Shown here one piece after another: positions 1 to 64,000 of a stretch of DNA of 64,000 nt. Where the stretch lies: the sequence record PX104379.1; one strand, given 5' to 3'. Each line of letters opens with the position of its first letter. Within the stretch, counting starts at the first letter, position 1. Position numbers and translations under genes: made by a program. Origin of the DNA: a phage. Below the pieces are notes generated by a model. The model worked only from the letters and a program-made list of their open reading frames with translations. It was not told the origin of the DNA and made no database searches.

Positions 1-607
1 CTTCAATGTTTTCTGCCGAGCGTTTAATGTCAAGATACACATTACCGTTTTTAGCGATTTTACATGACATTCCGATGTCAGTAAATTTCTGAATATGATG
101 TTCCATCATTTTGTATCCAAAAATTCGCATATTTCCATTGTTGTTAATTTCAAAATTGCGAATTCCATGAGTACGTTTTTCTAAAATAGCAAGATAATTA
201 CTACGATAAGTTTCAACCTTTTTAAGAACAAATCCATTTTCATCTAAAAGTTTTAACATGAGGTCTTTATCTTCTTCCATATCGGAAGTAATCTCGCGAG
301 CTTTACGAGTTGCTCGTTTTTTCAGCAGTTCCGGAGCATTTTCCTGCGCATATAAAGTTGCTGCGTTTGAAATAATATCTTGCGCTTCGCCTGTGATGAT
401 TAATCCATCACCTGATTTCTCCACCAGGCCTTTTTTAATCAATACCCCAATATTACTATTAACTACTGCGTTACCTAAATCTGGATGCACCTCACGAACT
501 TCTGCGGCTGTAATGAAATCTTTCTTAGCAATAGTAATTAAAATCGCAGCGGTTTTTTCATTCAGAACATCGTTAGAAGCTTTGATGATGTAAGTTACTT
601 TAGACAT
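1..607 (-). CDS. motA: MotA middle-transcription activator, partial (last ~9 codons lie beyond window start)
   Basis: Minus-strand translation from ATG at 607 begins MSKVTYIIKASNDVLNEKTAAIL and ends ...KRSAENIE at the window edge, matching T4 MotA as I recall it; GGAG RBS upstream. Confidence 0.85.
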   Translation of the reverse strand, partial: MSKVTYIIKASNDVLNEKTAAILITIAKKDFITAAEVREVHPDLGNAVVNSNIGVLIKKGLVEKSGDGLIITGEAQDIISNAATLYAQENAPELLKKRATRKAREITSDMEEDKDLMLKLLDENGFVLKKVETYRSNYLAILEKRTHGIRNFEINNNGNMRIFGYKMMEHHIQKFTDIGMSCKIAKNGNVYLDIKRSAENIE

Positions 608-648
608 TTTCTAATCTCCGTAATTCTGTATCAGTAGTTGATAGTTGT

Positions 649-678
649 ATAGTACCACAGTATGCTTTGGTTGTAAAC
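649..678 (-). promoter_or_regulatory. T4-type early promoter (-35 GTTTACA, 17 bp, -10 TACTAT) upstream of motA
   Basis: Minus strand reads GTTTACAaccaaagcatactgtggTACTATA followed by GGAG and the motA ATG; A/T-rich UP-like tract upstream. Confidence 0.7.
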
Positions 679-710
679 CGTTTTGTGAAAAAAATTTTTG
701 AAATAAAAAA

Positions 711-730
711 GGGAGAGCCTCGGCTCTCCC
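711..730 (-). terminator. GC-rich hairpin (9-bp stem) with T-run, terminator after gene 52 operon
   Basis: gggagagcc-tc-ggctctccc perfect inverted repeat; minus strand followed by TTTTTTATTT. Confidence 0.7.
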
Positions 731-736
731 TAAAAA

Positions 737-886
737 TTACTGCATGACTGTGATAACTGTCATGATAACACGTTGAATTCCGAACGCAAGAAGACCTCCT
801 GCTACGGCTGGAACAACACCTAAACCCGCCAGTAAAATGCTACCAGATACTAATGCAGCGCTTGTAATACCAATGAATGGACTCAT
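737..886 (-). CDS. small hydrophobic protein (49 aa), start overlaps gene 52 stop (ATGA)
   Basis: MSPFIGITSAALVSGSILLAGLGVVPAVAGGLLAFGIQRVIMTVITVMQ; below ORF-track size cutoff; translational coupling to 52. Confidence 0.45.
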   Translation of the reverse strand: MSPFIGITSAALVSGSILLAGLGVVPAVAGGLLAFGIQRVIMTVITVMQ

Positions 887-2211
887 TTGATTTCCTCTAA
901 ATCTTTGGTGTATTCTGTAACTACATCAGTAGTTTTCCAATATTCGTTTTCTTCTTTTTTAGCTTTAGCTTCTTCAGCAAGTTTCTTTGCTTCATCAGAA
1001 GTCATATGAAAAATATTCATACCAACTAGTTTATCAACATAAGAAGAATACATCTCAATTTTAGAAAGTTCTTCAGTCAGTTCTTTGCGAGTTTTACCCT
1101 GTACAACGATTTCACCTGAAATTACTTTCTTAATGAAATGTGCCTTGGCAAAGGCTAAACGAAAAACTGACTCAGTTTCTTTGATTTTGTTATCAATTCG
1201 TTTTTGGACATAAGTTTTACGAACTTCAACAAAGTCTTTAATTAAATCAACTACATTATCGTAAACTTGTAGTTTTCCTTTCTCATTAATAACCGTAATA
1301 TTCTGAGAACGACGCTCAATCAACCCGAAGTCTTTCATAATTTTTGCATGGCGTTCTTCTTCATTATCGCTCAAAGAATATTCTTTACGGAATTTAATTT
1401 TAAAGCCAAAACCATGCTCACCACAAGCATCATCCCATGTAATGAAGCCTTTATCTTCAAGTGGGTCTAAGATTTTACTCACATAAGTTTCACGATCATA
1501 CTTATACGGAATCTCAGTGATATGCATTTGAGTTCGTGAAGTAAACTTATATGTTCCACGAATTTCATATTGCCCATCAATTTCAACGACTTCACCACGA
1601 AATTCTGGGAATTCTACCTTCGGTTTAGTTACTTTCTTTCCTTGAAGAGCTTGCAGTACAGCTTTCTTGACAGAAGAAACACTATGAGGAAGAATGTAAG
1701 TTGCATAGCCAGTTGCAATACCGGAAACACCATTAAGAAGAACAGTAGGAATAATAGGCAAATAGAAAGCAGGCGGAATGTGTTCTTTATCTTGATGTAC
1801 CGGAGCATATTCAGTATCTTTATATACGTTATAGAAATTTTTACTTACACGAGCAAAAATATAACGACTTGCCGCTGCTTTTTGAACGGTACGAGAACCA
1901 AAGTTTCCTTGACCATCTAACAGAGGAAAATTATTATTCCAAGTGTTAGCCATCAAAGCACCCGCGTCTTGTGCAGAGTTTTCGCCATGATGATATCCAA
2001 GGTCCGCTACACCACCTGCAATAGAAGCGAGTTTGTGAAACTTATCTTTATTTCCTCGTGCCAAATCAAGAGCTCGAGCAATAACAAATCGTTGAACTGG
2101 CTTAAATCCGTCAATCATATTTGGAATGGCACGATTTTCAACCGTGTACATAGCATAAGCCAATGCTTCATTATCAATGATACTTTTTAAATCGCGATTA
2201 TTCAGTTGCAT
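883..2211 (-). CDS. 52: DNA topoisomerase II medium subunit (GyrA-like), gp52
   Basis: 442 aa ORF, same length as T4 gp52; topoisomerase-like sequence and conserved position beside motA. Confidence 0.9.
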   Translation of the reverse strand: MQLNNRDLKSIIDNEALAYAMYTVENRAIPNMIDGFKPVQRFVIARALDLARGNKDKFHKLASIAGGVADLGYHHGENSAQDAGALMANTWNNNFPLLDGQGNFGSRTVQKAAASRYIFARVSKNFYNVYKDTEYAPVHQDKEHIPPAFYLPIIPTVLLNGVSGIATGYATYILPHSVSSVKKAVLQALQGKKVTKPKVEFPEFRGEVVEIDGQYEIRGTYKFTSRTQMHITEIPYKYDRETYVSKILDPLEDKGFITWDDACGEHGFGFKIKFRKEYSLSDNEEERHAKIMKDFGLIERRSQNITVINEKGKLQVYDNVVDLIKDFVEVRKTYVQKRIDNKIKETESVFRLAFAKAHFIKKVISGEIVVQGKTRKELTEELSKIEMYSSYVDKLVGMNIFHMTSDEAKKLAEEAKAKKEENEYWKTTDVVTEYTKDLEEIK

Positions 2212-2215
2212 AAAT

Positions 2216-2356
2216 TTACCATACTAGTGAATGTAGTGCCATAATAACATCAGAAATGAAAAGCACGACTTGAATTAATCCGAACATTATTCCGTAATAT
2301 AACGCTATCAATAAAATAGCAAGGGCTAATGAATAGCCCAAGATTTTCTTAATCAT
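2216..2356 (-). CDS. small membrane protein (46 aa), 52.1-like
   Basis: MIKKILGYSLALAILLIALYYGIMFGLIQVVLFISDVIMALHSLVW; start overlaps ac stop (ATGATTAA). Confidence 0.4.
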   Translation of the reverse strand: MIKKILGYSLALAILLIALYYGIMFGLIQVVLFISDVIMALHSLVW

Positions 2357-2504
2357 TTTTTGAACCGATACAAGCGAATAATGATAAAACTACTAATGTC
2401 CCTTGAGCTATTGACTGTAAAAATACTGAAGTTTCTCCAGTTATTATTGTTTCGGCGAATAAAAAGGACCAACAGAAAAAGGCTATACCATGAACAAATT
2501 TCAT
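2349..2504 (-). CDS. ac: Ac-like small membrane protein (51 aa; acridine sensitivity locus in T4)
   Basis: MKFVHGIAFFCWSFLFAETIITGETSVFLQSIAQGTLVVLSLFACIGSKND; GAGGA RBS; position between 52 and stp as in T4. Confidence 0.6.
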   Translation of the reverse strand: MKFVHGIAFFCWSFLFAETIITGETSVFLQSIAQGTLVVLSLFACIGSKND

Positions 2505-2511
2505 ATTTTCC

Positions 2512-2592
2512 TCACTGGCGTCCGAAGACGCCTTTAGTTTTAAGATTATTACGATAGAACTGCATCACATGTTCGTTATGGAAATTACTCAT
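2512..2592 (-). CDS. stp: Stp peptide (26 aa; PrrC anticodon nuclease activator / restriction antagonist)
   Basis: Translation [26 protein letters not shown] matches T4 Stp as I recall it; start overlaps ndd stop (TAATG). Confidence 0.8.
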
Positions 2593-3035
2593 TAATATGC
2601 CTGCAAAACAAATTTAAAGTTATCAGCCAACATACGGTTCATTTCTTCAAGTGTTTGATACTCAGAATGATGATTACGAGTAAACGCCAAAGCTAACTGA
2701 CCTTTACCAAATCCTGTCGTCAGAGGTTTCATCTTAGAAGCAGGCAGATAAAACACTGTGTATACTATATTGTTATTTGCAATAGTACGCGCAAGTTGAG
2801 ACCGGCGTTGACGAATATGACTTAGAACTGCGCTGAATCCTTGCTTAGAACGCTGATTACCCACATAAAATCGTGCAGATACGCATGAACCATCGAATTC
2901 ACTTACTAAAAAGTAAAATCCAGGTTTAGATAAAATATCTTTATGCGGAGTTCCCAAAAACCACTCACCACCCTTGATTGTACCAATAACAGTTGCGCCT
3001 GCATTGTTCAGATCAGTAACAGTCATATATTTCAT
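2592..3035 (-). CDS. ndd: Ndd nucleoid disruption protein
   Basis: ORF 2592..3083; likely start at internal ATG ([11 protein letters not shown]...) with GAGG RBS 9 nt upstream; ~147 aa versus ~151 aa for T4 Ndd. Confidence 0.7.
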
Positions 3036-3095
3036 ATTAATTTCCTCTAAATTATTTTCTACTCCAAGGCCGCATGAATACACACGGCCATTAAA

Positions 3096-3311
3096 TTAAT
3101 CGTCGCAGTCGACGCTCAATTCCCAAAACTCTTCTACAGTATAAGTTTCAGTATCATTTTCAATACAGAAACGTTCATTACTGTTATTTGCTAAAGTAGC
3201 ATTAACTGTCGGTTTCTCGCTAGTGCTCTTAAGAGGTGAAATACGAATTAACTGATCACCGTTATCTAAACAGAAAATTTCACCAACTTTTATATCTTTA
3301 AAGATTTTCAT
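3096..3311 (-). CDS. hypothetical protein (71 aa)
   Basis: ORF track; compact leftward gene array. Confidence 0.45.
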   Translation of the reverse strand: MKIFKDIKVGEIFCLDNGDQLIRISPLKSTSEKPTVNATLANNSNERFCIENDTETYTVEEFWELSVDCDD

Positions 3312-3426
3312 AATTCACCTCAAGGAGTATAAAATCCGAATGCAGTTGTTGACCATCCCATCCAATATGGAAAATTTGCACCAATGTAAAACATAAGAAT
3401 ATAAAACCAAATGTTTAGTAAATTCA

Positions 3427-3645
3427 TCATTTTACACCATTCCAAATTGTTTCAACTACGGATTTTAAACCATTTTGATGAATATCCATTCCGACTACTG
3501 CCATCAAATAGATTCCAACTACAACTGAACCTAAGGCAAAAATCAGCATAAAAATGAATAAAACCGGAAAAATATTATCGAAAAACCATTCAATAAATGT
3601 AAAAGCACTGCGTTTACGCTTCATATTTTCCTCACATAAATCCAA
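3427..3645 (-). CDS. small membrane protein (72 aa)
   Basis: Two hydrophobic helices (FPVLFIFMLIFALGSVVVGIYLMAVVG). Confidence 0.5.
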   Translation of the reverse strand: MDLCEENMKRKRSAFTFIEWFFDNIFPVLFIFMLIFALGSVVVGIYLMAVVGMDIHQNGLKSVVETIWNGVK

Positions 3646-3745
3646 AGTAAACGTTTAATACATCAATCATTAAAACGATTGGGAATATACTCAAAACTAT
3701 TAGTATTATAACTACATTCCATATAGCTTTAACAATCTTTTTCAT
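3632..3745 (-). CDS. small membrane protein (37 aa)
   Basis: ATG-started MKKIVKAIWNVVIILIVLSIFPIVLMIDVLNVYFGFM preceded by GGAGG; the longer track ORF to 3880 starts at TTG and runs through the promoter cassette. Confidence 0.4.
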   Translation of the reverse strand: MKKIVKAIWNVVIILIVLSIFPIVLMIDVLNVYFGFM

Positions 3746-3771
3746 TTTCTGTTCCTCCGTAGTTGATAGGG

Positions 3772-3802
3772 TAATAGTACCACGGAAGAACAGTCTTGTA
3801 AA
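3772..3802 (-). promoter_or_regulatory. T4-type early promoter cassette
   Basis: Minus strand GTTTACA..17 bp..TACTATTA then caactacGGAGG and ATG. Confidence 0.6.
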
Positions 3803-3810
3803 CAGCTTTT

Positions 3811-3909
3811 TTAAAAATATTCGTAATAAATGTGAATACCAACCACTACCGCTGAAACCTGTGCAACCCACCACGCACAAGCAATAAGTACAGAATTCAA
3901 AATTTTCAT
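3811..3909 (-). CDS. micro-ORF, hydrophobic (32 aa)
   Basis: MKILNSVLIACAWWVAQVSAVVVGIHIYYEYF with GAGG RBS. Confidence 0.3.
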   Translation of the reverse strand: MKILNSVLIACAWWVAQVSAVVVGIHIYYEYF

Positions 3910-3988
3910 AATAACCTCATCACAAAAGTAAATGTTAAACAAATTACTGGAATACTAATTAACCAAACAAAACACCACCATAATGAAC

Positions 3989-4270
3989 TCATAATTCAAT
4001 CTCAGCGATTTTCATTTCATTACTATTAATAGCCTCTTTAAGACTATCTGAAAGAATTACATTCCAGTGGTCATTCATATGACCATTAACTAAGCGTGTA
4101 ATTTCTTCAGGAGTTGAAAAATAAGGCTGATCAGACTCCCAATGCGATAATCCTAAGCGAGTATAAATCATGCCTTCATCATCGCTCGAATATTCAACTG
4201 ACACAAACTCATCAGTTATTTTATGTTTAGCGTAATAAAATTTAAATTTCATTTTATTCTCCAAATCCAT
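3989..4270 (-). CDS. hypothetical protein (93 aa)
   Basis: ORF track; immediately downstream of an early promoter. Confidence 0.5.
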   Translation of the reverse strand: MDLENKMKFKFYYAKHKITDEFVSVEYSSDDEGMIYTRLGLSHWESDQPYFSTPEEITRLVNGHMNDHWNVILSDSLKEAINSNEMKIAEIEL

Positions 4271-4286
4271 ATCAGTTGATAGTTGT

Positions 4287-4316
4287 ATAATACCACGGTC
4301 CTTGTGGTATGTAAAC
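4287..4316 (-). promoter_or_regulatory. T4-type early promoter
   Basis: Minus strand GTTTACAtaccacaaggaccgtggTATTAT. Confidence 0.6.
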
Positions 4317-4332
4317 CGTTTTGTGAAAATTT

Positions 4333-4890
4333 TTAAATGGAAAGATACCAGCCGTTGTAGTTGCTTTTTCTTACAACCTTACGAAGGTCTTCTCTATCAC
4401 CGATGAACTTCGGAGTGTACTGGATGACACCTGGATGAATTTCTTTAGTGTTGAATATAATTATACAGTCCGCGACCTGGTGATTTAGAATGGGCCCTAG
4501 ATTTATTCCAGAACCATATGGATACTCTCCGCTGCATCCCGTTGTTACCGAAATCCAACGCGAGTCAGTTTGATGTGTCTTAACTTCTACACGGAGCCCA
4601 CAGTATTTTGGATGTGCTAAAACATCCCATGCATACGTGTACGGATCATCGGCATCTTCTTGACCTTTGTTAACATATCCACTCAACCAATCTGCTACCA
4701 CATACTCGGCATACACAGCAATACGGCATCTTTCGATAACTTCTGCCTTATCCTGATTTGGATTTTGTTTTAAAGAGTATCTTGCAGTATCAGCAATTTT
4801 GGCCTTCATTTCACTAGTCAAGTCACTGTTAGATAGTGTAAATGACGGAATCTGAAATAGTCTCTGCAAACCCGGATTCGTTTTCTGCAT
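4333..4890 (-). CDS. denB: DenB endonuclease IV
   Basis: 185 aa, same length as T4 DenB; position between rIIB and ndd. Confidence 0.75.
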   Translation of the reverse strand: MQKTNPGLQRLFQIPSFTLSNSDLTSEMKAKIADTARYSLKQNPNQDKAEVIERCRIAVYAEYVVADWLSGYVNKGQEDADDPYTYAWDVLAHPKYCGLRVEVKTHQTDSRWISVTTGCSGEYPYGSGINLGPILNHQVADCIIIFNTKEIHPGVIQYTPKFIGDREDLRKVVRKSNYNGWYLSI

Positions 4891-4934
4891 TTAAACTTTC
4901 CTTTATGTCGAAATCATAATTTCTCTTAAAACAA

Positions 4935-4950
4935 AAGGGCCGAAGCCCTT
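4935..4950 (-). terminator. GC hairpin with UUCG loop on the minus-strand RNA
   Basis: aagggccgaagccctt inverted repeat. Confidence 0.55.
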
Positions 4951-4952
4951 AT

Positions 4953-5147
4953 TTATTTGAATTGTGCAATTCTTTTCTCTAAACATTCAGCATAAGATTT
5001 CATTGAGATGAACTGTGAAAGTAGCAGTTCTTGCTCAACTGCACTAACCGTTAGAAACTTTGTGCTTTCTAAAAATTTACTCAGTGCATTAATTTTGAGC
5101 ATTAATTGATCGTATTCTTCTTTTACTCGTGCTTGATAACCTAACAT
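4953..5147 (-). CDS. hypothetical protein (64 aa, helical)
   Basis: ORF track; between two hairpins. Confidence 0.45.
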   Translation of the reverse strand: MLGYQARVKEEYDQLMLKINALSKFLESTKFLTVSAVEQELLLSQFISMKSYAECLEKRIAQFK

Positions 5148-5175
5148 AATTTTCCTTAGTTAAGGGCCGAAGCCC

Positions 5176-6114
5176 TTATTTAAATTGTTCAGTAACGTCT
5201 TCAACTACTTCGTATTGGCAGGTACGCATTTTAGCATCGTTGTAATCAATCGGAATTGATACTACATCGCGTGGATGTACTTTAACTTTTACAACTCGGC
5301 TGGTTGAACCACCGAAGTGACGAATATAAGATTTAGAACACACATGCAGACCACGAGAACAAGTTTGTGTATCATCGTCATTCACACGAGTACGTGGCAT
5401 TTTAACTACTTTACCAGGACTGTTATCAAAGGTGTTTGAGTGACAGTCAAAGTAATTGCTGCGAACTACTTTCCAAGCATAGAAGTAACCATCTTCTGTA
5501 ATTTCAATATCGTTTGCTACCAAGAAATCAAAGAGTCGAGATACCGCTTTTTGGCTTGGGTTTTCCAGCAGATTTTCCAAGAACGGAAAATAAAATTCAA
5601 AGTTTTCGCCTTTTTCCATCGAGTCAAGAATACGATCAACCAAACCAGACCGCAATTCGATATTTTGATAGAACAAGCTTCCACCTTCAATTCGAACATC
5701 GCCGGAAATATATTTTTCAACAGCACGGCGAACATTAATTTTTTGTGCAGCTTCTTCCAGCTTATCCGCTACAAGCAGATTAAGAATTTCCTGGAAGTTT
5801 GAATGAGTATTAGGAGTTGCGTTATAAGTTACACCGTCAACAGTAATTGAAATGAATTTTTTAGAAGCATTCCAAATAATATCAGATTTAGCAACTGGAG
5901 CAATAACTGCATCGCTATTAACTTTAACTGTAATATCACCGCTAATAGTAACTTTAGAGCGTTTAGCTTCTTCAGCATTTTTCAAAACACGACGGATTGT
6001 GTCAACCGATACACCTTGCCAATCAGCCAATTCCTGTTGGGTGTAATTACCACTTGAATACAGTTTAACAATTTCAGCTTGTTCGTTTTTGGTCAGGCAT
6101 TTAATATTGTACAT
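5176..6114 (-). CDS. rIIB: RIIB lysis inhibition/exclusion protein
   Basis: 312 aa as T4 RIIB; directly follows rIIA. Confidence 0.85.
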   Translation of the reverse strand: MYNIKCLTKNEQAEIVKLYSSGNYTQQELADWQGVSVDTIRRVLKNAEEAKRSKVTISGDITVKVNSDAVIAPVAKSDIIWNASKKFISITVDGVTYNATPNTHSNFQEILNLLVADKLEEAAQKINVRRAVEKYISGDVRIEGGSLFYQNIELRSGLVDRILDSMEKGENFEFYFPFLENLLENPSQKAVSRLFDFLVANDIEITEDGYFYAWKVVRSNYFDCHSNTFDNSPGKVVKMPRTRVNDDDTQTCSRGLHVCSKSYIRHFGGSTSRVVKVKVHPRDVVSIPIDYNDAKMRTCQYEVVEDVTEQFK

Positions 6115-6125
6115 AATTTTCCTTA

Positions 6126-8303
6126 TTAGGCCGCAAGGGCCTTCATAGTTTTAGCGATTTGAGAAACTTCATCATCACTTAAAGAGTTGCGATATCCGAT
6201 GAAGTCGGAAACAATACGGAATTTCTTGGTAAACTCAGCAACCATTTTATCACTATTTTTTGAAGCATTATTTGATAATACATCAAAAAGATTAGTTACT
6301 GTCCAGATGTCATGACCGATGGTATCTTTTCCACCATTAAAATATACACCGCGCATTGAACTAACTATATTAGCGAGTCGTGTATATTCTTCAGAAACTT
6401 CATCTGTACTGAAGTACTTCATCATAAAATCTAGTTCAGGATGCTTGATAATTTTATCAATATATCGTTGAGCTGAACTTGAATAACCTACATACTTATC
6501 ATAATCTACATCATCAAAAGCATCTACATATAAATCACGCAAAGATTCAAAAATACATTGGCACTGACCGAGTTCTTTTACCTTTTTCTGTAAAAGCGGA
6601 CGAATAACATAAAATTCATTAATGCCAATAAGATTAGCCATACGAATCAAAATATTCATAGATGGATGACAAAGTGATGTAGTACCATCCATAGAGAAAA
6701 TATCAGAACGATGCATATACGCTACATAACCAGTAATTTCATCTGCTTCTGACGTGAGTGTAAATAGTTCCTCTTTTTCCCATCGCCCATCTTTAATTTC
6801 AAATTTAAATGCTGTAGCAGCTTTAGGACGAGGAGCTTTACTTTTAACTACCTTTGGAATATAGCTTTTAACCAAAGCTTCAATTTCTGACAAATAATGA
6901 ATGTTAACTTCATCACTTTCAAACATTGCCATAATATCAGGTAGTAAATCAATCTGCGATTCTACTTCCGGATTAATAAACAGAAGACGCTCATTGTGAT
7001 GAATATTTAAGGTGTTATTAAATTCACTATCATCTAATGCACGTGCTAATCCACGGACAATATTAACACGATTTTTAATATTATCAATAACAATATTAAT
7101 TTTTGTCGTATTAATACCAAACAGACGATAACTTGATGCAACGGCTGAAGTTTCATGACTTTGCTTAATACGCTTCAGTCGAGGGTCAAGATTTACTTCA
7201 TACACCACGCCTGCATTACATAACTTACTGTCAGGTTCAAACATGCTCTGCATTTTCTTATATGACAGATTTTTAGTCGTGAATTTGACTGAATTACTAA
7301 TCATATAATCTCGAGCAGAATACCCCATCTTCATCAATTCACGATATGTATGACGAGGAGATGTAGATTCTTTAAATCGTTTTACATCTTCATTAAATGC
7401 TTTCTCACTGAGTTCTTTAACTCGTTCAATGATATTTTTACGAGTGCGATCATCTAGTGAAAGAGCCTCGCGAGATGGAGCAATATCAAGTGAACCCATT
7501 GGAAACTTAATGTAATTCACTTCATTGCGAATGCTTAGCCAGTTACGGTCTCTAATAACACCATCGATAGGATAAACAATACCGCCATAGATAGCATATA
7601 ATCCACCACGATCAGGCCAGTATCTTTCTGGATTTACACCATAATAATCATCAAAATCAGGAAAATAATCAATTTCGCGGTCAAGACCATTAATGATAGC
7701 CAAATCTTTGAACGGTCGCATGATATAAGAAACTTCATAAGCAAAGTTTCTAAAGTCTTTTTCTTCAACTGGAACTACGATTTCAATACCAGTTTTATCA
7801 TTTGGACCCATTTCTTTTACGAATGTAGGTTTAATTTGTGGACCATCGCCATCCATGTAAGCTACATAACCACGAATTTCACCTTTATGATACGAAGTAA
7901 TACTAAACGTATCAGTATAACTAAACGGAGATTTAGAACCTAAACCAAATCCGCCAATGAAATCATTAGATTCAGCCTTAGATGAACTGAAGTATGAATT
8001 ATACAAACCAGGAGAATTATCATCACCCTGAATATCAAAATCACTCATACCGGGACCAAAATCTCGGCAAACAAATCGTGGATCTAAACGTCCAGGAACT
8101 TGAATGATAAATTTTTCAGGATTTCCATTGAGAGCATGGGCATCAATCATGTTGGTAATCAATTCACGGACTACTGCGCGAATTTTGTTTGTATACAAAT
8201 CAGATGACAGAATTTTAAATACTTTAGGATTTGCTGCGATGCTAAATGCTTTTGATTTAGAACCATTACCAAGAATTGTTTCTTTTTCAGTGGTGATAAT
8301 CAT
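6126..8303 (-). CDS. rIIA: RIIA protein
   Basis: 725 aa as T4 RIIA; N-terminal GHKL-like region; a hairpin overlaps the last codons just upstream of the rIIB RBS. Confidence 0.9.
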
Positions 8304-8313
8304 AATTTCCTCA

Positions 8314-8517
8314 TTAATTCATATTACGCTTAATAACTTCAGCAACTTCTAGTAGTTCGTCTTTAGTTGCGGTGTCGGATTGAATTTTATCTCTAATATC
8401 TTTAAAGCGGTTTTTAAATTCTTCGGCTTCTCCCATATCGAAAAAGCGTTGAATGATTCTATATTCTCGATGAACTGCTTTATCAAAAAGTTCTAAATTT
8501 ACTTTATATGATTTCAT
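8314..8517 (-). CDS. hypothetical protein (67 aa)
   Basis: ORF track; own early promoter. Confidence 0.5.
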
Positions 8518-8543
8518 TCCAATATCCTCATTTGCCCAATTAA

Positions 8544-8572
8544 TTATACCACATCCTTGTGGTAAAGTAAAC
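8544..8572 (-). promoter_or_regulatory. T4-type early promoter (-10 TATAAT)
   Basis: Minus strand GTTTACTttaccacaaggatgtggTATAAT; overlaps the 3' end of gene 39. Confidence 0.6.
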
Positions 8573-10392
8573 TACTGGCTCATCCATTCTTTACGAAGAT
8601 CAGCATTATCTCCCATGAGCATTTCAAAAAGCTCTTTCCAGTTCTCAGGAAGTTTAACAACATCATATACCGGATTTTGAATCATCTCACGATATTCAGA
8701 TTTTTCCAAAGAGCCAAGTCCCTTAATATAACGGATGCTATGTTTAGGTAGAGCATCTTTAGCACTCTCATATTCAGCGACTGTATAAAACCATTCTTGT
8801 TTTTTACCGACCTGAGCGATGATTACAGGAGTTTTGACAAAGCGAATTCGTCCTTGCTCAAACAATTCTGGCCAATTACTAAAAAACCCGAGCAGAGAAG
8901 GATAAATGCTTCCTAAACCATCATGGTCAGCATCGGTCATAATAGCAATATTATGATAATTCAAGTTTTCAGCTTTTTCACCAAGAACTAATCCAGTGAT
9001 TGCGCAAATATCAAACAGTTCTTTGTTTTTAAGCATATCAGCATATGACATACCCCAACTGTTGAGAACTTTACCACGCAATGGATAACCACCATGAAGT
9101 TCTTTATCACGAACATCAATAAGATATCCGATAGCAGAATCACCCTCAGTCAAGAAAAGAGTAGTATCAGCATCTTTACCACAAAGATTCGCTTTGATAT
9201 GTTTATGAACCTTAGCTTTAGAAGCCTTTTTAGCTGCTTTAGTTTCTGCTGCTTTTTCTGCTGCCAATTTACGGGCCAAAGCAGCTTCAATAATCGGCAT
9301 TAAAATTGCTTCATTATTTAGAATAGCGCGTGAAATCTTTTTAGCATCAAGTTGAATATGACTACGAATTTCACCAAAAGGAGAAGTAAGTCGTTCTTTA
9401 GTTTGAGAATCAAATCGCATGTTTTTCATATCACGGACAAACATAACGATAGTCAAACATTCTTTAACGCGTGCTTTAGTTACATCAATTTTGAACTTAC
9501 GTTTGATTTGTGGAATAAGGTCTTCACAAATATCATCCATAACACAGTCAATGTGATGGCCACCATTCTTAGTGTGAATGTTATTCACATAAGTTAATTG
9601 GCGAAATCCATCCGGTGAACGACCAACCGCAATAGAACAATTTTCTTGTTCTTGAACAATAGCATGTTCATCATACTGTCGTGCATATTTCTTAAAATTG
9701 CCCTGAACCTTTTTACCATTAAAGGTAAATTGAATATCAGGATAAACAACAGCAAGTGTCTGGAGACGATCTAGTGTAATGTCAAGATAAACTTGGGACA
9801 GCTCATTAGTTTCAAATGACATAAAATCTGGAATGAAAGTAACACGAGTTCCTTTCCATTTTCCAGGAATAGTTTCCCAGGATTTATTTTCCATGCCATT
9901 TGAACAACGAACTACAATATTATTTTGACCATCGCCAGTTTCACCGACAAACATCACAGAAAAAATGTTAGTTAAACTAGAACCAACACCATTCATACCA
10001 CCGGTGACGCGTTCTTTATCATCACCGAAGTTACCACCTGCTTTTGGAATAGTCCAAGCAGCAACTGGACCAGGAATTTCTTCACCGGTAGGTGTTTTAA
10101 CCATCGCTTGTGGAATACCGCGACCGTTATCTTCAACTGTTACCTGATTATTTTTAATGGTAACATTAATTTTATTCGCGAATTTAAACTTAGTACGAAT
10201 ACCTTCATCGACTGAGTTATCGATAATTTCATCAATAAGCTTAACAAGACCAGGTACATACTGAACACTTTCCCATTTACCAAACAGAAAGCGCTCATGC
10301 ATTTCATTAGCAGAAGAGCCAATGTACATGCCACTACGCTTTTTGATATGTTCAATATCGCTCAGAATTTTAATTTCATTCTTAATCATCAC
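8572..10392 (-). CDS. 39: DNA topoisomerase II large subunit (GyrB-like), uninterrupted gp39 including the region that is gp60 in T4
   Basis: Single 606 aa ORF with GyrB/GHKL ATPase N-terminus; in T4 this is split into 39 and 60. Confidence 0.9.
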   Translation of the reverse strand: MMIKNEIKILSDIEHIKKRSGMYIGSSANEMHERFLFGKWESVQYVPGLVKLIDEIIDNSVDEGIRTKFKFANKINVTIKNNQVTVEDNGRGIPQAMVKTPTGEEIPGPVAAWTIPKAGGNFGDDKERVTGGMNGVGSSLTNIFSVMFVGETGDGQNNIVVRCSNGMENKSWETIPGKWKGTRVTFIPDFMSFETNELSQVYLDITLDRLQTLAVVYPDIQFTFNGKKVQGNFKKYARQYDEHAIVQEQENCSIAVGRSPDGFRQLTYVNNIHTKNGGHHIDCVMDDICEDLIPQIKRKFKIDVTKARVKECLTIVMFVRDMKNMRFDSQTKERLTSPFGEIRSHIQLDAKKISRAILNNEAILMPIIEAALARKLAAEKAAETKAAKKASKAKVHKHIKANLCGKDADTTLFLTEGDSAIGYLIDVRDKELHGGYPLRGKVLNSWGMSYADMLKNKELFDICAITGLVLGEKAENLNYHNIAIMTDADHDGLGSIYPSLLGFFSNWPELFEQGRIRFVKTPVIIAQVGKKQEWFYTVAEYESAKDALPKHSIRYIKGLGSLEKSEYREMIQNPVYDVVKLPENWKELFEMLMGDNADLRKEWMSQ

Positions 10393-10416
10393 TTATCCTC
10401 GTTTGGTTTCGGGAAT

Positions 10417-10441
10417 ATTATACTCCGGTAATCATAAAGCT
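10417..10441 (-). promoter_or_regulatory. MotA-box middle promoter for gene 39
   Basis: Minus strand AGCTTTA, 12 bp, TATAAT, then GAGGA and ATG. Confidence 0.55.
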
Positions 10442-10459
10442 AAAGGCCCGAAGGCCTTT
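10442..10459 (-). terminator. GC hairpin (UUCG loop)
   Basis: aaaggcc-cgaa-ggccttt. Confidence 0.5.
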
Positions 10460-10728
10460 TATTTAAAACGAATAGTTGAATCCTTAAAGAACAGCCCAGA
10501 ACATACTGTTCCTTCTACTTTCTGCCCGGTAGGTCCAATAGCACGAAATCCAGTATGTTGGAAATCATTTTCAGAGCAACCGAACCAGTTATATCCAGTG
10601 ATTTCAATATTAGTAAAACCACTTGAAGACAAAACTTTAGTTGCATTATCAGCATCAGTACATCCTACTAAAGACACTGCTAATACTAATGCTGCGATAG
10701 AACGATTAATATATTTCATAATTTTCAC
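10459..10728 (-). CDS. putative lipoprotein (89 aa)
   Basis: Signal peptide with lipobox LVGC. Confidence 0.55.
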   Translation of the reverse strand: MKIMKYINRSIAALVLAVSLVGCTDADNATKVLSSSGFTNIEITGYNWFGCSENDFQHTGFRAIGPTGQKVEGTVCSGLFFKDSTIRFK

Positions 10729-11096
10729 TTAAATTTAATGGCTTGAAGAAGACTAATAACTCTCAAGCGGCTTCTTTCATCTTTAACTGTAAAAGAAAGA
10801 GGATCGCCAGATTTCATAGTGATAGTGCATTCAAAATCAAAATCTTCTGTAACTTCTTCGAATAGGTCAAATTCTTCATCATAAATTAGAACATTACTCT
10901 GAAAACTGTGAAGAATTTTTCCATCATTTCCAGATGCTGTACTAATCATTGTGACATTATTACCTTTCATATCTTCAACGATAAATTCGCTTGTAGATAT
11001 TACATTACTAATAGAACCATTCCTATAAATAGCAGAAAATAGATATTTCTTTTCTTCACCTTCGCGAATGCGATATTTCTTACCGATTTTAAACAT
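10725..11096 (-). CDS. hypothetical protein (~123 aa)
   Basis: ORF track; ATG at 11096 preferred over the GTG at 11102. Confidence 0.5.
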   Translation of the reverse strand: MFKIGKKYRIREGEEKKYLFSAIYRNGSISNVISTSEFIVEDMKGNNVTMISTASGNDGKILHSFQSNVLIYDEEFDLFEEVTEDFDFECTITMKSGDPLSFTVKDERSRLRVISLLQAIKFK

Positions 11097-11098
11097 AA

Positions 11099-11275
11099 TC
11101 ACCCTTTAAGTAAGTCGTAAAAACCACCATTCACATGCTTAGGAGCAGAAGGCCGACGAGTAGACAAACGATGACATTTAGGGCAAACATCATTTTCTCG
11201 TTCAGAAATCTTTTTAATTTTTTCATATTCATGCCCACAATCTTCGGATTGGCATTTATAATCATACATTGGCAT
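11099..11275 (-). CDS. zinc-ribbon protein (58 aa), FmdB-like CxxC...CxxC
   Basis: MPMYDYKCQSEDCGHEYEKIKKISERENDVCPKCH...; not in the ORF track. Confidence 0.5.
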   Translation of the reverse strand: MPMYDYKCQSEDCGHEYEKIKKISERENDVCPKCHRLSTRRPSAPKHVNGGFYDLLKG

Positions 11276-11277
11276 AA

Positions 11278-11697
11278 TTATTCCTTAAAGTGTGCTTTCA
11301 ACATCTGATACAAGGACCATGCATGTTCATTATTTTCAATAGTAACTTTCATGACTGGGAATTCTGTGAAATCTTCTATTTGTTCTTGCTCTTTCTCTTC
11401 CTGCTCTTCAGCTGCCTGGTATGGATTTTCCACTTCATCAAAGAACACAGCTTCACTCGTTGAAAGCCAAATAAAATCTTCATCCAAAATATCTTTACCA
11501 GAAGATAACGCCAATTTTCCACTAGATGTCACAAGTTTAGTAGGACGACCAAGATAGTCAATATCTGTAACTCTAAAAGGTTCCATACCAAGACGTCGTG
11601 CATAAATTCCGTTTTCGGTATGGTCCTTGATAAAATCTTCTTGAGCTTGTTTATTTTTAAATTGATACCATTTATTAACTTCAAATTTAATAGCCAT
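11278..11697 (-). CDS. hypothetical protein (139 aa; possibly GoF-like by position and size)
   Basis: Acidic Glu/Gln-rich centre; positional argument only. Confidence 0.45.
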
Positions 11698-11912
11698 TAA
11701 TAAGTTTCCTTCCAGTAAGTTGTGCCATCTTCAGTAATTTCACGAAATACACCGTAAATTGGTTGTTTATCACCAACCTTTTCATACACATAAACCGAAG
11801 TCAAGTGAGTAAACTTAACGGTATGTTCTTTTTGAACTACTACCAAATCTGGATCGAATAATACATCTTCAAATTCGTCATTAGTGCAATTCTGAACAAT
11901 TTTACGTTTCAT
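11697..11912 (-). CDS. hypothetical protein (71 aa; Cef-sized)
   Basis: ORF track; same size as T4 cef at a comparable position. Confidence 0.4.
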
Positions 11913-11925
11913 TACAATTTCCTCA

Positions 11926-12207
11926 TTAATTGAACAGTGGAGCGATGCGTTTCAGAAGAGTAGCAGCACCTTTAGCGAATTTTACATCATGAAAAACAGT
12001 TTCTTCTTCCGTTATAACACGAGCTTTAATGTTTTCACAATCCCAATTTTTGCGAACAATCTTCAAAAGCTGCAGTAAATCTTTACATTCAGCAATATCG
12101 ATAACACATCCACGAGAATCTTCCATTATCGCACGATAACCATAAGCCATACCGTAATCGTTGAAAGATTGCTCGATGATAATTAAGTTTTCCATTTTAT
12201 TCTCCAA
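11926..12207 (-). CDS. hypothetical protein (93 aa)
   Basis: ORF track. Confidence 0.45.
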   Translation of the reverse strand: MENKMENLIIIEQSFNDYGMAYGYRAIMEDSRGCVIDIAECKDLLQLLKIVRKNWDCENIKARVITEEETVFHDVKFAKGAATLLKRIAPLFN

Positions 12208-12302
12208 GTTGTTTTCTGTATCAGTAGTTGATATTGATATAGTACCATAATCAACTACTGATGTATATAGTTTTATGAAAAAATTTTAAACTTTATGCAA
12301 AT

Positions 12303-12722
12303 TTATGCTAAAGCTGCTTCGCACCATTTTTTAATTTGGAATTCAGGAACTACCATGAACTGGCCTGCAAAAACAATATTGTAGAGCTTGACGCCATCTT
12401 CTACCCAACGGTCCGAAATAAAACCAGCGACTTGATTCGTTGTCCATGGAGTTCCATCTGTTGCCGCCGCAATTGTGAATTTATGGTCTTTTACAACTAA
12501 AACTGAAGAACAAAGTTTCCATTTAAATGCGCTTTCTTCTGGCTCAATGAACTGACTTGAGACATAACCAATGTTACCATCAGCGTCACGAACTTTAACC
12601 TCGTTACGACCAAAAACTGGATCACTTACAGAAAGAACTTCAACCAGCTTTCCTGCAACTTTAGAACGAGAAGCAACAGATACATATACGTAATCACCAG
12701 TAGAGAGATTTACAATATTCAT
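12303..12722 (-). CDS. MotB-region paralog 1 (139 aa)
   Basis: Shares C-terminal block GFISDRWVEDGVKLYNIVFAGQF and N-terminal ASRSK.AG.LVEV with the two neighbours. Confidence 0.55.
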   Translation of the reverse strand: MNIVNLSTGDYVYVSVASRSKVAGKLVEVLSVSDPVFGRNEVKVRDADGNIGYVSSQFIEPEESAFKWKLCSSVLVVKDHKFTIAAATDGTPWTTNQVAGFISDRWVEDGVKLYNIVFAGQFMVVPEFQIKKWCEAALA

Positions 12723-12731
12723 AATAATTCC

Positions 12732-13208
12732 TTAAGCTTTACGAGGAGAAGCATAACGAGTGATTTCAGATTCTTCAACAACCCGGAAGTCACCTAAGAA
12801 TACGATATTGTATAGCTTTTTACCGTCTTCAATCCATTGGTCTGTGATGAAGCCACACATCCTATCAGTTTTACTTGGACCAGCGAAATCATCAATATAA
12901 TCGAATTCTTCATCAGTTACAAATTCAACGCCTTTACACAACGCCCATTTAAATTGTGCATTAGACTCAGTGGATTCAACTTCTTCAACAGAAGCAAAAT
13001 GAGAGCTAACACGAGTTTCCAGAAATTTAGGACTTACGTAAGCGTACTGAGTTTCAGTTTTTCCAGAACTAGGAATGATTCGAACTTTAACTTCTTTAAC
13101 ACGACCAGTACCATTAGTACGAAGTCCTACCACTTCAACTAGACGACCTGCAGCTTTAGAACGAGATGCAGATGATACACGCTTAATTTCACCAATATTA
13201 ATAATCAT
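12732..13208 (-). CDS. MotB-region paralog 2 (158 aa; likely the MotB equivalent)
   Basis: GFITDQWIEDGKKLYNIVFLGDF block; size close to T4 MotB. Confidence 0.55.
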   Translation of the reverse strand: MIINIGEIKRVSSASRSKAAGRLVEVVGLRTNGTGRVKEVKVRIIPSSGKTETQYAYVSPKFLETRVSSHFASVEEVESTESNAQFKWALCKGVEFVTDEEFDYIDDFAGPSKTDRMCGFITDQWIEDGKKLYNIVFLGDFRVVEESEITRYASPRKA

Positions 13209-13242
13209 AGTTATCTCTCACTTGTTAAAAAGATTTTATACT

Positions 13243-13272
13243 CCACGGGACCATTATACTCTGGTCCCAAGA
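13243..13272 (-). promoter_or_regulatory. T4-type early promoter with dyad symmetry around -10
   Basis: Minus strand GTTTACAaactcttgggaccagagTATAATggtccc; GGGACC/GGTCCC inverted repeat spans the -10. Confidence 0.6.
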
Positions 13273-13281
13273 GTTTGTAAA

Positions 13282-13719
13282 CTAGCTTACACGAACATTA
13301 ATCACTGCGCTGCGAGGAACTACAGAGTACTCTCCAGCATGAACTACGTTCAGAAGTTCAACACCATCTTCAATCCACTGATCAGTCACCCATCCACCCA
13401 CAGGATTCGCGAATGGACGACGAATATAAACTGCCTTACACAGCAGATCAGTTGGATCTTCAGGTTTTTCAATTTCTGTCAATAGACTAAAATCTTTTTC
13501 ATAAATAATAAGCGGTGATACCATTCCATAATAGTTTCTAATTTCAATATACATCATACCGATAAGAATTCCGCTATTAACACTAATAACAGTAAAAGGA
13601 TATCCGCCAGTTAAACCAAGAAGTTCACAAAACTTATTATGAGCTGTATTAGACAGTACCGAAAAATTCTTAATTTCATCAAATTTTTTCAATTGATAAA
13701 CAGCATTATTTTTAATCAT
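13282..13719 (-). CDS. MotB-region paralog 3 (145 aa)
   Basis: GWVTDQWIEDGVELLNVVHAGEY block. Confidence 0.5.
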   Translation of the reverse strand: MIKNNAVYQLKKFDEIKNFSVLSNTAHNKFCELLGLTGGYPFTVISVNSGILIGMMYIEIRNYYGMVSPLIIYEKDFSLLTEIEKPEDPTDLLCKAVYIRRPFANPVGGWVTDQWIEDGVELLNVVHAGEYSVVPRSAVINVRVS

Positions 13720-13729
13720 AATTTTCTCT

Positions 13730-14242
13730 TTAATCTAAGGTAATAAAGCCTTTTAATTCGGCATGGGATTTACGGAACATTACTTGGTGCCCGCCAATGA
13801 TAACTTGATCATCTGGCACTTCATAAATCGCAATGTACATTCCACGTTCTTTTAAGTCTTCACGCTCTTCTCGAGTGAACCATCTCATCATATCATATTC
13901 ACTAGAGAAAGCAAAATGATATAATGCAATAAACCACAATGGAATATAATTTTCAATTCGTGAATAATCTTTATTCCATTTAGTTTTAATAACATCATTA
14001 GCATTTTCAACTAATAACTTATCATCGTGTGGAATAGGAATACTTTCATGACTTTCATAATTATCGCTATGATGATGAAATGATGATGAATTAATACCAC
14101 AAAATTTTAACCAAGTTCGAGTTTTCATAGAATCAAATCCACGATAAGGAGTCGATTGGACGCATAACTCTTGCCTAATTTTCATTATACCACTATCATC
14201 ATTTAATGCGCTAAATGATGATTCAACACGATAAATTTTCAT
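13730..14242 (-). CDS. hypothetical protein (170 aa)
   Basis: ORF track. Confidence 0.5.
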   Translation of the reverse strand: MKIYRVESSFSALNDDSGIMKIRQELCVQSTPYRGFDSMKTRTWLKFCGINSSSFHHHSDNYESHESIPIPHDDKLLVENANDVIKTKWNKDYSRIENYIPLWFIALYHFAFSSEYDMMRWFTREEREDLKERGMYIAIYEVPDDQVIIGGHQVMFRKSHAELKGFITLD

Positions 14243-14269
14243 TTTATTATCCTCAGTAGCTATGGTGTT

Positions 14270-14299
14270 ATAGTACCATAACTAACCGAGGAAGTAAAC
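14270..14299 (-). promoter_or_regulatory. T4-type early promoter
   Basis: Minus strand GTTTACTtcctcggttagttatggTACTAT. Confidence 0.6.
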
Positions 14300-14305
14300 A
14301 ACTTT

Positions 14306-14989
14306 TTATCGTTTTGTTGGAAGAGACAGAGGATCGCATTCTTCCTCTGATGGAGCGTCTTCAAGACCCATAGCATAGCGCAAAGCATACTTCATCATCA
14401 GGATGTCTTTCGCACAGTCATGAATGGAATCATGCGCAACGAATCCATTTAAAGTTCCCTTTGGAAGAGGACACGTGGTCATATCACGAACAAGTAGAAG
14501 TGCTTCAATTCTAGTACGAATGTCGCGTTGATTCCAGAATTTACATGGTTCTAACTTAAATGTGTCAAGCTCATTCTCAGAAACGCCGTTAAGACGTTGA
14601 ATATCGCGAATGAGATCGACTAAAATTGGAAAATCAAACGACATTCCACGGCACCAGCCTTGAGATTTCCAAGGATCGATATTATGCGCATTGATGTAAT
14701 CATTAAATTTTGCAATACCATCGATAGTGCTTACATCTTCATCTGATGGTGCAATATTTTTTCTAGCTTCAGGTGATTGATTTTTCCACCATTCGATAGT
14801 GCTTTTAGTAAAAAGACGGTGTCCTTTTTGACTTTTTAAGTCAAATTTAATTTTAATGCCACGTGAAACTAATTCATCAAATGTTTCAACGACTTCTGGA
14901 TTAGGGTCAAAAGCAATTACAGCCAAATCAATAACAGCTGCTTTTTCACCGCTTCCCATTGTTTCAAAATCTATAATAAAATCAAACAT
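14306..14989 (-). CDS. dexA: DexA exonuclease A
   Basis: 227 aa as T4 DexA; DEDD-like N-terminus FDFIIDFET. Confidence 0.8.
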   Translation of the reverse strand: MFDFIIDFETMGSGEKAAVIDLAVIAFDPNPEVVETFDELVSRGIKIKFDLKSQKGHRLFTKSTIEWWKNQSPEARKNIAPSDEDVSTIDGIAKFNDYINAHNIDPWKSQGWCRGMSFDFPILVDLIRDIQRLNGVSENELDTFKLEPCKFWNQRDIRTRIEALLLVRDMTTCPLPKGTLNGFVAHDSIHDCAKDILMMKYALRYAMGLEDAPSEEECDPLSLPTKR

Positions 14990-15246
14990 TAAACTTTCCT
15001 CGCTAAATCGCGAATTTGGCCTACAGTATAGTCTTGAATATAAACTTTATTAATAGGCTCATCAATAAATTTTGCCATAGATTCAATATCTTTTTGTATC
15101 TCTTTAAGACTGTATACTATCTTTGAAGCTTTTTCGCGAATAGTAATATTTTCAGGACCTGGATTTTCTTCAATGACAGCTTTAACATTTGTCATAAGAG
15201 ATTTAAACTGGTACCAACTCAACTCAATCATTAATAATCGCCTCAT
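14989..15246 (-). CDS. hypothetical protein (85 aa), paralog of next ORF
   Basis: ORF track; similar residue pattern to 15224..15484. Confidence 0.45.
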   Translation of the reverse strand: MRRLLMIELSWYQFKSLMTNVKAVIEENPGPENITIREKASKIVYSLKEIQKDIESMAKFIDEPINKVYIQDYTVGQIRDLARKV

Positions 15247-15484
15247 AAAGATAGCTAATTTCGCCTAAAACGTAATCATTGATTGTAACAGTTTTCACTT
15301 CACCGCAAAAGAATTCTAACGCAATTAAATCTCGTTCAATTTCTTCTAATTGAAGCATCAACTTATTAGATTCAATTTTTACAGTTTCACGATTTTTACC
15401 ATGAGCAATTTCATAAATTTCGCTCACTTTATCTTGAAGCAGATAAAACTGATCTTTAGTTATTTCCACGAATAGCTTCCTCAA
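15224..15484 (-). CDS. hypothetical protein (86 aa)
   Basis: ORF track. Confidence 0.45.
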   Translation of the reverse strand: MRKLFVEITKDQFYLLQDKVSEIYEIAHGKNRETVKIESNKLMLQLEEIERDLIALEFFCGEVKTVTINDYVLGEISYLYEAIIND

Positions 15485-15716
15485 ATTTAATTAGTAATTT
15501 ACAGACACTTTCATCTAGTGTAATTACCGTATCTGTATTACTGTGATATGATTGTTTTTCAATTCGTTTAATTGCTAATATAGTATCACTTATAAGATAA
15601 AGCTTATGAAGGAGCTCAGCTCCTGTTACCATAACATCGAGATTATCTTGCTTATTAGTATGCTTCCTTATACCATCTATTAGACGATTTAAATATTTTG
15701 AATTGATGTTAATCAT
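15456..15716 (-). CDS. hypothetical protein (86 aa)
   Basis: ORF track. Confidence 0.45.
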   Translation of the reverse strand: MININSKYLNRLIDGIRKHTNKQDNLDVMVTGAELLHKLYLISDTILAIKRIEKQSYHSNTDTVITLDESVCKLLIKFEEAIRGNN

Positions 15717-15722
15717 ATAGCC

Positions 15723-17042
15723 TCACACATAAAACACATCATAACGACCACGGGTGACACCAACATAAAGAAGTTGTTGGGCCAATTCAGCATCTGCATA
15801 ATGAATACAAGGCGTATAAATGAAAGCACGGTCTACAGACATACCCTGAGCTTTATGGAATGTTGATGCAGGAAGTGCTTTCACTTTACTAAACTGTGAT
15901 TTAGCATCCCAAAAATCACTCCATGGAGCTTTTCCGCCTTTGTTCCAATTTTTATAAGTTTCTGCCGTTTTACCTAAAAATAGGTTAAACTTATACAATT
16001 CTTCATCAGATGAAATTATTTTAATCTTTTCACGATAATATTCATCATCGCCGTAAGTTTCTACTGTTAAATCCCAATGACGAATTAAGTATTCTCCAGG
16101 AACACCACGAGCTTTAACAAACGTTGATGTATACTCTGCTTCTATAATACGAACTAATTGTCCGTTATTAAAAATAATTTCTGACACAGGCTTTCCATCA
16201 ATTTTATATGTTTTAATTAATGGTTCCTGCATTACAATAATTTCACCAACAATAAAATCTTTATCAGTTTCAAAAATCTTTTTACGAATAATGCTATTTA
16301 ACTTGTCAACAGATTTATTCGTAAATGCCATTACGCGATTTTCAAACAAATCATCTAAAGATTTGACGATTGAAAAATAATTTACCATAAAATCGCGTAA
16401 AGCGGTATCACCAGTAAATCCACGTACTCCATGCCCGTCAACAACTTTATCATAAATCCACTTACCGTTACGAACATCAGTAGCTACATCAATAATAGGA
16501 GCATTACTGCGTTTAACTTCAGTAAGTTCACACTGATAAAAATCTTTGTGTGTAAAGAATGGACTGATATAAGCAGTATTTTCTCCTGGGTCAACAGGTC
16601 TAATTTGCTTATTATCGCCTATTCCAATTATAGTACACCACGGTGGGATAGTTGAAAGCAAAATTTTGAAGAGCTTTCTATCATACATTGACACTTCGTC
16701 GCAGATTAATACCCTGCATTTAGCTAAATCTGGTACTTCTTTTTGTTCAAAAAGAACGTTTTCTTCATACGTAACTGGGTTAATTTTAAGAATACTGTGA
16801 ATAGTACTCGCTTCTTTCCCCGACAGTTTTGAAAGAATCTTTTTAGCTGCATGAGTAGGAGCTGCTAAAATAATACCAGTTTCACCCGTAGATATTAAAG
16901 CTTCAATGATGAATTTTGTAAGAGTAGTCTTACCAGTACCAGCAGGTCCATTAATAGTTACATGATGTTTCTTTTCTTTAATAGCCCTCATAACGATGTT
17001 AAAGGCATTTTTCTGGCCTTCTGTCAAATCATCAAATGTCAT
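15723..17042 (-). CDS. dda: Dda DNA helicase (SF1)
   Basis: 439 aa as T4 Dda; Walker A GPAGTGKT; helicase motifs. Confidence 0.92.
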   Translation of the reverse strand: MTFDDLTEGQKNAFNIVMRAIKEKKHHVTINGPAGTGKTTLTKFIIEALISTGETGIILAAPTHAAKKILSKLSGKEASTIHSILKINPVTYEENVLFEQKEVPDLAKCRVLICDEVSMYDRKLFKILLSTIPPWCTIIGIGDNKQIRPVDPGENTAYISPFFTHKDFYQCELTEVKRSNAPIIDVATDVRNGKWIYDKVVDGHGVRGFTGDTALRDFMVNYFSIVKSLDDLFENRVMAFTNKSVDKLNSIIRKKIFETDKDFIVGEIIVMQEPLIKTYKIDGKPVSEIIFNNGQLVRIIEAEYTSTFVKARGVPGEYLIRHWDLTVETYGDDEYYREKIKIISSDEELYKFNLFLGKTAETYKNWNKGGKAPWSDFWDAKSQFSKVKALPASTFHKAQGMSVDRAFIYTPCIHYADAELAQQLLYVGVTRGRYDVFYV

Positions 17043-17350
17043 CGGAAAGTCCCTGCAATTGGAATACTAACAATACGCCCAGTATCTAGAATTCGTTGAT
17101 ATAATCTTTGTGTATCTACATCAGGCTTAACATGTTTAACTTCTATTTTATTAAACCAAAACTTGCGTGGAGTCTCAACTAGTCTTGGAATTCCCATACC
17201 TAAAGCTAGTTTATATTGGTCTTTGAGAGTAGTAAAAACTCTATCAGCAATCTCTCTTTCAAAAAATACAGCAGGACGATGTTCATCAAGTGGAACTGGC
17301 GCAGTAAATCCATCTTTGTCTCGGTAAACTATCGCATATACATAAACCAT
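17039..17350 (-). CDS. hypothetical protein (103 aa)
   Basis: ORF track; overlaps dda start by 4 nt. Confidence 0.5.
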   Translation of the reverse strand: MVYVYAIVYRDKDGFTAPVPLDEHRPAVFFEREIADRVFTTLKDQYKLALGMGIPRLVETPRKFWFNKIEVKHVKPDVDTQRLYQRILDTGRIVSIPIAGTFR

Positions 17351-17351
17351 A

Positions 17352-18122
17352 TTATCCTCGGATAAGTTTAAAAATTGAACAATTTAGCGGGTATCCTCTT
17401 TTCAGTTTAAGTTTATCAATAAAAGACAAGTTTTGATACCGCTCTACACCTTGAATAATTTTATCACACATATCATATTGCATTTCTGCTTCTGACAACT
17501 TTTTCACAATTTTCCAATCCGAGCCTTTAAGAAGAACGTTCAGTTTAACAACTTCAGCGCCTTCTGCTATGCGAGAACCATCAATACGAGCTTTAAGTGC
17601 TATAATCCTTAGCTTAATGTCAGAGGTCTGTTTTGATTTAGAAAGCTGAGAAATGTGTTCAATTCGATTTTCACGTTTTTTCTGTATAGCTTTAATTTGA
17701 TTATAAGTCTTTTTGATTTTAGCCCATTTCTTTTCATCTAAATTTAGTTTATGAACTTTTTTCGCAGATGAACGACCAATTCGCAAAGCAAATAAATCAC
17801 GCTTTTCAATCAACTCTTCTAAAGTATAATCAGAACGAAATGTATTATACTTTTTCTTTACTGCAATAACATTCCCTTTAATGTATCCAACGTTATTATC
17901 AAAACGTTCTAATGATAATTTCTCTCCTTCAATACGATTATCAAAAGGTTCTCCCGAGTAAGCGCAAACTTTCTGATCTAAAATGTTCTTAATGTAATTG
18001 AAGTCTAAGTTAAAATCTTTAGAACGTCTTTTAGCAGATGCCTGAGTGTGCTCTAAACGACGTTTAATTTTACGAATTTGATTATTAGACAGTTTCATAT
18101 TTTTCTCACATCTTACGGACAA
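17352..18122 (-). CDS. Srd-like protein (256 aa)
   Basis: Position between dda and modA as T4 srd; basic and lysine-rich. Confidence 0.45.
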   Translation of the reverse strand: MSVRCEKNMKLSNNQIRKIKRRLEHTQASAKRRSKDFNLDFNYIKNILDQKVCAYSGEPFDNRIEGEKLSLERFDNNVGYIKGNVIAVKKKYNTFRSDYTLEELIEKRDLFALRIGRSSAKKVHKLNLDEKKWAKIKKTYNQIKAIQKKRENRIEHISQLSKSKQTSDIKLRIIALKARIDGSRIAEGAEVVKLNVLLKGSDWKIVKKLSEAEMQYDMCDKIIQGVERYQNLSFIDKLKLKRGYPLNCSIFKLIRG

Positions 18123-18133
18123 TTGACTACTAT

Positions 18134-18163
18134 ACTATAACATTTTTACCTTAACTTGTAAAC
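18134..18163 (-). promoter_or_regulatory. T4-type early promoter for the srd-like gene
   Basis: Minus strand GTTTACAagttaaggtaaaaatgtTATAGT. Confidence 0.6.
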
Positions 18164-18178
18164 AACTTTATGCAAAAA

Positions 18179-18203
18179 TGCTTTAAAACTTTCGTGGTAT
18201 AAT
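18179..18203 (+). promoter_or_regulatory. plus-strand MotA-box middle-promoter-like element (TGCTTTA, 12 bp, TATAAT), antisense to modA
   Basis: Plus strand aaaaaTGCTTTAaaactttcgtggTATAATg; exact match to the middle promoter consensus, also an extended -10. Confidence 0.4.
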
Positions 18204-18220
18204 GAATCTAAGTCCTTCCG

Positions 18221-18823
18221 TTATAGATTAAATCCTTCAAAATCAAGAGTATAGATAGTATATGTTGAATACTTTTTATACTCATATCTATCTGCAATTC
18301 TAAATACACTTCCAGCTGGTATCATTACTTCTTGTTCATCTGAAACTAATTCCATATTACGATAACGATGGCTATCCGGAAACTTAAAGTTTGGATTGTA
18401 TTCTTTACAGCGTAGAGCTTTTATGGCATACTCCTGGAAATTGAATACCATAGGAGCTTTGAATTCAAAAATAACCTGTGTGTTATACTCTAAACCGGAA
18501 GCAAAATGTAGAGCTATATTTTTATCATATGAAGCTGATACGACTTTATCAAATGTAATAATATCAATTCCTTGATTTAATACTTGCTTAGTCTCAGCTG
18601 GAACACCTCTCCAAAGAGGTTTATCGTTTGGTTCCAAACGATATTTGATTATTTCATTTAACCAAGTATGGTCATCTGGCTTATTAGTAATACAATGAAT
18701 TAAAAGTTCAATTTCAGATAAATTAAACCCTTCAGAAAGCAATTCTTCACGAATAGAAGCACGCACCGATGCATCCATTGATTTTATTTTAAAATCTTTT
18801 AGTTGCATTACTGAGTATTTCAT
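18221..18823 (-). CDS. modA: ModA ADP-ribosyltransferase
   Basis: 200 aa as T4 ModA; R-S-E motif (LWRG, SAS, EQEVMIP). Confidence 0.7.
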   Translation of the reverse strand: MKYSVMQLKDFKIKSMDASVRASIREELLSEGFNLSEIELLIHCITNKPDDHTWLNEIIKYRLEPNDKPLWRGVPAETKQVLNQGIDIITFDKVVSASYDKNIALHFASGLEYNTQVIFEFKAPMVFNFQEYAIKALRCKEYNPNFKFPDSHRYRNMELVSDEQEVMIPAGSVFRIADRYEYKKYSTYTIYTLDFEGFNL

Positions 18824-19443
18824 TCAACTACCTCAATATCATAAACTTTAAATGTTCCAAATGAATCGTGTAATTTTTCTTTTGAAATAGAAGTTATTTT
18901 ATACTTTCCAATTGGAATCATCCATTCTTGTTCATGCACAATCATCATTAAGTTATCAGTACGCTCTGAATCTAGCCCATCAGTATCTTCATACGTGTAC
19001 TTAAACTCAGTATTAGGAGAAGAAAGTATAATATCGCTGATATGGTCAGAGTAATTAAAAGCTTTATCAGTTTTTAAACGAAGTATTGTTTCAGTGAAAT
19101 ATTCAGCATAAGAAAAAGAACATGCTGTATGCAAACTAGTAGTAAATGAATCTACCCTGTTCGTTGAAAACACTTCTCCAACTTGTAAATCTTTAATAAG
19201 TTCTTTTGTCGATTTTGATATACCACGATATAACTGATAAGGCGATTTAGTTAAATGCTTTTTAATGATTTTATTCAACTGCCGATGAAGAGCTTCATTC
19301 TTTTTAGCTTCCATACATTGCCAAAGAATTGACTGCTCGAAGTCAGTAAATTTTTCACAGACCTTTTTATACATATCATATTGAAAATCAACGCTTTCAG
19401 CTTTTATAGATAACTGTTCAACATCTGCAAGATTAATAATCAT
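18820..19443 (-). CDS. modB: ModB ADP-ribosyltransferase
   Basis: 207 aa as T4 ModB; R-S-E motif (LYRG, FTTS, HEQEWMIP). Confidence 0.7.
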   Translation of the reverse strand: MIINLADVEQLSIKAESVDFQYDMYKKVCEKFTDFEQSILWQCMEAKKNEALHRQLNKIIKKHLTKSPYQLYRGISKSTKELIKDLQVGEVFSTNRVDSFTTSLHTACSFSYAEYFTETILRLKTDKAFNYSDHISDIILSSPNTEFKYTYEDTDGLDSERTDNLMMIVHEQEWMIPIGKYKITSISKEKLHDSFGTFKVYDIEVVE

Positions 19444-19469
19444 GATAGCCTCCGTATACTTCAGAAGCT

Positions 19470-19499
19470 ATCATATCATCGTTAGAAAGGAAAGTAAAC
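19470..19499 (-). promoter_or_regulatory. T4-type early promoter for modB
   Basis: Minus strand GTTTACTttcctttctaacgatgaTATGAT. Confidence 0.55.
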
Positions 19500-19510
19500 A
19501 ACTTTTTGAA

Positions 19511-19693
19511 TTATTTTGCCCAGGGAGCCCAAGGCGGAGGGTCAAGATGGTATGAAGCTAGTTCTTCTAGAAGAGCATCTGGGGCTTCAATTCCATAATT
19601 CTGTAATACTATACGGTACTCTTTCTTATAATCACTAGAATCATTCTGGATATTCGTAGAATGATTATCTTCTAACATCTCAAATAAATCCAT
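19511..19693 (-). CDS. hypothetical protein (60 aa)
   Basis: ORF track. Confidence 0.4.
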   Translation of the reverse strand: MDLFEMLEDNHSTNIQNDSSDYKKEYRIVLQNYGIEAPDALLEELASYHLDPPPWAPWAK

Positions 19694-19701
19694 ATTAATT
19701 C

Positions 19702-20184
19702 CTAGCGATAAAAACCAAAATGACGATTAGCTTCAGCAATCTTTCTTTCTTCTTCGGACATTCTCCAGCGTAGTCCAACATCAAAATGAGCCCAGACCAT
19801 CTTAACAAATGCATTTATATCTTTAATATCTTCAATAATGAATGTTTTACTTTTAGAAGGCTGACTCGCTAAATTAAGTGCTAATTTAACGTTATCATCT
19901 TCAAACAGGTCAAAAAGACCATATTCATGAGCTCTTTTATAGCCTTTAATAGTTAAAGCTTCGGAAGAAGAAAACGGTGAATCAGTATTTTGCAAAATAT
20001 CTTCAGTATGCTTTATAATTAGAATAATATTTTCTGGATATTTTCTTTCTTTTATATCTTTAATTAAAAAATCCGGATTTTCTGCTAAAGGAATAATTAA
20101 TGAGCATTTTTTATCAAGTGTATTTACTGATTTACCTTCTTTAGACATAAATTCTATTGAATATAGTTTTGCTACTTCAATCAT
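19702..20184 (-). CDS. hypothetical protein (160 aa; Mrh-sized)
   Basis: Size and position correspond to T4 mrh. Confidence 0.45.
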
Positions 20185-20329
20185 GGGATTTCCTTTTACC
20201 TACTAATGGACCATCAGGAATTTTGTTTTCCTGGATATATTTCTCATTTTCTTCCATCATTTTACTACCTATTTTAAGAAGCAAATCCATTGCTTCATTT
20301 GCTTTTGCTTTAGCCTCTTCCAATGTCAT
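20177..20329 (-). CDS. micro-ORF (50 aa, helical)
   Basis: [50 protein letters not shown]; overlaps the downstream start. Confidence 0.35.
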
Positions 20330-20337
20330 ATCTTTGT

Positions 20338-20541
20338 TCATGATTTATCACCATAGATGTCTCTCATCAATTTAAGCGCTGAGCGTTCTAATTTCTTTTC
20401 TTTCTCAGCACTAATCATTGATTTCATCCATTCTTCCGATTCGTTCTGCATTTCTTTATTTGCCTGTTCAACCCAACCATCATCAATATACATTGAGTTT
20501 GGTCTATTGAACCATTCAAACATTTTCTTCAGAACTTTCAT
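20338..20541 (-). CDS. hypothetical protein (67 aa)
   Basis: ORF track. Confidence 0.45.
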
Positions 20542-21013
20542 TTGTTTTACCTAAAACAATAGTAGGATTATCATCAAATTCATGAATTTTGAGTAAATTT
20601 GGATTTAAACTATTCCATACAGAAGAAATAAAGTATGATAAAGCATCTTCACTCACAATTATAAATTTATTTCCTTTATCTATTTTCCAACTATATACTG
20701 AATCATATGAATAGAAAGATAAAGGTTTATCATTATATTTTTCTGTGTTAACATTAATGTATTCGGATTTAGTAAATGCTTCAATTGCTCTAAATGGAAT
20801 ATTTGGTACAGTTTCAATAATACCAATCTTTTTAAGTTTTATTTCAGCATCTTCTGGAACTGGCATTGAAACGAAATTTTCTACGAGATACATTGGGTCA
20901 CAATAACCCTTATCAATCATTACGGCTACAGTAATTGGAACATCTTTAGCAAACGACATGTTATTACTGCTAATATACATTTCAAACAAAATCGCTTCCA
21001 TAATTTTCCTCAA
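20516..21013 (-). CDS. hypothetical protein (165 aa)
   Basis: ORF track. Confidence 0.5.
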
Positions 21014-21342
21014 TCACAAGATGTAGATGAACAACCAGAATCACAAGAACTTCCACATGAATCGCCTGCCCATACATGAACAGGAACATTCGTATCATAT
21101 GAATCAGAACTAGACTGTGTATTAGATGATGTAGTAGGTACTGACCAGCGCCAAGGATTTTTATAATATTCTTGGGCTTCTTCATAAGTCATAGTGACTG
21201 CTTCTACTGTTCCATCTCCCATATAAACATACTCAACTACAGTTAAAGGAAGGTAGTCATTTGAAATAGGAACTACACCTTCCCCAGGAGTCGTAGAGAA
21301 AAAATCCGTAAAGAAACTTTTAAACCAATTAAAGATAAACAT
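21010..21342 (-). CDS. hypothetical protein with Cys/Ser-rich C-terminal tail (110 aa)
   Basis: Ends ...[20 protein letters not shown]; 4-nt overlap with the downstream gene. Confidence 0.5.
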
Positions 21343-21548
21343 TACAAAAAGCCTCTTTTGAATTCAACTTGTTTATCGCCATAATCATATCGAATCTCTG
21401 CATTAAATTCAACAGAACCATCTGCGTACATCATAAATGAATGCACAACAACTTCTGTAGACCATGGTTGTAGTTCATATTTCTTCATTACATGCCGTGA
21501 AATGATAATATCTAAATCTTCATTTGGTTTAATCCAACGATTTAACAT
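21342..21548 (-). CDS. hypothetical protein (68 aa)
   Basis: ORF track; RBS AGAGGAGAG. Confidence 0.5.
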   Translation of the reverse strand: MLNRWIKPNEDLDIIISRHVMKKYELQPWSTEVVVHSFMMYADGSVEFNAEIRYDYGDKQVEFKRGFL

Positions 21549-21574
21549 AGTGCTCTCCTCTATAAGATAATTCT

Positions 21575-21604
21575 ATTATACCATACTCATTTTGATATGT
21601 AAAC
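21575..21604 (-). promoter_or_regulatory. T4-type early promoter
   Basis: Minus strand GTTTACAtatcaaaatgagtatggTATAAT. Confidence 0.6.
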
Positions 21605-21619
21605 CATTTAAATGAAAAA

Positions 21620-21637
21620 GGACTCCCGAAGGAGTCC
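21620..21637 (-). terminator. GC hairpin (UUCG loop) after soc
   Basis: ggactcc-cgaa-ggagtcc. Confidence 0.55.
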
Positions 21638-21643
21638 TTGAAT

Positions 21644-21889
21644 TTATTCACCAGTTACTTTCCACAAATCTTCGTTTGCAGTAATCCATTCAGTACGTTG
21701 ATTTTCTTCATATACTGTAGAATATGCTGCTTTTTCTGAAGGGAATGTCTGGTAATGAGCACCAGAAATTTTATGAACGTCAGAATAAAGAGGGAAAGCT
21801 ACGGAAATTTCCTTTCCTTCAATTTTCTTATTTCCATCTAATTTCTGCTCAAATGTTTTGATATTAACATAACCGCGAGTACTAGCCAT
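21644..21889 (-). CDS. soc: Soc small outer capsid protein
   Basis: 81 aa ORF MASTRGYVNIKTFEQKLDGNKK..., recognisable as Soc (T4 Soc ~80 aa). Confidence 0.85.
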   Translation of the reverse strand: MASTRGYVNIKTFEQKLDGNKKIEGKEISVAFPLYSDVHKISGAHYQTFPSEKAAYSTVYEENQRTEWITANEDLWKVTGE

Positions 21890-21919
21890 GTAATTCTCCT
21901 TTTATTTAAATTACATGAT

Positions 21920-21927
21920 TATTTATA
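21920..21927 (-). promoter_or_regulatory. T4 late promoter TATAAATA upstream of soc
   Basis: Minus strand ttatTATAAATAatc about 30 nt upstream of GGAG and the soc ATG. Confidence 0.6.
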
Positions 21928-21957
21928 ATAAATTCTCGCGGCTTTTAAGACGAGCTG

Positions 21958-22476
21958 TTAATAACCTCGGTCCTGACGAGCAAAGTTCTCGGCATTTTTC
22001 AGATAATAAAGTTTAAAGATTTCTTCTGCTGTAAGACCAAGACCCTGGAACATATTCAGAACGAAATGAAGAATATCAATCATTTCAAATTTAATTTCTA
22101 ACTGGTCTTGTGGAGACAAATCAGTAATCAGAGTTTCACGACGTTCACCATGCTGCGACTTCCAAGGTTTCCATACAGCAGATGCGTCTTTTTCACCATT
22201 ACTCATACCACCAAGAGAAGTCAGAAGTTCACGGAATTCATCGTCAATATAATCTTTCTGATTACGCAACCAATCAACAACTTCACCGGCAGTAGCCAAG
22301 TCATCAGGATGACGATTATATTCAGGTTTATCTTTAGCTAAACGAATCTGCAGAGATTTCTGCATGTCAAGCATTACCTGCAGCGGGTCTTTTTCATCAC
22401 CGAGAATATCCCAATATTCATTTTGAGCTTTATCAGCGCCTTCGATCAGTTGACTACATTCGTTGAAATGTGGCAT
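21958..22476 (-). CDS. 56: dCTPase/dCTP pyrophosphatase gp56
   Basis: 172 aa versus 171 aa for T4 gp56; MazG-like. Confidence 0.85.
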   Translation of the reverse strand: MPHFNECSQLIEGADKAQNEYWDILGDEKDPLQVMLDMQKSLQIRLAKDKPEYNRHPDDLATAGEVVDWLRNQKDYIDDEFRELLTSLGGMSNGEKDASAVWKPWKSQHGERRETLITDLSPQDQLEIKFEMIDILHFVLNMFQGLGLTAEEIFKLYYLKNAENFARQDRGY

Positions 22477-22477
22477 G

Positions 22478-23128
22478 TTATTTTTCCTTTCTTATGAAGT
22501 TTTCTATCATATGTCTATAGCAGATATTAGGATAACCTGCCTTGACAGCTATTTTATTAAATTTTGTGCGCTTAGGTCTATTATTATAAACCCATAATTC
22601 ATAAAGCGCATCATAACTATTCCATATTTCTCCTCGCCTAGGATTTGGTAAACCATATCGAGGTGAATTTTTACCGCTAAATCTTCCTTTTCGGGCTTTA
22701 CTCATATTAGCCTTGGCTTCATCGGATATAATTTTACCTTTATGAGCTAGACGCATTTTGGCTTTAGTTTCTTCTGGGGTCTTTTTGCCTTTAATCCATG
22801 ACGGCTTGCCATATCTAGGATTATTTTCACCCGAGAAAAGAACAGAGTTTTGGATTTTAAGGGTTTCTATTAATCTACTTGTTAATTTAACACCTTTATT
22901 ATATCGCATTAAATTTACAGCATAATGCAATCCTCTCACATCTGGATATATTTTAGTTAATAATCTATGAGCTATAAAATGCTCACGCGCAGTTAACTCA
23001 ACAAGATTGTTTTTGTCATCTGCTCCTCCTATACATCTAGGAATTATATGATGGCGTTCTTTATATCCGCCAAGATGCCGGCATTTAGCTTTTGTAATTA
23101 AAGCCGAGTAAATTTTTTGGTAATTCAC
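22478..23128 (-). CDS. free-standing HNH homing endonuclease (216 aa), GTG start
   Basis: HNH motif YKERHHIIPRCIGGADDKNNLVELTAREHFIAH; repeated NPRYG(K/L)P modules; GTG start with AAGGA RBS. Confidence 0.75.
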   Translation of the reverse strand: MNYQKIYSALITKAKCRHLGGYKERHHIIPRCIGGADDKNNLVELTAREHFIAHRLLTKIYPDVRGLHYAVNLMRYNKGVKLTSRLIETLKIQNSVLFSGENNPRYGKPSWIKGKKTPEETKAKMRLAHKGKIISDEAKANMSKARKGRFSGKNSPRYGLPNPRRGEIWNSYDALYELWVYNNRPKRTKFNKIAVKAGYPNICYRHMIENFIRKEK

Positions 23129-23161
23129 ATATATCCTTTCAATTCATGGGTTAGTAGATTA

Positions 23162-23185
23162 ATTATACAATAAATATATAAAGCA
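23162..23185 (-). promoter_or_regulatory. MotA-box middle promoter upstream of the HNH gene
   Basis: Minus strand TGCTTTA, 11 bp, TATAAT. Confidence 0.45.
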
Positions 23186-23198
23186 ATAAGGAGGATAT

Positions 23199-23399
23199 AT
23201 GGTACAAAAATTAATGGCACTTGTTAATGCCATAAAAGGTAATAAAAAACGTATAGCTTTTACTATTTCTGCTATGGTAGGAATTTTACTCTGGAACTTT
23301 ATTTTATCACCAATTGCAATTGCGCATGGTGTTAATATTCCAGTAGTTACTCTTGATACATTCGTAGATCTAGCATTTGCTTTAGTTGGGTTAATTTAA
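23199..23399 (+). CDS. plus-strand small membrane protein (66 aa), convergent with gene 61
   Basis: Strong SD AAGGAGG 7 nt before ATG; two hydrophobic segments; one of the only plus-strand ORFs that does not overlap another CDS. Confidence 0.5.
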   Translation: MVQKLMALVNAIKGNKKRIAFTISAMVGILLWNFILSPIAIAHGVNIPVVTLDTFVDLAFALVGLI

Positions 23400-24424
23400 A
23401 TCTTGGCATATTTAGATAGCCGCATTTTAGCCATTAACCCCTGGGCAATATTATTTTTCATATATTCCATAATTTGTTCAGGGGTTGCACCTTCCTTTCT
23501 AATCATATCATTGACATCTTTTGATTTCCAGGGAGATTTATCCCAAAACATAACCCTTTCTCCTGCATCAACTAATTTAGTCATTCGTTTGATAGTGTCA
23601 GGGTGACGAGGTTCATTATCTAAAACCCACACTCGTCTATCTTTAAATGGAACAATTTCTAGGTCTAATTGACCACCCGTAATAGCTATACCATTTTCAA
23701 TAAAAAGTGAATCTATAGGTCCTTCTAGAACATATACATCACCATCTTTAACTCGTTCGACTCCATATATTTTTGTTGCCTCAGGATAAGCTTTGATGGT
23801 GATATATTTTTGAGGAGCATCTTTCTTTAATGCACGTCCTTGAAAAGACTCAGCTTTTCCATTAGCATTATAAATTGGAATAACAAGACGAGGCTCAGAA
23901 ATTTCCTTTTTGTATGTTCCCGGTGCTATGCTATTAACTAATTTAGGCCATTCAGTTGTAAACCAAAGATATTTCCATTTATCCTTTGGAATACAACGAG
24001 CTTTTACATATTTTATAATTGGATGGTCTTCCGCCAGTTTATCTAATCTAACACATGACGGAAGAGATTTAATTATTTTCTTCTCAAGTTGTTTAGGAAG
24101 TTCTTTAGGTTTTTCTACTGGACGACTTTTACCTTTTTCTTTTCTTATTTCAAAGATATACTCACGATATAAATCAGGTTCAAACTCCTTTAAATATATT
24201 CCGATTGGTGCATGATAGTTACAGTTATAACAATGAATATTTCCTTCATTATTATCACCATAATACCATCCACGAGCTTTATTCTGGTCGGTTTTTGAAT
24301 CTCCACAAACAGGGCATCTAAACCGTAATTTAAAAGTTGAACTATTATTTACTTGTGTGAATTTAGGTAAATGAGCTAATGCACGATACGCAAACTCATT
24401 ATCAATCCAAGGTATTGATGACAT
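23396..24424 (-). CDS. 61: DNA primase gp61
   Basis: 342 aa as T4 gp61; N-terminal zinc-binding Cys cluster; Toprim-like centre. Confidence 0.9.
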   Translation of the reverse strand: MSSIPWIDNEFAYRALAHLPKFTQVNNSSTFKLRFRCPVCGDSKTDQNKARGWYYGDNNEGNIHCYNCNYHAPIGIYLKEFEPDLYREYIFEIRKEKGKSRPVEKPKELPKQLEKKIIKSLPSCVRLDKLAEDHPIIKYVKARCIPKDKWKYLWFTTEWPKLVNSIAPGTYKKEISEPRLVIPIYNANGKAESFQGRALKKDAPQKYITIKAYPEATKIYGVERVKDGDVYVLEGPIDSLFIENGIAITGGQLDLEIVPFKDRRVWVLDNEPRHPDTIKRMTKLVDAGERVMFWDKSPWKSKDVNDMIRKEGATPEQIMEYMKNNIAQGLMAKMRLSKYAKI

Positions 24425-24426
24425 TT

Positions 24427-24591
24427 TTACTCTTCTTTTTCTTTAGATTCCTCTTTTTTCTTTTTAGGAATCTGTTCAGGACCTTTATTTACTACAGCAC
24501 CTGATGTTGTTCCAGTAGAGATATTTTCAGGATTACCACCTGAATCTCCAGCAACCATATCTTCTTTAATAAATTCTTTATATGTTTTCAT
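24427..24591 (-). CDS. hypothetical acidic/basic protein (54 aa), 61.1-like
   Basis: MKTYKEFIKEDMVAGDSGGNPENISTGTTSGAVVNKGPEQIPKKKKEESKEKEE; not in the ORF track. Confidence 0.45.
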   Translation of the reverse strand: MKTYKEFIKEDMVAGDSGGNPENISTGTTSGAVVNKGPEQIPKKKKEESKEKEE

Positions 24592-24592
24592 A

Positions 24593-24949
24593 TTAACCTC
24601 TATTCATAAAAGCATTAAAAATTTGGTCATCAATAGATGGCACAGTAATATTTTCTGCATCATTTAGCAAATCATTAATTTCATCGGATAGCATAACACA
24701 TGTACCTTTATTTCCTGTAATTGTTACTGCGCAATTACGAACGTTTTCTTTATTAAATTTTAGGTTAATATTTTCGTAATGAAAATCCTTTAATGCTGAA
24801 TATATTTTTAAAATAAAATTGTCTTTTACTACAATAAACCCAACCTCACTATTAAAACGTGGTTCATGGAAACTGTAATAAACCTTTTCATCTATAAAAT
24901 CGTATGAAATTTTTTCCATTTTTAAATATGAAAATTCAGAACTATACAT
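24593..24949 (-). CDS. hypothetical protein (118 aa), shares C-terminus with the next ORF
   Basis: Ends SIDDQIFNAFMNRG; 3' end lies inside a ~48-bp direct repeat. Confidence 0.5.
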   Translation of the reverse strand: MYSSEFSYLKMEKISYDFIDEKVYYSFHEPRFNSEVGFIVVKDNFILKIYSALKDFHYENINLKFNKENVRNCAVTITGNKGTCVMLSDEINDLLNDAENITVPSIDDQIFNAFMNRG

Positions 24950-24950
24950 A

Positions 24951-25577
24951 TTAACCTTTATTCATAAAAGCATTAAAAATTTGGTCATCAATAGAAACAT
25001 TTACTTTAGACTGTTTTTCTGATGGTAATTCATATCCACATATTACAATTTTGTGATCAATATCAAAATACACAGAAGCAATATGATTAATGATGTTTTC
25101 AGTAAAGTCTAAATCAACATCAATATCTTTTTGACCACAGCCCAAAGGATAAATAATGCGAGTAATTCGATTATCTTTAACAAATATTCCACCGACATAC
25201 TCTGTGCTGCGTTTAAAGTCTACACGCCGACGAAATGAAAAATATTCAGGCTCTCTATGAGCTCGGCTCATAGGACACAACGAGTAACTAGAATAAGAGA
25301 TGTCAAATCCTACACCTTCGATATGAGCCAAAGTGTTATGATTAAACCAATTATAATCGTACGCCAAATCCATTAGATTATAATATGTAAAAGGCACCGG
25401 ATTAACATCATTAGTCACAAGCATGTAATTAGCAACTGCTATAATTTCATTGTTTTTAACGAATACAAACCGTGATTGATGCGAATGACCTGGACCCGCG
25501 TTTTCACGATTAATGATATAACACTGGGCACCTTTATATTTGTATGTATCTCTGCACTTGTGCATTTGATAGAGCAT
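24951..25577 (-). CDS. hypothetical protein (208 aa), 61.2-like
   Basis: Ends SIDDQIFNAFMNKG. Confidence 0.55.
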   Translation of the reverse strand: MLYQMHKCRDTYKYKGAQCYIINRENAGPGHSHQSRFVFVKNNEIIAVANYMLVTNDVNPVPFTYYNLMDLAYDYNWFNHNTLAHIEGVGFDISYSSYSLCPMSRAHREPEYFSFRRRVDFKRSTEYVGGIFVKDNRITRIIYPLGCGQKDIDVDLDFTENIINHIASVYFDIDHKIVICGYELPSEKQSKVNVSIDDQIFNAFMNKG

Positions 25578-25870
25578 TATTCACCTACCACTTCAGCGAT
25601 GATATTTTTATTATTAAAGTTTTTATCACAATACAGAACATAATTATACTGCATTACACCACCAGACTTAAGCTGTTTTTGTACTTCAGCTTTCATTTCA
25701 GGACGATCACGCTCAACGATATTCATAATATCCGCTTCAATTTGAGTTTCAACTTCAGTCTGATCTGCAGTCATAGACCATTCGCACAAATCTTTATCAT
25801 AACCTGCCATAGCAGGCTGAGCAGCACAAGAAGCTAAAGCAAAAATTGTGGCAAAGATAAATTTTTTCAT
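25577..25870 (-). CDS. sp: Sp (spackle) periplasmic protein
   Basis: 97 aa as T4 Sp; signal peptide MKKFIFATIFALASCAAQPAMA. Confidence 0.75.
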   Translation of the reverse strand: MKKFIFATIFALASCAAQPAMAGYDKDLCEWSMTADQTEVETQIEADIMNIVERDRPEMKAEVQKQLKSGGVMQYNYVLYCDKNFNNKNIIAEVVGE

Positions 25871-25898
25871 GATAATCTCCTCAGTAGTTTATGTTTAT

Positions 25899-25928
25899 AT
25901 AATATCTCAATTTCCAACAAAAGTAAAC
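25899..25928 (-). promoter_or_regulatory. T4-type early promoter
   Basis: Minus strand GTTTACTtttgttggaaattgagaTATTAT. Confidence 0.55.
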
Positions 25929-25930
25929 AG

Positions 25931-26188
25931 TTATTTTAAAACTTCTGCGTAATCACATGTTACAAACTGTTTCTCTAGCTTGACGATTTTACGAAAGTAT
26001 CTTTTGCATTGGCGAATCTGCCGCTTCGTAGGGCGAACAGCAAACTTAATAAATTCCACTCGACCAAATGGAGGGCTTTCTTCTGATGGAATATCTAACA
26101 CCAATTCCCACGTATCTGCAATAAGTGCTTTGAATTGCGTATTTTTCCTGACATTATACGGAGTAGGTTTAAATAAAACAATATGCAT
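25931..26188 (-). CDS. hypothetical protein (85 aa)
   Basis: ORF track. Confidence 0.5.
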   Translation of the reverse strand: MHIVLFKPTPYNVRKNTQFKALIADTWELVLDIPSEESPPFGRVEFIKFAVRPTKRQIRQCKRYFRKIVKLEKQFVTCDYAEVLK

Positions 26189-26189
26189 A

Positions 26190-26372
26190 TTATCCTCGGC
26201 AATCTACTTCACATACTTTCTTGTCATCAATGAAAGCTTTAACTAATGCTTTATTAACTTCAGCATATTGAGTAGTAGCCCATTGAACGTCATCTTTCAT
26301 CATTGTGGTTTCTTTAGTAAACATGCTTTCATTCTTAAACCACCCCATAAAAACTACCTTTACCAATTCCAT
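26190..26372 (-). CDS. dmd: Dmd (antitoxin against RnlA/LsoA)
   Basis: 60 aa; sequence and position just upstream of gene 41 as T4 dmd. Confidence 0.8.
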   Translation of the reverse strand: MELVKVVFMGWFKNESMFTKETTMMKDDVQWATTQYAEVNKALVKAFIDDKKVCEVDCRG

Positions 26373-26401
26373 AACAATCTCCTCATTTAACCAACAAGAC
26401 T

Positions 26402-26431
26402 ACTATACCATAGTCTTGTCAGCTTGTAAAC
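26402..26431 (-). promoter_or_regulatory. T4-type early promoter for dmd with dyad symmetry
   Basis: Minus strand GTTTACAagctgacaagactatggTATAGTagtcttg. Confidence 0.6.
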
Positions 26432-27858
26432 TAAAATTTTAATTCATTTGCCAAAGCATCTAACTGAGCTCGAGTGGATTCATTTCTTTGATAGCGATTC
26501 TGCTCAGCCTGAATCTGTTGTGAACCTGCTACTTCACTCACTTCAGTTGGAGTAGAATCTTGTTCAATTTCTACCCATTTTTGATTTCCTTTTTGAACAC
26601 CCATCAAAAACTTATTCCACTTATTCTTATCACCATATCGTGATTTGATTTGCTTAATGAGTTGTTGTTCAGCAGCTGCTAGCTCCTCGGTTTCAATGAC
26701 CGCAAGCATAAAATCAGCTGTTGCTGGAAGACCAGCAGATTCTGCAATATCGCTCATGTTAACATCGGAAGAGTCCCAAGCTTGTTTACCAACCTGTGCT
26801 GCAGTCCAAAGAACAGTTTCGGTTTCAACAGCCAGAGCACGCAATTCCTCTGCGATAGCTTTAACAGTTGTGTAACTATTTTCTGAATAAACTCTAATGC
26901 GGCAAGATTTACAAATACCTAGATAGTCGACAATAATGATTGTTGGAACAAAATTCTTCTTGAGCTTTAATTCATTTAAAAGTGATCGAAATGTATTAGC
27001 GTCTGCTCCACCAGTAGGATATTGCTTAACGATTAAACGACCAAGGGTAGATTTCTCACGCCATTTTTCCATTTTTCCTTTATACTCAGCGTAAGAAATA
27101 TGTCCATCATCAATGTCATCAAGAGAAACATCAAGCATGTTAGCGTCAATACGCTTAGCACAGACTTCTTCTGCCATTTCCATGGAGATATAAAGAACGT
27201 TATGACCAAGCTGCAAATAATCTGCTGCTAATGAACAAAGTCCTAATGATTTACCAACGTTAACGCCAGCCATTAAAACGTTCAGTGTTCCAATTTCAGC
27301 TCCGCCTTTAGTAATTTTGTTTAGAATTCTGAGTTTAAATGGAACCTTACGAGCTTTATTCATATAAGATAGCCAACGCGCTTCATAGTCATCCATCCAA
27401 TCATGACCAACGTAGCTATCAAATGAAATTGATAATGCTTGGCGCATGATGTCAGGAATAGCACCTACATCTGGCATTTTCTTATTTCGTTTTTCCGGAG
27501 GAAGCTCAGCATTAGTTTGAATTTCGATTATTTTAGATGTAGCATTAAACATCGCCCTTTGCTGAACATATTTTTCTGTTTCTTTTACTAACCAGCTGTG
27601 GTCTTCTGGAGAATCAGCCAGTTTTGAAATAAGTGTTTTTACACCAGAATATTCTGTTTCAGTAAATGAACTATTTTCTAATGCAACATTTAACGCATTA
27701 ATAGATGGAACGCTATGATACTCATTAACATGAGATTTAATTAATTTGAATGTATTTTTAGCTGGACCACTTTCAAAATATTCTGAATCCATATATGGCC
27801 AAACTTTTGAAAAATAAGCTTGATCAAATATGAGATGAGAAAGAATAATTTCTACCAC
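26431..27858 (-). CDS. 41: replicative DNA helicase gp41 (DnaB-like)
   Basis: 475 aa as T4 gp41; Walker A GVNVGKS. Confidence 0.92.
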   Translation of the reverse strand: MVEIILSHLIFDQAYFSKVWPYMDSEYFESGPAKNTFKLIKSHVNEYHSVPSINALNVALENSSFTETEYSGVKTLISKLADSPEDHSWLVKETEKYVQQRAMFNATSKIIEIQTNAELPPEKRNKKMPDVGAIPDIMRQALSISFDSYVGHDWMDDYEARWLSYMNKARKVPFKLRILNKITKGGAEIGTLNVLMAGVNVGKSLGLCSLAADYLQLGHNVLYISMEMAEEVCAKRIDANMLDVSLDDIDDGHISYAEYKGKMEKWREKSTLGRLIVKQYPTGGADANTFRSLLNELKLKKNFVPTIIIVDYLGICKSCRIRVYSENSYTTVKAIAEELRALAVETETVLWTAAQVGKQAWDSSDVNMSDIAESAGLPATADFMLAVIETEELAAAEQQLIKQIKSRYGDKNKWNKFLMGVQKGNQKWVEIEQDSTPTEVSEVAGSQQIQAEQNRYQRNESTRAQLDALANELKF

Positions 27859-27867
27859 ACTTACTCC

Positions 27868-28230
27868 TTAAAAGAATTTAAATTTTTTCTTTGACCTTTT
27901 ATTAAATGCATCTTGCAGTTGCATTGTAATACATTTTTCTACATGAGGAGCTAACTCAGCTTTTCTTTCTTGGTCAAGAACAGCAAAGTCCATTACAACC
28001 TTTCCATCAACCCAATCCAGTTTAGTTACATACACTATATGTGTAGAACCATCTTCTAGTTTAATGACAATCTCCTGGATAACATTTTCCATAGCGGATT
28101 TAATTATCTTAAGAGACTCATTAAAAAGACGTTCTTTTCTTTCTTCTTCCCCCTCCAAAGAGGGGGATTCATCGATAATTTCTAGATCTAAATCTAAATC
28201 ATCTTTATTCATTAAATTCTTCCATATCAC
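27868..28230 (-). CDS. 40: gp40-like protein (120 aa)
   Basis: Size and position between 41 and uvsX. Confidence 0.6.
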   Translation of the reverse strand: MIWKNLMNKDDLDLDLEIIDESPSLEGEEERKERLFNESLKIIKSAMENVIQEIVIKLEDGSTHIVYVTKLDWVDGKVVMDFAVLDQERKAELAPHVEKCITMQLQDAFNKRSKKKFKFF

Positions 28231-29386
28231 TTAACTGCTCGAGGTCAGTTTCTAAATCAGCAGCTGATTTACTTTTACTTTCTGGAGATTTAAATTTTTC
28301 AACCTTTGAGTTAATCAATTCATCGACTTCAGCTTCAACAATTTCATTACTATCAATAGCACCTAACTGATAAGCACGTTTAATAGCATCTCGGAATGGT
28401 TGATGCTTAAATAAAGGACCCCAGAATGTAGTGCAGTTGGTATCTTTTGCACGCCAAGATTTTTCTTCGCGAATCATCTCGCCGGTTTCTTCATCAAGAA
28501 ATTCACGAGCATACCAGCCATTTTTAGGTTTTACCACGAATCCTAATTCTAGAGCCATATCTAACAATCCAGAATAAGGATCGATACCACCGTCAAATTT
28601 AACATCAATAAAGAATTTACTTTTTTCTTTAACGGTACGAGATTTTTCTACATTTAGAACAAATTGATACCCCTGAAGATCAGAACCATCTTTAATCTGA
28701 CGCTTACCGATAATGAATACAGTATCAGCCGAATACATTACGCCTGTACCACCTGTCATCACGGTTTTACTAAACATTTCAATTGTTTCAATTGTATGGT
28801 TAACCGCAACACATGGAATATTTTTAATGCTAAAGTAAGGAGTAACAATACGGAATAATGACTTCAGTGATTTAGCACGAGTCATATCTGCCACAGATTT
28901 TTCATTCAAGGCATCTTCAGTTTCTTTCTTAGAAGCCATATTACCGATTGAGTCGATGAATACAATAACTTTTTCACCGCGCTCAATAGCTTCAAGCTGA
29001 TTCACCATATCAATTTTTAGCTGTTCAACTGACTGAATCGGCGTATGAATTACTCGTTCCGGGTCAACTCCCATGGATCGCAAATAAGCTGGAGTAATAC
29101 CAAATTCGCTATCATAGAATAGACAAACCGCGTCAGGATATTTGTTCAAATATGCCGCAACCATAGTCAAAGACATATTTGATTTAAAGTGTTTAGAAGG
29201 CCCTGCGAAAATAGTTAAACCAGACTGCATGCCGCCATCAATCGCACCAGAAATAGCAATATTAAGCATTGGGATTTTTGTACGGATTACATCCTTTTCA
29301 TTAAAGAATTTAGATGTAGTCAGTTCAGCAGTCATTTTAGAAGTGGAAGCTTTAATCAAACGGGATTTTAAATCTGCAATAGACAT
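28205..29386 (-). CDS. uvsX: UvsX recombinase (RecA-like)
   Basis: 393 aa; RecA fold P-loop GPSKHFKS. Confidence 0.9.
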   Translation of the reverse strand: MSIADLKSRLIKASTSKMTAELTTSKFFNEKDVIRTKIPMLNIAISGAIDGGMQSGLTIFAGPSKHFKSNMSLTMVAAYLNKYPDAVCLFYDSEFGITPAYLRSMGVDPERVIHTPIQSVEQLKIDMVNQLEAIERGEKVIVFIDSIGNMASKKETEDALNEKSVADMTRAKSLKSLFRIVTPYFSIKNIPCVAVNHTIETIEMFSKTVMTGGTGVMYSADTVFIIGKRQIKDGSDLQGYQFVLNVEKSRTVKEKSKFFIDVKFDGGIDPYSGLLDMALELGFVVKPKNGWYAREFLDEETGEMIREEKSWRAKDTNCTTFWGPLFKHQPFRDAIKRAYQLGAIDSNEIVEAEVDELINSKVEKFKSPESKSKSAADLETDLEQLSDMEEFNE

Positions 29387-29463
29387 TCATTTTTTCCATA
29401 GGCATCATTATATTTTCCTCACTGGTTAAAGATAGAGTAATTATAACACAATAAATTTAGGCA

Positions 29464-30312
29464 TTAATCAACTGCTATCGGATGAATAGCATTAAACTTA
29501 TGAAATGCTTCTGATTTTTCTTTGCGCGAAACACACATGCGAAGAACCTTTAATGGCTCGTCTTCTTCACCCAACGATTTTCGTTTTTCAATATTAGAAG
29601 TTTTCCAACGAGCTTGCTCTGGAAACTCTCTATTGATTTGCTCAAGCGCTCTATTATGTTTAGAATTACTACGAATTGAACTACACCCGCCAGGAGCTTG
29701 CGCTTTACCTGATACAACCAGATATTTGAACAAGGCCAAATGCGGATAACCTTGATTAATTAAATTGAGAAATGCATACATATCTTCGCACAAATCAATT
29801 TTTCCATACCCAATTTGTTCTGTCGTAAGTTTTCCAAGGTCATACCATGTATTCGTGAATCCATATGAATTTTCACGATAATTACCCCAAGATGAAGTAA
29901 TTTTAAAAATAGGTAGACGAGCATGACCGTGATAATACCCGCAATCCATAGCATCTTCAACGTATTGAATCAATTCGTAGAATTGTTCACGGGTTAATTG
30001 ATTGACTTTATCTACACAGCGACGATCATCTCTTTTTCGCATTGAGCTCATACGAATCGTAGTATCATCGTCAATCATCCAGATTCGTTGACCTGCATAC
30101 ATATCAGTAATTGCTTTACGAGTACCGGCAATTCCGTTTACATCATCAGGAATAGTTACAATTTTAGCTCTAGACCCGTAAGCGTCATAATAAGCTTTTT
30201 CTTCGTGTTCACGCACTACAATATGGGGTTCATAATCAGTTGGAAACATATCAAGGGCAGAAACTGCCCCAACACGCTGATAGCTTGGAATTACGAATTG
30301 AATCATTTCCAC
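29464..30312 (-). CDS. putative GT-A glycosyltransferase at the beta-gt locus (282 aa), not T4 beta-gt
   Basis: FVIPSYQR and DxD-like MIDDDTT motifs; lies between uvsX and 42; T4 beta-gt is 351 aa with a different sequence. Confidence 0.55.
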   Translation of the reverse strand: MEMIQFVIPSYQRVGAVSALDMFPTDYEPHIVVREHEEKAYYDAYGSRAKIVTIPDDVNGIAGTRKAITDMYAGQRIWMIDDDTTIRMSSMRKRDDRRCVDKVNQLTREQFYELIQYVEDAMDCGYYHGHARLPIFKITSSWGNYRENSYGFTNTWYDLGKLTTEQIGYGKIDLCEDMYAFLNLINQGYPHLALFKYLVVSGKAQAPGGCSSIRSNSKHNRALEQINREFPEQARWKTSNIEKRKSLGEEDEPLKVLRMCVSRKEKSEAFHKFNAIHPIAVD

Positions 30313-31043
30313 TCACCGTTATAATCTTTTTTCACAATATGAGTTTCGCCAGTATTCCACCAATGATCAACCAAGTAAAAATGACGAGAATATACATGAA
30401 GACTTCCAACATTCCATATAATAGAACCTGCTTTATACTGACGAGTTGAATCGCCTGCATTCAAATCAGATACTAATTTATCTAATACGTATTTTTGCCA
30501 TGCATAATCATTACGGAATCCGAAGACCACGTCATTTGAACGCATGCTTACTACTGCATTGACTTTCTTATCACGAATCAGGTACTGTACTGTATTAGTA
30601 CACATGAAATCTGACATACCATCTTTATTGTAGTCAAATTGCATGGATGGACGAGTATAAATCATGATACCACGTCGAGAATCAGGATTTTGACCAAGTT
30701 CAGCTAAACACATATCATACTGGGCATAGTTATCTTCTGACCAAATAGCCCAACCATAATTCGAGTTAATTTCGCCTTTAGAAGATGCTACCTGCTGCCA
30801 AATCTTTGGTGTTTCACCTGGAATATCTTTAACAAACAAGCTCTTAGATTTATACCATTCAAGTTCGCGCTGAATGTATTCATCATTAAGAGCGCCAAAA
30901 ATAAACGGTTCATCTGCTACAAATGATGCGCCAATAATTTCAATAGTTTTAACACCGGTTTTATCAACTACGAAATCTTTTTCTTTTAATGCAAGCCCCA
31001 AATGAAGACGGATTTCTTCAACTGTCATAGAGTCACTAATCAT
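30303..31043 (-). CDS. 42: dCMP hydroxymethylase gp42
   Basis: 246 aa as T4 gp42; thymidylate-synthase-like fold. Confidence 0.9.
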   Translation of the reverse strand: MISDSMTVEEIRLHLGLALKEKDFVVDKTGVKTIEIIGASFVADEPFIFGALNDEYIQRELEWYKSKSLFVKDIPGETPKIWQQVASSKGEINSNYGWAIWSEDNYAQYDMCLAELGQNPDSRRGIMIYTRPSMQFDYNKDGMSDFMCTNTVQYLIRDKKVNAVVSMRSNDVVFGFRNDYAWQKYVLDKLVSDLNAGDSTRQYKAGSIIWNVGSLHVYSRHFYLVDHWWNTGETHIVKKDYNGEWK

Positions 31044-31050
31044 TTAAACC

Positions 31051-31200
31051 TCAATTGATACATTCATATTTAACTTGTAACAGTAATAAACTCCACCCTA
31101 AAATAATAGTTGGAATCATAAGAGGAACCGTTACGCTATAGTATATACTTATTATAATCATCAAGATTAAAAGCAACACTGTTATAATTTTGCTTTTCAT
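31051..31200 (-). CDS. small membrane protein (49 aa), start overlaps imm stop
   Basis: MKSKIITVLLLILMIIISIYYSVTVPLMIPTIILGWSLLLLQVKYECIN; not in the ORF track. Confidence 0.4.
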   Translation of the reverse strand: MKSKIITVLLLILMIIISIYYSVTVPLMIPTIILGWSLLLLQVKYECIN

Positions 31201-31448
31201 TCCTTCTCTCTGATGATAATTACTTGATTTTGTTGTGCAGACTTTTTAGTTTCACCCGCAATTGACCAAATAAATGTAATAAACCAACCAATAATTGACC
31301 AGTTAAACAGTAAAGATGTGAAAAAGATTCCTACTGTCGATTTTGACCCACGCATCAAGGCGATAAACCATGGAAGCATGTATATAATAATAGCCAACAC
31401 ACCTGAAACTAAAACCATAAAAATTGAACCTGCTACTAAAGTTTCCAT
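31197..31448 (-). CDS. imm: Imm superinfection immunity membrane protein
   Basis: 83 aa as T4 Imm; two TM helices. Confidence 0.75.
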   Translation of the reverse strand: METLVAGSIFMVLVSGVLAIIIYMLPWFIALMRGSKSTVGIFFTSLLFNWSIIGWFITFIWSIAGETKKSAQQNQVIIIREKE

Positions 31449-31455
31449 GTTTTCC

Positions 31456-31836
31456 TCACTTAGTCAAATTTTTTACGCATGAATTATAAGAATTCACTAC
31501 ATACTCCATCGGAGCATTTTTACCAGTACGCCATTGGTAATTATTAGCCCAATTAGCCCAAAGCTCGGCGCAGTAATTTTCAATTTTTTCTTCGCGTGTA
31601 ATTACATCAGAATTACGATATGCTTGAGCAGATTCATCTGGACGAATAGCTTCGTCAAAATTCGCCTGCATTTGTTCGACTGTTTGCTTTGGAGCTTCTT
31701 TATAACACTTGACATTAGGATTATAAAATTTGCTTGAACAGTTTACAATTTTTCCTACATCAGACTGATTTACTACCGGTCCTTGAGCTACACAACCAGT
31801 AAGACCTAATGCAATAACCAAAATAGCGATTTTCAT
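31456..31836 (-). CDS. putative lipoprotein (126 aa)
   Basis: Signal peptide with lipobox LTGC. Confidence 0.5.
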   Translation of the reverse strand: MKIAILVIALGLTGCVAQGPVVNQSDVGKIVNCSSKFYNPNVKCYKEAPKQTVEQMQANFDEAIRPDESAQAYRNSDVITREEKIENYCAELWANWANNYQWRTGKNAPMEYVVNSYNSCVKNLTK

Positions 31837-31848
31837 AATAATTTCCTC

Positions 31849-32100
31849 TTAAAACTTAACAAATAACTTTAAAGCATCTTCAGTTTTAATTCCTTTTCTT
31901 ACACCCATAACAGAAATTGGCTGTGACTGAAATTTTCCTTTACCATTATAAATTTCTAATCCAGTAACCATTCCATTTTGTTCTATAATACCGTAAGTAT
32001 TACCTTCATTTTCAAACTCTTTAACTTTAAAGAGTTTATTAGCTTTTTCTGCGTTAACAACTTTTAAATTTTGAATAAAATTAGTTTGAATATTTTTCAT
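31849..32100 (-). CDS. hypothetical protein (83 aa)
   Basis: ORF track; GGAGG RBS downstream of an early promoter. Confidence 0.5.
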   Translation of the reverse strand: MKNIQTNFIQNLKVVNAEKANKLFKVKEFENEGNTYGIIEQNGMVTGLEIYNGKGKFQSQPISVMGVRKGIKTEDALKLFVKF

Positions 32101-32128
32101 TTTGTGTTCCTCCGTAGTTGATAGTTGT

Positions 32129-32158
32129 ATAGTACCATGGAAGAACAGTCTTGTAAAC
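32129..32158 (-). promoter_or_regulatory. T4-type early promoter
   Basis: Minus strand GTTTACAagactgttcttccatggTACTAT. Confidence 0.6.
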
Positions 32159-32245
32159 AGTTTTGTGAAAATTTTTTAGGGAATTCTAAATGTCCAGAAT
32201 CATCTGTTTTTCATAAGTATAGATTTATATTACTTGTATGAAAAA

Positions 32246-32261
32246 GGGACCCGGAGGTCCC
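32246..32261 (-). terminator. GC hairpin
   Basis: gggacc-cgga-ggtccc. Confidence 0.5.
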
Positions 32262-32274
32262 TAGATTTATTCTA

Positions 32275-34971
32275 TCAGCCAAACAGGAAGTCTAACGAAG
32301 CTTTTTCTTCATAGTCCATACCAGCCGATTCACACATGCCTGCAAGCGGTTTAACAAACGATTTTTGGAACAAAGTTGAGTAGTCAATCCAAGACAGTAC
32401 GTCAGAACGAATTTCTTTTGGAAGTTCTGTACCCGACGGCCAAGCAATGCATTTGTCACCAAATGGATTTCCTTCACGCAATGGAAGAACCATTACTTTA
32501 TTTCCATCCAAAATTGGAGCTACACCTAAACCGCTAACAGCTCGACGATAAGTTAGCACCCCACGAATATGGAACGGACATTTAAATCCTGGCCAACCTT
32601 TATCATCATATTTCGCTATATCGTTCGCAGTTTTTACTTCAGCAATAACTTTATAGTCAAGTTGACGATATTCTTTCTCAAAGTTCTTGTAATATTCTTG
32701 AACAGACTCTTCACCTTCCTGAAGAATACGACGAATACTTTCTTCGAGAGCTTCTTGGACCGCTTTAGGCGTTGAACTCTGCTGAGTTTCCATACCCATG
32801 ATTTTTAGATGTGGTTCAGCAAAACGCTTATCTTCCATATCATAAACGTTCAGAGCATAACGCTTTTTCGCTTTCCAAAATCCGCCAACGCCCTTTGAAC
32901 CAAGTGGAGGGCAAGAAATAGCTTCACGGTCCATATGCATCAGATGCTCGCGGTTATTCATATAATCACATAACTCACGATATGCAACATCAATCATAGG
33001 TTCCATCTTTTTCTTACCGAACTGATTCATGAATTCAACTAAATCGTTCTGCTCTTTGAATCGGTCAAGACCAACTTTTTCAATAACTTTATCTACACAA
33101 ACATATACCGAATCAGTATCACCTGCTGCAATGAAATCTTCGCCATTAGTTCCGCATACTTTATTCAGATATTCATTAATTTTACGAGCAATCCACTGAA
33201 TACCAACTTGGCCGAAAATTGTGATAGCAGTAGCATTTCGCAAATCATAGTAACGGAAATGAATATTACCAAGAGCACCATAAAGACTGTTAATAAGAAT
33301 TTTACGGTTCAGCTGATTTGTGTTAGCAAGTGTAGCCGCTTTTTCACATTCTTCGATCAGACTATTAAGAACAGATTCAGTATAATTCGATAGTTCATTT
33401 AAGAAATCATCACTGAACTTAACATATCGTTCAACTTCAGGTTTAGTTGAACAAGACCCTGCGCCTTTCATAATAATCTTTTTAATAGCTTCGGCATTCA
33501 TTTCTTCAGCGAACATTTTCTTTTTCCAATCTTTACGCTGGAAAAATACTTTAGCGATTTCCTTTGGAATGATACCTTCTTGATGCTTATCGTACATCCA
33601 TCCATTCGGAGAACAAGAATATTCATCACTCGGTTTAGGAGCTGTTCCTGCGATATATTCATGAATTGGATGAACTTTAAACTGACCACGAATAGTCTCA
33701 GGACTAATGTTAACCTGACGAATAATGCTCGGATACAGAGACGTCAAGTCAAAACTCATAATATATCGACGAGCAATTGGTTTAGGTTCAAATACGAATG
33801 CACCCGGAAAACTCTGTTTAACGTGCGAACCTTGTTGAGGAATAACCTTATGTTCACCTTTCAATGAGTTAAAAATAATAGCATCCCAGGTTTTAATAGG
33901 ACTCATTACACCGGAAAAAGGCATTTTAGCGTAATAAGACATACTTAAAACTAGATCGATAAACCCGCGAATTTTATCAATTGCTTGAACTGATTCTACG
34001 TCAATGATGTTATAACTAATGTATCGTTGATGATTAGTCTCACGAAGTTTATTAATAGGACCGTCGTATGGTAATTTACCTTTTTTGGTTTCATGCTGAG
34101 CAACTGATTCCAAAGAGAATGACGGCAAATTAGTAAATGCGAATTTCTTATACAAATCTAAATAATCAAGAATAGATACGCCATCAATAGAATAAATTTC
34201 TTTGCTACCGTACATATTTTGGATAAGTTTAGATTTTACTCGACCGATTGGAGAGAAGCGTTTCATACTACGTTCACCGAGAACCATTTTAACGCGATTC
34301 ATGATATACGGAACGTCAAATCCCTCAATATTCCAACCAGTAAAAATAGCAGGTCGTTTCTGTTCCCAAAGATTAATATATTCCATGAGCATATCACGCT
34401 CATTATCGAATGGCATATAAATTACTCGGTCAAGAATTTCTTGAGGAACTTCATCACCACCTTCACAGTCAAGCTTAGCAGCTAACTTTGCATCCCATTT
34501 TGATACTGAACCGTACATTGAATTCAAAAGGTCGAAAACATAAAAACGATCATCAATTGAATCGTAATGAGTGATAGCATCAATTTCATATTCAGCTTTC
34601 ATTGGGTCAGGAAATTTATCACCAGTAACCTCAATGTCACAGTTAGCTACACGAACAAATTTTCGGTCATAAACAATTTCTGAACCGTATGTATCACTGA
34701 TATAAGCGAGTTTAAAATCGTTCATACCGAGAGCTTCGAGACCGATGTCTTCCATTCGTTTCATCCAATCTCGAGCATCTTTCATTGATGGAAATTTTTG
34801 AGGAGCGCAGTTTTTACCATAGATGTCTTTGTACTTTGACTCTTCCTTACAATGCCTAAACATAGTTGGAAGATATTCTACTTCACGAGTACGTTCCTTT
34901 CCATTTTCATCAATATAACGTTCAACAATATTATTTCCGACTGTTTCAATAGAGATATAAAATTCTTTCAT
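32275..34971 (-). CDS. 43: DNA polymerase gp43 (family B)
   Basis: 898 aa as T4 gp43. Confidence 0.95.
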   Translation of the reverse strand: MKEFYISIETVGNNIVERYIDENGKERTREVEYLPTMFRHCKEESKYKDIYGKNCAPQKFPSMKDARDWMKRMEDIGLEALGMNDFKLAYISDTYGSEIVYDRKFVRVANCDIEVTGDKFPDPMKAEYEIDAITHYDSIDDRFYVFDLLNSMYGSVSKWDAKLAAKLDCEGGDEVPQEILDRVIYMPFDNERDMLMEYINLWEQKRPAIFTGWNIEGFDVPYIMNRVKMVLGERSMKRFSPIGRVKSKLIQNMYGSKEIYSIDGVSILDYLDLYKKFAFTNLPSFSLESVAQHETKKGKLPYDGPINKLRETNHQRYISYNIIDVESVQAIDKIRGFIDLVLSMSYYAKMPFSGVMSPIKTWDAIIFNSLKGEHKVIPQQGSHVKQSFPGAFVFEPKPIARRYIMSFDLTSLYPSIIRQVNISPETIRGQFKVHPIHEYIAGTAPKPSDEYSCSPNGWMYDKHQEGIIPKEIAKVFFQRKDWKKKMFAEEMNAEAIKKIIMKGAGSCSTKPEVERYVKFSDDFLNELSNYTESVLNSLIEECEKAATLANTNQLNRKILINSLYGALGNIHFRYYDLRNATAITIFGQVGIQWIARKINEYLNKVCGTNGEDFIAAGDTDSVYVCVDKVIEKVGLDRFKEQNDLVEFMNQFGKKKMEPMIDVAYRELCDYMNNREHLMHMDREAISCPPLGSKGVGGFWKAKKRYALNVYDMEDKRFAEPHLKIMGMETQQSSTPKAVQEALEESIRRILQEGEESVQEYYKNFEKEYRQLDYKVIAEVKTANDIAKYDDKGWPGFKCPFHIRGVLTYRRAVSGLGVAPILDGNKVMVLPLREGNPFGDKCIAWPSGTELPKEIRSDVLSWIDYSTLFQKSFVKPLAGMCESAGMDYEEKASLDFLFG

Positions 34972-35030
34972 AGATATTCCTTAGTTTATAGCCCGAGTTA
35001 TTAGGCTCTTGATATATTATACTCCAAATA

Positions 35031-35046
35031 AGGGGCCGAAGCCCCT
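35031..35046 (-). terminator. GC hairpin (UUCG loop) between regA region and gene 43
   Basis: aggggccgaagcccct; a TATAAT follows on the minus strand upstream of 43. Confidence 0.5.
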
Positions 35047-35051
35047 TTGCT

Positions 35052-35288
35052 TTAAATTTCTATTGTACGACGCGATATAACGGACTTGCCATCTGTATTT
35101 GTGGTTTTGATAATCGCATGAAATGCGCGTTGGCGTGGGTAAACTAATCGTTGGAATTCTTTTTGGAATTCTATTTGTTTATCTTCAGGGAGGTCAAAAA
35201 CCAGTTGGGTAGAAGACAGACCATATGTTTGTTTTAGATTTTCGAATATTAGAAAAGCTTCGGTAAACTGAATCTCTGATTGTGTCAT
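35052..35288 (-). CDS. hypothetical small protein (~78 aa)
   Basis: ORF track 35052..35339; internal ATG avoids overlap with regA. Confidence 0.3.
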   Translation of the reverse strand: MTQSEIQFTEAFLIFENLKQTYGLSSTQLVFDLPEDKQIEFQKEFQRLVYPRQRAFHAIIKTTNTDGKSVISRRTIEI

Positions 35289-35298
35289 ATAATTTACC

Positions 35299-35667
35299 TT
35301 AATTACCAATCGTATATTTAGGAACGAGTTTCCATTCATGTTTTTGTTTAAAAGAAATAACTCGGAAGTTATTAGTTAAATCTTTCATAAAAGTTCTTTG
35401 ACCAGGAACGATTTCAATCAGTCCCCAATCTTCTAATAGCCATGCAATCGAATCACGACGAACTTCATCTTCTTCTGTCATTTCAACTTGGCGACCATCC
35501 ATACGAAGCATTTCTTTAAAATGAACGATATAGTATAGTCCTTTTTTCTGAAGAATATGACAGGACTGATACAGAACTTTATCTTTATTATTAGCAATTC
35601 CCATACGAGTCAAAGTTTCTTTTACTTTCAGAAAATCTTCAGGTTTTTTAAGAGTAATTTCAATCAT
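35299..35667 (-). CDS. regA: RegA translational repressor
   Basis: 122 aa as T4 RegA. Confidence 0.88.
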   Translation of the reverse strand: MIEITLKKPEDFLKVKETLTRMGIANNKDKVLYQSCHILQKKGLYYIVHFKEMLRMDGRQVEMTEEDEVRRDSIAWLLEDWGLIEIVPGQRTFMKDLTNNFRVISFKQKHEWKLVPKYTIGN

Positions 35668-35668
35668 T

Positions 35669-36232
35669 TTACCATTCCAATGCTAGTTTTTTGAGTTGTT
35701 TCTGTTCTTTTACGTTCTTAGTCACTTCTTTTAAAAAATCATCCGTGACTAATCCTTTAAGTTCTTTTAATACTAAAGGTAGTTTTCCATTTTTAGTAAG
35801 AATTGATTTATAGTTAATTGCATCATTTGTATTAACTTGATACCGCTTAGCAAGTAACTTAATAATCAATACTTCGGTGGAATCTTCAACTAGTTTTGCC
35901 CATTTACCATATCTTTTACCACGAGGAACTGCAGCCATTAGATAATTAAAATGAGCTTCATCACTTAAGCCTGATCCAATTAAATTCATAGCATATACAG
36001 CTGGCATGCACTCTGGAAATTGTGATAATGCATTTTCAACCATGAATTTTGAATAATCTTTTTGAGCAATAGAGCATTTAGTTTTATTATTAATAGCTCC
36101 AATTATTTCAAAAAATTCATTTTCAGCTTTTTCTTTAAAAGTATCAGCAGCAGATTGGACAGCTGTCCAATCTTTAGAATACCAAGCAACTTGATGCTCG
36201 TTTAATTGAATATCATCTTCAAATAAGCTCAT
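35669..36232 (-). CDS. 62: clamp loader small subunit gp62
   Basis: 187 aa as T4 gp62. Confidence 0.88.
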
Positions 36233-36233
36233 A

Positions 36234-37193
36234 TCACTTCCACTGCATTTCGCATGCTAATTGAATGAAAAGATAAGCTAAATGCAATTCAGTATTAGCT
36301 GCAATACCATGATACTGATTATTTTCGCCGACAATTTCGTACATACGAATAATACTCTGTGGAGTTACACGTGAATAGATTTCTTCGGCAAGTTTACCCA
36401 CGAACCACGAATAATCGGCTGCATATTTTGGTGCTAAAGCTCTGAGTTGTTTAACATCTTTATTTTTGAGAGACTCAAGAACATCATCAATAGCACCACG
36501 ATCGTTAGTAACCAGTGATAAAATACCAGCATCCAAAACACCTTTAGATGAATAACTATCGAGCTCGCCAATAGTTTTACGAAAATCAGGAAAATTCTTT
36601 TTAACCAAAGCTGCTACAACTTTCATATCAGCTATAGCAATACCTTCATGTTTACAGATTTCAGTCAATCGACGAATCATCTGCTTCATCATTTCAATTT
36701 TATCTTCATCGGTCGGTTGACCGAACGTAATAACTCGGCAGCGTGACTGAAGTGGTTTAATAATACCATCAATATTGTTAGCAGTAATAATAATACTACA
36801 GTTTGAACTATAAGCTTCCATAAAAGAACGAAGATGTCGCTGAGATTCTGCTAAACCTGAGCGGTCAAATTCATCAATAACGATTACTTTTTGACGACCA
36901 TCAAATGAAGCTGCACTCGCAAAATTAGTTAAAGGACCACGAACGAAATCAATTTTACAGTCTGATCCATTTACAAACATCATATCAGCATTTACATCAT
37001 GACACAATGCTTTTGCTACAGTTGTTTTACCTGTTCCTGGAGAAGGAGAATGAAGAATAATATGTGGAATCTTACCTTTACTTGTAATAGATTTAAAGGT
37101 TTCTTTATCAAAGGCGGGAAGAATACATTCATCGATAGTAGATGGACGATATTTCTGTTCAAGAATGTGTTCTTTTTCATTTACGGTAATCAT
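36234..37193 (-). CDS. 44: clamp loader large subunit gp44 (AAA+)
   Basis: Start at MITVNEKE (319 aa, as T4 gp44); Walker [11 protein letters not shown]. Confidence 0.9.
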
Positions 37194-37225
37194 AATTTCC
37201 TCATTCAAGTTTTAGTGTAAATTAT

Positions 37226-37239
37226 AAAGGGCCGAAGCC
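37226..37239 (-). terminator. GC hairpin (UUCG loop)
   Basis: agggccgaagccct. Confidence 0.45.
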
Positions 37240-37244
37240 CTCTA

Positions 37245-37931
37245 TTAAAAATCGTGGGTAGAATCAGCTTCAAGAGCTACTACATAATTCGCATGTTCAC
37301 CTTCAAATTTAGCAGCACCTTGTTTACCTTTTGCCCAGAGCAGAAGTTTATAATTTCCTGGTTGCATTTTCATATTTGCCATATTGATAATGAAATTAAA
37401 TGTATTTTCACCATCATAATCACCAAGAGTCAAAGAATATTTAACACGGGTCAGAGCAGAATCTTCTACTTTATTAAAACCGTTAATTACGATTTTACCT
37501 TCTTTTACCGTGATAGCAATTGTATCAATTTGCAGACCACGAGATACACGCAACAGTTGTTGAAGGTCTTCAGCTTTAATTTCAGTAACAACAGATGCTA
37601 CCGGGAATGGAATTGGTTTATTAGGAGCAACTACTGTACTCGGATCGGCTGCTGGCCAAAAAATTGTTGAACGGGCATCAGCAATTTTAATATTTCCATC
37701 TTCTGACTGTGAAATTTCTGCATCATCATTAACTAGAGACAGAATACCGAGAAAACCGTTCAAATCGTAAATTGCTACATCAAAATCAATAACGTCAGAA
37801 ATATTTGCTTCCGCATAAGTTGTACCATTAACTGCGCGAGTCATAATAAATTGACCGGATTTAAGCATAATACCGGAGTTAATAGTAGCGAAATTTTTAA
37901 GCAGAGCGGTAGTATCTTTAGACAGTTTCAT
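37245..37931 (-). CDS. 45: sliding clamp gp45
   Basis: 228 aa as T4 gp45. Confidence 0.92.
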   Translation of the reverse strand: MKLSKDTTALLKNFATINSGIMLKSGQFIMTRAVNGTTYAEANISDVIDFDVAIYDLNGFLGILSLVNDDAEISQSEDGNIKIADARSTIFWPAADPSTVVAPNKPIPFPVASVVTEIKAEDLQQLLRVSRGLQIDTIAITVKEGKIVINGFNKVEDSALTRVKYSLTLGDYDGENTFNFIINMANMKMQPGNYKLLLWAKGKQGAAKFEGEHANYVVALEADSTHDF

Positions 37932-37960
37932 GTAATTTCCTTCAATTCAAATGAGATTTA

Positions 37961-37985
37961 ATTTTATAACTAATTTAATAAAGCA
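37961..37985 (-). promoter_or_regulatory. MotA-box middle promoter for gene 45
   Basis: Minus strand TGCTTTA, 12 bp, TAAAAT. Confidence 0.5.
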
Positions 37986-37986
37986 A

Positions 37987-38376
37987 TTAACGATTAAAAT
38001 CAGCTGCGATTGTTTCGGCAACAATTTGAGCAGCAACAATCAGACGTTCATCTGCATTGCCGCAATATTCATCTTCAAGGCGTTCACCACATGAAGTCAT
38101 AATAAATTTAGCACCGGCGTTTAGGGATTCTGTAGTATGTTTGCGCATTAGTTCAATCCATTTATTACTTACTTCACGATCGATAGCTTCATAATACACA
38201 TGACGAGCAGGTGCAGATTTAATTTTGTTCTGAATAACTTCCATTGCGTTATCAGAAAGAGACAAAACCCATGCTCGACGAATTTTATTTTGGTTTTGTG
38301 GATTTGATTCAGAACGCACGTGTTTTGGCTGAATATCTTTTACATCAACAGTATAATTCACAGTAATTTTAGTCAT
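37987..38376 (-). CDS. rpbA: RpbA RNA polymerase binding protein
   Basis: 129 aa as T4 RpbA; position upstream of 45. Confidence 0.7.
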
Positions 38377-38385
38377 AATACACCT

Positions 38386-38574
38386 TTAGTCATAATAATC
38401 AGTAACAGTCCAAGCTTCATTTCTATTGGACATTATTTTTGTATATTCTGCTTTAAATGCATTCCTAAGCATAGATTCAGTAACTATATGCTCTTCATTA
38501 GAAAAATTATTTCTCAGAATATATCGTTTTATTTCAGGAAAAGTTAATAAATGCTGTCCAGTTGAATATTCCAT
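38386..38574 (-). CDS. hypothetical protein (62 aa)
   Basis: ORF track. Confidence 0.45.
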   Translation of the reverse strand: MEYSTGQHLLTFPEIKRYILRNNFSNEEHIVTESMLRNAFKAEYTKIMSNRNEAWTVTDYYD

Positions 38575-38629
38575 GTTTTTCCTCCATAGAGATTATACTC
38601 TAATAAATTAAAGCATAATCTCTTATAAA

Positions 38630-40312
38630 TTAAACCATTACAGTAAATCGACCAACTTTTTTCATTTGAAGATGCTGACCGTATGCTTGTGGGTCATGGT
38701 CTCTATGCGAAATAACAAAAACATTAGTATTTTTTAAACTATCTAAAATAGTTGAAATAGCTTTTACACCTTCAACGTCGGTCGCTGAATCAAAAACTTC
38801 ATCAAGAATTAGTGTGTTTATTTTAACACCTGAAACTTTTTCAGCAATATCACGCCAAGTAAATAAAAGAGCAATATCAATTCGCGCTTTTTCACCTTGA
38901 CTGAATGAAGCATAACTAAAATCTTCACGACCACGGGATTTAATTGTCTCATTAAATTCTTCATCTAATGTAAACACATAATCCGCTTCCATTATTTTAA
39001 GATAATGGTTAATCTGCTTATTAAATAATGGAATGTACTTTTTAATAATAGCGCCTTTAATACCAGAATCTTTGAGCATATCAGTCAAAATTCCTCGGTG
39101 GTATTTTTCCATTACTAAATTAGTTTTTGTCTTAACAATTTTATCAAGTTCTTCTTGAAGCAGTGCTATTTCATCAGCATGGTCAATAAACTCAGAAGAT
39201 GCTTTTTCTATAGCTGCTTTAACTTTTTTAGCTTTATCTACTGTCGTGATTAGAGATTGCTTTTTATTGCGAATATCATTTGCCAACGACTGCTGGGTTT
39301 TAATATTATCTCGGTATTCATCAACAAGAACTTTTAAATTATCACGGTGTGTTGAAAGCTGTTCAAACGAATGCGTGCATTCAGAAACTTTATCTTTAAT
39401 TTTAGAAACAACTTTATCACCGGAACTCAATTGTGACAAACAGGTTGGACATAATCCACCTTCGTGATACATATTAATGACTTTATTATACGAGTCAATT
39501 TTTGATTTAATTAAAACTGCTTCTTGACCGATTTTATTAAATGCATCAGTCGGGTCTTCGTCTAAAACAATATTAACTAATCTTTCATTAGCTTCTTCTA
39601 TTTCCGATTTTAGCGTTCTAGCTTCTTTTGCCAAATCATCATACATATTTTGCAGACGAGTAAGATTGTCACCCGTTAATTTTTTCTGGCGTTCAACGTT
39701 ATCATTATATATTTTAATTTGTTGGATAATACTATCTTTTTTAACATCAAGCACTTGGTTTTGTGAATTTAATTCACGTATTAGTGCTTTATTAAGCTTA
39801 TCCATTTCAGCTAATGTTCCTACCTCAAGCAGGTCTTCCACAAGCTTTCTTCGTGCAGGGGTCGACAAACCCATGAAAGGGGTATACCCTGCTGTACCAA
39901 GGACAACAATCTGCTTGAAACTGGCATATGACATTCCGATAAGCTGTTCAAATTCTGCTTGGAAATCTTTACTGCTGGCAGATTCATTAAGACGTGTACC
40001 GTTAACGGTGATTTCGAAAACGTTTGGTTTTTGTCCTCTTTTGATATAGTACTTTTTCTCATCATATTCCATCCACAGTTCAACTAAAAGTTCTTTCTTA
40101 TTTGTGCTGTTTATTAATTGACCTTTCTTTACATCACGAAATGGCTTGCCAAAAAGCCCAAATGTGATGGCTTCTAACATAGTAGACTTACCACCGCCAT
40201 TTCGGCCAGTAATAAGAGTTTTTTGAACCTTATCTAATTGAATGTCAACTCCATTTTGACCAACTGACATTATATTTTTATATTTTACTCTATTAAGTTT
40301 AAATGATTTCAT
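38630..40312 (-). CDS. 46: recombination nuclease subunit gp46 (Rad50/SbcC-like ATPase)
   Basis: 560 aa as T4 gp46; Walker A GRNGGGKST; coiled-coil middle. Confidence 0.9.
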   Translation of the reverse strand: MKSFKLNRVKYKNIMSVGQNGVDIQLDKVQKTLITGRNGGGKSTMLEAITFGLFGKPFRDVKKGQLINSTNKKELLVELWMEYDEKKYYIKRGQKPNVFEITVNGTRLNESASSKDFQAEFEQLIGMSYASFKQIVVLGTAGYTPFMGLSTPARRKLVEDLLEVGTLAEMDKLNKALIRELNSQNQVLDVKKDSIIQQIKIYNDNVERQKKLTGDNLTRLQNMYDDLAKEARTLKSEIEEANERLVNIVLDEDPTDAFNKIGQEAVLIKSKIDSYNKVINMYHEGGLCPTCLSQLSSGDKVVSKIKDKVSECTHSFEQLSTHRDNLKVLVDEYRDNIKTQQSLANDIRNKKQSLITTVDKAKKVKAAIEKASSEFIDHADEIALLQEELDKIVKTKTNLVMEKYHRGILTDMLKDSGIKGAIIKKYIPLFNKQINHYLKIMEADYVFTLDEEFNETIKSRGREDFSYASFSQGEKARIDIALLFTWRDIAEKVSGVKINTLILDEVFDSATDVEGVKAISTILDSLKNTNVFVISHRDHDPQAYGQHLQMKKVGRFTVMV

Positions 40313-40327
40313 TTTGTATCCAATTGT

Positions 40328-41182
40328 TCACAATGAAGAAAATTCTTTAACTAAAGCCTGTAATGAAGCCTCTATTGGATATCCATTCTTAACTAACATT
40401 TTCCTAAACATCACATGTTTAGGACGATTATATGATATCCACAATTCATACAATTTATCTTTATTATCCCAATGATAGCCTTTTCGTCTAGATGCTATAT
40501 GAGCTTTTCTAATCTCCGGATTTTTCCAACTAGCAGCTACTGAATTTGATATAGCTATTTTATATTCAGGTTTTGATAAAGCAGCACGAACAGCCTTTTG
40601 GTGTTTAATTTTATTTTCTTCGTTATTAAACCATTCCCTTGAAGCCATTGAAATTTTTTGTTTTGTTTTAAAATTATTTAATCTTTCTTTGTTATCTTTC
40701 CTATTTTTTGCTACTGAAAAATATTTTAATGCCCTTTCTCTAGCAGCATTTCTATTTTGCGGATTTGAATAATACTGTTGAAGCCTTTTTGATATTGTGT
40801 CACTTACATCTTGTTTTATAAAACTATATTCAGCAGCTATTAAATCAACTTCGGCTAAAGATAAATTTTTATATGTTTTTCCTGACATCATTCTATTTAA
40901 AGCATTTAGCATTTTTCCATTTTTACCTTTTGCTAATAAGAAGTGTGCTTTAAAATGATTAAAATGACTTAAATTAACTAAATTCCATGTAGATTTTAAA
41001 TATTCAGGAAATATTGATTTAGGAAGCACGTGGTGTGCTTCCGTTTTACCTGGAGTTTTAACAGTTGAATTCATAGAAATAAAATTAATGTAAGACTTGG
41101 CGTCTTCTTCACTCAACGCTAATTTTTCAACTAATTCCTTTATTAAAAATTCATCATTAATGTCAAGTTTAAAATTCTTCAC
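40328..41182 (-). CDS. free-standing HNH homing endonuclease (284 aa) inserted between 46 and 47
   Basis: HNH motif EAHHVLPKS...NLVNLSHFNHFKAH; C-terminal block shared with the other HNH gene. Confidence 0.75.
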   Translation of the reverse strand: MKNFKLDINDEFLIKELVEKLALSEEDAKSYINFISMNSTVKTPGKTEAHHVLPKSIFPEYLKSTWNLVNLSHFNHFKAHFLLAKGKNGKMLNALNRMMSGKTYKNLSLAEVDLIAAEYSFIKQDVSDTISKRLQQYYSNPQNRNAARERALKYFSVAKNRKDNKERLNNFKTKQKISMASREWFNNEENKIKHQKAVRAALSKPEYKIAISNSVAASWKNPEIRKAHIASRRKGYHWDNKDKLYELWISYNRPKHVMFRKMLVKNGYPIEASLQALVKEFSSL

Positions 41183-41394
41183 AAAAGATTCCTTTTAATG
41201 TATCTTTTAGACCATTCTATCATATCATCATAATCTAAAAAGTATTCATCAAATTTAGCCATGCAAACAACACCTTGTGCTGCTTTTGATGTGATATAAA
41301 TTATTCCAACATATCTAGAATCTTCTTCGGTATAATCAATATTTGCTATGAATTCATCATTAATGTCAAATGTCGAAAACTTCACAGTATGCAT
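41179..41394 (-). CDS. hypothetical protein (~72 aa from ATG at 41394)
   Basis: MHTVKFSTFDINDEF...; 5' end duplicated at the start of the HNH gene. Confidence 0.4.
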   Translation of the reverse strand: MHTVKFSTFDINDEFIANIDYTEEDSRYVGIIYITSKAAQGVVCMAKFDEYFLDYDDMIEWSKRYIKRNLL

Positions 41395-41629
41395 CCTTAA
41401 TACAAGATACAGCCATATCTCGTAATGATTTAGGTGTGTCATTATCTAAAATGTTGAAGTTAAAAGATACAGCCCAGTCAGTGCAGACTGTAACCTTTTT
41501 AATACAATTATCTTCAACCTCTAGCGGTTCAAACCAATATTCAATAATTTCTTTATGACCAATATCATCTTTTACTTCGCATTCAAAATGCTGACTCATC
41601 ATAACATTTTTAAATTCATCAAAAGTCAT
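41366..41629 (-). CDS. hypothetical protein (87 aa)
   Basis: ORF track. Confidence 0.5.
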   Translation of the reverse strand: MTFDEFKNVMMSQHFECEVKDDIGHKEIIEYWFEPLEVEDNCIKKVTVCTDWAVSFNFNILDNDTPKSLRDMAVSCIKDAYCEVFDI

Positions 41630-42645
41630 TGTGTTGCCTCTACATATAGCTGATTCGCATATTGAATAAGTGCTTCACGGTCAGAATCAGTGATGTCTGG
41701 AATTGCATTAATGTATTCTTCCATCAACGTCTGAAGAGATTGAACTTCAACTTCTTCACTTTCATCTGACTCGACAGAGTTATCAATTTTTGACACAACT
41801 CGTAATGAATGCACAACTTTTTCTAGTTCAGATTCGAACTTCGTCAGATTTTTGTCTACCTCAGTTACTATAACACGTACTGATAGATTTGTAAAATCTT
41901 TATAGTCAATTTTTCCTTTAAATGGATAATGAATTCTACGATGCCAGGTAGTATTGTTTGGAATAAATTCCATTCGTTCTGTTTCTGTATCAAACATCCA
42001 GAACCCACGAGGGTCATTCTCGTCACCTGCAGTTAGTGTCCATGGTGTCCCAATATATCTGACGTTAGCAGCCTCAGAGATAGTATGGAAGTGACCAGAC
42101 CACACTTCCTTATAAGTCTTAAGGAAATCAGGTTCAAGACCGTGAGATTTCATTCCTTTATAAAAATAAAATCCGTTCAGTTCCCAGTGACCAACGCAAA
42201 AAGAAGCAGATGAAGTTTTGATGTGTTCAAGAATTTCACCAGTATTTTCTTCACACATCCAAGGAATTAAATCAATTAAACATCCGTCAAAATCTACTGT
42301 AGTAGGCTTATCATATACTTTAACATTAGGATATTTAGCCAAAAGCTCAGTAGAGGCATTTGGAGTTAAAGTATTTTTAAAGTGCATATCATGGTTTCCT
42401 ACAACAGTATGTAGGGTAATACCAGCATCATCAAGCATTTGAACTATTTCACGAGCGAACTCCATAGTTTTATGCGTGATTGCTTTTCGCACATCAAAAA
42501 TATCGCCGTATTGAATCCATGTAGTAATTCCATTTTTCTTAGAATATTCTATTGCTTGTTTAATTCCATCCAACTGAATGGATTGAACCCACTCATCATC
42601 GGCTTTAACACCTAAATGCCAATCACCTAAATTTAAAATTTTCAT
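41626..42645 (-). CDS. 47: recombination nuclease subunit gp47 (Mre11/SbcD-like)
   Basis: 339 aa as T4 gp47; calcineurin-like phosphoesterase motifs GDWHLG, GNHD. Confidence 0.9.
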   Translation of the reverse strand: MKILNLGDWHLGVKADDEWVQSIQLDGIKQAIEYSKKNGITTWIQYGDIFDVRKAITHKTMEFAREIVQMLDDAGITLHTVVGNHDMHFKNTLTPNASTELLAKYPNVKVYDKPTTVDFDGCLIDLIPWMCEENTGEILEHIKTSSASFCVGHWELNGFYFYKGMKSHGLEPDFLKTYKEVWSGHFHTISEAANVRYIGTPWTLTAGDENDPRGFWMFDTETERMEFIPNNTTWHRRIHYPFKGKIDYKDFTNLSVRVIVTEVDKNLTKFESELEKVVHSLRVVSKIDNSVESDESEEVEVQSLQTLMEEYINAIPDITDSDREALIQYANQLYVEATQ

Positions 42646-42782
42646 ATATCAAGAACCGTCATTGAAATGCAAAATAAAATTATTGAAATAAACCCATCTG
42701 GTGTGCTAAAGAACCCAATCCAACATGCTCTAGTGAATAGATAAAATGCAAGAAAAAGTATCACATATCCAAAAAATATCAT
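42642..42782 (-). CDS. small membrane protein (46 aa), stop overlaps gene 47 start
   Basis: MIFFGYVILFLAFYLFTRACWIGFFSTPDGFISIILFCISMTVLDI; CGGAG RBS. Confidence 0.45.
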   Translation of the reverse strand: MIFFGYVILFLAFYLFTRACWIGFFSTPDGFISIILFCISMTVLDI

Positions 42783-42805
42783 TATATCAAACTCCGTATA
42801 AAGCT

Positions 42806-42823
42806 AAAGGGCCGAAGCCCTTT
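42806..42823 (-). terminator. GC hairpin (UUCG loop) after alpha-gt
   Basis: aaagggccgaagcccttt. Confidence 0.5.
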
Positions 42824-44024
42824 ATTTTGTAATAATGTCAAACTGTTCTTTAAAGCAGAAGCTTGAATCTTGATGCTGATACAAAAATTCATAAGCTTTT
42901 TCGCGTTCGCGGTCATAAAGAGTTCGGTCAGATGACAGTTCTTTAATACGTTCAAATGTTGATTCCATGTCATTTTCATCAAACCAAATGATACCGCTAT
43001 CATGCGAGGTCAAAGGAGTATTATCAACACGGAATTTTAAATTTTCGCCAGTAGATTTCCAAAATACCGGAATTGTTCCACATGCACCAAGCTCGAGATG
43101 AGTATATTCTAAAGAACGTTGTAGATATTTTTTATCCAACTTACTCAGCTGATAACCAAAACCGGATTTACTCATACGTTCAAGCATTTCGCTATTTACA
43201 TAACGGTCAAGAATTTGCGTTGGCAAATTAGGAGCAATTTTAATTTGGTCTACTTGATGAAGACGATAATACTCGTATGGAATTCCTTTTTCTTTAATAG
43301 GAATGAACGCTGGAGAACGTTCCAGACCTTCCATAATAGTACTTAGTCCTGCAGGTTTAAGATGTTTTTCATGAAAATCAAACATCTGATAAAAACCTTT
43401 CCATGTAGTCGTACGACCAATCCAACGGTTGATATTCATGTTAATTTCAGAAACATCTTTCCAGTAGGTTGACCGAACCTTCGCAATATCCATAGGAGGC
43501 TGAAAGTTATATACTGTCGGTGCTTCTTCAATATCATCAAACAGAGAAACTGTTTCAGGATACCATTCTTTCATCAGAACTTTATTAAAATCACCATTAT
43601 CAGAATGGCTAAAAATAACATCAGCTCGACGAACAGTTTCTTCTAATCCCAAATTTCGGCGCAAAGAAAGAGAAGAATGGTCATGTTGATAAACTACAAC
43701 ACGAACAGAAGGTTTAATGTTATCAATAATTTTTTTATAGTTATTAATAGTGTCTTCTTCAACCGAAGTAGCAGGAACTGAATTGATAATTAGAATATCA
43801 CAATCATTTACCAGCTTAAGTGTTTTATCATATTCTTTTGCCAATAAAACCGGAATTGAAAATGATTTATAATCATGCGCGCAATTACGAGTAAATGATT
43901 TATCTTTAGCATAAACCAAAGTTACTTCATGACCATTTTTAATAAACCAATCACGTTGCTCGAGTGAGAATTTTGTTACACCACAACCTTCAAGACCTCG
44001 AGCCATAAAAATACATACTTTCAT
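42822..44024 (-). CDS. a-gt: alpha-glucosyltransferase (hmC DNA)
   Basis: 400 aa as T4 alpha-gt; near-colinear with the T4 sequence as I recall it. Confidence 0.88.
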   Translation of the reverse strand: MKVCIFMARGLEGCGVTKFSLEQRDWFIKNGHEVTLVYAKDKSFTRNCAHDYKSFSIPVLLAKEYDKTLKLVNDCDILIINSVPATSVEEDTINNYKKIIDNIKPSVRVVVYQHDHSSLSLRRNLGLEETVRRADVIFSHSDNGDFNKVLMKEWYPETVSLFDDIEEAPTVYNFQPPMDIAKVRSTYWKDVSEINMNINRWIGRTTTWKGFYQMFDFHEKHLKPAGLSTIMEGLERSPAFIPIKEKGIPYEYYRLHQVDQIKIAPNLPTQILDRYVNSEMLERMSKSGFGYQLSKLDKKYLQRSLEYTHLELGACGTIPVFWKSTGENLKFRVDNTPLTSHDSGIIWFDENDMESTFERIKELSSDRTLYDREREKAYEFLYQHQDSSFCFKEQFDIITK

Positions 44025-44047
44025 TTAATATCCTCTTTGTTTTGGTT

Positions 44048-44072
44048 TATTTTACCAAAAATTTATAAAGCA
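44048..44072 (-). promoter_or_regulatory. MotA-box middle promoter for alpha-gt
   Basis: Minus strand TGCTTTA, 11 bp, TAAAAT. Confidence 0.45.
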
Positions 44073-44074
44073 AT

Positions 44075-44094
44075 ATAGGAGCCGAAGCTCCTAT
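44075..44094 (-). terminator. GC hairpin (UUCG loop)
   Basis: ataggagc-cgaa-gctcctat. Confidence 0.5.
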
Positions 44095-44264
44095 CCACAT
44101 AATACGCCATACAGAGGCTCATTAGAACTTTTAAATTTTATGCGCTTATATTTTATAGTTCCTTCTGCTTTAGCTTTATCATGAGACTCTTTAAAGAGTC
44201 TCATCATTTCCTCTTTAGAGGAACGAATTTTATTATAATCTATTTCAGAAGTCTGGGTGTTCAT
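44091..44264 (-). CDS. micro-ORF (57 aa) containing a 24-bp perfect palindrome
   Basis: MNTQTSEIDYNKIRSSKEEMMRLFKESHDKAKAEGTIKYKRIKFKSSNEPLYGVLCG; weak support. Confidence 0.3.
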   Translation of the reverse strand: MNTQTSEIDYNKIRSSKEEMMRLFKESHDKAKAEGTIKYKRIKFKSSNEPLYGVLCG

Positions 44265-44267
44265 CTT

Positions 44268-44474
44268 TCATAACTGCCACCATTTTTTGACTTGATAAGA
44301 ATCAACCCACACTTTCATATTAGGGTCTGCTCTTACAATAGGAGGATTAACTTCTTTAATTGAACTATCATGGTATTCTTTTTCAGAAATTTTCACACAA
44401 AGATGACCATTCAAAGATTCAGTAAATCCTGCATTAATTTTAAGACGCTTGAATTTTACGTGTGTAAGCATCAA
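44268..44474 (-). CDS. hypothetical protein (68 aa)
   Basis: ORF track. Confidence 0.4.
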   Translation of the reverse strand: MMLTHVKFKRLKINAGFTESLNGHLCVKISEKEYHDSSIKEVNPPIVRADPNMKVWVDSYQVKKWWQL

Positions 44475-44757
44475 TCATATCCTCAATTTGCGATCTAGTA
44501 GTCTTCCAAAGAATACTGATGAGTTCATCGTTATATGGCTGTTTTAGAATATCCCGACTTTTCTTGATAGCATATTCGTATTGAGCAAAATTATTGTTTT
44601 CAGCTGCGATCTGAGCGTGCTTATAAAGACGATTCAGTTCGCGTTTGTTTTTAGACAATAACTTATTTGCTTTTCTTTCTGCTTCAAGACGGTTCTTTTC
44701 TTCAATAGAAGAAATAAGCTTTTCCACTTCATCATTAATTTCGGGTTTATCAGTCAT
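44440..44757 (-). CDS. hypothetical protein (105 aa)
   Basis: ORF track. Confidence 0.5.
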   Translation of the reverse strand: MTDKPEINDEVEKLISSIEEKNRLEAERKANKLLSKNKRELNRLYKHAQIAAENNNFAQYEYAIKKSRDILKQPYNDELISILWKTTRSQIEDMIDAYTRKIQAS

Positions 44758-44758
44758 A

Positions 44759-44977
44759 TTATTTCTCTAATATAAAATAAAAATCATCATCTGTTAAATG
44801 ATACCTGTAATTTAATTCTACACCATTAGATTTAAAAGCGGTATCATACGGATTTTCTGGATCAATATCAATGTCAAGAGCTAAAACTTCCCTGAGATAC
44901 ATTTTAAGTAAATAGGGAATAGCTTCAACTTCAGGTATTTCTTCCAAGAATCCGGAGAGGTTAATCGTTAGCCTCAT
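44759..44977 (-). CDS. hypothetical protein (72 aa)
   Basis: ORF track. Confidence 0.5.
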
Positions 44978-45518
44978 ATAAAAAATCCAAACTAGGAGAA
45001 TCGTCTACAACACTTTTCTTTTCAGCCCCCGGTGTTCTATAGGTTGATTCTTCGTAATGCGTCATTTTATCGTAGATGTCTTGAATAAAAGTTTCATCTA
45101 CTAACGCAACCATATCGTCGTCACGGCTGTCATAGACATTGTGAACGAAGTAACTATATTTCTTTGCAACTTCCTTACGTTCTTTTTTAATACGCTGGAC
45201 GAATGCATTAAAACAAGCTTGAGTTATATACGCATGTGGGTTTTTATATTTCGTTTCATCAAAATTATGAAGCCCCTTAATAGAAGCTTCTATACCATCT
45301 GCAATCATTTCTTGTTTCCAAGACTGGGTGTATCCTGAAAAGTTGAAACGTTTAGATAAGCCTTCTGCAATAAGCATAATGGCTAATCCAATAGTATCAT
45401 TTTGACGAACTACTTTATTTGGGTCTTTATTATTTGCTAATTCTGTTTTCCAATCAATAATAGCTTGTAAAAGCTCTTTATTGTTTACGTAATTATATTT
45501 AGGCTTAGTTTCTGACAT
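44961..45518 (-). CDS. 55: late sigma factor gp55
   Basis: Start at [14 protein letters not shown] (185 aa, as T4 gp55). Confidence 0.9.
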
Positions 45519-45595
45519 TTTCACCTCTTAGCTCAATTCATAGATCTATTATATCATATATTTGAAGATCTATCTTAAAGCATAGAGAATATCAG

Positions 45596-45865
45596 TTATC
45601 TAAGTAAACAGTATGCTTGGAATACTTTCTCCATCATCTTTTTAAATTCATGAATATCTATATAATGACTAGTTAGATCAGCATGATATAAAAAGTCTAA
45701 AAACTTTTCATGTGTACTAACATATTCACTTTCATTTAATTCAGAAACATGGCTTTCCCAATATCCAACACCAGTCTTATTTGGGAAAAATGAAATTTTC
45801 ATGTATTGGTCAACATAGAAAATGCCATAATTTTCAATAGTAATAGAAATATTAATAAATTTCAT
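45596..45865 (-). CDS. hypothetical protein (89 aa)
   Basis: ORF track. Confidence 0.5.
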   Translation of the reverse strand: MKFINISITIENYGIFYVDQYMKISFFPNKTGVGYWESHVSELNESEYVSTHEKFLDFLYHADLTSHYIDIHEFKKMMEKVFQAYCLLR

Positions 45866-46077
45866 ACATTCATCAACTTAGCCGCTTCAAGAGCTGCATC
45901 TAGTGAATCAAATTGGTCAACGTATTCAATTAATTCGCCATAATTGGCATATAACCACCATTGGCTAAATTCATACTCAAGGATGAATCCGTTTCCTTCA
46001 ATTTGAGTTAAACCAATGCCATTTGTATTTACTTCATATCCAGCAAGACGCAAATCGTTAATAAGAGCTTCGTTCAT
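45862..46077 (-). CDS. hypothetical protein (71 aa)
   Basis: ORF track. Confidence 0.5.
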   Translation of the reverse strand: MNEALINDLRLAGYEVNTNGIGLTQIEGNGFILEYEFSQWWLYANYGELIEYVDQFDSLDAALEAAKLMNV

Positions 46078-46079
46078 AA

Positions 46080-46406
46080 TTATACCTTAGTAATTTTCAG
46101 GTCTGCAAATTTTTTCTTGCGTTGATTTTTCATGCGACGAATAGTTTTATCGGAAATTTCATGCTTTTGATAAGCTTTAGATTCTACACCAAAAGCTTTA
46201 ACATCAAATTCTGACAAGATATATTGAACCAACAATTCACGGACAGTATTGCGTCCAATCTTCTGATCATTCTGTTTCATCGTTTGATGAAGCTCTTTTT
46301 CCCATTTATCCAAACTTTGAGGAGTTACAATATCGCCTTTTTCTAGCAAAGAAACTACTTTATCATATGCGTAAGAATTAATGACGTTTTTAATTTGAAT
46401 AGTCAT
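46080..46406 (-). CDS. hypothetical protein (108 aa)
   Basis: ORF track. Confidence 0.5.
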   Translation of the reverse strand: MTIQIKNVINSYAYDKVVSLLEKGDIVTPQSLDKWEKELHQTMKQNDQKIGRNTVRELLVQYILSEFDVKAFGVESKAYQKHEISDKTIRRMKNQRKKKFADLKITKV

Positions 46407-46444
46407 ACATTATCCTCAATTACGTTAAAATTTTATTATCCAAA

Positions 46445-46460
46445 AAGGGCCGAAGCCCTT
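46445..46460 (-). terminator. GC hairpin (UUCG loop)
   Basis: aagggccgaagccctt. Confidence 0.5.
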
Positions 46461-46659
46461 AGCTAAACTTTTTGGCACCCTTCCAGCCTTCATACATCAT
46501 TGCGGCTGATATTAATATTGCTCCTGAGCAACTTGAATATTTGTGATTCCAAAACCAGTTTAGAAAAACTTCGTCATCAATACCTTGGGCTATCATATTT
46601 TCAAAGAACTGACGACGAGATTCGGCAATTCGTTGTGATAATTTAGATTCAGGATTCAT
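46459..46659 (-). CDS. hypothetical protein (66 aa)
   Basis: ORF track. Confidence 0.45.
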   Translation of the reverse strand: MNPESKLSQRIAESRRQFFENMIAQGIDDEVFLNWFWNHKYSSCSGAILISAAMMYEGWKGAKKFS

Positions 46660-46791
46660 TTAAATTTTCCAGTTACCGTTTTCATCAATAAATTTAATCC
46701 AGTCATTTACTGACCACTTAGTTGTATCACCTTTTGGAGTAACATTTAAAGTGTATAACCCCTGCTTAAAAAGCATTCGTTTGATATTCAT
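46660..46791 (-). CDS. hypothetical small protein (~43 aa from internal ATG)
   Basis: ORF track 46660..46875; GAGGA RBS precedes internal ATG (MNIKRMLF...). Confidence 0.35.
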   Translation of the reverse strand: MNIKRMLFKQGLYTLNVTPKGDTTKWSVNDWIKFIDENGNWKI

Positions 46792-46813
46792 AATTTCCTC
46801 AGCTGTAACGATA

Positions 46814-47092
46814 TCACTCGTTTGATTTACGTTTAGCAACTCGTTGAGAAGTATTATAATCAAAATCATCGTCAATGTAAACTGATTTTTTCAACTTTCT
46901 TACTTCACCACGTAATTGGCGATTTAGCTCATCTTTAACTTCTGAATCAATGCCTTTCATTCTACGCCATTTATCTGAGCGAAAAATGTTTTCAACCATA
47001 TCTTTATGACTTACCCCATCAGGAGCTTTACGCTTTCCGAAATAGTCATAATCACGTACTTTTAAATCTTTACGACGATACGTTTTACCCAT
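46814..47092 (-). CDS. hypothetical basic protein (~92 aa)
   Basis: ORF track 46814..47131; start uncertain. Confidence 0.4.
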   Translation of the reverse strand: MGKTYRRKDLKVRDYDYFGKRKAPDGVSHKDMVENIFRSDKWRRMKGIDSEVKDELNRQLRGEVRKLKKSVYIDDDFDYNTSQRVAKRKSNE

Positions 47093-47267
47093 GGAGTTTA
47101 ATTTCCTTAGCAACTGAACTAAATGCAGCACGATCGCAAATCATGCGTTTATGTAACTTGAGTATAATATAGCAAACTTCAAAACTATTTACATGAGTAA
47201 CGCGAACAGCATTACCATTAATAAGATAATACTGTCCCTTTTTAATTTCTTTATCAATCATAACCAT
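47085..47267 (-). CDS. hypothetical protein (60 aa)
   Basis: ORF track; downstream of an early promoter. Confidence 0.45.
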   Translation of the reverse strand: MVMIDKEIKKGQYYLINGNAVRVTHVNSFEVCYIILKLHKRMICDRAAFSSVAKEIKLHG

Positions 47268-47297
47268 ATCAATTCCTCAAAGGCAATTCATGTGTTA

Positions 47298-47327
47298 ATA
47301 ATACCACGGTTTGAACTTGTTGTAAAC
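47298..47327 (-). promoter_or_regulatory. T4-type early promoter
   Basis: Minus strand GTTTACAacaagttcaaaccgtggTATTAT. Confidence 0.6.
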
Positions 47328-47408
47328 AACTTTGTGAAAAATATTTTAGGGAATGATAAGAAAGGAACGATAGCTTAGAATGGTAATATACAGAATGTAA
47401 GAAAGAAA

Positions 47409-47421
47409 GGCCCAGAGGGCC
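47409..47421 (-). terminator. GC hairpin after nrdH
   Basis: ggccc-aga-gggcc. Confidence 0.4.
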
Positions 47422-47425
47422 CATC

Positions 47426-47749
47426 TTAGTCTTCTATGATATCTCTATCATATCCAAGTGAAATGAGAGTTTCTTTGAAGTGTTTAATGTTCTTTTGTCT
47501 GGAATCATTAATGAAAATGACTGGATAACGAATGTTAAGAGATGTGAATCCAGCGCGTTTAGCAAGAGATACAATCAGTTGACGATCATACTCAATCTTA
47601 CCATTATTAGTAAGAACTTTATAAAAAGTAAAAGGAGCATTGAGCTCCTTTAGAAGTTTTGTAACTGATTGACATCCAGGACAACGACCTACTTCATCTG
47701 GAATTCCATAGACTTCAATCTTATTCTTTAAGTTCGAGTTTTGTTCCAC
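47426..47749 (-). CDS. nrdH: NrdH-like glutaredoxin (CPGC)
   Basis: Probable GTG start at 47749 with AAGGA RBS; the upstream part of the track ORF overlaps the neighbouring gene. Confidence 0.55.
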   Translation of the reverse strand: MEQNSNLKNKIEVYGIPDEVGRCPGCQSVTKLLKELNAPFTFYKVLTNNGKIEYDRQLIVSLAKRAGFTSLNIRYPVIFINDSRQKNIKHFKETLISLGYDRDIIED

Positions 47750-48032
47750 GAGAAATAATTCCTTGGTAAGCCCAATAAGGAGGATTAACAGAATCCTCAC
47801 CAGAGTTTTCTTCAGGAAAATAAACCTGGATAACGAAGCCGGATTCATCAAAGGTAAAATAAACCGTAGGCAGTTCACCTAACAAATCGGCACGAGCGTT
47901 GATTTCTTCGAGGTCTTGTTCACGTCCAGCCCAGAAGCTTGGGTTCAGACTACATTCATAGAAATAATAGTCATTACCGAACATATCAAAACCATTCCAA
48001 CTCTCTACTACATACCGCTCAAAACTAATCAT
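47721..48032 (-). CDS. hypothetical protein (103 aa)
   Basis: ORF track. Confidence 0.5.
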   Translation of the reverse strand: MISFERYVVESWNGFDMFGNDYYFYECSLNPSFWAGREQDLEEINARADLLGELPTVYFTFDESGFVIQVYFPEENSGEDSVNPPYWAYQGIISRGTKLELKE

Positions 48033-48034
48033 AA

Positions 48035-48250
48035 TTAATCCTTTTTATCAAGAACCGCATTCAGCTTGTTAGTAATTTTATCCAGACGCTCATTGAACTC
48101 ACTAGAAGATAAGCCCTTTTCTGGAGAAATTAAACTAATCACGAAAAATACAACAATAAAAGGAATAAGAAAAATAGCTCCAACTGCCATAAACATAAAG
48201 AACGTTACAGTTGTAAGAAAATCAGCTAAACCTTTACGAAATTTATACAT
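48035..48250 (-). CDS. small membrane protein (71 aa)
   Basis: Hydrophobic FLTTVTFFMFMAVGAIFLIPFIVVFFVISLI. Confidence 0.5.
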   Translation of the reverse strand: MYKFRKGLADFLTTVTFFMFMAVGAIFLIPFIVVFFVISLISPEKGLSSSEFNERLDKITNKLNAVLDKKD

Positions 48251-48365
48251 ATTTTACCCTTAATTGATTAACCAAGCATTGATAAGCACTAAACTATATT
48301 GCGAATAAAATTCTGGACCAAAATGAAAAATCATATCATTTATAGTGTCCATAATATAATTCAAT

Positions 48366-48836
48366 TTAATCATGTTTCCACACCCCATCGGTATTTGACC
48401 AAAGTCGCTGATTATCTGATCCTCGCCACAGCTTTTTAGTCGGAAGATTTTTCTCATACTTCCCATCAATAATAACATCAACATATTTAAGCATTTCTAG
48501 TTGTTTAATATCTTCAAACTTATATCCTGTCCACAACCAAATGCTTTTATTGGGATAAAGATTTTTTACTGTTTGAACCACAGAGTGAATCACGTCTCTG
48601 TTATCAGGATAAAGAGGGTCACCTCCGGTTATAGTTAATCCTTCTATATAATCATTATTCAAACATTCAATTAATTGTTCTAGTGTTTCACCAGTGAATG
48701 GAATACCATTTCTAGCATTCCATGTTGATTTATTATAACACCCTTCGCATTTATGCAAACAACCTGTAACGAAAAGAACGACCCTGCATCCAGGGCCATT
48801 CACAAAATCGCAAGGATAAAATCTATCATAATTCAT
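48366..48836 (-). CDS. nrdG: anaerobic ribonucleotide reductase activating protein NrdG (radical SAM)
   Basis: 156 aa as T4 NrdG; Cys cluster CLHKCEGCYN. Confidence 0.85.
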   Translation of the reverse strand: MNYDRFYPCDFVNGPGCRVVLFVTGCLHKCEGCYNKSTWNARNGIPFTGETLEQLIECLNNDYIEGLTITGGDPLYPDNRDVIHSVVQTVKNLYPNKSIWLWTGYKFEDIKQLEMLKYVDVIIDGKYEKNLPTKKLWRGSDNQRLWSNTDGVWKHD

Positions 48837-50650
48837 TGGTGTTTAACCCTATGCATGATTTCTTTATTTTTACCGAGATTAAATCCACGTTCGTTCGGAT
48901 TTCCCAAATAACCACATGTTCTTCTTATTGTGTTCATCTTTTTAGGATCAGTTTCTCCACAAATAGAACAAACAAATCCGTTTTCAGTAGGAGTCATTTC
49001 ATGGGTACTTCCACATGTAAAACATTTATCTACTGGCATATTAACACCAAAATAATCTAAATGTTGTGCAGCATAATCCCATACGGCCTCAAGGCCTTTC
49101 AAGTTATTTTTCATATCAGGAAGTTCAACATAAGAAATGTGACCACCTGTCGCAATGAAATGATATGGTGCTTCACGAGAAATCTTTTCAAACGGAGTAA
49201 CATTTTCTTCTACTGAAACGTGGAAACTGTTAGTGTACCAGCCTTTATCAGTAACATCCTTTACACTTCCATATTTTTCTGTATCAAGTTTACAGAAGCG
49301 ATAACAAAGGTTTTCAGCAGGAGTAGAATACAAACTAAAAGCAAACCCAGTTCTTTCAGTCCACTGTTTAAGACGAGCATTCATTTTAGTTAAAATTTCT
49401 CGTCCAATATCACGACCGACAAGAATATTCAATTCGTGAATACCAATGTATCCTAGAGACACTGAACTTCTACCATTTTTAAATAACTCAATTATATCGT
49501 CATCAGGTTTAAGACGAACCCCGAATGCACCTTCTTGGTAAAGAATAGGAGCAACAGTCGCTTTAACTCCTTTTAAGGAACTAATTCTACACATCAATGC
49601 TTCAAAACACAGATCCATTCGTTCATTAAATAGCTCAACAAATTTCTGTTCATTGAATTGTGTTCCAATATAAGAATCTAACGCGATACGAGGAAGATTC
49701 AGTGTTACAACACCGAGATTATTACGTCCATCAAGAATTTCATTGCCAGTCGAATCTTTCCACACACTCAAGAAACTACGACAACCCATTGGAGAAACAG
49801 GAATAGATGAGCCGGTGATAGCTTTATTGTTCTTAGCTGAAATAATATCAGGATACATTCTTTTGCTTGCGCACTCTAGAGCAAGCTGTTTAATATCATA
49901 GTTCGGATCGTCTTTATAAAGATTAACACCTTCTTCAACAAACATAACAAGCTTAGGGAAAATAGGAGTTATTCCATCACGACCAAGACCTTTAATACGA
50001 TTTTTCAGAATTGCTTTCTGAATCATTCGTTCAGTCCAGTCAGTTCCCGTACCAAATGTAATTGTTACAAAAGGCGTTTGTCCGTTTGAACTAAAGAGAG
50101 TATTTACTTCATATTCATAAGCTTGGAATGCATCGTATACATCTTTTTCTGTTTTAGATTGAGCATAATTCAATGCATCAGCGATTTGCCATTTTTCTGC
50201 ATCCTCAATATGTTTTGCATAGGTGCGTTTAACATAAGGAGAAAGTACTTTATCTACATTAGCAAAAGTCGTTCCGCCGTATTGGTGGGAAGCAACCTGT
50301 GCAGTAATTTGTGCCATAATTGCAGTAGCAACACCGATTGATTTAGGAGTTTCAATCTGCGCATTACCTAGCTTAAATCCGTTCTCAAGCATTCCTTTTA
50401 AATCTACTAAACAACAATTAGTAAATGGAAGAGCAGGGGAATAATCAATATCGTGGAAATGAATAATTCCGCTTTCATGCGCTTTCATAATAAAAGACGG
50501 GACCATATTTTTGGCAATGTGTTTAGACACAATACCAGCCATAAGGTCCCGTTGAGTTGGAAAAACACGAGAATCTTTATTAGCATTCTCGTTTAAAAGG
50601 TCTTTATTAGTTTTATGAATCAATCCTTCAATTTCTTTTTCAATTGTCAT
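48833..50650 (-). CDS. nrdD: anaerobic ribonucleotide reductase NrdD, uninterrupted
   Basis: 605 aa; C-terminal glycyl-radical region and zinc ribbon; single continuous ORF. Confidence 0.9.
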   Translation of the reverse strand: MTIEKEIEGLIHKTNKDLLNENANKDSRVFPTQRDLMAGIVSKHIAKNMVPSFIMKAHESGIIHFHDIDYSPALPFTNCCLVDLKGMLENGFKLGNAQIETPKSIGVATAIMAQITAQVASHQYGGTTFANVDKVLSPYVKRTYAKHIEDAEKWQIADALNYAQSKTEKDVYDAFQAYEYEVNTLFSSNGQTPFVTITFGTGTDWTERMIQKAILKNRIKGLGRDGITPIFPKLVMFVEEGVNLYKDDPNYDIKQLALECASKRMYPDIISAKNNKAITGSSIPVSPMGCRSFLSVWKDSTGNEILDGRNNLGVVTLNLPRIALDSYIGTQFNEQKFVELFNERMDLCFEALMCRISSLKGVKATVAPILYQEGAFGVRLKPDDDIIELFKNGRSSVSLGYIGIHELNILVGRDIGREILTKMNARLKQWTERTGFAFSLYSTPAENLCYRFCKLDTEKYGSVKDVTDKGWYTNSFHVSVEENVTPFEKISREAPYHFIATGGHISYVELPDMKNNLKGLEAVWDYAAQHLDYFGVNMPVDKCFTCGSTHEMTPTENGFVCSICGETDPKKMNTIRRTCGYLGNPNERGFNLGKNKEIMHRVKHQ

Positions 50651-51120
50651 TTTAAACTCTTTCTAAGCTGCTTCTTAAATGAAGCTATTAACTGTGTTTT
50701 GGTGTCAGATTCATTATATTCAAATCCTCTTTGAAGCATCTCGGCCATCATTTCCTCTTTTCCTAAACGAGAAAATTCCTTTGATTTATCTCCAACAAAG
50801 TTAGGGTGAATATTATTTTGGGTGTAATCGGATTTTAAATAAGTAAGTAAATTTTCTAACCATTCAAGATAATCAACACCTTGTCCCTTTAAGCCAGAAC
50901 GATTAAATTTATGCTTCATTTGACCTTCTGCGGCATTGCATAGATTACAAAGCAATCCACGCACCTTTCCTGCTTTTGGTCCATTTAATTCATGGTCATG
51001 GTCGAGGTGATTAGCTTGAACATCAGGATTTAGTTCTCGTTGGCAAATTAAGCATTTACCGTTTTGTGCATTATAAAATTTTTGTTTTTCTTCTTTGTAT
51101 AATTTGCCAGTCAATAACAT
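50647..51120 (-). CDS. 49: endonuclease VII gp49 (Holliday junction resolvase)
   Basis: 157 aa as T4 gp49; zinc-binding Cys and His motif. Confidence 0.85.
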   Translation of the reverse strand: MLLTGKLYKEEKQKFYNAQNGKCLICQRELNPDVQANHLDHDHELNGPKAGKVRGLLCNLCNAAEGQMKHKFNRSGLKGQGVDYLEWLENLLTYLKSDYTQNNIHPNFVGDKSKEFSRLGKEEMMAEMLQRGFEYNESDTKTQLIASFKKQLRKSLK

Positions 51121-51162
51121 AATAAAACCCTTACCTTAAATAGATAAGGGTATTTATTATTT

Positions 51163-51666
51163 TCAAGTATTGTAAAACATTTGATTCAATCGCTTATATT
51201 GCCGAATCTTTTGGTCAGAAAAAGAAATTTGAGTTTCAAGCCATTCAATGTATTCTGCGGCAGCTTGCATCAGGTTACCTTCATAGCCATCGTTATTTTC
51301 TTGCGCAGCTAATTTAGCTAATGCGTATGAAATACGTTCACCTTGAAAATCGGCTTTAGGCTTCTGAACAACTTGATTAGTTCGCTCTACAACTTCTTCA
51401 ATTTCGCCATTTTCGACTGATTCAGTATTCCACAAGCACCAATACGTAATTGGCTTATCATAGATGTTAATAATCTTTCCATCAGAAAGTTCAATTTCAA
51501 TAATTCCAGTATCAGGCTCTATATCATCTTCACATTCTTTTGCAAGTTCACGAACTTTAAAGACAGTACCTGCACTAAGTTCCGGCCAGTAATTACACAG
51601 CCCTGTATCAGCACGATTAATTCTAAACCACTTATCTACTGCAATCATGTCCCATCTCCATATCAA
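51163..51666 (-). CDS. hypothetical protein (167 aa; Pin-like by position)
   Basis: Positional argument only. Confidence 0.4.
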   Translation of the reverse strand: MIWRWDMIAVDKWFRINRADTGLCNYWPELSAGTVFKVRELAKECEDDIEPDTGIIEIELSDGKIINIYDKPITYWCLWNTESVENGEIEEVVERTNQVVQKPKADFQGERISYALAKLAAQENNDGYEGNLMQAAAEYIEWLETQISFSDQKIRQYKRLNQMFYNT

Positions 51667-51771
51667 TTAAGTCATTTATCGTTGGTTCATTATACACCGT
51701 TTCTTCATCAGTGTAAACCGGTTCTTCCGGCTCTGGCTCTACAATTTCCCATCTAGCCGCCCACCAAGGTT

Positions 51772-52092
51772 TTATAGCGTAATCCATTCTCTTACTGTCT
51801 GAGTTACTACACGTTCTCGAAGCTCAACCAGTTCAACGGTAGGAACTGCATAATACCAATCAGAATGGTAAGAACCTGAGCGAGATTCATTTACAGCCAC
51901 ATGTACATTATGTTTTGGACTAAAATAAACACACTGACGATATTGGCATTTACCATCTTGCACCCAGTCTTCTATTTCGACAGGTTTAAGATAATCGGAA
52001 AAATCGAAATCATAGTTTTCTGAAAATGCATCATGGTCTTCAATGATTTCACTCAGAACTGCATCAACATCTAATTTATTTTCAATAGTCAT
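51772..52092 (-). CDS. hypothetical protein (106 aa)
   Basis: ORF track. Confidence 0.5.
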   Translation of the reverse strand: MTIENKLDVDAVLSEIIEDHDAFSENYDFDFSDYLKPVEIEDWVQDGKCQYRQCVYFSPKHNVHVAVNESRSGSYHSDWYYAVPTVELVELRERVVTQTVREWITL

Positions 52093-52102
52093 TTTTCACC
52101 AA

Positions 52103-52312
52103 TTAATTTCGCAATTTATTAAGTTCTTCATCATCAATCCAGGATTCTAGTCCTGTTGGCAGGTCACATTCAATTTCCCAAAGAAGTTCTTCAATTTTAT
52201 GAAGACGATCTAGTTCTTCAGCAGGAATAGTAACCATTGACGGAGCTCTTGCTACATTAATATCGTAAATCATATTTACCCCAGTTTGACCATACAATCG
52301 CCGTATTTCCAC
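52103..52312 (-). CDS. hypothetical protein (69 aa)
   Basis: ORF track. Confidence 0.45.
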   Translation of the reverse strand: MEIRRLYGQTGVNMIYDINVARAPSMVTIPAEELDRLHKIEELLWEIECDLPTGLESWIDDEELNKLRN

Positions 52313-52491
52313 TTAGAAATAGACTTTTCACCATTAGAATAATAAACTTCAAGTTTAGCACGATTATTTTTAATTTGAATAACCTTTGCTGTCATCAAAG
52401 TTCCATACCCATAATAAACTGCAACTTCATCACCTACATATACCGCGCTTCCGCGGTAATCGTGAATATAGTCAGTTCCTTCGAGCATCAT
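52276..52491 (-). CDS. hypothetical protein (71 aa)
   Basis: ORF track. Confidence 0.45.
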   Translation of the reverse strand: MMLEGTDYIHDYRGSAVYVGDEVAVYYGYGTLMTAKVIQIKNNRAKLEVYYSNGEKSISKWKYGDCMVKLG

Positions 52492-52751
52492 TTAAAATAT
52501 TCTCGCAGTTGGTCAAATCCACCAATATGACTTCCATCAGGAGCAAATACTTGTGGCATTGTCAAACCAATTTGAGTATCACGACCTAGTTTAGTCAGAA
52601 GCTCAGCGATTTTCTCATCATCAAAAACACCTTTTTCCGGCATAATGTTGATAAATTCAAACGGCTGTTTCTTCACGGTCAAAAGACGTTTTGCATTATC
52701 GCAATACACACATTTATGAATGTTGCTATCATAACCATATACTTTAAACAT
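52488..52751 (-). CDS. nrdC: thioredoxin/glutaredoxin NrdC
   Basis: 87 aa MFKVYGYDSNIHKCVYCDNAKRLL..., recognisable as T4 thioredoxin. Confidence 0.85.
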   Translation of the reverse strand: MFKVYGYDSNIHKCVYCDNAKRLLTVKKQPFEFINIMPEKGVFDDEKIAELLTKLGRDTQIGLTMPQVFAPDGSHIGGFDQLREYFK

Positions 52752-52752
52752 A

Positions 52753-52995
52753 TTATTCCTTAATTCCTAGTACTTGTTTAAAAGTCTCGTCGTAATCAAG
52801 ACTTTGGCCCGTTTGTTCTTTATGTTTGTATATAATATCACTTACTTCTGATAGCATATTTTTGTATGAACGAGTTACAGCAGATTTAAGCACGCTGTAT
52901 CTATCAGGAAATTTACCATGTTCATTATAATAAGCTATTGCTAATTCACGGACTGCCTTTTCAGCAGTCTCCATATATTCTTTACGCTTGGTCAT
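52753..52995 (-). CDS. hypothetical protein (80 aa)
   Basis: ORF track. Confidence 0.5.
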
Positions 52996-52997
52996 TT

Positions 52998-53387
52998 TTA
53001 ATCCAAAATATTATTAGGCATTGGTTGAACACTCACAAGTTCTTTAAAGAACTCAGTAGAGTCAGGCAATTTAACCATTTCCGGAGCATGCTTACTGAAT
53101 TTATGTTTACATTGACGGCATTTATATTCAAGCTCTGGTTTACGCCAGTTAATCAATTGAACTTGTTCAGTACCGCATTCAGGGCAATTAGGAACGTTTT
53201 TAGAAGCTCTTTCACGTCGTTCAACCATAACCATAATAGCATCCCATGCTGGAGGTTTAAAATCTAAATCGTCGCAGCCGTGAATCTTTCCACGCATTTC
53301 CATATCATCTTCCTCACCAGCCATAATAATTTTAATTAAACTGGAATTACTTGAAGCTGCAATGTCTTCTAATAAACGCTTTTTCAT
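52998..53387 (-). CDS. hypothetical Cys-containing protein (129 aa)
   Basis: CPECG...CRQCKH zinc-ribbon-like pairs. Confidence 0.5.
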
Positions 53388-54313
53388 TTCAATACCTCAA
53401 TAGCATTACGTAAACCATTTGCTTTTGCATTAAGAGCTTTTAACAATTTGGTGTGTTCTGCAATTTGGGCTTCAACTTCAATCAAACGGGCATTGAGATA
53501 TTCACGTTCTTCGCTCAGATTATCAACCTTTTCTACTTTAGGCTCTTTTACAACTGTCTTATATGTATTAGGGTTCTTCAGTTTAATTAGAATGCGTGAA
53601 CTGTATAACATTGAACCATTATCTTCGGTTTCGTCATACATTTCCACTACGTCCATAATTTTTAACATCATGCGGAGTTTATAAGACAACGAACGAATAG
53701 TTTTGTTATGCTTATTAATTTCTTTAGCTGTCATGGTGCCGAGATTACGTGAGTAATAATAAGGAACCTGGATATTAATTAATACTGATGAACCACCTGG
53801 CTTGTGTGTTACTTCATCAGCAATAACCCAGTCCTTAACATGAACTGTATTTGTACGGTCATCACCCGCGGTAAACAGTTTTCGAGCATGCTTAAAAAGC
53901 ATATTCACTTGGTCATTGAATTGACAAGCAAATTTATCAGCAAATTTAGTTTCAGGAATGGTAGATAACCAATCAGCCAAATGAGTCTTTTTAACATCGT
54001 TAACAATAGTAAATTCAACCAAATCGGTTATAGATGTCTCAGATTTAATAAAGCTCGGCTTCATAAAGTTTTTAATGTTATCGTGAGCTACAGTAGAAGA
54101 TAACATACGAGAACGTTTAAACCATTCAAGCAAATTACCTAACGAATGAGAATAAGCGTTTTGAGTATCTTTACAGATATGATTTTCCTGGCCAACATAT
54201 TGAAGGAAATCACGAAGAATATTATTGATTACTGCTCTGTGTCCGATCTGATAATTACGATGTTTAGTAATAAGACTGTCAAAATAATCAATGTAATGTT
54301 TACGAGTTTTCAT
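53384..54313 (-). CDS. coiled-coil-tailed paralog family member A (309 aa)
   Basis: N-terminus MKTRKHYIDYF; mid-region IMDVVEMY; C-terminal heptad-rich segment. Confidence 0.55.
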   Translation of the reverse strand: MKTRKHYIDYFDSLITKHRNYQIGHRAVINNILRDFLQYVGQENHICKDTQNAYSHSLGNLLEWFKRSRMLSSTVAHDNIKNFMKPSFIKSETSITDLVEFTIVNDVKKTHLADWLSTIPETKFADKFACQFNDQVNMLFKHARKLFTAGDDRTNTVHVKDWVIADEVTHKPGGSSVLINIQVPYYYSRNLGTMTAKEINKHNKTIRSLSYKLRMMLKIMDVVEMYDETEDNGSMLYSSRILIKLKNPNTYKTVVKEPKVEKVDNLSEEREYLNARLIEVEAQIAEHTKLLKALNAKANGLRNAIEVLK

Positions 54314-54365
54314 GTTCTTCTCACTTGGTTAATGATTTATGCTCCGAGCCATCCTTGGCTTTAAA

Positions 54366-55367
54366 TTACTTAATTAACTGTAAAGCTTGTTCAAGACGAT
54401 CCAAGCGATTGACAGATTCTTCCCAAATCTTTTTAGCCTGCTCATATTCTTTCTGCGCTTTATTAGAAATTTCTAGAACTTCTTTATAAGCTTTTTCTAA
54501 TGCAATAACTTCTGGACGAATTTCTGCCGGTTCAGGCGAATCATCAAGATTATCCATTAGTTCCTCAAGGGTAGTTTCTTCTTTAGGAGTATTCACAATT
54601 TCCTCACATTTTTGTTGATAAATTTCTTTATCAGTAGGTGAATAAGCACATTTCACTTCACGAAGACTAATTACAATTTTATATCCTTCCCATCCGCATA
54701 TATTCTTAAAAGGATATGTATGAATATTTTCTACTGTTTCCATACAAAGTAATGCAGTCTCTAACTGACGAGTTATAGTGCTAGCAATTGAGAAAAATTT
54801 ATTAATATTCTTTTGGTTAGCGTTTGGTGTAAAAAATCCATAATTCACAAAAATAGCTACTTTATTTTCATCAAGCTCATATTCTTTTACAATAATCATA
54901 TCAGAAGCCAAAGGATGAATTTGACGATAATCGCCATAACATAATTTAGAAGCTGATTTTAGAATTTGTCCTTTGAAAAGTCTGAAATTACTAATCCAAC
55001 GACGAGTAAAAATATTCTCAGGGTCTTCTTTATTATTAAGATGATAAGAATTAACATCACCGAACCAATTATATCCTACTACATCTTTGGTTCGTTTAAT
55101 TTCTTTCCCAAAATTACCAAGAATATCCCGATTAACCAAATATGAAAGAAGACGAGACTCTTTAAAAGTTTTTTTGATAACATCTTTATCTACACGGCTA
55201 GAAATTTTACGAATTTCATGAATAAATTTAGTAGAAGAAACAATACTTGCATCAACACTATTGAGCCATTGATTGATAATAGAAAGAACGATATTTTGAC
55301 CAAACATCGGTATAGCTTTATCATCAATAACGCTGTTGAACGATTTAATATATTCGTTGCGAGTCAT
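54366..55367 (-). CDS. coiled-coil-tailed paralog family member B (~333 aa)
   Basis: Internal ATG (MTRNEYIKSF) preceded by GAGGAG; the track ORF starts 10 codons upstream. Confidence 0.5.
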   Translation of the reverse strand: MTRNEYIKSFNSVIDDKAIPMFGQNIVLSIINQWLNSVDASIVSSTKFIHEIRKISSRVDKDVIKKTFKESRLLSYLVNRDILGNFGKEIKRTKDVVGYNWFGDVNSYHLNNKEDPENIFTRRWISNFRLFKGQILKSASKLCYGDYRQIHPLASDMIIVKEYELDENKVAIFVNYGFFTPNANQKNINKFFSIASTITRQLETALLCMETVENIHTYPFKNICGWEGYKIVISLREVKCAYSPTDKEIYQQKCEEIVNTPKEETTLEELMDNLDDSPEPAEIRPEVIALEKAYKEVLEISNKAQKEYEQAKKIWEESVNRLDRLEQALQLIK

Positions 55368-55424
55368 ATTAATCTCCTCAGTAGAAAGTAAGAACATTAT
55401 ACCACATCCTTGTGGCGAAGTAAA

Positions 55425-56444
55425 CTAGTTTAGTGCATTTAGTGCGTTGTTCAGTTTAGAACGTTGCTTCGTGAGATTTTTGACTTTTTCTTGTGCTTTT
55501 TCTAGCATCTTTTCAGCTTCTAACACTTCATTGGTCGCTTTAACGAGTTCATCATCTACTGCCTTAAGAGACTTCTCAATCGCATCCGCGTGCCATTTTT
55601 CAACAGGTTTAAGACTCGGATTTTCAATAGGAAGAAAATTCGCTTTATTAAATTTCCATGCATCTTTATTACCTGAGCTATACATCCAAAATTTAGGATC
55701 GTTTGATGAGCAATTAGATAAATTTAAGTTATCTTGCACTTCCTGCTTTTTCTCTTGCGTGACTTCGTCTTTTCTCAAAAAATCATATTTAAATGAAACG
55801 ATCATATCAAGTTCATATGTTGTTGTATGTTCCCAATTTCGCTCAAAACGAGGTAAAATCTTAGACTGAACAGCGGCAACAACATCCATATACTTAAATG
55901 CTTCTGTCAACTGTGATTTAAGGCATTCACAAATTGAAAGAGAATTTTTTGTATTAGGTTTAAAGCTAATTCGTGCAGTTCTATTATTTTCTTTTAACGG
56001 TCTTACTTCCATCTGAAGAGTATAACCATCAAATTTCAGATTCTTTAAGTTAATATCAGAGCCTTTTAATCGACTAGCAGTAGACAAAATTTGCTTTAAT
56101 TGTTTACGAAATAGAGCAATAAATCTCCATTCAATACGATAATGATTTGGATTAAAAAATCCTGTTGATAAATCAACCTTACTCTGACCAACGCCTTGAA
56201 CAAATAGAGGATTTTTATAATCAATAGTTTTACAGAAATCGGTGAGCTGCTCACGAGCAGTCATTTGTGTAATATATCCCGCTTTACTAAAATGACGTAA
56301 CCATTCACTGCTATTCATATACTTAAAGTGAATGGAACTATTAACTCTATCAGGGTCTAAATTATTTTGGCACAAAAATGTCATAACATTACGGGTATAG
56401 CTGGCATTACGAACCATATCTTCAATTTGAGAACGAGTTTTCAT
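55425..56444 (-). CDS. coiled-coil-tailed paralog family member C (339 aa)
   Basis: N-terminus MKTRSQIEDM; YMDVVAAV block; C-terminal coiled coil. Confidence 0.55.
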   Translation of the reverse strand: MKTRSQIEDMVRNASYTRNVMTFLCQNNLDPDRVNSSIHFKYMNSSEWLRHFSKAGYITQMTAREQLTDFCKTIDYKNPLFVQGVGQSKVDLSTGFFNPNHYRIEWRFIALFRKQLKQILSTASRLKGSDINLKNLKFDGYTLQMEVRPLKENNRTARISFKPNTKNSLSICECLKSQLTEAFKYMDVVAAVQSKILPRFERNWEHTTTYELDMIVSFKYDFLRKDEVTQEKKQEVQDNLNLSNCSSNDPKFWMYSSGNKDAWKFNKANFLPIENPSLKPVEKWHADAIEKSLKAVDDELVKATNEVLEAEKMLEKAQEKVKNLTKQRSKLNNALNALN

Positions 56445-56452
56445 AGTGTTCC

Positions 56453-57361
56453 TTAAGATTTAAGTAAATCAACAATTTTAATTAATTTTTCACGCTCAGA
56501 TTTAGCTTTACTACTCAATCCAGATAGTCTGAAAATTTCATCGTCATACTGTTGAATAGAAATATTCAGCTCTTCAATTTGCTTATTAAAATAATCAATT
56601 TGCTCAGAATGTTTTTCATTACTGCGAACTGGTACAGGTTTTGTAGGCAATTTAGTTAAACTGGATTCATCCGGACGATAAATTAAAATACAACTTGAAC
56701 CAATCGGGCATTTAGCACCAGACACATATTCTAATGTTCCGGCTTCTTTTAAAACTTCAAAAGCTAAACAGAGATGATGCCCCATATTAACATAATCTGT
56801 AGAGCGAGCTCTGACGTAATAATCATCGCCGCGAATACTAAATTTAAAGCATTTAAGGTCTTCTGTATTATTGGTCTTAAAAATCATTTGTTTATCTAGA
56901 CCTTTAGCTAATCGAGCGCCTAATGCTAATAATCGTCGTTGATTTTCCCACAAATCTGCGATCATTTGGTCAAATGATAATTTCGGCATTAGTCGACCGT
57001 AAAGATCATAGCCTTTATTATAATTGCGAAGAATTTCACTCGCGTTAATACGAGACAACGCTCCAATTTTATTAAGGGCTTTCATGATGCGATTAGATAA
57101 ACCCATTCCAGACCCGTTTGTTCGTTGTAAATGTTTATCTAATCCAAACCCAATATCAACTTTAAATTTATCTAAAATTTCAGCATGAACATCTCTGTCA
57201 ATAACATTCAAATCCAAAGTTGGGTTAAATCTATGAAAAAATTTATCTGGCTCTCCACGACGAAGTACAGTCCATTCATTCAATTTTTTATTAACTAAAG
57301 ATTTAATTACTGCATTGACATTATTAATTACTACTGACATATTTTCCTCACTCAATTTCAA
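56453..57361 (-). CDS. coiled-coil-tailed protein D (302 aa)
   Basis: C-terminal heptad segment; weaker similarity to A, B and C. Confidence 0.5.
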   Translation of the reverse strand: MKLSEENMSVVINNVNAVIKSLVNKKLNEWTVLRRGEPDKFFHRFNPTLDLNVIDRDVHAEILDKFKVDIGFGLDKHLQRTNGSGMGLSNRIMKALNKIGALSRINASEILRNYNKGYDLYGRLMPKLSFDQMIADLWENQRRLLALGARLAKGLDKQMIFKTNNTEDLKCFKFSIRGDDYYVRARSTDYVNMGHHLCLAFEVLKEAGTLEYVSGAKCPIGSSCILIYRPDESSLTKLPTKPVPVRSNEKHSEQIDYFNKQIEELNISIQQYDDEIFRLSGLSSKAKSEREKLIKIVDLLKS

Positions 57362-57755
57362 TTTTACTAAATACGCAGAATATGATGGAAAAGACTATAT
57401 AAGCACCGCATACAGATTGAACTAATACCATTCCAAAGAACCAAACAATATTATCAAACAATGTCTGTTTTACGTCGAAAGGACGTAAACTTACAGTAAT
57501 ATTATCGCCTTTTTCTATTGATGAATACATCTCTGGTGAAATATATTCGCTAAATCTATAACCATCATTCAGCTCATATACAGCAATAAACGATAAACTA
57601 GACCCCTTTCCTTGTGTTCCTGTAAAGGTATTAACCACAGTAACATCATAATCTTTATAATGCATATAATCATTAATTGCGTAATAACCATATGCAATTA
57701 CTATACATAAACAACATATCAATAAATTCAATCTTTTAATTATCAACTGTTTCAT
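57348..57755 (-). CDS. membrane protein (135 aa)
   Basis: N- and C-terminal TM helices. Confidence 0.5.
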   Translation of the reverse strand: MKQLIIKRLNLLICCLCIVIAYGYYAINDYMHYKDYDVTVVNTFTGTQGKGSSLSFIAVYELNDGYRFSEYISPEMYSSIEKGDNITVSLRPFDVKQTLFDNIVWFFGMVLVQSVCGAYIVFSIIFCVFSKIEIE

Positions 57756-57810
57756 AATAATCTCAATTAAAAGGGCTTAGAACCATTATACCATCCTTGG
57801 TATAAAGCGG

Positions 57811-58338
57811 TTATGCGAGTACCGTCTTTAACCGTTCTTCAAACTTCCGAAGAGTATTCTGGCGTTCAGCTCTTTGCTTTTTGTAAGTTTCAATACGCTC
57901 TGAAATGAGAGTGTATCGTTCATTTACTGATTCTTTCATAAAATCAGGAATTTCACGAGAAGCTTTAATCTCGTCAAATTTATCAATAACAGCTTGCTCT
58001 TCAGCAATTAAGTTATCATACATCAAAATATCTTTCTTGATGAACTCAATATCTTCTTGAGTTACACGAGATAATTTAGATGCTTTATCCTTTTTGTACT
58101 GTTCGTTAGTATCACGAGACCAGTGTAATGTACGATTTTTATTCGTATTTTTGTAAATTTCTACAATACCAATCTCATCGATGATAACAATCCAATTCCA
58201 ACGAGATTTATAAATTTGTCCTCCATCAACCGTGATTTCACCTCCAATTGAGATGTCATTAAAGAACTTGCTTTGTGCTTCAGATTTAAATTTACCATCG
58301 TTGTAATTTACCAAGTTGAAAATATCTTTAGCATTCAT
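57811..58338 (-). CDS. hypothetical protein (175 aa) with C-terminal coiled coil
   Basis: ORF track; GGAGG RBS after early promoter. Confidence 0.5.
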   Translation of the reverse strand: MNAKDIFNLVNYNDGKFKSEAQSKFFNDISIGGEITVDGGQIYKSRWNWIVIIDEIGIVEIYKNTNKNRTLHWSRDTNEQYKKDKASKLSRVTQEDIEFIKKDILMYDNLIAEEQAVIDKFDEIKASREIPDFMKESVNERYTLISERIETYKKQRAERQNTLRKFEERLKTVLA

Positions 58339-58366
58339 TTTCTGTTCCTCCGTAGTTGATAGTTGT

Positions 58367-58396
58367 ATAGTACCACAGAGGAACAGTCTTGTAAAC
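58367..58396 (-). promoter_or_regulatory. T4-type early promoter
   Basis: Minus strand GTTTACAagactgttcctctgtggTACTAT. Confidence 0.6.
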
Positions 58397-58398
58397 CA

Positions 58399-58713
58399 CT
58401 AAAAGAAACTTCTTTCACAATTTTTTCCACTGAACCACGCGCTCACTGCTTTCTTAGTCTCAGGAGCAGTGTTATCCATAAACCATTCAAAGGCAGCCTT
58501 TTTATGATTCTGGAGGGCTTCTCGGGCTTTAATCTGCTCACGGTCTATTAACACTAACATATGAGCCTTTCTTGTCACCATGGGCTTCTTATGATTTTTT
58601 GAATACTCCCAGTCATTTGTCCATCGCATCGTTGTTGCGAACTGATGAACCGCGTCTTTAATTTTAGTTTCGTAAATTTCACGAGCCTTTGAGTATAACA
58701 TCATTACCTCCAT
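58399..58713 (-). CDS. hypothetical protein (104 aa)
   Basis: ORF track. Confidence 0.5.
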   Translation of the reverse strand: MEVMMLYSKAREIYETKIKDAVHQFATTMRWTNDWEYSKNHKKPMVTRKAHMLVLIDREQIKAREALQNHKKAAFEWFMDNTAPETKKAVSAWFSGKNCERSFF

Positions 58714-58802
58714 TTACCAGTTTAATTCTAGTCATCTTTTTGATGGCAGTCCATATAATCTATTTCTGAACTGCCTTTTTATCTTAGAAGGCCTCTTATG
58801 AA

Positions 58803-59771
58803 TTATTTCAGAAGAGTAACCTCAGCGATTTCTTCCCAACCGTTTTTGTCGGTCATAATAAAGTCAGCAAGATAAAGAGCAGTACGCAGTGAAACATTGC
58901 GTAAACGATTAACATTGACTTTCATCCATGATAATGCTTTATAAGTTTCTTCATCAGAAAGACCGCGCTTTTGCATCATGTCAGTTGAAAGAATAACATC
59001 TTCAACCCTGACCATAATTTCTTCATTAGTGTGAACACCCAAATCCAAATAAACTGAGCGGGACACTAATGCTTGTAAATGTGGAGCAAGTTTAGTACCA
59101 CGGTCTAATTCGCGGTCAATATCAACGTTTGTGATAAAAACAATAGTTCCTTTAAATTCAAACTCGCGCTCAATGCCTTTTTCTTCTAAGTAAGAAGATG
59201 CAGTGCTCCAGCAGACTTTACGGGTCTCTCCAGTGTCCAGAGCAGCTTTTAGAAGATTAAGAATGTCCATATCAGAGAAAACATCCACATCATCAATCAA
59301 AAGGACAGAATTCTCTTCACGATTATTCCAAAGCTGTTCATAAAGACCGATACCAGAGATTTTACCATTAATGCTTTTATACTCAATGTATCCAATATCA
59401 TTTGCTTTATTTAAAGCTTTATCTAAAGAATACGTTTTACCAATACCCGCCGCACCAGAGATAATTAATGAACGAATGTTTCCGTTAATAATACCATTCG
59501 TCATCATTCCCATAACATTAAATCTTTTATTAATGCGGGTTTTCATATCTTCATACGATTCTTTAACTTCTTCAACTTTTACACCATCATATGAAATGTC
59601 TGATTTGTAAACCCAAACACCGCGACGTTTACCGTCAATTTCAACAAAAACTTTACCATCTCCTTGTGCATCTACCGGAGCATTATCTGGGAACCATTCG
59701 CCTAAGAGCTCAAAAGTTCCAGAGATTTCTTTACCGAAGTAAATACCCTTATTGATAGTTACAGTTTTCAT
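58803..59771 (-). CDS. P-loop NTPase (322 aa)
   Basis: Walker A GAAGIGKT and Walker B LLIDDVD. Confidence 0.6.
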   Translation of the reverse strand: MKTVTINKGIYFGKEISGTFELLGEWFPDNAPVDAQGDGKVFVEIDGKRRGVWVYKSDISYDGVKVEEVKESYEDMKTRINKRFNVMGMMTNGIINGNIRSLIISGAAGIGKTYSLDKALNKANDIGYIEYKSINGKISGIGLYEQLWNNREENSVLLIDDVDVFSDMDILNLLKAALDTGETRKVCWSTASSYLEEKGIEREFEFKGTIVFITNVDIDRELDRGTKLAPHLQALVSRSVYLDLGVHTNEEIMVRVEDVILSTDMMQKRGLSDEETYKALSWMKVNVNRLRNVSLRTALYLADFIMTDKNGWEEIAEVTLLK

Positions 59772-59828
59772 TTTATTCTCCTTTGATTTGATAGGACTAC
59801 TATAACATAGTCTTATCAGTTTGTATAC

Positions 59829-60029
59829 TTATTTTGACATTTCTTCGATGTCACGACGATACCCGTCACGAACTTCACGAAGAGCTTCAAGGCCACACAT
59901 AGGCTCGATACCAGTAATGTGAACTTGATTAATCTGATACTCTACATCTTCTAACTGAGCGAAAACATAACGACGTTCAGCTGCACACCCAGATTTAGCT
60001 TTACCGAAACGTTTATTCAAAGTAGTCAT
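59829..60029 (-). CDS. hypothetical protein (66 aa)
   Basis: ORF track. Confidence 0.45.
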   Translation of the reverse strand: MTTLNKRFGKAKSGCAAERRYVFAQLEDVEYQINQVHITGIEPMCGLEALREVRDGYRRDIEEMSK

Positions 60030-60067
60030 TTTGTATCTCCAATTTACTCATTTGTTTTGATAGTTGT

Positions 60068-60097
60068 ATAGTACCATAAAGCTTTATGCTTGTAAAC
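60068..60097 (-). promoter_or_regulatory. T4-type early promoter
   Basis: Minus strand GTTTACAagcataaagctttatggTACTAT. Confidence 0.6.
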
Positions 60098-60127
60098 AGT
60101 TTTGTGAAAAATTTTTGAAATAAAAAA

Positions 60128-60146
60128 GGGAGCCCGAAGGCTCCCT
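60128..60146 (-). terminator. GC hairpin (UUCG loop) with T-run
   Basis: gggagcc-cgaa-ggctccc followed on the minus strand by TTTTTTATTT. Confidence 0.6.
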
Positions 60147-60147
60147 A

Positions 60148-61158
60148 TCATTTATAATAACTTCGGTGGTTTTCAAGATAGACCTTCTCAAGGAAGTCAT
60201 CCCAGAAACTCATGTCTACTGTTTTAGGCATACCGTTCTTAGAAGCTTCAGTAGATGCTGCTTCTACTTGATCGACCACATCTTCCAAAAACTCTTGAAC
60301 TGTTTTAAATGGATGTTTACCCAACTTCACGTCGAGAATAAATGGAGCATCTTGGAGTGGATAGACTAAGTCACCAGTTTTGTAAATTTCCAATAGTTGG
60401 AGTCCACCACGACAAGCATGACTTAGTGCTTTCCAATCAATGCCTTCATTGGCTTCGGCCTTACGAGCACGTTCACCGTATTCAGCATCTAATTTGTTCA
60501 GTGACTGCTTAAGCTCAATAAGAGAAAGCGTTGTCTGATATTTACGACCCAACACAGTGTAGAACGTTTGTGGGCCTGTTTTCTCATGATTATGGAACAC
60601 CCATTCACAGAATTCGTTTTCTGGAAGACGATGCTTAATATCTTCAACTTTAGTACGACGCTGCTTAATGGAACCGTCTTCTTGGTAATCAACCCATTGC
60701 TCAGGGATTTGATTAACTACTTTCAATACATCACGTAATGCAGCCAAACGAGAACCCTTGACGCCGTATTTAGAAGCTTGCTTGCGGACATATCCTAAAT
60801 ATGATTTCATGTTAGTCGTATAAAAACGAGAACGGTTGTCTTGAATAAACTTCCACACATCAGGCAAATCGGATTTAACCACTAGTTCAGGTGGAGTGTG
60901 AAGCATATCCAACGCTACAGTTTCACCATCTGCTGCTAATTTAAAGAAATATTTAAGACTGTATAGTTCATGGTCAATATCATCTTTAGTGTTTTTAGAT
61001 GATGTATTGTTAGTATTTTTACTCATATGCTCTTTAACATTTCCGATAAGAATATCGCGAGCAGGAGGAACAAAGATTTCTTTAAAATCTACATCAGATT
61101 CTGGGGTAGAAGTTCCATAAAGATGACTACCAAAATAGCTTTTCATTACTGTTTTCAT
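60148..61158 (-). CDS. putative Pol-beta-superfamily nucleotidyltransferase (336 aa)
   Basis: N-terminal GS...YG...SDVD motif (YFGSHLYGTSTPESDVDF). Confidence 0.5.
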   Translation of the reverse strand: MKTVMKSYFGSHLYGTSTPESDVDFKEIFVPPARDILIGNVKEHMSKNTNNTSSKNTKDDIDHELYSLKYFFKLAADGETVALDMLHTPPELVVKSDLPDVWKFIQDNRSRFYTTNMKSYLGYVRKQASKYGVKGSRLAALRDVLKVVNQIPEQWVDYQEDGSIKQRRTKVEDIKHRLPENEFCEWVFHNHEKTGPQTFYTVLGRKYQTTLSLIELKQSLNKLDAEYGERARKAEANEGIDWKALSHACRGGLQLLEIYKTGDLVYPLQDAPFILDVKLGKHPFKTVQEFLEDVVDQVEAASTEASKNGMPKTVDMSFWDDFLEKVYLENHRSYYK

Positions 61159-61613
61159 TTAACATCCTTAAATTCTATCATAGGGCAGATTTTAGATTTA
61201 CTAGCTTTAAGGTATTCAACGATTACACTCTTAGGATGTTCAATACCGTTTTCTTCGTCTTGTTGACGCTTCCACGCTCTATCATACCTGACTCCTTCCC
61301 ATAAACCTGAAATCTTAGCTACAATATATGCTATACCTACTGCAATAACGACAATCGTAGCAAATATCAGTACACCAAATACGGTTCCGCCTGCGTGTAG
61401 AAGCCAGAATCCTGTAACACCAAATTGACTTAAAATAGCTTGTCCTACCACCCAACTACCTAATAGCCCCGATGTGCAAATAACACCGATAACTAAGAAC
61501 GTCCACGCCATTTTCCAGAAATATTTACACAAAGAATTCGGACGCTGCCAGTAAAAGAAATCATGCATACGAACGTGCCAAGAGTTTTTGTTAATAATCA
61601 TAATTATAATCAT
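61155..61613 (-). CDS. multi-pass membrane protein (152 aa)
   Basis: Several hydrophobic helices. Confidence 0.5.
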   Translation of the reverse strand: MIIIMIINKNSWHVRMHDFFYWQRPNSLCKYFWKMAWTFLVIGVICTSGLLGSWVVGQAILSQFGVTGFWLLHAGGTVFGVLIFATIVVIAVGIAYIVAKISGLWEGVRYDRAWKRQQDEENGIEHPKSVIVEYLKASKSKICPMIEFKDVK

Positions 61614-62131
61614 CCTTTCATTGAAGGCGTAACGGTTGTTAAATATTTAATCATAGCTTCAGCTTCTGATTTTGATAATGAAATTTCTCCATTGTTTTGA
61701 CGAATAGAAATAAAATCCGGATGACGGTCACCACCAGCTTTTAAAACACACATATAAGTATCAACTTCGCCTTCAATATTTGAAATGATTGAAGCAGTTC
61801 CACATGAATGCGGTTTTTGATAAATCAATACAGCTTTTCTTCCACCATTTGAATGTTCATAGGCTTTTAATACATCAAACAAATCAGTTCTTTTATCAAT
61901 AGCTAAAATGTTATTTTCATCTTCAATGTTAAATCCTTCGGATACTTCATAAAGCGTTACCCATAAATCACCAATGTCAATAACAGCATTTACTTTTCCA
62001 CGGCTTTCAAGAGTATGACAAATTTTCTTGATTTCGTCATAACTCATTTTAATAATATCATCTCCTTGGCTAAGAAAGATGTCATTTTTAAATTCAACAC
62101 GAATTAAACCGCTTCCACTTGAAATAAACAT
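61610..62131 (-). CDS. hypothetical protein (173 aa), paralog of next ORF
   Basis: C-terminus SKSEAEAMIKYLTTVTPSM resembles TKDEAIALKTYLDSVIPTM of the neighbour. Confidence 0.5.
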   Translation of the reverse strand: MFISSGSGLIRVEFKNDIFLSQGDDIIKMSYDEIKKICHTLESRGKVNAVIDIGDLWVTLYEVSEGFNIEDENNILAIDKRTDLFDVLKAYEHSNGGRKAVLIYQKPHSCGTASIISNIEGEVDTYMCVLKAGGDRHPDFISIRQNNGEISLSKSEAEAMIKYLTTVTPSMKG

Positions 62132-62137
62132 ATTTCC

Positions 62138-62692
62138 TCACTTTGAAATCATAGTTGGAATAACAGAATCAAGATAAGTCTTTAGTGCAATAGCTTCGTC
62201 TTTGGTAAATGTGACAATATGTGCTCGAGAATCATCAATTTGGCGAACAAGTACGACATCGCCATCTTCATAAGAAGTCTTGACATCCAAAGTCGTAGTA
62301 TAATTTGCAGCTACTGGATTAATAATGCTAGCACCGCGATCTTTAGCCCATTGAAGTTTAGCCTTTTCGGGTGTTTCGACTGTTTCACATTCCAAGAATT
62401 CTTTCACCTTGGCAACGAATGTTGCCCAATTGTTGATAGAAAGACACATAAATTCAGTTTCAATATTACCGCCGTAAAGGCCACGATAAAAACGAACTTG
62501 GAGGTCGCCTGTAATATTAGTTACACCGGTAACTCCTGAGGGAGCATAAGATAAAATCGCAGCCAGTTCCATAGGAAGAATAGTAATACTATCATCTTCC
62601 TGCGTCAGAACGTATACATTATCACGTTTTTCGATAACCAGGTCACCGAACAAATCAGTTGTTTCAATTACAGCTTTCATATTATGTACCAA
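62138..62692 (-). CDS. hypothetical protein (184 aa)
   Basis: ORF track; paralog of 61610..62131. Confidence 0.5.
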   Translation of the reverse strand: MVHNMKAVIETTDLFGDLVIEKRDNVYVLTQEDDSITILPMELAAILSYAPSGVTGVTNITGDLQVRFYRGLYGGNIETEFMCLSINNWATFVAKVKEFLECETVETPEKAKLQWAKDRGASIINPVAANYTTTLDVKTSYEDGDVVLVRQIDDSRAHIVTFTKDEAIALKTYLDSVIPTMISK

Positions 62693-62867
62693 TTAAAGTT
62701 TCAATATAAGAATCAAGATTTACTTTAGCTTCTTCCATAAGAGTTTTGTATTTAATCTTGTTAGCATGTCCGGAGAAAGCTGATTCATCAATAACTGTTG
62801 ATGTATGAACAGCTCTACTATACGTCTCAATTAATTCTCTTAATTTAAAAGCCTGCTCACTTGTCAT
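62682..62867 (-). CDS. small helical protein (61 aa), family member
   Basis: MTSEQAFKLRELIETYSRAV... pattern shared by three neighbours. Confidence 0.45.
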   Translation of the reverse strand: MTSEQAFKLRELIETYSRAVHTSTVIDESAFSGHANKIKYKTLMEEAKVNLDSYIETLIGT

Positions 62868-63031
62868 TACATACTCCTTTGAATAATATCAATAATGTTA
62901 TTTACCAAATTATAAGTAAACATTGGGTAATTATATTGAATCATCACATATATAACAAACAAAACTTTCATTCTCTTCTCCTTGGCAGTTGACAAGATTA
63001 CTATACCATAACCTTGCCAACTTGTAAACCA

Positions 63032-63205
63032 TTAAATGACGTTTTCGATAAAATTCTGAAGCTTTGTATGAGCATCAACCATGATTTTCATTTCTTCCTT
63101 TGCGAAAGCTGTACCTCTTTCACGAGAAGAACATTCATAGTCAGAAACTGCATTAGCATATTCTTCAATTAGCTTCATTAAAAACATCTGCTTTTCAGTT
63201 TTCAT
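63032..63205 (-). CDS. small helical protein (57 aa), family member
   Basis: MKTEKQMFLMKLIEEYANAV...; start embedded in the stop region of the upstream ORF; not in the ORF track. Confidence 0.4.
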   Translation of the reverse strand: MKTEKQMFLMKLIEEYANAVSDYECSSRERGTAFAKEEMKIMVDAHTKLQNFIENVI

Positions 63206-63389
63206 TATTCCACCTAATCATTTCAAGATATTGAACTAACTTAGCTTTGGATTTATCCAAATCCTTTTTAGCTGCTTCTATACCGTCGTATGAATATCCT
63301 TCACAATGCTCAACTGCCAATTGATATGAATCTATTTCAATATCACGTGCTAATTTAATGATTTTTTCAAACTGTTCACGTGTTAGCAT
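63195..63389 (-). CDS. small helical protein (64 aa), family member
   Basis: MLTREQFEKIIKLARDIEID... Confidence 0.45.
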   Translation of the reverse strand: MLTREQFEKIIKLARDIEIDSYQLAVEHCEGYSYDGIEAAKKDLDKSKAKLVQYLEMIRWNNEN

Positions 63390-63391
63390 AA

Positions 63392-63631
63392 TTAAACTCT
63401 CGTATTATGATCGATAATTTCATCAAGAAACATATCTAACGCTTCTACAGCATTGTTAACTTTATCTTCAAATTCTTCAATACTTTTATTTGCAATGCCT
63501 GACGAAAACCAAGCAAAGTCACTAAGTTCCTCATCTGCTTTACGAATTAAAGCTACCAATTCCTTAATTTTATCAGCTTGTTCGATACTAATCATTATTC
63601 CACCACATATGAAAGAGAGAATATTGCACAC
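63392..63631 (-). CDS. small helical protein (79 aa), family member
   Basis: ...[20 protein letters not shown]... Confidence 0.45.
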
Positions 63632-63828
63632 GCCATGTGAGTTGCAACTTCATCACACATATTATAACGTTTCTTAAGAAGTTCTACAAGTTCTTCACTA
63701 GTAACTTCATCCATGTCGACGAAAAAATCACCATTAATGATGACGTAGATATTTCCTTCTTGATTGAGTGCTTCAATTTTCATGATGTTCTCCTCTTTAT
63801 CCGATAGTTGTATAGTATCACAGCTCAA
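63595..63828 (-). CDS. hypothetical protein (77 aa)
   Basis: ORF track; downstream of an early promoter. Confidence 0.45.
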
Positions 63829-63841
63829 ACGGAAAGTAAAC
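63812..63841 (-). promoter_or_regulatory. T4-type early promoter
   Basis: Minus strand GTTTACTttccgtttgagctgtgaTACTAT. Confidence 0.55.
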
Positions 63842-63857
63842 CGGTAAAATGAAAAAA

Positions 63858-63873
63858 GTCTCCCGAAGGAGAC
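63858..63873 (-). terminator. GC hairpin (UUCG loop)
   Basis: gtctcc-cgaa-ggagac. Confidence 0.5.
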
Positions 63874-64000
63874 TAATGTTATTCGAGGGAAAGAAGATAC
63901 TTACTCTGGTAAAACATTCCAGTAATATCATCTATCGTGCTTTGGATGGCTGGAGGCATTTCTTTATAAATGCTGTTAGATTGGTCTAGTATGCGATCAA

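Follow-up and report, generated by a model that had tools for sequence, protein, structure and literature searches.

The interval between gene 56 and the primase gene 61 of this T4-like phage is read as a homing endonuclease gene of the Mob family located beside an unrelated, conserved gene that probably encodes a late membrane protein. A probability of about 0.75 is assigned to this joint reading. The two genes are independent neighbours and unrelated to each other.

Layout of the 56/61 interval

The window, i.e. the whole 64-kb stretch of DNA that was analyzed, belongs to a T4-like phage of the genus Tequatrovirus. For the 2.6 kb that surround the 56/61 junction, matches were found in 698 phage records, most of them with a nucleotide identity of 90-99%. 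The features of the locus are:

21958..22476, minus strand: gene 56 (dCTPase/dUTPase), the downstream neighbour of the HNH gene
22444..22476, minus strand: first 33 nt of gene 56 (codons 1-11, MPHFNECSQLI), candidate target or co-conversion tract
22478..23128, minus strand: HNH ORF of 216 aa with a GTG start, from the ORF listing
22485..22491, minus strand: GAAAGGA, downstream repeat copy and gene 56 Shine-Dalgarno sequence, inside the last HNH codons (RKEK and stop)
23134..23140, minus strand: GAAAGGA, upstream repeat copy, which serves the HNH GTG and is the native gene 56 leader in HNH-less genomes
23162..23188, minus strand: predicted MotA-type middle promoter (MotA box TATTGCTTTA at 23188..23179, 11 nt, TATAAT at 23167..23162)
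23169..23176, plus strand: late-promoter-like AATAAATA, the A(-13) variant of TATAAATA, 22 nt before the ATG of the small ORF
23188..23194, plus strand: Shine-Dalgarno sequence AAGGAGG of the small ORF
23199..23399, plus strand: small ORF of 66 aa, convergent with the primase gene 61
23204..23233, minus strand: terminator-like hairpin and T-run, inside small-ORF codons 6-12
23396..24424, minus strand: gene 61, DNA primase, the stop of which overlaps the small-ORF stop

The plus-strand ORF was found as described in an earlier note on this DNA, including its AAGGAGG ribosome binding site (RBS) and its convergence with gene 61. The stop codons of the two genes overlap (23397..23399 for the small ORF and 23396..23398 for gene 61), and the ORFs share 4 nt. 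Gene order in the interval varies among T-even phages:

AR1 and F13076: 56 / small ORF / 61
The window, G4498 and ph0021: 56 / HNH / small ORF / 61
ELT1: 56 / HNH / dam / small ORF / 61
T4: segF / 56 / dam / small ORF (unannotated) / 61

The earlier note had placed genes 69 and dam in this interval of T4 and had seen no methyltransferase-like ORF here. The latter point holds, as no homologue of dam or segF was found anywhere in the 64-kb window (tblastn, E > 0.3). In T4, the interval does contain dam, and dam only; gene 69 is segF, and it separates gene 56 from soc on the opposite flank.

The MotA consensus is (a/t)(a/t)(a/t)TGCTT(t/c)A, followed after about 11-13 nt by a TAnnnT -10 element. 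The arrangement TATTGCTTTA-11 nt-TATAAT matches this pattern well, in agreement with the minus-strand MotA-box promoter that had been placed next to the RBS of the plus-strand ORF. In AR1 and F13076 the same element precedes gene 56, and in ELT1 a T4-type equivalent is found ahead of the HNH gene. The predicted promoter would drive the HNH gene and gene 56 in the window, where the two probably share a transcript, and gene 56 directly in HNH-less relatives. The minus-strand hairpin has a fold energy of -8.9 kcal/mol (z = -2.3) and would, as predicted, stop gene 61 transcripts just before the middle promoter.

A Mob-type homing endonuclease gene upstream of gene 56

The HNH ORF is free-standing and starts with GTG, as had been reported. 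An in-frame TGA is located five codons upstream, the GTG is the first canonical start after it, GAAAGGA precedes it by 6 nt, and the N-terminus (MNY.KIY) is kept in homologues. The ORF is intergenic with its own reading frame, lies outside introns and inteins, and is present or absent at a fixed site.

The nuclease assignment of the earlier note was borne out by alignment. In 37 sequences (the window HNH protein and 36 homologues), the residues H26, H27, P30, G35, N41, E49, H50 and H54 are invariant, and the HH-N-H motif (H26 H27, N41, H50, H54) aligns with the HNH domain of EcoKMcrA. The protein matches the profiles of PHROG 655, 'homing endonuclease' (1.3e-59), and of Pfam NUMOD3 (8e-7), the latter with two central repeats at residues ~100-160. 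The match to Pfam HNH (PF01844; 18.8 bits, E 0.0019) covers part of the model and is below the gathering threshold of 21.4. An HNH-family profile search retrieved the HNH domain of McrA (EcoKMcrA, E 0.009) and the DNA-binding domain of I-TevI (1I3J, E 0.012). In the AlphaFold model the putative beta-beta-alpha core region has a pLDDT >90; fold searches with the whole model gave no significant match. By tblastn, the protein is 45% identical to T6 MobE over the N-terminal 165 aa (3e-27) and 35-37% identical to MobD over its full length (~211 aa).

The predicted protein thus begins with an HNH nuclease, continues with NUMOD3 DNA-binding repeats and ends in a helical region, which is the layout of the T4 Mob endonucleases in the review by Edgell (PMC2988022). 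Judged by its sequence, the ORF is a Mob-type free-standing HNH/NUMOD3 homing endonuclease gene, which adds a new landing site, directly upstream of gene 56, to those of the Mob family. The label 'homing endonuclease' is already attached to this gene in many GenBank records of T-even phages.

The distribution of the gene is that of a mobile element. The whole interval is covered in 32 of the 698 matching records, and a protein at least 90% identical to the window HNH protein is encoded in ~56 phage records. Overall, the gene is found in about 30-55 of ~700 related records, always between the RBS and the ATG of gene 56. A scan of IMG/VR gave five loci, so that the population-level cross-tabulation is based on the BLAST counts. 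AR1, F13076, T4 and JD18 do not carry the gene and are otherwise collinear at the locus. Since its occurrence is patchy among close relatives, the HNH gene behaves as a mobile gene. The earlier note had raised the case that relatives carry both ORFs as ordinary conserved genes. This applies to the plus-strand ORF, which is not special in this respect, but not to the patchy HNH gene.

The HNH gene has also been transferred across genera. It is present at the same site in Klebsiella Jiaodavirus (93% amino acid identity) and in Dhakavirus VR5 (79%). Between the window and Klebsiella Jiaodavirus, nucleotide identity is 90% in the HNH gene, 75% in gene 56 and 64% in gene 61, and the boundaries of homology coincide with nt 33 of gene 56 and with the GAAAGGA leader. 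In VR5, the C-terminal ~150 residues are nearly identical to those of the window HNH protein and the nuclease domain is diverged, which suggests that the two proteins have their DNA-binding specificity in common.

The HNH cassette is flanked on both sides by the 7-nt repeat GAAAGGA, and sequence changes linked to its presence extend into the 5' end of gene 56. The gene 56 start ATGCCACATTTCAACGAATGTAGTCAACTGATCG is identical in all five window-type (at least 90% identity) HNH-positive loci that were examined. Klebsiella Jiaodavirus is among them, and its gene 56 diverges right after nt 33. Relative to this tract, HNH-less AR1 differs at 9 of 33 nt and then at 0 of 42. Within Jiaodavirus, the HNH-linked changes comprise nt 1-12 of gene 56 and a 2-nt change of the spacer from AATA to AATAAC. 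VR5, with its 79% identical HNH protein, has a different gene 56 start (ATGGCACATTTT). A co-conversion tract or a change of the target site would give a linked pattern of this kind, and the start of gene 56 is the probable target region of the HNH protein.

A reading of the variant 5' end of gene 56 as an 'immunity' allele that is diagnostic for the HNH gene was considered and rejected. The marked 5' end and the spacer are also present in HNH-less F13076 and KpV477, and the window-type 5' end occurs in ~148 records, compared with ~56 that carry the gene. As the marked tract and the HNH gene do not always occur together, the tract may be hitch-hiking donor sequence and not a change that confers immunity, and the cut site could be elsewhere. 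Marked tracts in HNH-less genomes may represent the footprint of a loss, the ancestral allele that was first invaded, or such hitch-hiking donor sequence. F13076, for instance, has the appearance of an exact deletion from one GAAAGGA repeat to the other, but an allele of the kind first invaded would fit equally well.

These features can be combined into a probable course of events. The HNH gene is a promoter-less cassette that is inserted exactly between the RBS and the ATG of gene 56. It borrows the leader of gene 56 along with the predicted middle promoter native to that gene, and its last codons supply gene 56 with a fresh copy of the RBS. The weak GTG start probably holds HNH expression low. 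In a mixed infection, by analogy with MobA and MobE of T4, the HNH protein would nick or cut the allele that has no HNH gene, in or close to the beginning of gene 56, and through recombinational repair the recipient would acquire the HNH gene and, with it, the first 12-33 nt of gene 56. Loss of the cassette between the two GAAAGGA repeats would leave the marked gene 56 5' end behind.

Alternatively, the HNH protein might have been domesticated to serve the phage, by excluding competitors or satellites or by acting on host DNA, and be kept by selection at the level of the phage. This is considered quite unlikely. Homing endonuclease-derived nucleases of ICP1 phages act against satellites, and homologues of the N-terminal HNH region are found in ICP1 phages. 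Furthermore, the HNH gene is located in an operon with the essential gene 56. Its purifying selection (pN/pS 0.11-0.28) fits domestication and homing alike. The patchy occurrence at one fixed site among near-identical genomes, in contrast, is a signature of homing, as is the fact that the gene is more similar across genera than its flanks, with sharp boundaries of homology. The linked flanking tract, which suggests co-conversion, points in the same direction, and the homing reading is preferred.

A conserved small gene convergent with the primase gene

The small ORF is widespread among T-even phages. By tblastn it was found in 693 phage records, in 503 of them at ≥90% identity. T4 carries it at 97-98% identity (NC_000866, 17738..17938), where the T4 RefSeq record has no annotation for it. 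Positional orthologues with 55% identity in Mosigvirus and 20-25% identity in Dhakavirus and Jiaodavirus are all convergent with the primase gene. No member of the family was found downstream of the primase gene in the representatives of Krischvirus, Biquartavirus, Pseudotevenvirus and Lazarusvirus that were checked. In the match of the ORF to PHROG 2024 (1.5e-31), residues 2-66 align with positions 1-65 of a profile that is 65 positions long. When 5.8 billion proteins were searched with a profile, 113 clusters (90% identity) of 56-73 aa were retrieved, solely from phages of the T-even group. An exhaustive phmmer search of 1.8 billion representatives found no relatives beyond the family; three long repetitive proteins that appeared in it were judged to be spurious multi-stretch matches. 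Literature searches on small ORFs of T4, ribosome profiling or transcription starts at this locus and on an HNH gene at 56/61 yielded nothing specific.

The conservation pattern is that of a coding sequence. Within Tequatrovirus, pN/pS of the small ORF is 0.17, the lowest of the six frames. Reading frame, length, start and strong RBS are kept in four genera of Tevenvirinae, and W32, N33, P38 and G44 (motif W-N-x4-P-x5-G) are invariant while nucleotide identity drops to ~40%. One could argue that the ORF is not a gene and that the DNA is kept for the 3' UTR or terminator of gene 61 and for the promoter region of gene 56. The minus-strand terminator-like hairpin inside the ORF would agree with this, as would the missing T4 annotation and the antisense frame across the ORF, which is open too. 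Such a non-coding role would account neither for the frame, length, start, RBS and motif shared by four genera at ~40% nucleotide identity nor for the low pN/pS, and the composite of promoter, RBS and ATG described below is strongly non-random. This explanation is therefore regarded as very unlikely. No support was found for translation of gene 61 past its stop into the antisense frame, and the openness of that frame is taken as incidental.

The earlier note could be taken to imply that the plus-strand ORF is unusual or tied to the HNH gene and the missing dam, and this view did not survive the comparison. The ORF is kept with or without either gene: AR1 and F13076 have neither, T4 has dam only and ELT1 has both. 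It is >95% identical in these four phages. A functional role within the HNH cassette or the dam/HNH polymorphism, e.g. as an immunity or accessory protein, has only the physical adjacency in its favor. It is refuted by the distribution, with ~690 records for the small ORF compared with ~56 for the HNH gene, and retains next to no probability. By its conservation, the small ORF is a genuine conserved gene of Tevenvirinae that lies outside the mobile cassette.

Upstream of the ORF, AATAAATA fits the pattern of T4 late (gp55) promoters, TATAAATA at -13 to -6. Among 50 listed late promoters of T4, the variant seen most often is A(-13) (PMC2988020), and position -13 is weakly conserved in related phages (PMC1524935). 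The ORF in T4 is preceded by GATAAATA, a rarer variant. In each of the four genera, NATAAATA precedes the ATG by 19-27 nt. The sequence ATAAATA occurs 7 times in the window compared with 40 expected occurrences and is strongly avoided in this early region. The composite ATAAATA-N8-20-AGGAG-N4-9-ATG, in contrast, is found twice, with 0.03 expected; the other occurrence belongs to the late gene soc. The small ORF is thus most likely transcribed late from a putative gp55-type promoter. Because this motif sits within the spacer of the middle promoter on the opposite strand, a segment of ~27 bp appears to serve divergent middle and late transcription. Owing to this nesting, late transcription would cover the ORF for its expression and then continue, in antisense orientation, into gene 61 from its 3' end.

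The earlier note had assigned two hydrophobic segments to the product. The AF2 model contains helices at residues 2-12, 16-42 and 52-63, of which helix 16-42 is a full-length transmembrane helix; the proposed second segment is a C-terminal helix of 12 residues. Residues 19-42 are strongly hydrophobic and are preceded by five K/R residues, and the C-terminus is hydrophobic as well (FALVGLI). Every K and R of the protein falls within the first 18 residues; LMALVNAIK is therefore its one tryptic peptide of practical size, and what remains is a hydrophobic peptide of 48 residues. The protein most likely spans the inner membrane once, with its basic N-terminus in the cytoplasm, and the short acidic C-terminal helix would be periplasmic.

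A small membrane-spanning protein with a late-type promoter might be a holin or a pinholin-like lysis protein, and one UniRef entry of the family is in fact named 'Holin' (P0025). The sequence features do not fit this name, which was set aside. Holins have one or more transmembrane domains and a charged hydrophilic C-terminal tail, and their genes are usually located beside an endolysin or spanin gene. The small-ORF product has no charged hydrophilic tail and ends in LVGLI, and its neighbours are genes 56 and 61, with no endolysin or spanin gene adjoining. Moreover, T4 already has the holin gpt. Apart from one evident misnomer, all other names among the 113 clusters are 'hypothetical', and so is the family in every other source. 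A holin function is accordingly seen as improbable. That the presumed membrane protein acts at the cell envelope in the late phase of infection is a low-confidence guess. An extended version, in which this overlooked late T-even gene acts at the envelope in, e.g., lysis timing or lysis inhibition and its nested promoter provides a temporal switch, is tentative and rather doubtful as a whole. If true, the 56/61 junction would be a compact temporal switch.

Significance and comparison with known systems

The 56/61 interval is an ordinary feature that does not point to a new kind of system, and its overall significance is modest. The remaining interest is small and concerns the homing footprints around gene 56 and the omission from the T4 annotation of a conserved gene, probably a late one, for a membrane protein. 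With its presence and absence alleles, cross-genus transfer, co-moving tract and apparent loss footprints, the HNH locus is a convenient natural system of gain and loss, and it is useful for studying how free-standing homing endonucleases shape marker exclusion around gene 56. The T4 reference annotation misses a conserved gene under purifying selection, the function of which would fill a small gap in a well-studied genome.

Nicking of the target is a property of the Mob proteins, which are inherited in excess when infections are mixed; many of them are encoded by promoter-less cassettes (PMC2988022). Like MobE and MobD of T4/T6, the window protein combines an N-terminal HNH domain with a distinct C-terminal DNA-binding region. 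Its gene is likewise patchy among T-even relatives, intergenic and promoter-less, riding on an early/middle transcription unit (PMC2988022). It differs from them in its site, which is the RBS/ATG of gene 56 and not nrdA/nrdB or nrdC.11/mobD.1, and in the use of a GTG behind a borrowed leader instead of translational coupling. A further difference is the pairing of the same C-terminal domain with a diverged nuclease domain in VR5.

SegF of T4 (old gene 69) and the window HNH gene are both free-standing homing endonuclease genes that flank gene 56, and SegF is absent from many relatives. SegF belongs to another nuclease family, and its gene occupies the downstream side of gene 56, ahead of soc. 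The enzyme is a hybrid, drawn with GIY-YIG and HNH colours in the Edgell review (PMC2988022). The presence of SegF beside gene 56 indicates that this gene is a recurrent landing place for homing endonuclease genes. With I-TevI, the window protein shares NUMOD3 repeats that match the DNA-binding domain 1I3J; its catalytic domain, however, is HNH and not GIY-YIG, and its gene is not intron-encoded. The small ORF, when compared with PHROG 2024, is a plain end-to-end member of that family and shows no difference from it.

Relatives of the HNH protein

The 90% cluster of the HNH protein, the predicted Mob-type homing endonuclease encoded at 22478..23128 (-), includes a 390-aa 'homing endonuclease' (protein entries P0259 and P0260, from Shigella phage SSE1 and an E. 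coli record). Its length is approximately that of the HNH protein and gp56 combined (216 + 172 = 388 aa). A single nucleotide separates the HNH gene from gene 56, and the 390-aa protein is either a frameshift fusion or the product of a sequencing error at this 1-nt gap.

Judged by sequence, the HNH-type gene of Dhakavirus VR5 (2501..3157) is a domain mosaic relative to its window counterpart. Inspection of the alignment by eye, not a computed comparison, shows far greater divergence from the window protein in the nuclease domain (about residues 1-60) than in the C-terminal ~150 residues, which are almost identical. The VR5 gene starts with ATG, and no clear ribosome-binding site is found before this codon.

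The start of gene 56

Two types of gp56 are distinguished, the T4 type and the window type, with a mutual identity of only about 71-74% (T4 and two other relatives' loci, L007 and L010, compared with window 21958..22476). The first 45 nt are common to mosaics of the gp56 types. This pattern may be connected with the fact that T4 carries SegF. In T4, oriA is annotated at record position 16763, which is nt 23 of gene 56 and corresponds to ~22454 in the window. The annotated point falls within the short HNH-linked variable tract of gene 56, and the HNH insertion therefore separates the middle promoter from the origin point by 650 bp.

Late-promoter cores in the window

The late-promoter core is strongly depleted in this early region. 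Across the whole window, TATAAATA is seen twice (10.5 expected) and ATAAATA seven times (40 expected). The window scan yielded two exact core sites, one of which precedes soc:

11024..11031, plus strand: exact late-promoter core; no obvious ORF behind it in the window
21920..21927, minus strand: exact late-promoter core; the site that precedes soc

The small ORF and the 56-61 interval

Antisense to the 66-aa plus-strand ORF (23199..23399), the following frame is open:

23164..23395, minus strand: open frame of 78 codons past the gene 61 stop codon

It is the frame of the HNH ORF, and its openness is probably incidental. In T4 (NC_000866.4, 17738..17938), the 66-aa ORF is uninterrupted and 97-98% identical to the window copy. 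In the T4 RefSeq record, dam and gene 61 are separated by a 310-nt gap with no annotated CDS, and the ORF is labelled as a hypothetical protein in other T4 records.

Gene swapping has a hot spot in the 56-61 interval. In Klebsiella phage KpV477 (2555..4150), the insert found there is a different and larger one, with a DNA methyltransferase among its contents, and the HNH-type 5' end of gene 56 is retained together with the spacer.

Follow-up and report, generated by a model that had tools for sequence, protein, structure and literature searches.

Two neighboring genes of a T4-like phage end in the same short stretch of DNA, and we think it likely that this stretch is a selected gene-end junction that is present twice, has been homogenized by exchange and mediates the seamless insertion or deletion of a 358-bp unit. 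The window, by which we mean the whole 64,000-nt stretch of DNA that was analyzed (record PX104379.1), is a Tequatrovirus genome, 99.6% identical at this locus to phages EPIMRB01 and AUBRB02. The repeated stretch is a real yet fairly ordinary recombination joint in a known anti-defense gene cluster of a well-studied group of phages. It is neither a fresh duplication nor a new kind of element.

The order of genes on the minus strand, set against annotated RB32 and T4, is 41, dmd, 61.4, sp, 61.2, a 118-aa ORF, 61.1 and 61. The 118-aa ORF (24593..24949) is of the RB32 ORF033c type and falls in PHROG 4122; its neighbor, gene 61.2 or adfA (24951..25577; 208 aa), belongs to Pfam PF23813. Upstream lies sp (spackle, 25577..25870), the upstream border of the variable cassettes, whose stop overlaps the adfA start in the sequence TAATG. 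Beyond it are a 61.4/tifA-type gene (DUF7279) and dmd (25931..26372), the other members of what is called the anti-toxin-antitoxin island, a name the region owes to its genes dmd, tifA (61.4) and adfA, every one of them inhibitory to a bacterial toxin (PMC9391042). On the other side are 61.1 (24427..24591; 54 aa), which is translationally coupled to the repeated junction, and, transcriptionally downstream, the DNA primase gene 61 (23396..24424). With all these genes on the minus strand, both ORFs are transcribed before the primase gene. The first-pass annotation had put them 'downstream of gene 61', which is right insofar as they lie to the right of it on the plus strand and wrong as a statement about transcription. 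PADLOC returned no hits. Two further ORFs near gene 61 deserve a mention. One, of 216 aa (22478-23128, minus strand), combines an HNH-like N terminus (HHIIPRCIGG...) with a NUMOD3 motif (E 8e-7) and resembles a homing endonuclease that entered the genome close to gene 61; the matching position in RB32 carries no gene. The other, of 66 aa (23199-23399, plus strand), sits between gene 61 and its opposite-strand neighbor, has no Pfam match and is kept in RB32, RB69 and others as ORF030w/ORF029w.

A repeat search places the two copies of the direct repeat at 24589-24637 and 24947-24995, start to start 358 apart. They are 49 nt long and identical at 48 of the 49 positions (98%), the sole mismatch, C in one and T in the other, falling at position 12 of the repeat. 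The mRNA-strand sequence reads TCT ATT GAT GAC CAA ATT TTT AAT GCT TTT ATG AAT A(G/A)A GGT TAA T ATG, and so runs from the Ser codon of a shared C-terminal tail through 14 tail codons to the stop, a single base and the ATG of the next gene. Copy 1 (24589..24637, minus strand) is made up of the 14 tail codons of the 118-aa ORF (SIDDQIFNAFMNRG), TAA, T and the start codon (ATG) of 61.1; copy 2 (24947..24995, minus strand) is made up of the 14 tail codons of adfA/61.2 (SIDDQIFNAFMNKG), TAA, T and the start codon (ATG) of the 118-aa ORF. The first-pass annotation had described a direct repeat of about 48 bp at this spacing, identical C-terminal tails on both ORFs, and a repeat that covers last codons, stop and next start. 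All of this survives closer inspection, at both copies and for both endings. The identity breaks off sharply at each edge of the repeat. The 64-kb window contains its 35-nt core at exactly two places, against none in 100 shuffles, and when 24400-25600 is compared with itself by BLASTN the repeat is the only significant self-similarity (E 6e-20; next-best match E 0.004). The arrangement recurs in other records. The interval 24300-25700 is covered to at least 80% in one place by 79 of 647 matching phage records, and the best 40, RB32, RB33 and RB18 among them, cover it completely at 97-99.6% identity; with so many records carrying the full interval, the two copies are no assembly artefact of the window.

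The number of repeat copies varies among relatives. T4 has 61.1, one copy of the repeat and the adfA body, with no 118-aa ORF; the comparison with T4 61.1-61.2 that the first-pass annotation proposed thus finds a single copy between the 61.1 and adfA bodies, in T4 (our locus L002) and likewise in loci L005, L006 and L014. In the window, in RB32 and in other genomes there are two, with a spacing of 358 bp. The variable segment is thus bordered by direct repeats, of which exactly one marks the joint in the shorter allele. The unit that comes and goes, 24638..24995 (minus strand), consists of a 309-bp unique body plus one repeat copy and is missing from T4-type genomes. The 647 matching records gave 807 places, which implies two repeat copies in some 160 of them; the adfA body is present in 468 records, and the 118-aa body in 295 (297 places). 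Extrapolating from an even sample of 60 rows of the 647 ranked records, we estimate that both genes occur together with a T4-type adfA in about 85 records (this window and RB32, for example) and with a 210-aa adfA allele that has an RB69-like N terminus in about another 85 (F1); adfA occurs without the 118-aa ORF in about 140 (T4), the 118-aa ORF without adfA in about 140 (slur07), and neither gene in about 20 (phiC600P9). Relatives thus differ, rather than all having both genes with identical ends. The one-copy joint of T4 and the presence of all four gene combinations within Tequatrovirus support the reading of the repeat as a recombination joint, and with it the earlier suggestion of a recombination substrate for module shuffling.

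How would such a joint work? The two direct copies match in orientation and in reading-frame context, so that a recombination event joining them, whether inside a single genome or across the genomes of co-infecting phages, would delete or insert the 358-bp unit seamlessly. A crossover within identical coding and initiation sequence leaves intact ORFs and translational coupling in every product. T4-type genomes (adfA only) and RB32-type genomes (adfA and the 118-aa ORF) could in this way be interconverted through the repeat, either by deletion from a two-gene ancestor or by entry of the unit into a T4-type genome. In T4 itself, microhomologies of 6-10 bp suffice for documented deletions and amplifications of this very region (PMC9391042), and set against these a homology of 49 bp is ample. 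We infer T4-type recombination between the direct copies as the mechanism.

The distribution of adfA alleles fits a loss that depends on homology. The 210-aa allele, present at 2152-2784 of locus L019 and in some 85 further Tequatrovirus records, is mosaic: roughly the first 55 residues resemble RB69 AdfA, the remainder T4 AdfA. Among the 40 records that match this allele best, all 40 contain the 118-aa ORF, none has the allele directly beside 61.1, and the allele's tail differs from the other copy at three positions. The deleted form turned up alongside the T4-type allele alone, and there the tail matches the other copy at 48 of 49 positions. One detail has two explanations. In every two-gene genome with the T4-type allele the adfA tail ends in KG or RD, and in T4 it ends in RG; these endings would follow from a crossover on the right-hand side of the variable site, and from a separate history as well. 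The repeat does not account for everything at the locus. In the classes that lack adfA the junction reads sp-TAA-TTAGAGGTTAAT-ATG, which shares only the 14-nt TAGAGGTTAATATG with the repeat, and these classes cannot be derived from this genome via the 49-bp repeat. A deletion through an sp/adfA microhomology (TGAATAA) was considered as their source and rejected, the junction it predicts being different from the one observed. In slur07, 14-nt repeats around the 118-aa ORF could offer a route to the empty class.

Amplification, which the first-pass annotation had also envisaged as change in copy number, found no such backing. There are only two extra places for the 118-aa body among the 295 records that have it (297 places). 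The multi-copy record we inspected is the Yersinia phage phiD1 (L018, HE956711), in which 1501-2460 contains four repeat copies, two copies of the 118-aa ORF and a 33-aa fragment. Riddled with Ns as it is, this stretch probably reflects a repeat-induced misassembly, and we rejected it as evidence of amplification.

The shared tail is a conserved peptide in its own right. In the window it is S-I-D-D-Q-I-F-N-A-F-M-N-(R/K)-G; across families it is S(I/V)DDQIFNAFMN(R/K)G, and it is invariant in at least three of them, namely AdfA (Tequatrovirus, Mosigvirus), the 118-aa family, and a family of 122-146 aa (PHROG 8539; Dhakavirus and others) that has nothing else detectably in common with the AdfA and 118-aa families. 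(A resemblance between the N terminus of a 145-aa member of this third family and AdfA, KxPNAQxY, is a lead only, with a BLASTP E of 0.084.) Scans with a degenerate version of the tail pattern, which gave 13 loci in IMG/VR and 11 in metagenome contigs, led in every locus examined to the adfA-61.1 locus and nowhere else. Comparison across genera shows 5-7 differences in the 49 positions of tail DNA, and those in the Dhakavirus-type tail are synonymous throughout. Between AdfA orthologues tail dS ranges from 0.34 to 2.3, and tail dN is 0 for F1 and Ac3, 0.03 for T4 (the R/K change) and 0.08 for RB69 (I/V and R/K). Selection on the protein maintains the peptide.

The DNA of the tail has a second job. 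Its final pair of codons, AGA/AAA GGT, also provides the next gene with its Shine-Dalgarno sequence and is followed by TAA, T and ATG. In copy 1 the Shine-Dalgarno sequence is GAGG, within the Arg-Gly codons; in copy 2 it is AAGG, weakened by the lone C/T difference. The dmd-to-61.4 junction (26186-26197, minus strand) is likewise built of Arg-Gly codons that form GAGG, then TAA-T-ATG, and in the window as a whole junctions like RG-TAA-T-ATG number six, against 0.43 expected. Related ones are at 3907, 17348 and 55365.

Might constraint alone, then, explain the repeat, the copies being alike through selection on the peptide and on the ribosome-binding site, stop and start, and the indel arising from unrelated events with no role for recombination? 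The invariance of the peptide in three families and the recurrence of RG-TAA-T-ATG at dmd/61.4 and elsewhere in the window lend this account some weight, as does the fact that about 16 of the 49 nt are either non-coding signal or codons constrained by the Shine-Dalgarno sequence. The synonymous sites of the tail speak against it. They drift between genera (5-7 differences, dS up to 2.3), which means that selection on the peptide does not fix the nucleotides, and the chance of arriving at identical synonymous codons by independent codon choice is P ~5e-4. The junction has no significant RNA fold (z-scores -1.1, +1.7 and -0.96) that would add a constraint at the nucleotide level, and the T4 junction falls exactly within the repeat. 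We judge constraint alone to be unlikely.

The explanation we prefer adds exchange to selection. Synonymous sites are free and orthologous tails drift, so the near-identity of the two copies points to recent exchange between them, and gene conversion or crossover is the probable source of the nucleotide identity seen in the window. Other genomes bear traces of the same kind. In locus L015 the 119-aa gene ends in a tail with the GATCGTC variant, elsewhere typical of the 210-aa AdfA tail. In locus L043 both tails share an Asn-to-Lys change and several codon choices that are absent from Tequatrovirus. The copy that adjoins 61.1 is canonical in the Tequatrovirus genomes inspected, L015 and Shfl2 excepted, whether it ends adfA or the 118-aa ORF. 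Homogenization is not universal: the tails of Ac3 differ at 7 of 49 positions.

The first-pass annotation had called the locus a segmental duplication, and here we part company with it. No nucleotide similarity extends beyond the 49 nt. Body against body, adfA and the 118-aa ORF give a best BLASTN E of 0.26, and a codon alignment within the window puts the bodies at dS 2.5 and dN 0.98 and the tails at dS 0 with a single R/K change. A recent segmental (tandem) duplication was accordingly rejected, the bodies being saturated at synonymous sites, and the repeat is better described, we believe with fair confidence, as one gene-boundary junction present twice than as a duplicated segment.

A more elaborate version has adfA duplicated recently in tandem, then truncated at its 5' end and driven apart by a very fast arms race that spared the tail alone. 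To weigh it one has to ask how the 118-aa protein is related to AdfA. The counterpart of the 118-aa ORF in RB32, ORF033c, is annotated 'similar to gp61.2', the ORF adjoins adfA, and at full length it matches AdfA with a BLASTP E of 2e-8 and the Pfam AdfA profile at positions 113-211 with E 7e-8 and 32.5 bits (cut-off 27). These two signals come largely from the tail. Once it is removed, the PHROG cross-hits between the 118-aa ORF and AdfA vanish, which counts against a recent duplication, and what is left of the body match is weak, if collinear: a BLASTP E of 0.013 and, by hhalign, a 23% probability with P 9e-4 over 57 collinear columns that align residues 23-79 with AdfA 109-170. The 118-aa ORF is half the length of AdfA and has Cys at the aligned specificity position. 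AlphaFold2, working from shallow alignments, gave weak models (pLDDT 57 for the 118-aa ORF, 68 for AdfA) that agree only on a terminal helix at the tail, and Foldseek searches of the models against BFVD and PDB found no match with E <0.001. Recent duplication cannot account for a body dS of 2.5 and a tail dS of 0 together. The paralogy must moreover be ancient, since diverged members of 119 and 125 aa occupy the same locus in other T4-like phages. A recent duplication of adfA thus strikes us as quite unlikely, and we read the 118-aa protein as probably an ancient relative of the C-terminal half of AdfA, going by sequence comparison.

As for a self-mobile element, in which the 118-aa ORF would travel in a homing-endonuclease or PeSL cassette and the repeat would be its insertion scar, the presence/absence polymorphism with direct repeats at its edges, the abundance of homing endonucleases in T-even genomes and the NUMOD3 ORF 1.5 kb away (22478-23128) would suit it, but the unit's one ORF has no nuclease domain, the repeat contains no promoter-like or terminator-like site (overall counts in the scan equaled the shuffle expectation) and no significant stem-loop, and it is, unlike a target-site duplication, coding sequence common to orthologues in other genera, so that we give the idea next to no credence.

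The 118-aa ORF is a real gene under purifying selection, as shown by a dN/dS of ~0.24 against a 77%-identical variant. It belongs to a narrow family, which makes up five 90% clusters in a set of 5.8 billion proteins. A profile search of 1.84 billion representatives turned up the two distant members of 119 and 125 aa, which also bear the tail, with minor substitutions. Literature searches found no description of the ORF or of the shared tail, and the literature searched held no experiment on anti-DarT activity of the ORF. The protein may have an anti-toxin role. With ~295 sequenced phages to draw on and purifying selection at work, it makes a cheap candidate for another counter-defense factor. 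Of the leads from this locus, it and the C-terminal helix that three families share unchanged look the most useful.

The 208-aa ORF is gp61.2, or AdfA, anti-DarT factor A. It matches PF23813 over residues 1-208 on profile positions 1-211 (E 4.6e-135; 448 bits, cut-off 27), is 95% identical to T4 gp61.2 and lies between sp and 61.1/61, as expected for adfA in T-even genomes. The allele in the window is of the T4 type and has His at the specificity position that R164H defines (ENIINHIAS; RB69 numbering 164). According to the accounts of LeRoux et al. (2022) given in PMC11257639 and PMC9391042, the R164H change lets RB69 AdfA bind DarT1; deletion of adfA from T4 is reported to have no DarTG1 phenotype (PMC11257639). 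With His at the aligned position, the AdfA of the window may bind DarT1. The mosaic 210-aa allele has Asn at this position, instead of His or Arg. Compared with each other, the N-terminal and C-terminal halves of AdfA give a weak match (E 0.006-0.014), as an internal duplication might.

Across lineages the tail junction precedes four different genes: 61.1, the 118-aa ORF, an RB69ORF033c-type gene and a TifA-like gene, the last 41% identical to 61.4 of the window (E 3e-13). Two loci are of interest in their own right. In L043, a Logan contig (SRR14369232), 693-2262 holds sp, a 145-aa gene of the third family (tail SVDDQIFNAFMKRD) and a 119-aa gene (tail AIDDQIFNAFMKRG) that is a distant relative of the 118-aa ORF; directly after the second tail is the TifA/61.4-like gene just mentioned, an uncalled ORF of 73 aa (1875-2096). 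In Dhakavirus C6 (L020, MW679410), the stretch 2310-2503 shows TAATATG after the tail of ORF33 (122 aa) and then an ORF, unannotated in the record, that starts MFVLTQF, as does the TifA-like ORF of L043.

Such variety invites a bolder idea, which we offer as possible, if doubtful. The 14-residue helix might be a portable docking module of at least three otherwise dissimilar kinds of small island protein (AdfA, the 118-125-aa family and the 122-146-aa family), whose bodies would decide which toxin or host factor is hit, with the helix DNA, ribosome-binding site, stop and start included, serving as an in-frame joint and the 118-aa protein as an anti-toxin factor. If that were true, the helix DNA would let phages swap, stack and drop bodies with the operon unbroken. 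A clamp-binding, PIP-like tail was also considered and rejected, the spacing failing to match. Whatever its function, a tail that is invariant in three families is a specific peptide to mutate when probing how AdfA acts. The repeat is also a concrete example of how T-even phages could add and drop accessory genes seamlessly, at a locus within a cluster of three proven inhibitors of toxin-antitoxin defense (dmd, tifA and adfA). There is a practical side, too. At a site like this assemblies can collapse or expand, phiD1 being a case in point, and engineered phages may lose a gene.

How does all this compare with what is known? AdfA and the 118-aa ORF have in common a C-terminal peptide, a locus and a weak collinear body match; they differ in that the 118-aa ORF, stripped of its tail, is undetectable as an AdfA by PHROG or Pfam. 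The PeSL cassettes of T4-type phages, reportedly described by Arbiol et al. in 2010 as non-coding units of early promoter and stem-loop, are similar in being short conserved gene-boundary sequences in plastic regions for which a part in modular shuffling has been proposed. The repeat in the window, in contrast, is coding sequence and a translational-coupling junction, with no promoter or stem-loop. The modular theory of Susskind and Botstein is said to invoke conserved 'linker' or boundary sequences in the mosaics of lambdoid phages, and there the likeness is that of a conserved boundary joined to different neighbors in different genomes. The difference is that our boundary is itself a selected peptide, and its conservation therefore need not serve recombination. 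A further comparison is with the events in the T4 anti-toxin-antitoxin island described by Srikant, Guegler and Laub (2022; PMC9391042). They concern the same region of dmd, tifA and adfA, and there too short direct repeats delimit the rearrangements and leave a single copy behind where the ends join. Those repeats were arbitrary homologies of 6-10 bp and the events were selected in the laboratory, whereas the repeat in the window is 49 bp long, coding and conserved across genera, and its variants are natural alleles.

Follow-up and report, generated by a model that had tools for sequence, protein, structure and literature searches.

The gene between uvsX and gene 42 of a 64-kb phage window is very probably the ba-gt (ggt) gene of a T2/T6-like Tequatrovirus

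Results

Identity of the gene located between uvsX and gene 42

The gene located between uvsX and gene 42 in the window (the whole stretch of phage DNA that was analysed, 64 kb) is, with high probability, ba-gt (ggt) from a Tequatrovirus of the T2/T6 kind, and its product would form gentiobiosyl residues. Its protein matched PHROG 842 ("beta-glucosyl-HMC-alpha-glucosyltransferase") with an E value of 1.1e-89 along residues 2-277, and Pfam PF20691 (TET-Associated Glycosyltransferase, TAGT) with 38.1 bits along positions 2-205 of the 205 of the profile, the curated gathering score of this family being 27.5 bits. Homologues were found by tblastn in 689 of 50,697 phage records, with a coverage of at least 80% in 685 of them, and hence the ORF is not the product of chance. 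Protein identity to the window enzyme was at least 95% in 472 of the 689 records, and at the DNA level at least 90% identity was observed in 475 phage records. Many of the matching records carry the annotation beta-glucosyl-HMC-alpha-glucosyltransferase, ggt or beta-alpha-glucosyltransferase. A search of a large protein database provided one 98%-identical cluster with 485 members and further relatives at 78%, about 65%, about 50% and, in one case, 28% identity; nine of the 11 matches were annotated with PF20691. By tblastn, the homologues from Klebsiella and Enterobacter phages showed about 65% identity.

The individual enzymes were compared with that of the window, with the following substitutions:

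FelixPlatter (Bas40), "hmC beta-alpha-glucosyltransferase ba-gt": none (280/280 identical)
TB37: V50I
EH2: V50I
NR1: D24N, V50I
T2: R11H, V50I, P251S (277/280 identical)
EL (L005:107-949, against window positions 29464-30306): M89I, R95K, C97R, V101I, A202S, Q203H
T6 record MH550421: Q10*, Y40N, V50I, D55G, R106H (5/280 codons)

The ggt locus of T6 was 97.9% identical to the window protein by tblastn. The preliminary description of this DNA had offered two readings, a second sugar transferase in the style of T2/T6 or some other enzyme of hmC modification. The former is borne out by these comparisons and by the PHROG and Pfam matches; the latter is not needed. The gene, its locus and its product are already known for T2, T6 and many recent isolates, and there is nothing new to biology in them. 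The T2 and T6 genes were reportedly cloned by Winkler & Rueger, in a Nucleic Acids Research paper of 1993. A full-text search of the literature with the long name of the enzyme returned only unrelated annotation mentions.

Coordinates and start codon

An uninterrupted ORF occupies positions 29464..30312 of the minus strand and comprises 282 codons if counted from a GTG at 30312. The gene is described as follows:

29464..30306, minus strand: ba-gt (ggt) gene, 843 nt/280 aa, stop codon included; Pfam TAGT, GT-A fold; beta-glucosyl-HMC-alpha-glucosyltransferase
30303..30306, minus strand: ATGA overlap, in which the ba-gt ATG (30306-30304) lies over the TGA of gene 42 (30305-30303)

Judging from the sequence, translation almost certainly starts two codons downstream of the GTG, with the ATG at 30306, and the surroundings of this start read ...GGTGAGTGGAAATGATT... 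The GTG at 30312 was rejected as start codon, because the ATG matches the annotated CDS of the relatives: the 843-nt/280-aa form is the one annotated in T2, EL, TB37, NR1, EH2 and FelixPlatter, and the 4-nt overlap with gene 42 is likewise annotated in all six. The 282-aa protein previously proposed is thus confirmed as an ORF, its length being corrected to a likely 280 aa. The ATGA overlap of the ba-gt start with the stop of gene 42 suggests translational coupling of the two genes, so that the enzyme and dCMP hydroxymethylase, the product of gene 42, are probably produced jointly.

The G+C content of the ba-gt region (35-38%) is unremarkable for the window. Inside the ba-gt coding sequence, at its 5' end (window positions 30254-30270, minus strand), there is a GC-rich hairpin of 7 bp, GGGGCAGTTTCTGCCCT, with a T-rich tail after it. 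This hairpin is the single terminator-like match between positions 29200 and 31300, as many as shuffled sequence gives, and it is probably due to chance. The promoter and terminator consensus scan of this same interval provided 11 promoter-like sites, versus 9.2 +/- 3.4 in the shuffles, and one terminator-like site versus 1.1. The ba-gt stop and the uvsX start are separated by 77 nt (29387-29463, minus strand), in which TGCCTAA is followed, after a gap of 11 nt, by TATAAT. By eye, this arrangement looks like a middle promoter of T4 (MotA-dependent) that would serve uvsX; it is absent from the list of the sigma-70 scan.

The locus in comparison with T4 and T6

The stretch around ba-gt is the T-even replication/recombination gene block, with the following features:

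26431..27858: gp41, by translation and collinearity with the annotated T4 and T6 loci
27868..28230: gp40
28205..29386: uvsX, downstream of ba-gt; phrog_97, E 7e-110
29375..30320: cassette without T4 homology, 946 bp, essentially ba-gt and its flanks
30303..31043, minus strand: gene 42, dCMP hydroxymethylase, upstream of ba-gt; 97.1% identical to T4 gp42 over 245 aa
31197..31448: imm
31456..31836: imm.1, by position against the T6 annotation
32275..34971: gp43, by translation and collinearity with the annotated T4 and T6 loci

The position of the gene between uvsX and 42, as initially described, is confirmed by the matches of both neighbours. When window positions 26000-32500 were compared by blastn with the T4 locus, homology (94-96%) ended at 29374 and restarted at 30321. 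The T4 equivalent of the 946-bp cassette is a 1941-bp segment with the homing endonuclease gene segA and b-gt. The statement that T4 carries its 351-aa beta-glucosyltransferase at this place and that the window protein is of a non-T4 kind was therefore correct: no similarity was found by blastp between the window ba-gt and T4 b-gt (best E 2.3), and no counterpart of T4 b-gt was detected by tblastn in the whole 64-kb window (best E 1.4). The closest relatives also have their beta-gt position in the uvsX-gene 42 interval. T6 was collinear with the window by blastn across positions 26467-31836 (gp41 to imm.1), with 96.8% nucleotide identity. A comparison over 24.5 kb showed the window to be a mosaic Tequatrovirus: several isolates match it at 96-97% identity, and none of those in the collection is identical to it.

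A gene for an HNH-type homing endonuclease of 216 aa (phrog_655, E 1e-59) was observed elsewhere in the window, at positions 22478-23128 (minus strand), between gene 56 and gene 61 (primase, 23396..24424).

Fold and putative catalytic residues

Residues of ba-gt are numbered from the ATG at 30306, and conservation refers to an alignment of ten family members with 98% down to 32% identity to the window protein. Three elements were located:

30274..30297, minus strand: FVIPSYQR motif, residues 4-11; first beta-strand and loop of the GT-A nucleotide-sugar binding domain
30064..30072, minus strand: DDD (D79-D81) within MIDDDTT (residues 77-83); DxD-type motif
29782..29787, minus strand: E174-D175, where the catalytic base of an inverting GT2-like enzyme may lie

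The invariant positions of the alignment include I6, P7, S8, Y9, R11, D79, D80, D81, D175, G206, G207, S209 and R212, with E174 nearly invariant, and the window protein keeps every invariant residue. The AlphaFold2 model built on this alignment was of moderate quality (pTM 0.71, mean pLDDT 69): the N-terminal 80 residues were confident (84-95), and residues 126-151 and the C-terminus were below 50. In the model, the FVIPSYQR region forms a strand at E3-7 (pLDDT about 86) and the three aspartates come just after strand E74-77, in agreement with GT-A enzymes, whose DxD follows the fourth strand. The protein consists of a single Rossmann-like nucleotide-sugar domain with GT-A topology. This topology and the invariant DDD agree with the GT-A-like character that had been attributed to the protein on account of FVIPSYQR and MIDDDTT, both of which are present.

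Inverting enzymes of the GT2-like kind work with a metal held by the DxD and with a base, Asp or Glu, located about 90-100 residues after the DxD. In ba-gt, D175 lies 94 residues past D81. By analogy with the GT-A family, the DDD is expected to hold a divalent metal and the UDP diphosphate, and the general GT2 mechanism points to E174/D175 as the likely catalytic base. The following enzymes were listed against the ba-gt fold, each with its value:

Cellulose synthase BcsA: 10.2
WrtF: 9.7
RmlT: 9.3
PcManGT: 9.1
Beta-1,3-glucosyltransferase AvpGT: 9.0
GlfT2: 8.9
TarP: 8.6

This result agrees, by an independent route, with the published position of the T6 enzyme in GT-A as sister to GT2 (PMC13216743). 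By sequence, ba-gt has no relative of solved structure: the search of the PDB with the single protein gave chance matches only (E > 1), and the best match of the 10-sequence profile was the GT2 glucosyltransferase 9jma, which was non-significant (E 0.23). In this weak match FVIPSYQR aligns to IPTYNR and the DDD of ba-gt to the DDD of 9jma.

Pathway partners and proposed mechanism

The enzymes that make the acceptor of ba-gt (the products of gene 56, gene 42 and alpha-gt) are all encoded within the window; the presence of alpha-gt elsewhere in it had been noted previously and is confirmed here. Apart from gene 42, they are:

21958..22476, minus strand: gene 56, dCTPase/dUTPase; phrog_173 nucleoside triphosphate pyrophosphohydrolase, E 2e-46
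42822..44024, minus strand: alpha-glucosyltransferase (a-gt), 400 aa; phrog_2888, E 9e-223, full length; annotated as alpha-glucosyltransferase in the closest genomes

In the proposed pathway, the gene 56 enzyme would remove dCTP, so that only hm-dCTP is incorporated, and gene 42 would supply hm-dCMP; together they would lead to the replacement of cytosine by hydroxymethylcytosine in the phage DNA. Alpha-gt would then place an alpha-linked glucose on the hydroxymethyl group, giving alpha-glucosyl-hmC, and ba-gt, using UDP-glucose, would add a second glucose onto the first one by a beta-1,6 linkage, giving alpha-gentiobiosyl-hmC. The formation of a beta-linked product from UDP-alpha-glucose implies inversion of configuration; the enzyme would therefore be an inverting one, which fits a GT2-like GT-A protein in which metal and UDP presumably bind to the DDD at residues 79-81 and E174/D175 would probably provide the base. 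This activity is known from the literature for the T2/T6 enzyme and is predicted for the enzyme of the window. The activity of the T2/T6 enzyme and the gentiobiose of T6 DNA are attributed to Lehman & Pratt 1960, Kornberg et al. 1961 and Kuno & Lehman 1962, as cited in PMC13216743.

Predicted DNA chemistry and the T2, T6 and EL alleles

One important question is which sugar pattern this gene would confer. Published LC-MS measurements of virion nucleosides from the Durham Tequatrovirus collection cover phages with exactly the gene arrangement of the window (PMC13390438). TB37, NR1, EH2 and four others contained about 1/3 5-hmdC, about 2/3 alpha-5-gentiobiosyl-mdC, traces of alpha-5-glc-mdC and no beta form, and in EL, BGP and Geo the ratio was 1:2:2 (PMC13390438). 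Of the two Durham groups, one had a gentiobiosyl fraction of about 40% and the other of about 67%, and the values quoted for T2 and T6 are 5% and 72%, respectively (PMC13390438). By analogy, the DNA of the window phage is predicted to be T6-like, free hmC making up about one third and gentiobiosyl-hmC about two thirds, in the absence of beta-glucosyl-hmC, the exact ratio being extrapolated from the relatives. Since near-identical enzymes go with differing gentiobiosyl fractions, the exact pattern is not readable from the gene alone.

The T2 allele (AP018813, L003:7283-8125) carries R11H, at an invariant arginine of the alignment, and P251S, at a nearly invariant proline. Both changes are shared by all eight T2 accessions listed, whose ba-gt sequences are 100% identical to one another, and they might be causes of the low gentiobiosylation of T2; the window enzyme, unlike that of T2, keeps R11 and P251. 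In EL, which belongs to the lower-gentiobiosyl Durham group (1:2:2), R95K affects the nearly invariant R95, whereas TB37 and EH2, with V50I only, reach about 2/3. A broader and rather doubtful proposal is that the two T2 changes and the six EL substitutions set the degree of gentiobiosylation (5% in T2, about 40% in EL and about 67-72% in TB37, EH2 and T6). If this were true, the sixty-year-old quantitative difference between T2 and T6 DNA would be explained, and the window allele, which has the 'consensus' form, would predict a high-gentiobiose phenotype; the explanation concerns the relatives and is not a new feature of the window.

In the T6 record MH550421 (L001:3007-3849) codon 10 of ba-gt is TAG, whereas the window has CAG (30277-30279). 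The ggt CDS of this record is annotated from a downstream ATG, as a protein of 261 aa without the first beta-strand (FVIPSY). The TAG fits poorly with T6 as the classic high-gentiobiose phage; it could be a stock-specific amber mutation, reflect growth on a suppressor host, or be a sequencing error.

The low fraction in T2 (about 5% gentiobiosyl-hmC in spite of its ba-gt) and the TAG of the T6 record indicate that the presence of the gene does not guarantee the phenotype. The enzyme of the window might thus be inactive or weak, in the manner of T2, in which case the DNA would contain essentially alpha-glucosyl-hmC and hmC, with the second sugar as a minor component. We consider this very improbable, because the ORF is intact, all the invariant residues (R11 included) and also P251 are kept, and phages with about 2/3 gentiobiosyl-hmC have an identical or nearly identical enzyme.

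Even more remote is that this TAGT-family DNA glycosyltransferase uses another sugar or acceptor, either as an arabinosyltransferase of the RB69/Bas46 kind or by acting directly on hmC. The TAGT family is broad, with distant members that coexist with a beta-GT or occur without any alpha- or beta-GT, so that membership alone leaves the specificity unfixed (PMC13216743), and the Klebsiella and Enterobacter homologues retain just about 65% identity; however, the 99-100% identity to the T2 and Bas40 enzymes, and the single residue of difference from TB37 and EH2, whose gentiobiosyl-hmC has been measured, make a changed specificity very unlikely. The comparison with RB69-type arabinosyltransferases, recommended in the preliminary description, gave no similarity of ba-gt to gp3 or gp46:47 (best E 1.3 for RB69p047 and 4.7 for RB69p003), and no homologue of the arabinosylation-cluster proteins gp3, gp46 and gp47 was found in the 64-kb window; an arabinosyltransferase identity was rejected on these grounds. 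In addition, gene 42 of the window is of the hmC type (97% to T4), with 25% identity to RB69p048, which is of the 5-hydroxy-dCMP synthase type.

A gentiobiosyl-forming ba-gt would decide the sugar pattern of the phage, giving gentiobiosyl-hmC plus free hmC versus the mixture of alpha- and beta-monoglucosyl-hmC of T4. The sugar pattern affects which defences attack the phage (McrBC, GmrSD/BrxU, Brig1-type glycosylases, CRISPR and type II enzymes), and the predicted gentiobiosyl pattern would determine how sensitive the phage is to defences specific for glucose, such as Brig1 and GmrSD. The assignment is useful for annotating the phage and predicting its behaviour, e.g. in host-range work for phage therapy.

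Comparison with known systems

The closest system is that of T2 and T6, which have in common with the window the locus, the 280-aa length and the partner genes (alpha-gt, 42 and 56), with no difference of substance. The pair of alpha-gt and ba-gt is the common Tequatrovirus arrangement, and the gene is very frequent in T4-like coliphages. The alpha-gt plus beta-gt pair of T4 is rare: most GT-encoding phages by far have an alpha-GT or a beta-GT plus a TAGT, the T4-type pair being present in 6 of 753 genomes, and the biological role of TAGTs is described as 'yet-to-be defined' (PMC13216743).

T4 b-gt shares with ba-gt the genomic position and a similar task, the UDP-glucose-dependent, post-replicative transfer of a sugar to hmC DNA by a beta linkage. 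Its acceptor is the hydroxymethyl group, whereas that of ba-gt would be the glucose of alpha-glucosyl-hmC, and T4 carries segA in the uvsX-42 interval, which the window lacks. T4 b-gt belongs to the CAZy GT63/GT72 group. Its fold is GT-B (PMC13216743), in contrast to the GT-A fold of the window ba-gt.

The arabinosyltransferases of RB69 also decorate a modified cytosine with sugar in the DNA of a T-even relative, and gp46:47 likewise adjoins uvsX and a gene 42 homologue. The structural matches of gp3 and gp46:47 are GT-B enzymes, and their acceptor is 5-hydroxycytosine (PMC13326640). Finally, the cellular inverting glycosyltransferases of the GT2 family (BcsA, RmlT, the AvpGT/PglI-like beta-1,3-glucosyltransferase and TarP) have 6-17% identity to ba-gt; their acceptors are lipids, polysaccharides or proteins, whereas the predicted acceptor of ba-gt is glucosylated DNA.

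Follow-up and report, generated by a model that had tools for sequence, protein, structure and literature searches.

The window, a 64-kb stretch of phage DNA, comes from a Tequatrovirus (T-even) phage. The 2-kb region queried is 99.7% identical to Citrobacter phage PhiZZ23 and 99.6% identical to Shigella phage CM8. All genes around the endonuclease open reading frame (ORF) described here are on the minus strand. In reading order, they are gene 47 (41626..42645), gene 46.2 (41366..41629), gene 46.1 (41179..41385), the predicted endonuclease ORF (40328..41182), and gene 46 (38630..40312). Gene 46.1 is intact and encodes 68 aa, of which residues 1–66 match the Pfam family DUF5487; its sequence includes ..VKFSTFDINDEF... 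The sequence-only reading, an earlier account made from the letters of the window, had started 46.1 at an ATG (41394) that AAGG abuts directly. This start is replaced by the GTG at 41385, which is the start annotated in T4 and is preceded by a well-spaced AAGGA. Gene 46 is an essential recombination gene that encodes a Rad50/SbcC-like recombination nuclease subunit. It remains a single complete ORF of 560 aa despite the insert described below, and its start now reads MKSFKL.

The ORF between 46.1 and gene 46 is intact, has a predicted GTG start, and encodes 284 aa with the N-terminus MKNFKLDINDEF, of which GACATTAATGATGAATT forms the leader. It is predicted to be a Mob-type (MobD-like) HNH homing endonuclease. 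The protein matches PHROG 655 'homing endonuclease' (E 7.8e-45) and PHROG 12434 'HNH endonuclease' (E 4.4e-15), and is 30% identical to T4 MobD over residues 47–281 (E 2e-11). It is annotated as 'homing endonuclease' in many records. The HNH motif, EAHHVLPKS...WNLVNLSHFNHFKAH, spans codons 48–80 (40943..41041, minus strand), and H50, H51, N67, H76, and H80 are invariant in a nine-sequence family alignment. At this motif, a family profile searched against the PDB gives weak matches to the HNH domains of Cas8f-HNH, a group II intron maturase, and McrA (E 0.012–0.15). The single-sequence PDB search with the 284-aa ORF returns nothing, and Pfam (PF01844) and NCBIfam give no match at E<=0.01. The AlphaFold2 model, built from a seven-sequence alignment, is of low confidence (mean pLDDT 54.7, pTM 0.35).

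A sibling HNH ORF is present elsewhere in the window (22478..23128), with a NUMOD3 match and a sub-threshold HNH match (18.8 bits vs a cut-off of 21.4). The two proteins are homologous in pairwise alignment, with 29% identity over 243 aa in BLASTP (E 4e-13), and share the C-terminal block LYELW..NRPK..F.K..VK.GYP, as the sequence-only reading had noticed. Both match PHROG 655, which agrees with its suggestion that one endonuclease family has settled at two sites. Judged by homology, the 284-aa ORF is a member of the free-standing Mob-type HNH homing endonuclease cassettes, a known class; its activity and cut site are predicted. No description of the gene 46 endonuclease element was found in the literature, where a 2010 review table counts it only among the 'putative HEGs' of T2, T6, and RB51.

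The boundaries of the insert are defined by an alignment of the window with T4 and nine other Tequatrovirus loci, four with the insert and five without. The locus spans 2001 nt with the insert and 1131 nt without it, a difference of exactly 870 nt. The 870-bp insert (40295..41164, minus strand) follows codon 6 of gene 46 as it stands in insert-free phages. It can be positioned only to within 9 nt, as TTTAAACTT is present on both flanks (41165–41173 and 40295–40303). In insert-free phages, gene 46 starts GTGAAGAATTTTAAACTT|AATAGAG, with its GTG overlapping the 46.1 stop. The GTGAAGAATTTTAAACTT start is identical in the insert-free phages T4, PYps11T, teqskov, phage 132, and CHD2BS1. In the window, these 18 nt (41165..41182, minus strand; MKNFKL) form codons 1–6 of the endonuclease ORF, and their GTG still overlaps the 46.1 stop. 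The window sequence then diverges from that of insert-free phages into GACATTAATGATGAATTT... At the 3' end, the cassette reads TGA-acaattggatacaaa-ATGAAATCATTTAAACTT, after which AATAGAG... resumes, 870 nt on. The spacer acaattggatacaaa (40313..40327, minus strand) is borne by the element, is missing from insert-free phages, and forms a new, weak ribosome-binding region for gene 46. In the variant P0020, the reading frame continues through the spacer to a TGA that overlaps the gene 46 ATG. The element-borne ATGAAATCATTTAAACTT, the current gene 46 start, is identical to GTGAAGAATTTTAAACTT at 14 of 18 nt, and the last 9 nt match exactly.

On this alignment, the duplication that defines the insertion is that of the gene 46 5' end and not that of 46.1. 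The sequence-only reading had placed the insertion in the intergenic space upstream of gene 46, and the comparison with insert-free phages moves it inside the gene. Its broader proposal, that an insertion captured or duplicated the initiation region of the interrupted locus, is borne out in three respects: there is an insertion, relatives have empty sites, and an initiation sequence is duplicated. It fails in that codons 1–6 are the resident gene 46 start rather than a copy of the 46.1 start, and it had overlooked the recoding of the gene 46 5' end (66 nt) that accompanies the element. It had also asked for an alignment with T4-like phages that lack the insertion, and the empty site found in this way is the rule in the genus. 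Approximately 430 Tequatrovirus records are without the insert, so the arrangement is not one common to all relatives.

Two other kinds of mobile element were considered and rejected for this insert. A transposon with a target-site duplication would account for the 9-nt TTTAAACTT repeat, but the sole ORF is an HNH nuclease and no terminal inverted repeats of the insert were found. In addition, the right-hand copy of TTTAAACTT belongs to a 66-nt recoded host segment. A group I intron or intein is contradicted by an endonuclease ORF with its own stop and a gene 46 with its own start. An Rfam search of 39800–42000 at E<=1 gives no intron match, no match to any other RNA family, and nothing bypass-like.

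The first 22 codons of gene 46 in the window (ATGAAATCA... to ...GGAGTT; 40247..40312, minus strand) are recoded, and comparison of carriers of the insert with naive phages indicates that this patch is inherited with the element. Within three phage groups, carriers and naive phages are identical at 47/66, 52/66, and 40–42/66 positions over gene 46 nt 1–66. Over the next 54 nt, they are identical at 51–54 positions, and the divergence ends abruptly after nt 66. All carriers encode ..Y(K/S)NIMSVGQ.., and all naive phages encode ..YQNIMSVGG(N/S)PID... The patch of the window and that of the Salmonella phage Melville share 24 consecutive identical nt, with endonucleases that are only 44% identical. 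The patch has three alleles, ..GTAGGTGGAAATCCTATT.., ..GTTGGTCAAAATGGGATT.., and ..GGAGTT... Among Tequatrovirus records, approximately 360 have the naive allele and 72 have the carrier allele. Approximately 70 further insert-free records, including T4, have a carrier-type patch apart from two SNPs (GGGATT for GGAGTT). The carrier state at these two positions, 40250 and 40249, is common to all five carriers examined.

The insert itself is present in the 72 carriers among approximately 510 Tequatrovirus records, and the loci without it are otherwise 96–99% identical. In Gelderlandvirus, 5 records have an insert and 11 do not. T6 contains an intact copy of the endonuclease gene. Decayed copies are present in T2 (frameshifted), RB51, and RB68 (truncated to 208 aa). 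Across the aligned Tequatrovirus loci, SNPs in the left flank do not segregate with presence of the element. Taken together, the presence and absence of the element, the unlinked left-flank SNPs, and the decayed copies fit the life cycle that is usual for mobile, periodically decaying homing endonuclease genes. The protein cluster at 90% identity has 85 members; 40 were taken in, 15 were listed by length, and 8 of those 15 were compared. The six compared members that retain an N-terminus all start MKNFKLDINDEF, and the other two are C-terminal fragments. The arrangement seen in the window is present in all 72 carriers and in every cluster member listed.

The closest diverged homologues of the endonuclease, each 44% identical, are also in the 47/46 locus. 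They are found in Melville (Gelderlandvirus) and in Escherichia phage F2, and both are annotated 'MobD-like homing endonuclease'. The 46.1/46 region of F2 is RB69-like. Its endonuclease ORF starts ATGACGAAGACTGATTATGAAA, which is the first 22 nt, or codons 1–7 (MTKTDYE), of the RB69-type 46.1 that is intact in phiE142. The rest of 46.1 is missing from F2. As read from the F2 sequence, fusion of this endonuclease lineage to a 46.1 start thus exists in nature. In Melville, the endonuclease gene occupies the place of a 46.1-like ORF in the related phage S16. Both relatives resemble the window in endonuclease family, in locus, and in the kind of recoded gene 46 patch (VGQ). They differ from it at the ends of the ORF. 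The F2 ORF has 46.1 codons 1–7 as its start, with 46.1 lost, and the Melville ORF begins at the gene 47 stop. In both, the endonuclease 3' end overlaps the gene 46 start, and there are no gene 46 codons at the start of the ORF and no DINDEF 19-mer.

This 19-mer is the second repeat of the locus. The window has just two exact copies of AATTCATCATTAATGTCAA, at 41148–41166 and at 41351–41369. The sequence-only reading had reported the repeat, with the first copy shifted by one position (41149..41167). In the endonuclease ORF, the copy (TTGACATTAATGATGAATT; 41148..41166, minus strand) covers the last 2 nt of codon 6 and codons 7–12 (DINDEF). The other copy (41351..41369, minus strand) is at the equal codon positions in gene 46.1 and is the native one, as it is found in insert-free T4. 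Both copies therefore occupy matching codons of neighbouring ORFs, starting with the final two bases of codon 6 and ending with codon 12, without any shift in frame or register. They are 203 nt apart and are embedded in a wider similarity of 45 nt with 78% identity. From the sequence, what the endonuclease ORF has in common with 46.1 is a second, separate borrowed segment, limited to codons 7–12. The two copies can drift independently, as the 46.1 copy of SYGD1 and phage 132 differs by a SNP (position 41359). Conversion between the copies is thus not continuous, though it is possible as a single past event.

The direction of copying is from 46.1 to the endonuclease gene. The (D/H)EF residues are conserved in the 46.1 proteins of T4-type, RB69-type, and S16-type phages, the DUF5487 match begins at residue 1 of the 46.1 product, and T4 contains the 19-mer. 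The DINDEF motif is missing from the closer endonuclease homologues. A native origin of DINDEF in the endonuclease was suggested by a homologue in fPS-2 that starts MDINF. This was rejected, as the closer homologues are without the motif and the two DIN motifs do not share alignment columns in the family alignment. It is also contradicted by the conservation of DEF or HEF in 46.1 across genera.

No promoter was detected for the endonuclease ORF: a scan of the region for sigma-70-type promoters gives no excess over shuffled sequence, and the T4 late promoter TATAAATA does not occur in the region. As the sequence comparison shows, the ORF takes over the original ribosome-binding site and the predicted GTG start of gene 46. 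It runs through gene 46 codons 1–6, then six codons identical to 46.1 codons 7–12, and then the endonuclease proper. The 3' end of the cassette gives gene 46 a new ATG and recoded codons, so that gene 46 stays complete. In the mechanism proposed here, the predicted enzyme would, in mixed infections, nick or cut naive gene 46 alleles within the patch (the ..IMSVGG(N/S)PID.. version). Repair of the break would then copy the cassette and the immune patch into the naive phage.

The recoded patch is probably the target site in immune form. This view is drawn by analogy with the 5' nicking of MobE (PMC2790892) and the 'homR' sequence of MobA. The T4-type phages would, on the same analogy, either have lost the element and kept its footprint or have gained the patch through a co-conversion that left the gene behind. 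A deletion from one TTTAAACTT to the other would give the T4 sequence apart from the two patch SNPs. The recoded patch could also be a result of ordinary mosaic recombination and not of target immunity.

The 19-mer is most likely a relic of a former fusion with 46.1, which points to a two-step route. The start regions of 46.1 and gene 46 are neighbours and are similar to one another. The former has the pattern AAGGA-N8-GTGAAG....TT and the latter AAGGA-N7-GTGAAG....TT, with the TT at the junction. Codons 1–6 of the two genes, compared in register, are identical at 13 of 18 nt. Recombination between these regions would have joined the 19-mer to the endonuclease gene. In the first step, the endonuclease gene would have been joined to codon 12 of 46.1 and taken the place of the 46.1 body, comparable to the F2 fusion at codon 7. 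In the second step, an in-register crossover with a phage having an intact 46.1 would have put the endonuclease behind gene 46 codons 1–6 and restored 46.1. Such a crossover would produce the order that is seen: intact 46.1, gene 46 codons 1–6, 46.1 codons 7–12, and the endonuclease. The junction in F2 is at 46.1 codon 7 and not at codon 12, so the fusions in F2 and in the window are not a single inherited event. We consider the best explanation of the locus to be the combination of an HNH cassette in gene 46, patch-directed homing, and a two-step origin of the 19-mer, with a probability of roughly 0.72.

The intermediate that the two-step route would pass through, 46.2-46.1(1-12)::endonuclease (GTGAAGTTTTCGACATTTGACATTAATGATGAATTTTTAATAAAG) without the body of 46.1, was not found in the collections searched, among the 72 carriers or among the cluster members listed. 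With a synthetic 95-nt 46.1(1-12)::endonuclease query, the top full-length matches all fall into two segments separated by 203 nt, as in the window. In IMG/VR, the leader/endonuclease junction has 0 exact matches. A metagenome scan with a 23-nt junction pattern gives one match, in an unrelated context, which is taken as chance.

The absence of the intermediate from the databases searched is one of the points in favour of a single step, which is the strongest of the alternatives and has a small but appreciable chance of being correct. In this explanation, the cassette entered after gene 46 codon 6, and the repair polymerase switched template to the 46.1 start, leaving a templated insertion of approximately 19 nt at the left junction. 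The copied tract is short, its source is only 203 nt away, and it is exactly in register with a similar start region, in the TGTGAAG....TT context. However, F2 is an actual case, in this locus, of an endonuclease gene joined to the 46.1 start with the 46.1 body lost, and Melville has its endonuclease gene where S16 has a 46.1-like ORF. Given these two cases, a 46.1 that is kept beside the endonuclease gene looks derived.

Gene conversion after insertion is improbable. Here, a different original leader would have followed gene 46 codon 6, and approximately 19 nt of it would later have been overwritten from 46.1. The TGTGAAG and TT flanks are common to both start regions, and the independent drift of the 19-mer copies leaves room for a single conversion event. 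The homology on the 3' side of the tract is nevertheless minimal. Among the 72 records and the cluster members compared (8 of the 15 listed), none has a leader that escaped conversion.

The version of the sequence-only reading, in which the element lies between 46.1 and 46 and all 12 codons at its start derive, with divergence, from a duplication of the 46.1 initiation region, is very improbable. The 78% identity over 45 nt does include GTGAAG. Codons 1–6, however, match the insert-free gene 46 start at 18 of 18 nt and 46.1 at only 13 of 18, and in insert-free phages, those 18 nt continue straight into codon 7 and the remainder of gene 46. The possibility that the 19-mer arose by chance in AT-rich DNA, without any history, can be practically dismissed: such recurrence does arise at huge scale, with one unrelated exact match to the 23-nt pattern (17 nt of the 19-mer) in 241 million metagenome records, but a 19-nt exact repeat is reached in only 1 of 1000 Markov-1 simulations of the local 1.5-kb region, the whole window is expected to contain 0.14 chance matches even with three mismatches allowed, and the two copies in 64 kb share frame and register in adjacent genes.

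A broader interpretation is offered tentatively and is, in our estimate, more doubtful than the account above. The mobile unit may be composed of three parts: the captured leader, the endonuclease, and the recoded 22-codon start of gene 46. In such a unit, the patch and not the endonuclease would be under constraint at the nucleotide level. T4 and the approximately 70 insert-free phages with its type of patch would be 'vaccinated' survivors that lost the gene or never gained it. Since the cassette takes over the translation start of gene 46, it may also tune production of gp46/gp47, the nuclease that processes the breaks made by the element itself. If this three-part reading is true, T2, T4, and T6 would together allow a direct test of how such elements invade, immunise, and are lost in a cycle.

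The locus gives a single-nucleotide view of how a selfish endonuclease gene may sit within the start of an essential gene without harm. The 19-mer would be a record of the previous address of the element. The element-linked patch predicts where the enzyme cuts, and predicts that T4 is already immune. For annotation, the locus is a warning that such endonucleases and their host genes begin with chimeric residues. When a free-standing endonuclease gene is labelled 'intergenic', the label can be off by a small number of codons that are decisive.

Among other Mob-type elements, T4 MobD shares the HNH motif and the C-terminal block with the gene 46 endonuclease and differs in its locus, nrdC.11/mobD.1. 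A 35%-identical relative in Yersinia phage PST is annotated mobC, is located in the nrdD/nrdG locus, and belongs to the P0003 family. It starts at the original ATG of nrdG, overlapping the nrdD stop, and has nrdG codons 1–13 at its start (38 of 39 nt identical to the nrdG of the window). At its 3' end, it regenerates a recoded nrdG start (MNYDRIYPCCFVN). The PST element is thus similar to the gene 46 element in having a captured host start that overlaps the upstream stop and a recoded host start at the 3' end. It differs in that the host gene is nrdG and there is no second segment borrowed from a third gene. Both F2 and PST take over a host gene start, which appears to be a recurrent habit of this Mob clade; PST also regenerates the recoded start. 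Capture of the T4 MobC start (MNYDRIY) from nrdG was considered as a further case and set aside as ambiguous, since other Mob proteins, among them that of ORF 22478..23128, natively start with MNYxxIY.

T4 MobE is a free-standing HNH homing endonuclease encoded between nrdA and nrdB. [quoted passage not shown] The gene 46 element is similar to MobE in several respects. Its HNH Mob-type ORF has the orientation of its neighbours, no detected promoter of its own, and a start that overlaps the upstream stop codon. The presumed target is in the 5' part of the gene that follows, with co-conversion of flanking markers. A stable hairpin is also present within its ORF. Unlike MobE, which lies between genes, the gene 46 element is within the coding start of the downstream gene, in an in-frame fusion to six of its codons.

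The MobA element, in the topoisomerase gene 39/60, carries an element-encoded recoded copy of its target, 'homR' (bioRxiv 10.1101/2022.08.31.505936). The gene 46 element is likewise an HNH cassette within a coding sequence that brings a diverged copy of the host segment around the presumed nick site. Its recoded copy consists of ATGAAATCATTTAAACTT and the downstream patch, which replace the native GTGAAGAAT... and the naive patch. The two elements differ in their effect on the host gene. With MobA, the host gene is split and yields two polypeptides that have gained new tails, and a translational bypass is added. In contrast, gene 46 remains whole, as one 560-aa ORF with no split and no bypass cassette, and its six orphaned codons are reused as the leader of the endonuclease. 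The mosaic leader and the recoded host-gene start are instructive features of this uncharacterised member of a known cassette class, which is a neat though ordinary case of insertion without harm to the host.

In the window, the endonuclease (40328-41182, minus strand) and gene 46 meet at a junction (40313-40335) that differs from that of the P0020 variant, a protein recovered from Logan assemblies. P0020 is 290 aa long and its C-terminus reads ..EFLHCEQLDTK, followed by a TGA stop codon that overlaps the ATG of gene 46 (ATGA). In the window-type endonuclease, one additional T results in the C-terminus ..EFSSL and a 15-nt gap upstream of gene 46. The P0020-type C-terminus is probably the ancestral, translationally coupled form, because its extension past 'EF' is equal in length to that of the F2 and Melville homologues.

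The recoded patch of gene 46 (..VGQNG..; window 40247-40312), which in other cases goes together with the endonuclease gene, is also present in T4 (10920-10985 of T4 sequence L001) and in about 70 other insert-free Tequatrovirus records. The naive ..VGGNP.. allele is found in about 360 Tequatrovirus records. The patch in insert-free phages may be a footprint left by loss of the endonuclease element, or it may reflect immunisation, in which the element itself was never gained.

Directly downstream of gene 46, in the position occupied by gene 45.2 in the window, RB68 (L002, 4873-5000) and F2 (L004, 4976-5692) have a further gene, encoded on the opposite strand and annotated as a homing endonuclease. 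Both ends of gene 46 are therefore homing endonuclease gene insertion sites in this phage group. One insert-free phage, vB_EcoM-CHD2BS1, has a 55-nt tandem duplication (unit GAGGCAACACAATGACTTTTGATGAATTTAAAAATGTTATGATGAGTCAGCATT; L007, about 668-727) that runs from the 3' end of gene 47 into the 5' end of gene 46.2. In the window, gene 46.2 contains a hairpin that, with the T-rich tail behind it, resembles a terminator (TACAGTCTGCACTGACTGGGCTGTA TCTTTTAACT; 41468-41492, minus strand). This 1.6-kb region has three terminator-like sites, compared with 0.4 expected from shuffles.

The 'mobC' of Yersinia phage PST (L005, 1201-2070) is not the T4 MobC protein; the PST-type protein is a relative of the window endonuclease. 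Its ORF begins as a fusion to codons 1-13 of nrdG, a recoded nrdG start is regenerated, and its empty site is the nrdD/nrdG junction of the window (48798-48836). The start of T4 MobC (L017, 2907-3539), MNYDRIY, resembles that of NrdG (MNYDRIYPCDF), but other Mob proteins natively begin with MNYxxIY too, among them the product of window ORF 22478-23128 (MNYQKIY). The T4 MobC start may be captured from nrdG or may be a coincidence.

A third ORF that looks like a nuclease gene (256 aa; 17352-18122, minus strand; ...CAYSGEPF...NNVGYIKGNVIAV...) is unrelated in sequence to both Mob-type ORFs of the window and matches no Pfam family at significance. The window also contains several dispersed exact repeats of 17-30 nt (624-700, 3741-3760, 32105-32121, 58334-58362 and 60057-60116), of which GTTGATAGTTGTATAGTACCAC is an example. 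Their spacing and intergenic location suggest common promoter or regulatory regions.

Within the endonuclease ORF, the minus-strand RNA contains a GC-rich hairpin with a perfect 8-bp stem (41022-41042; GGAAGCAC-ACCAC-GUGCUUCC; dG -14.4 kcal/mol, z -4.8) that coincides with the codons that encode TEAHHVLP. On the sense strand it has no U-run behind it, and it is apparently missing in the F2 and Melville homologues. The hairpin resembles the internal terminator hairpin of mobE, which limits mobE transcripts.
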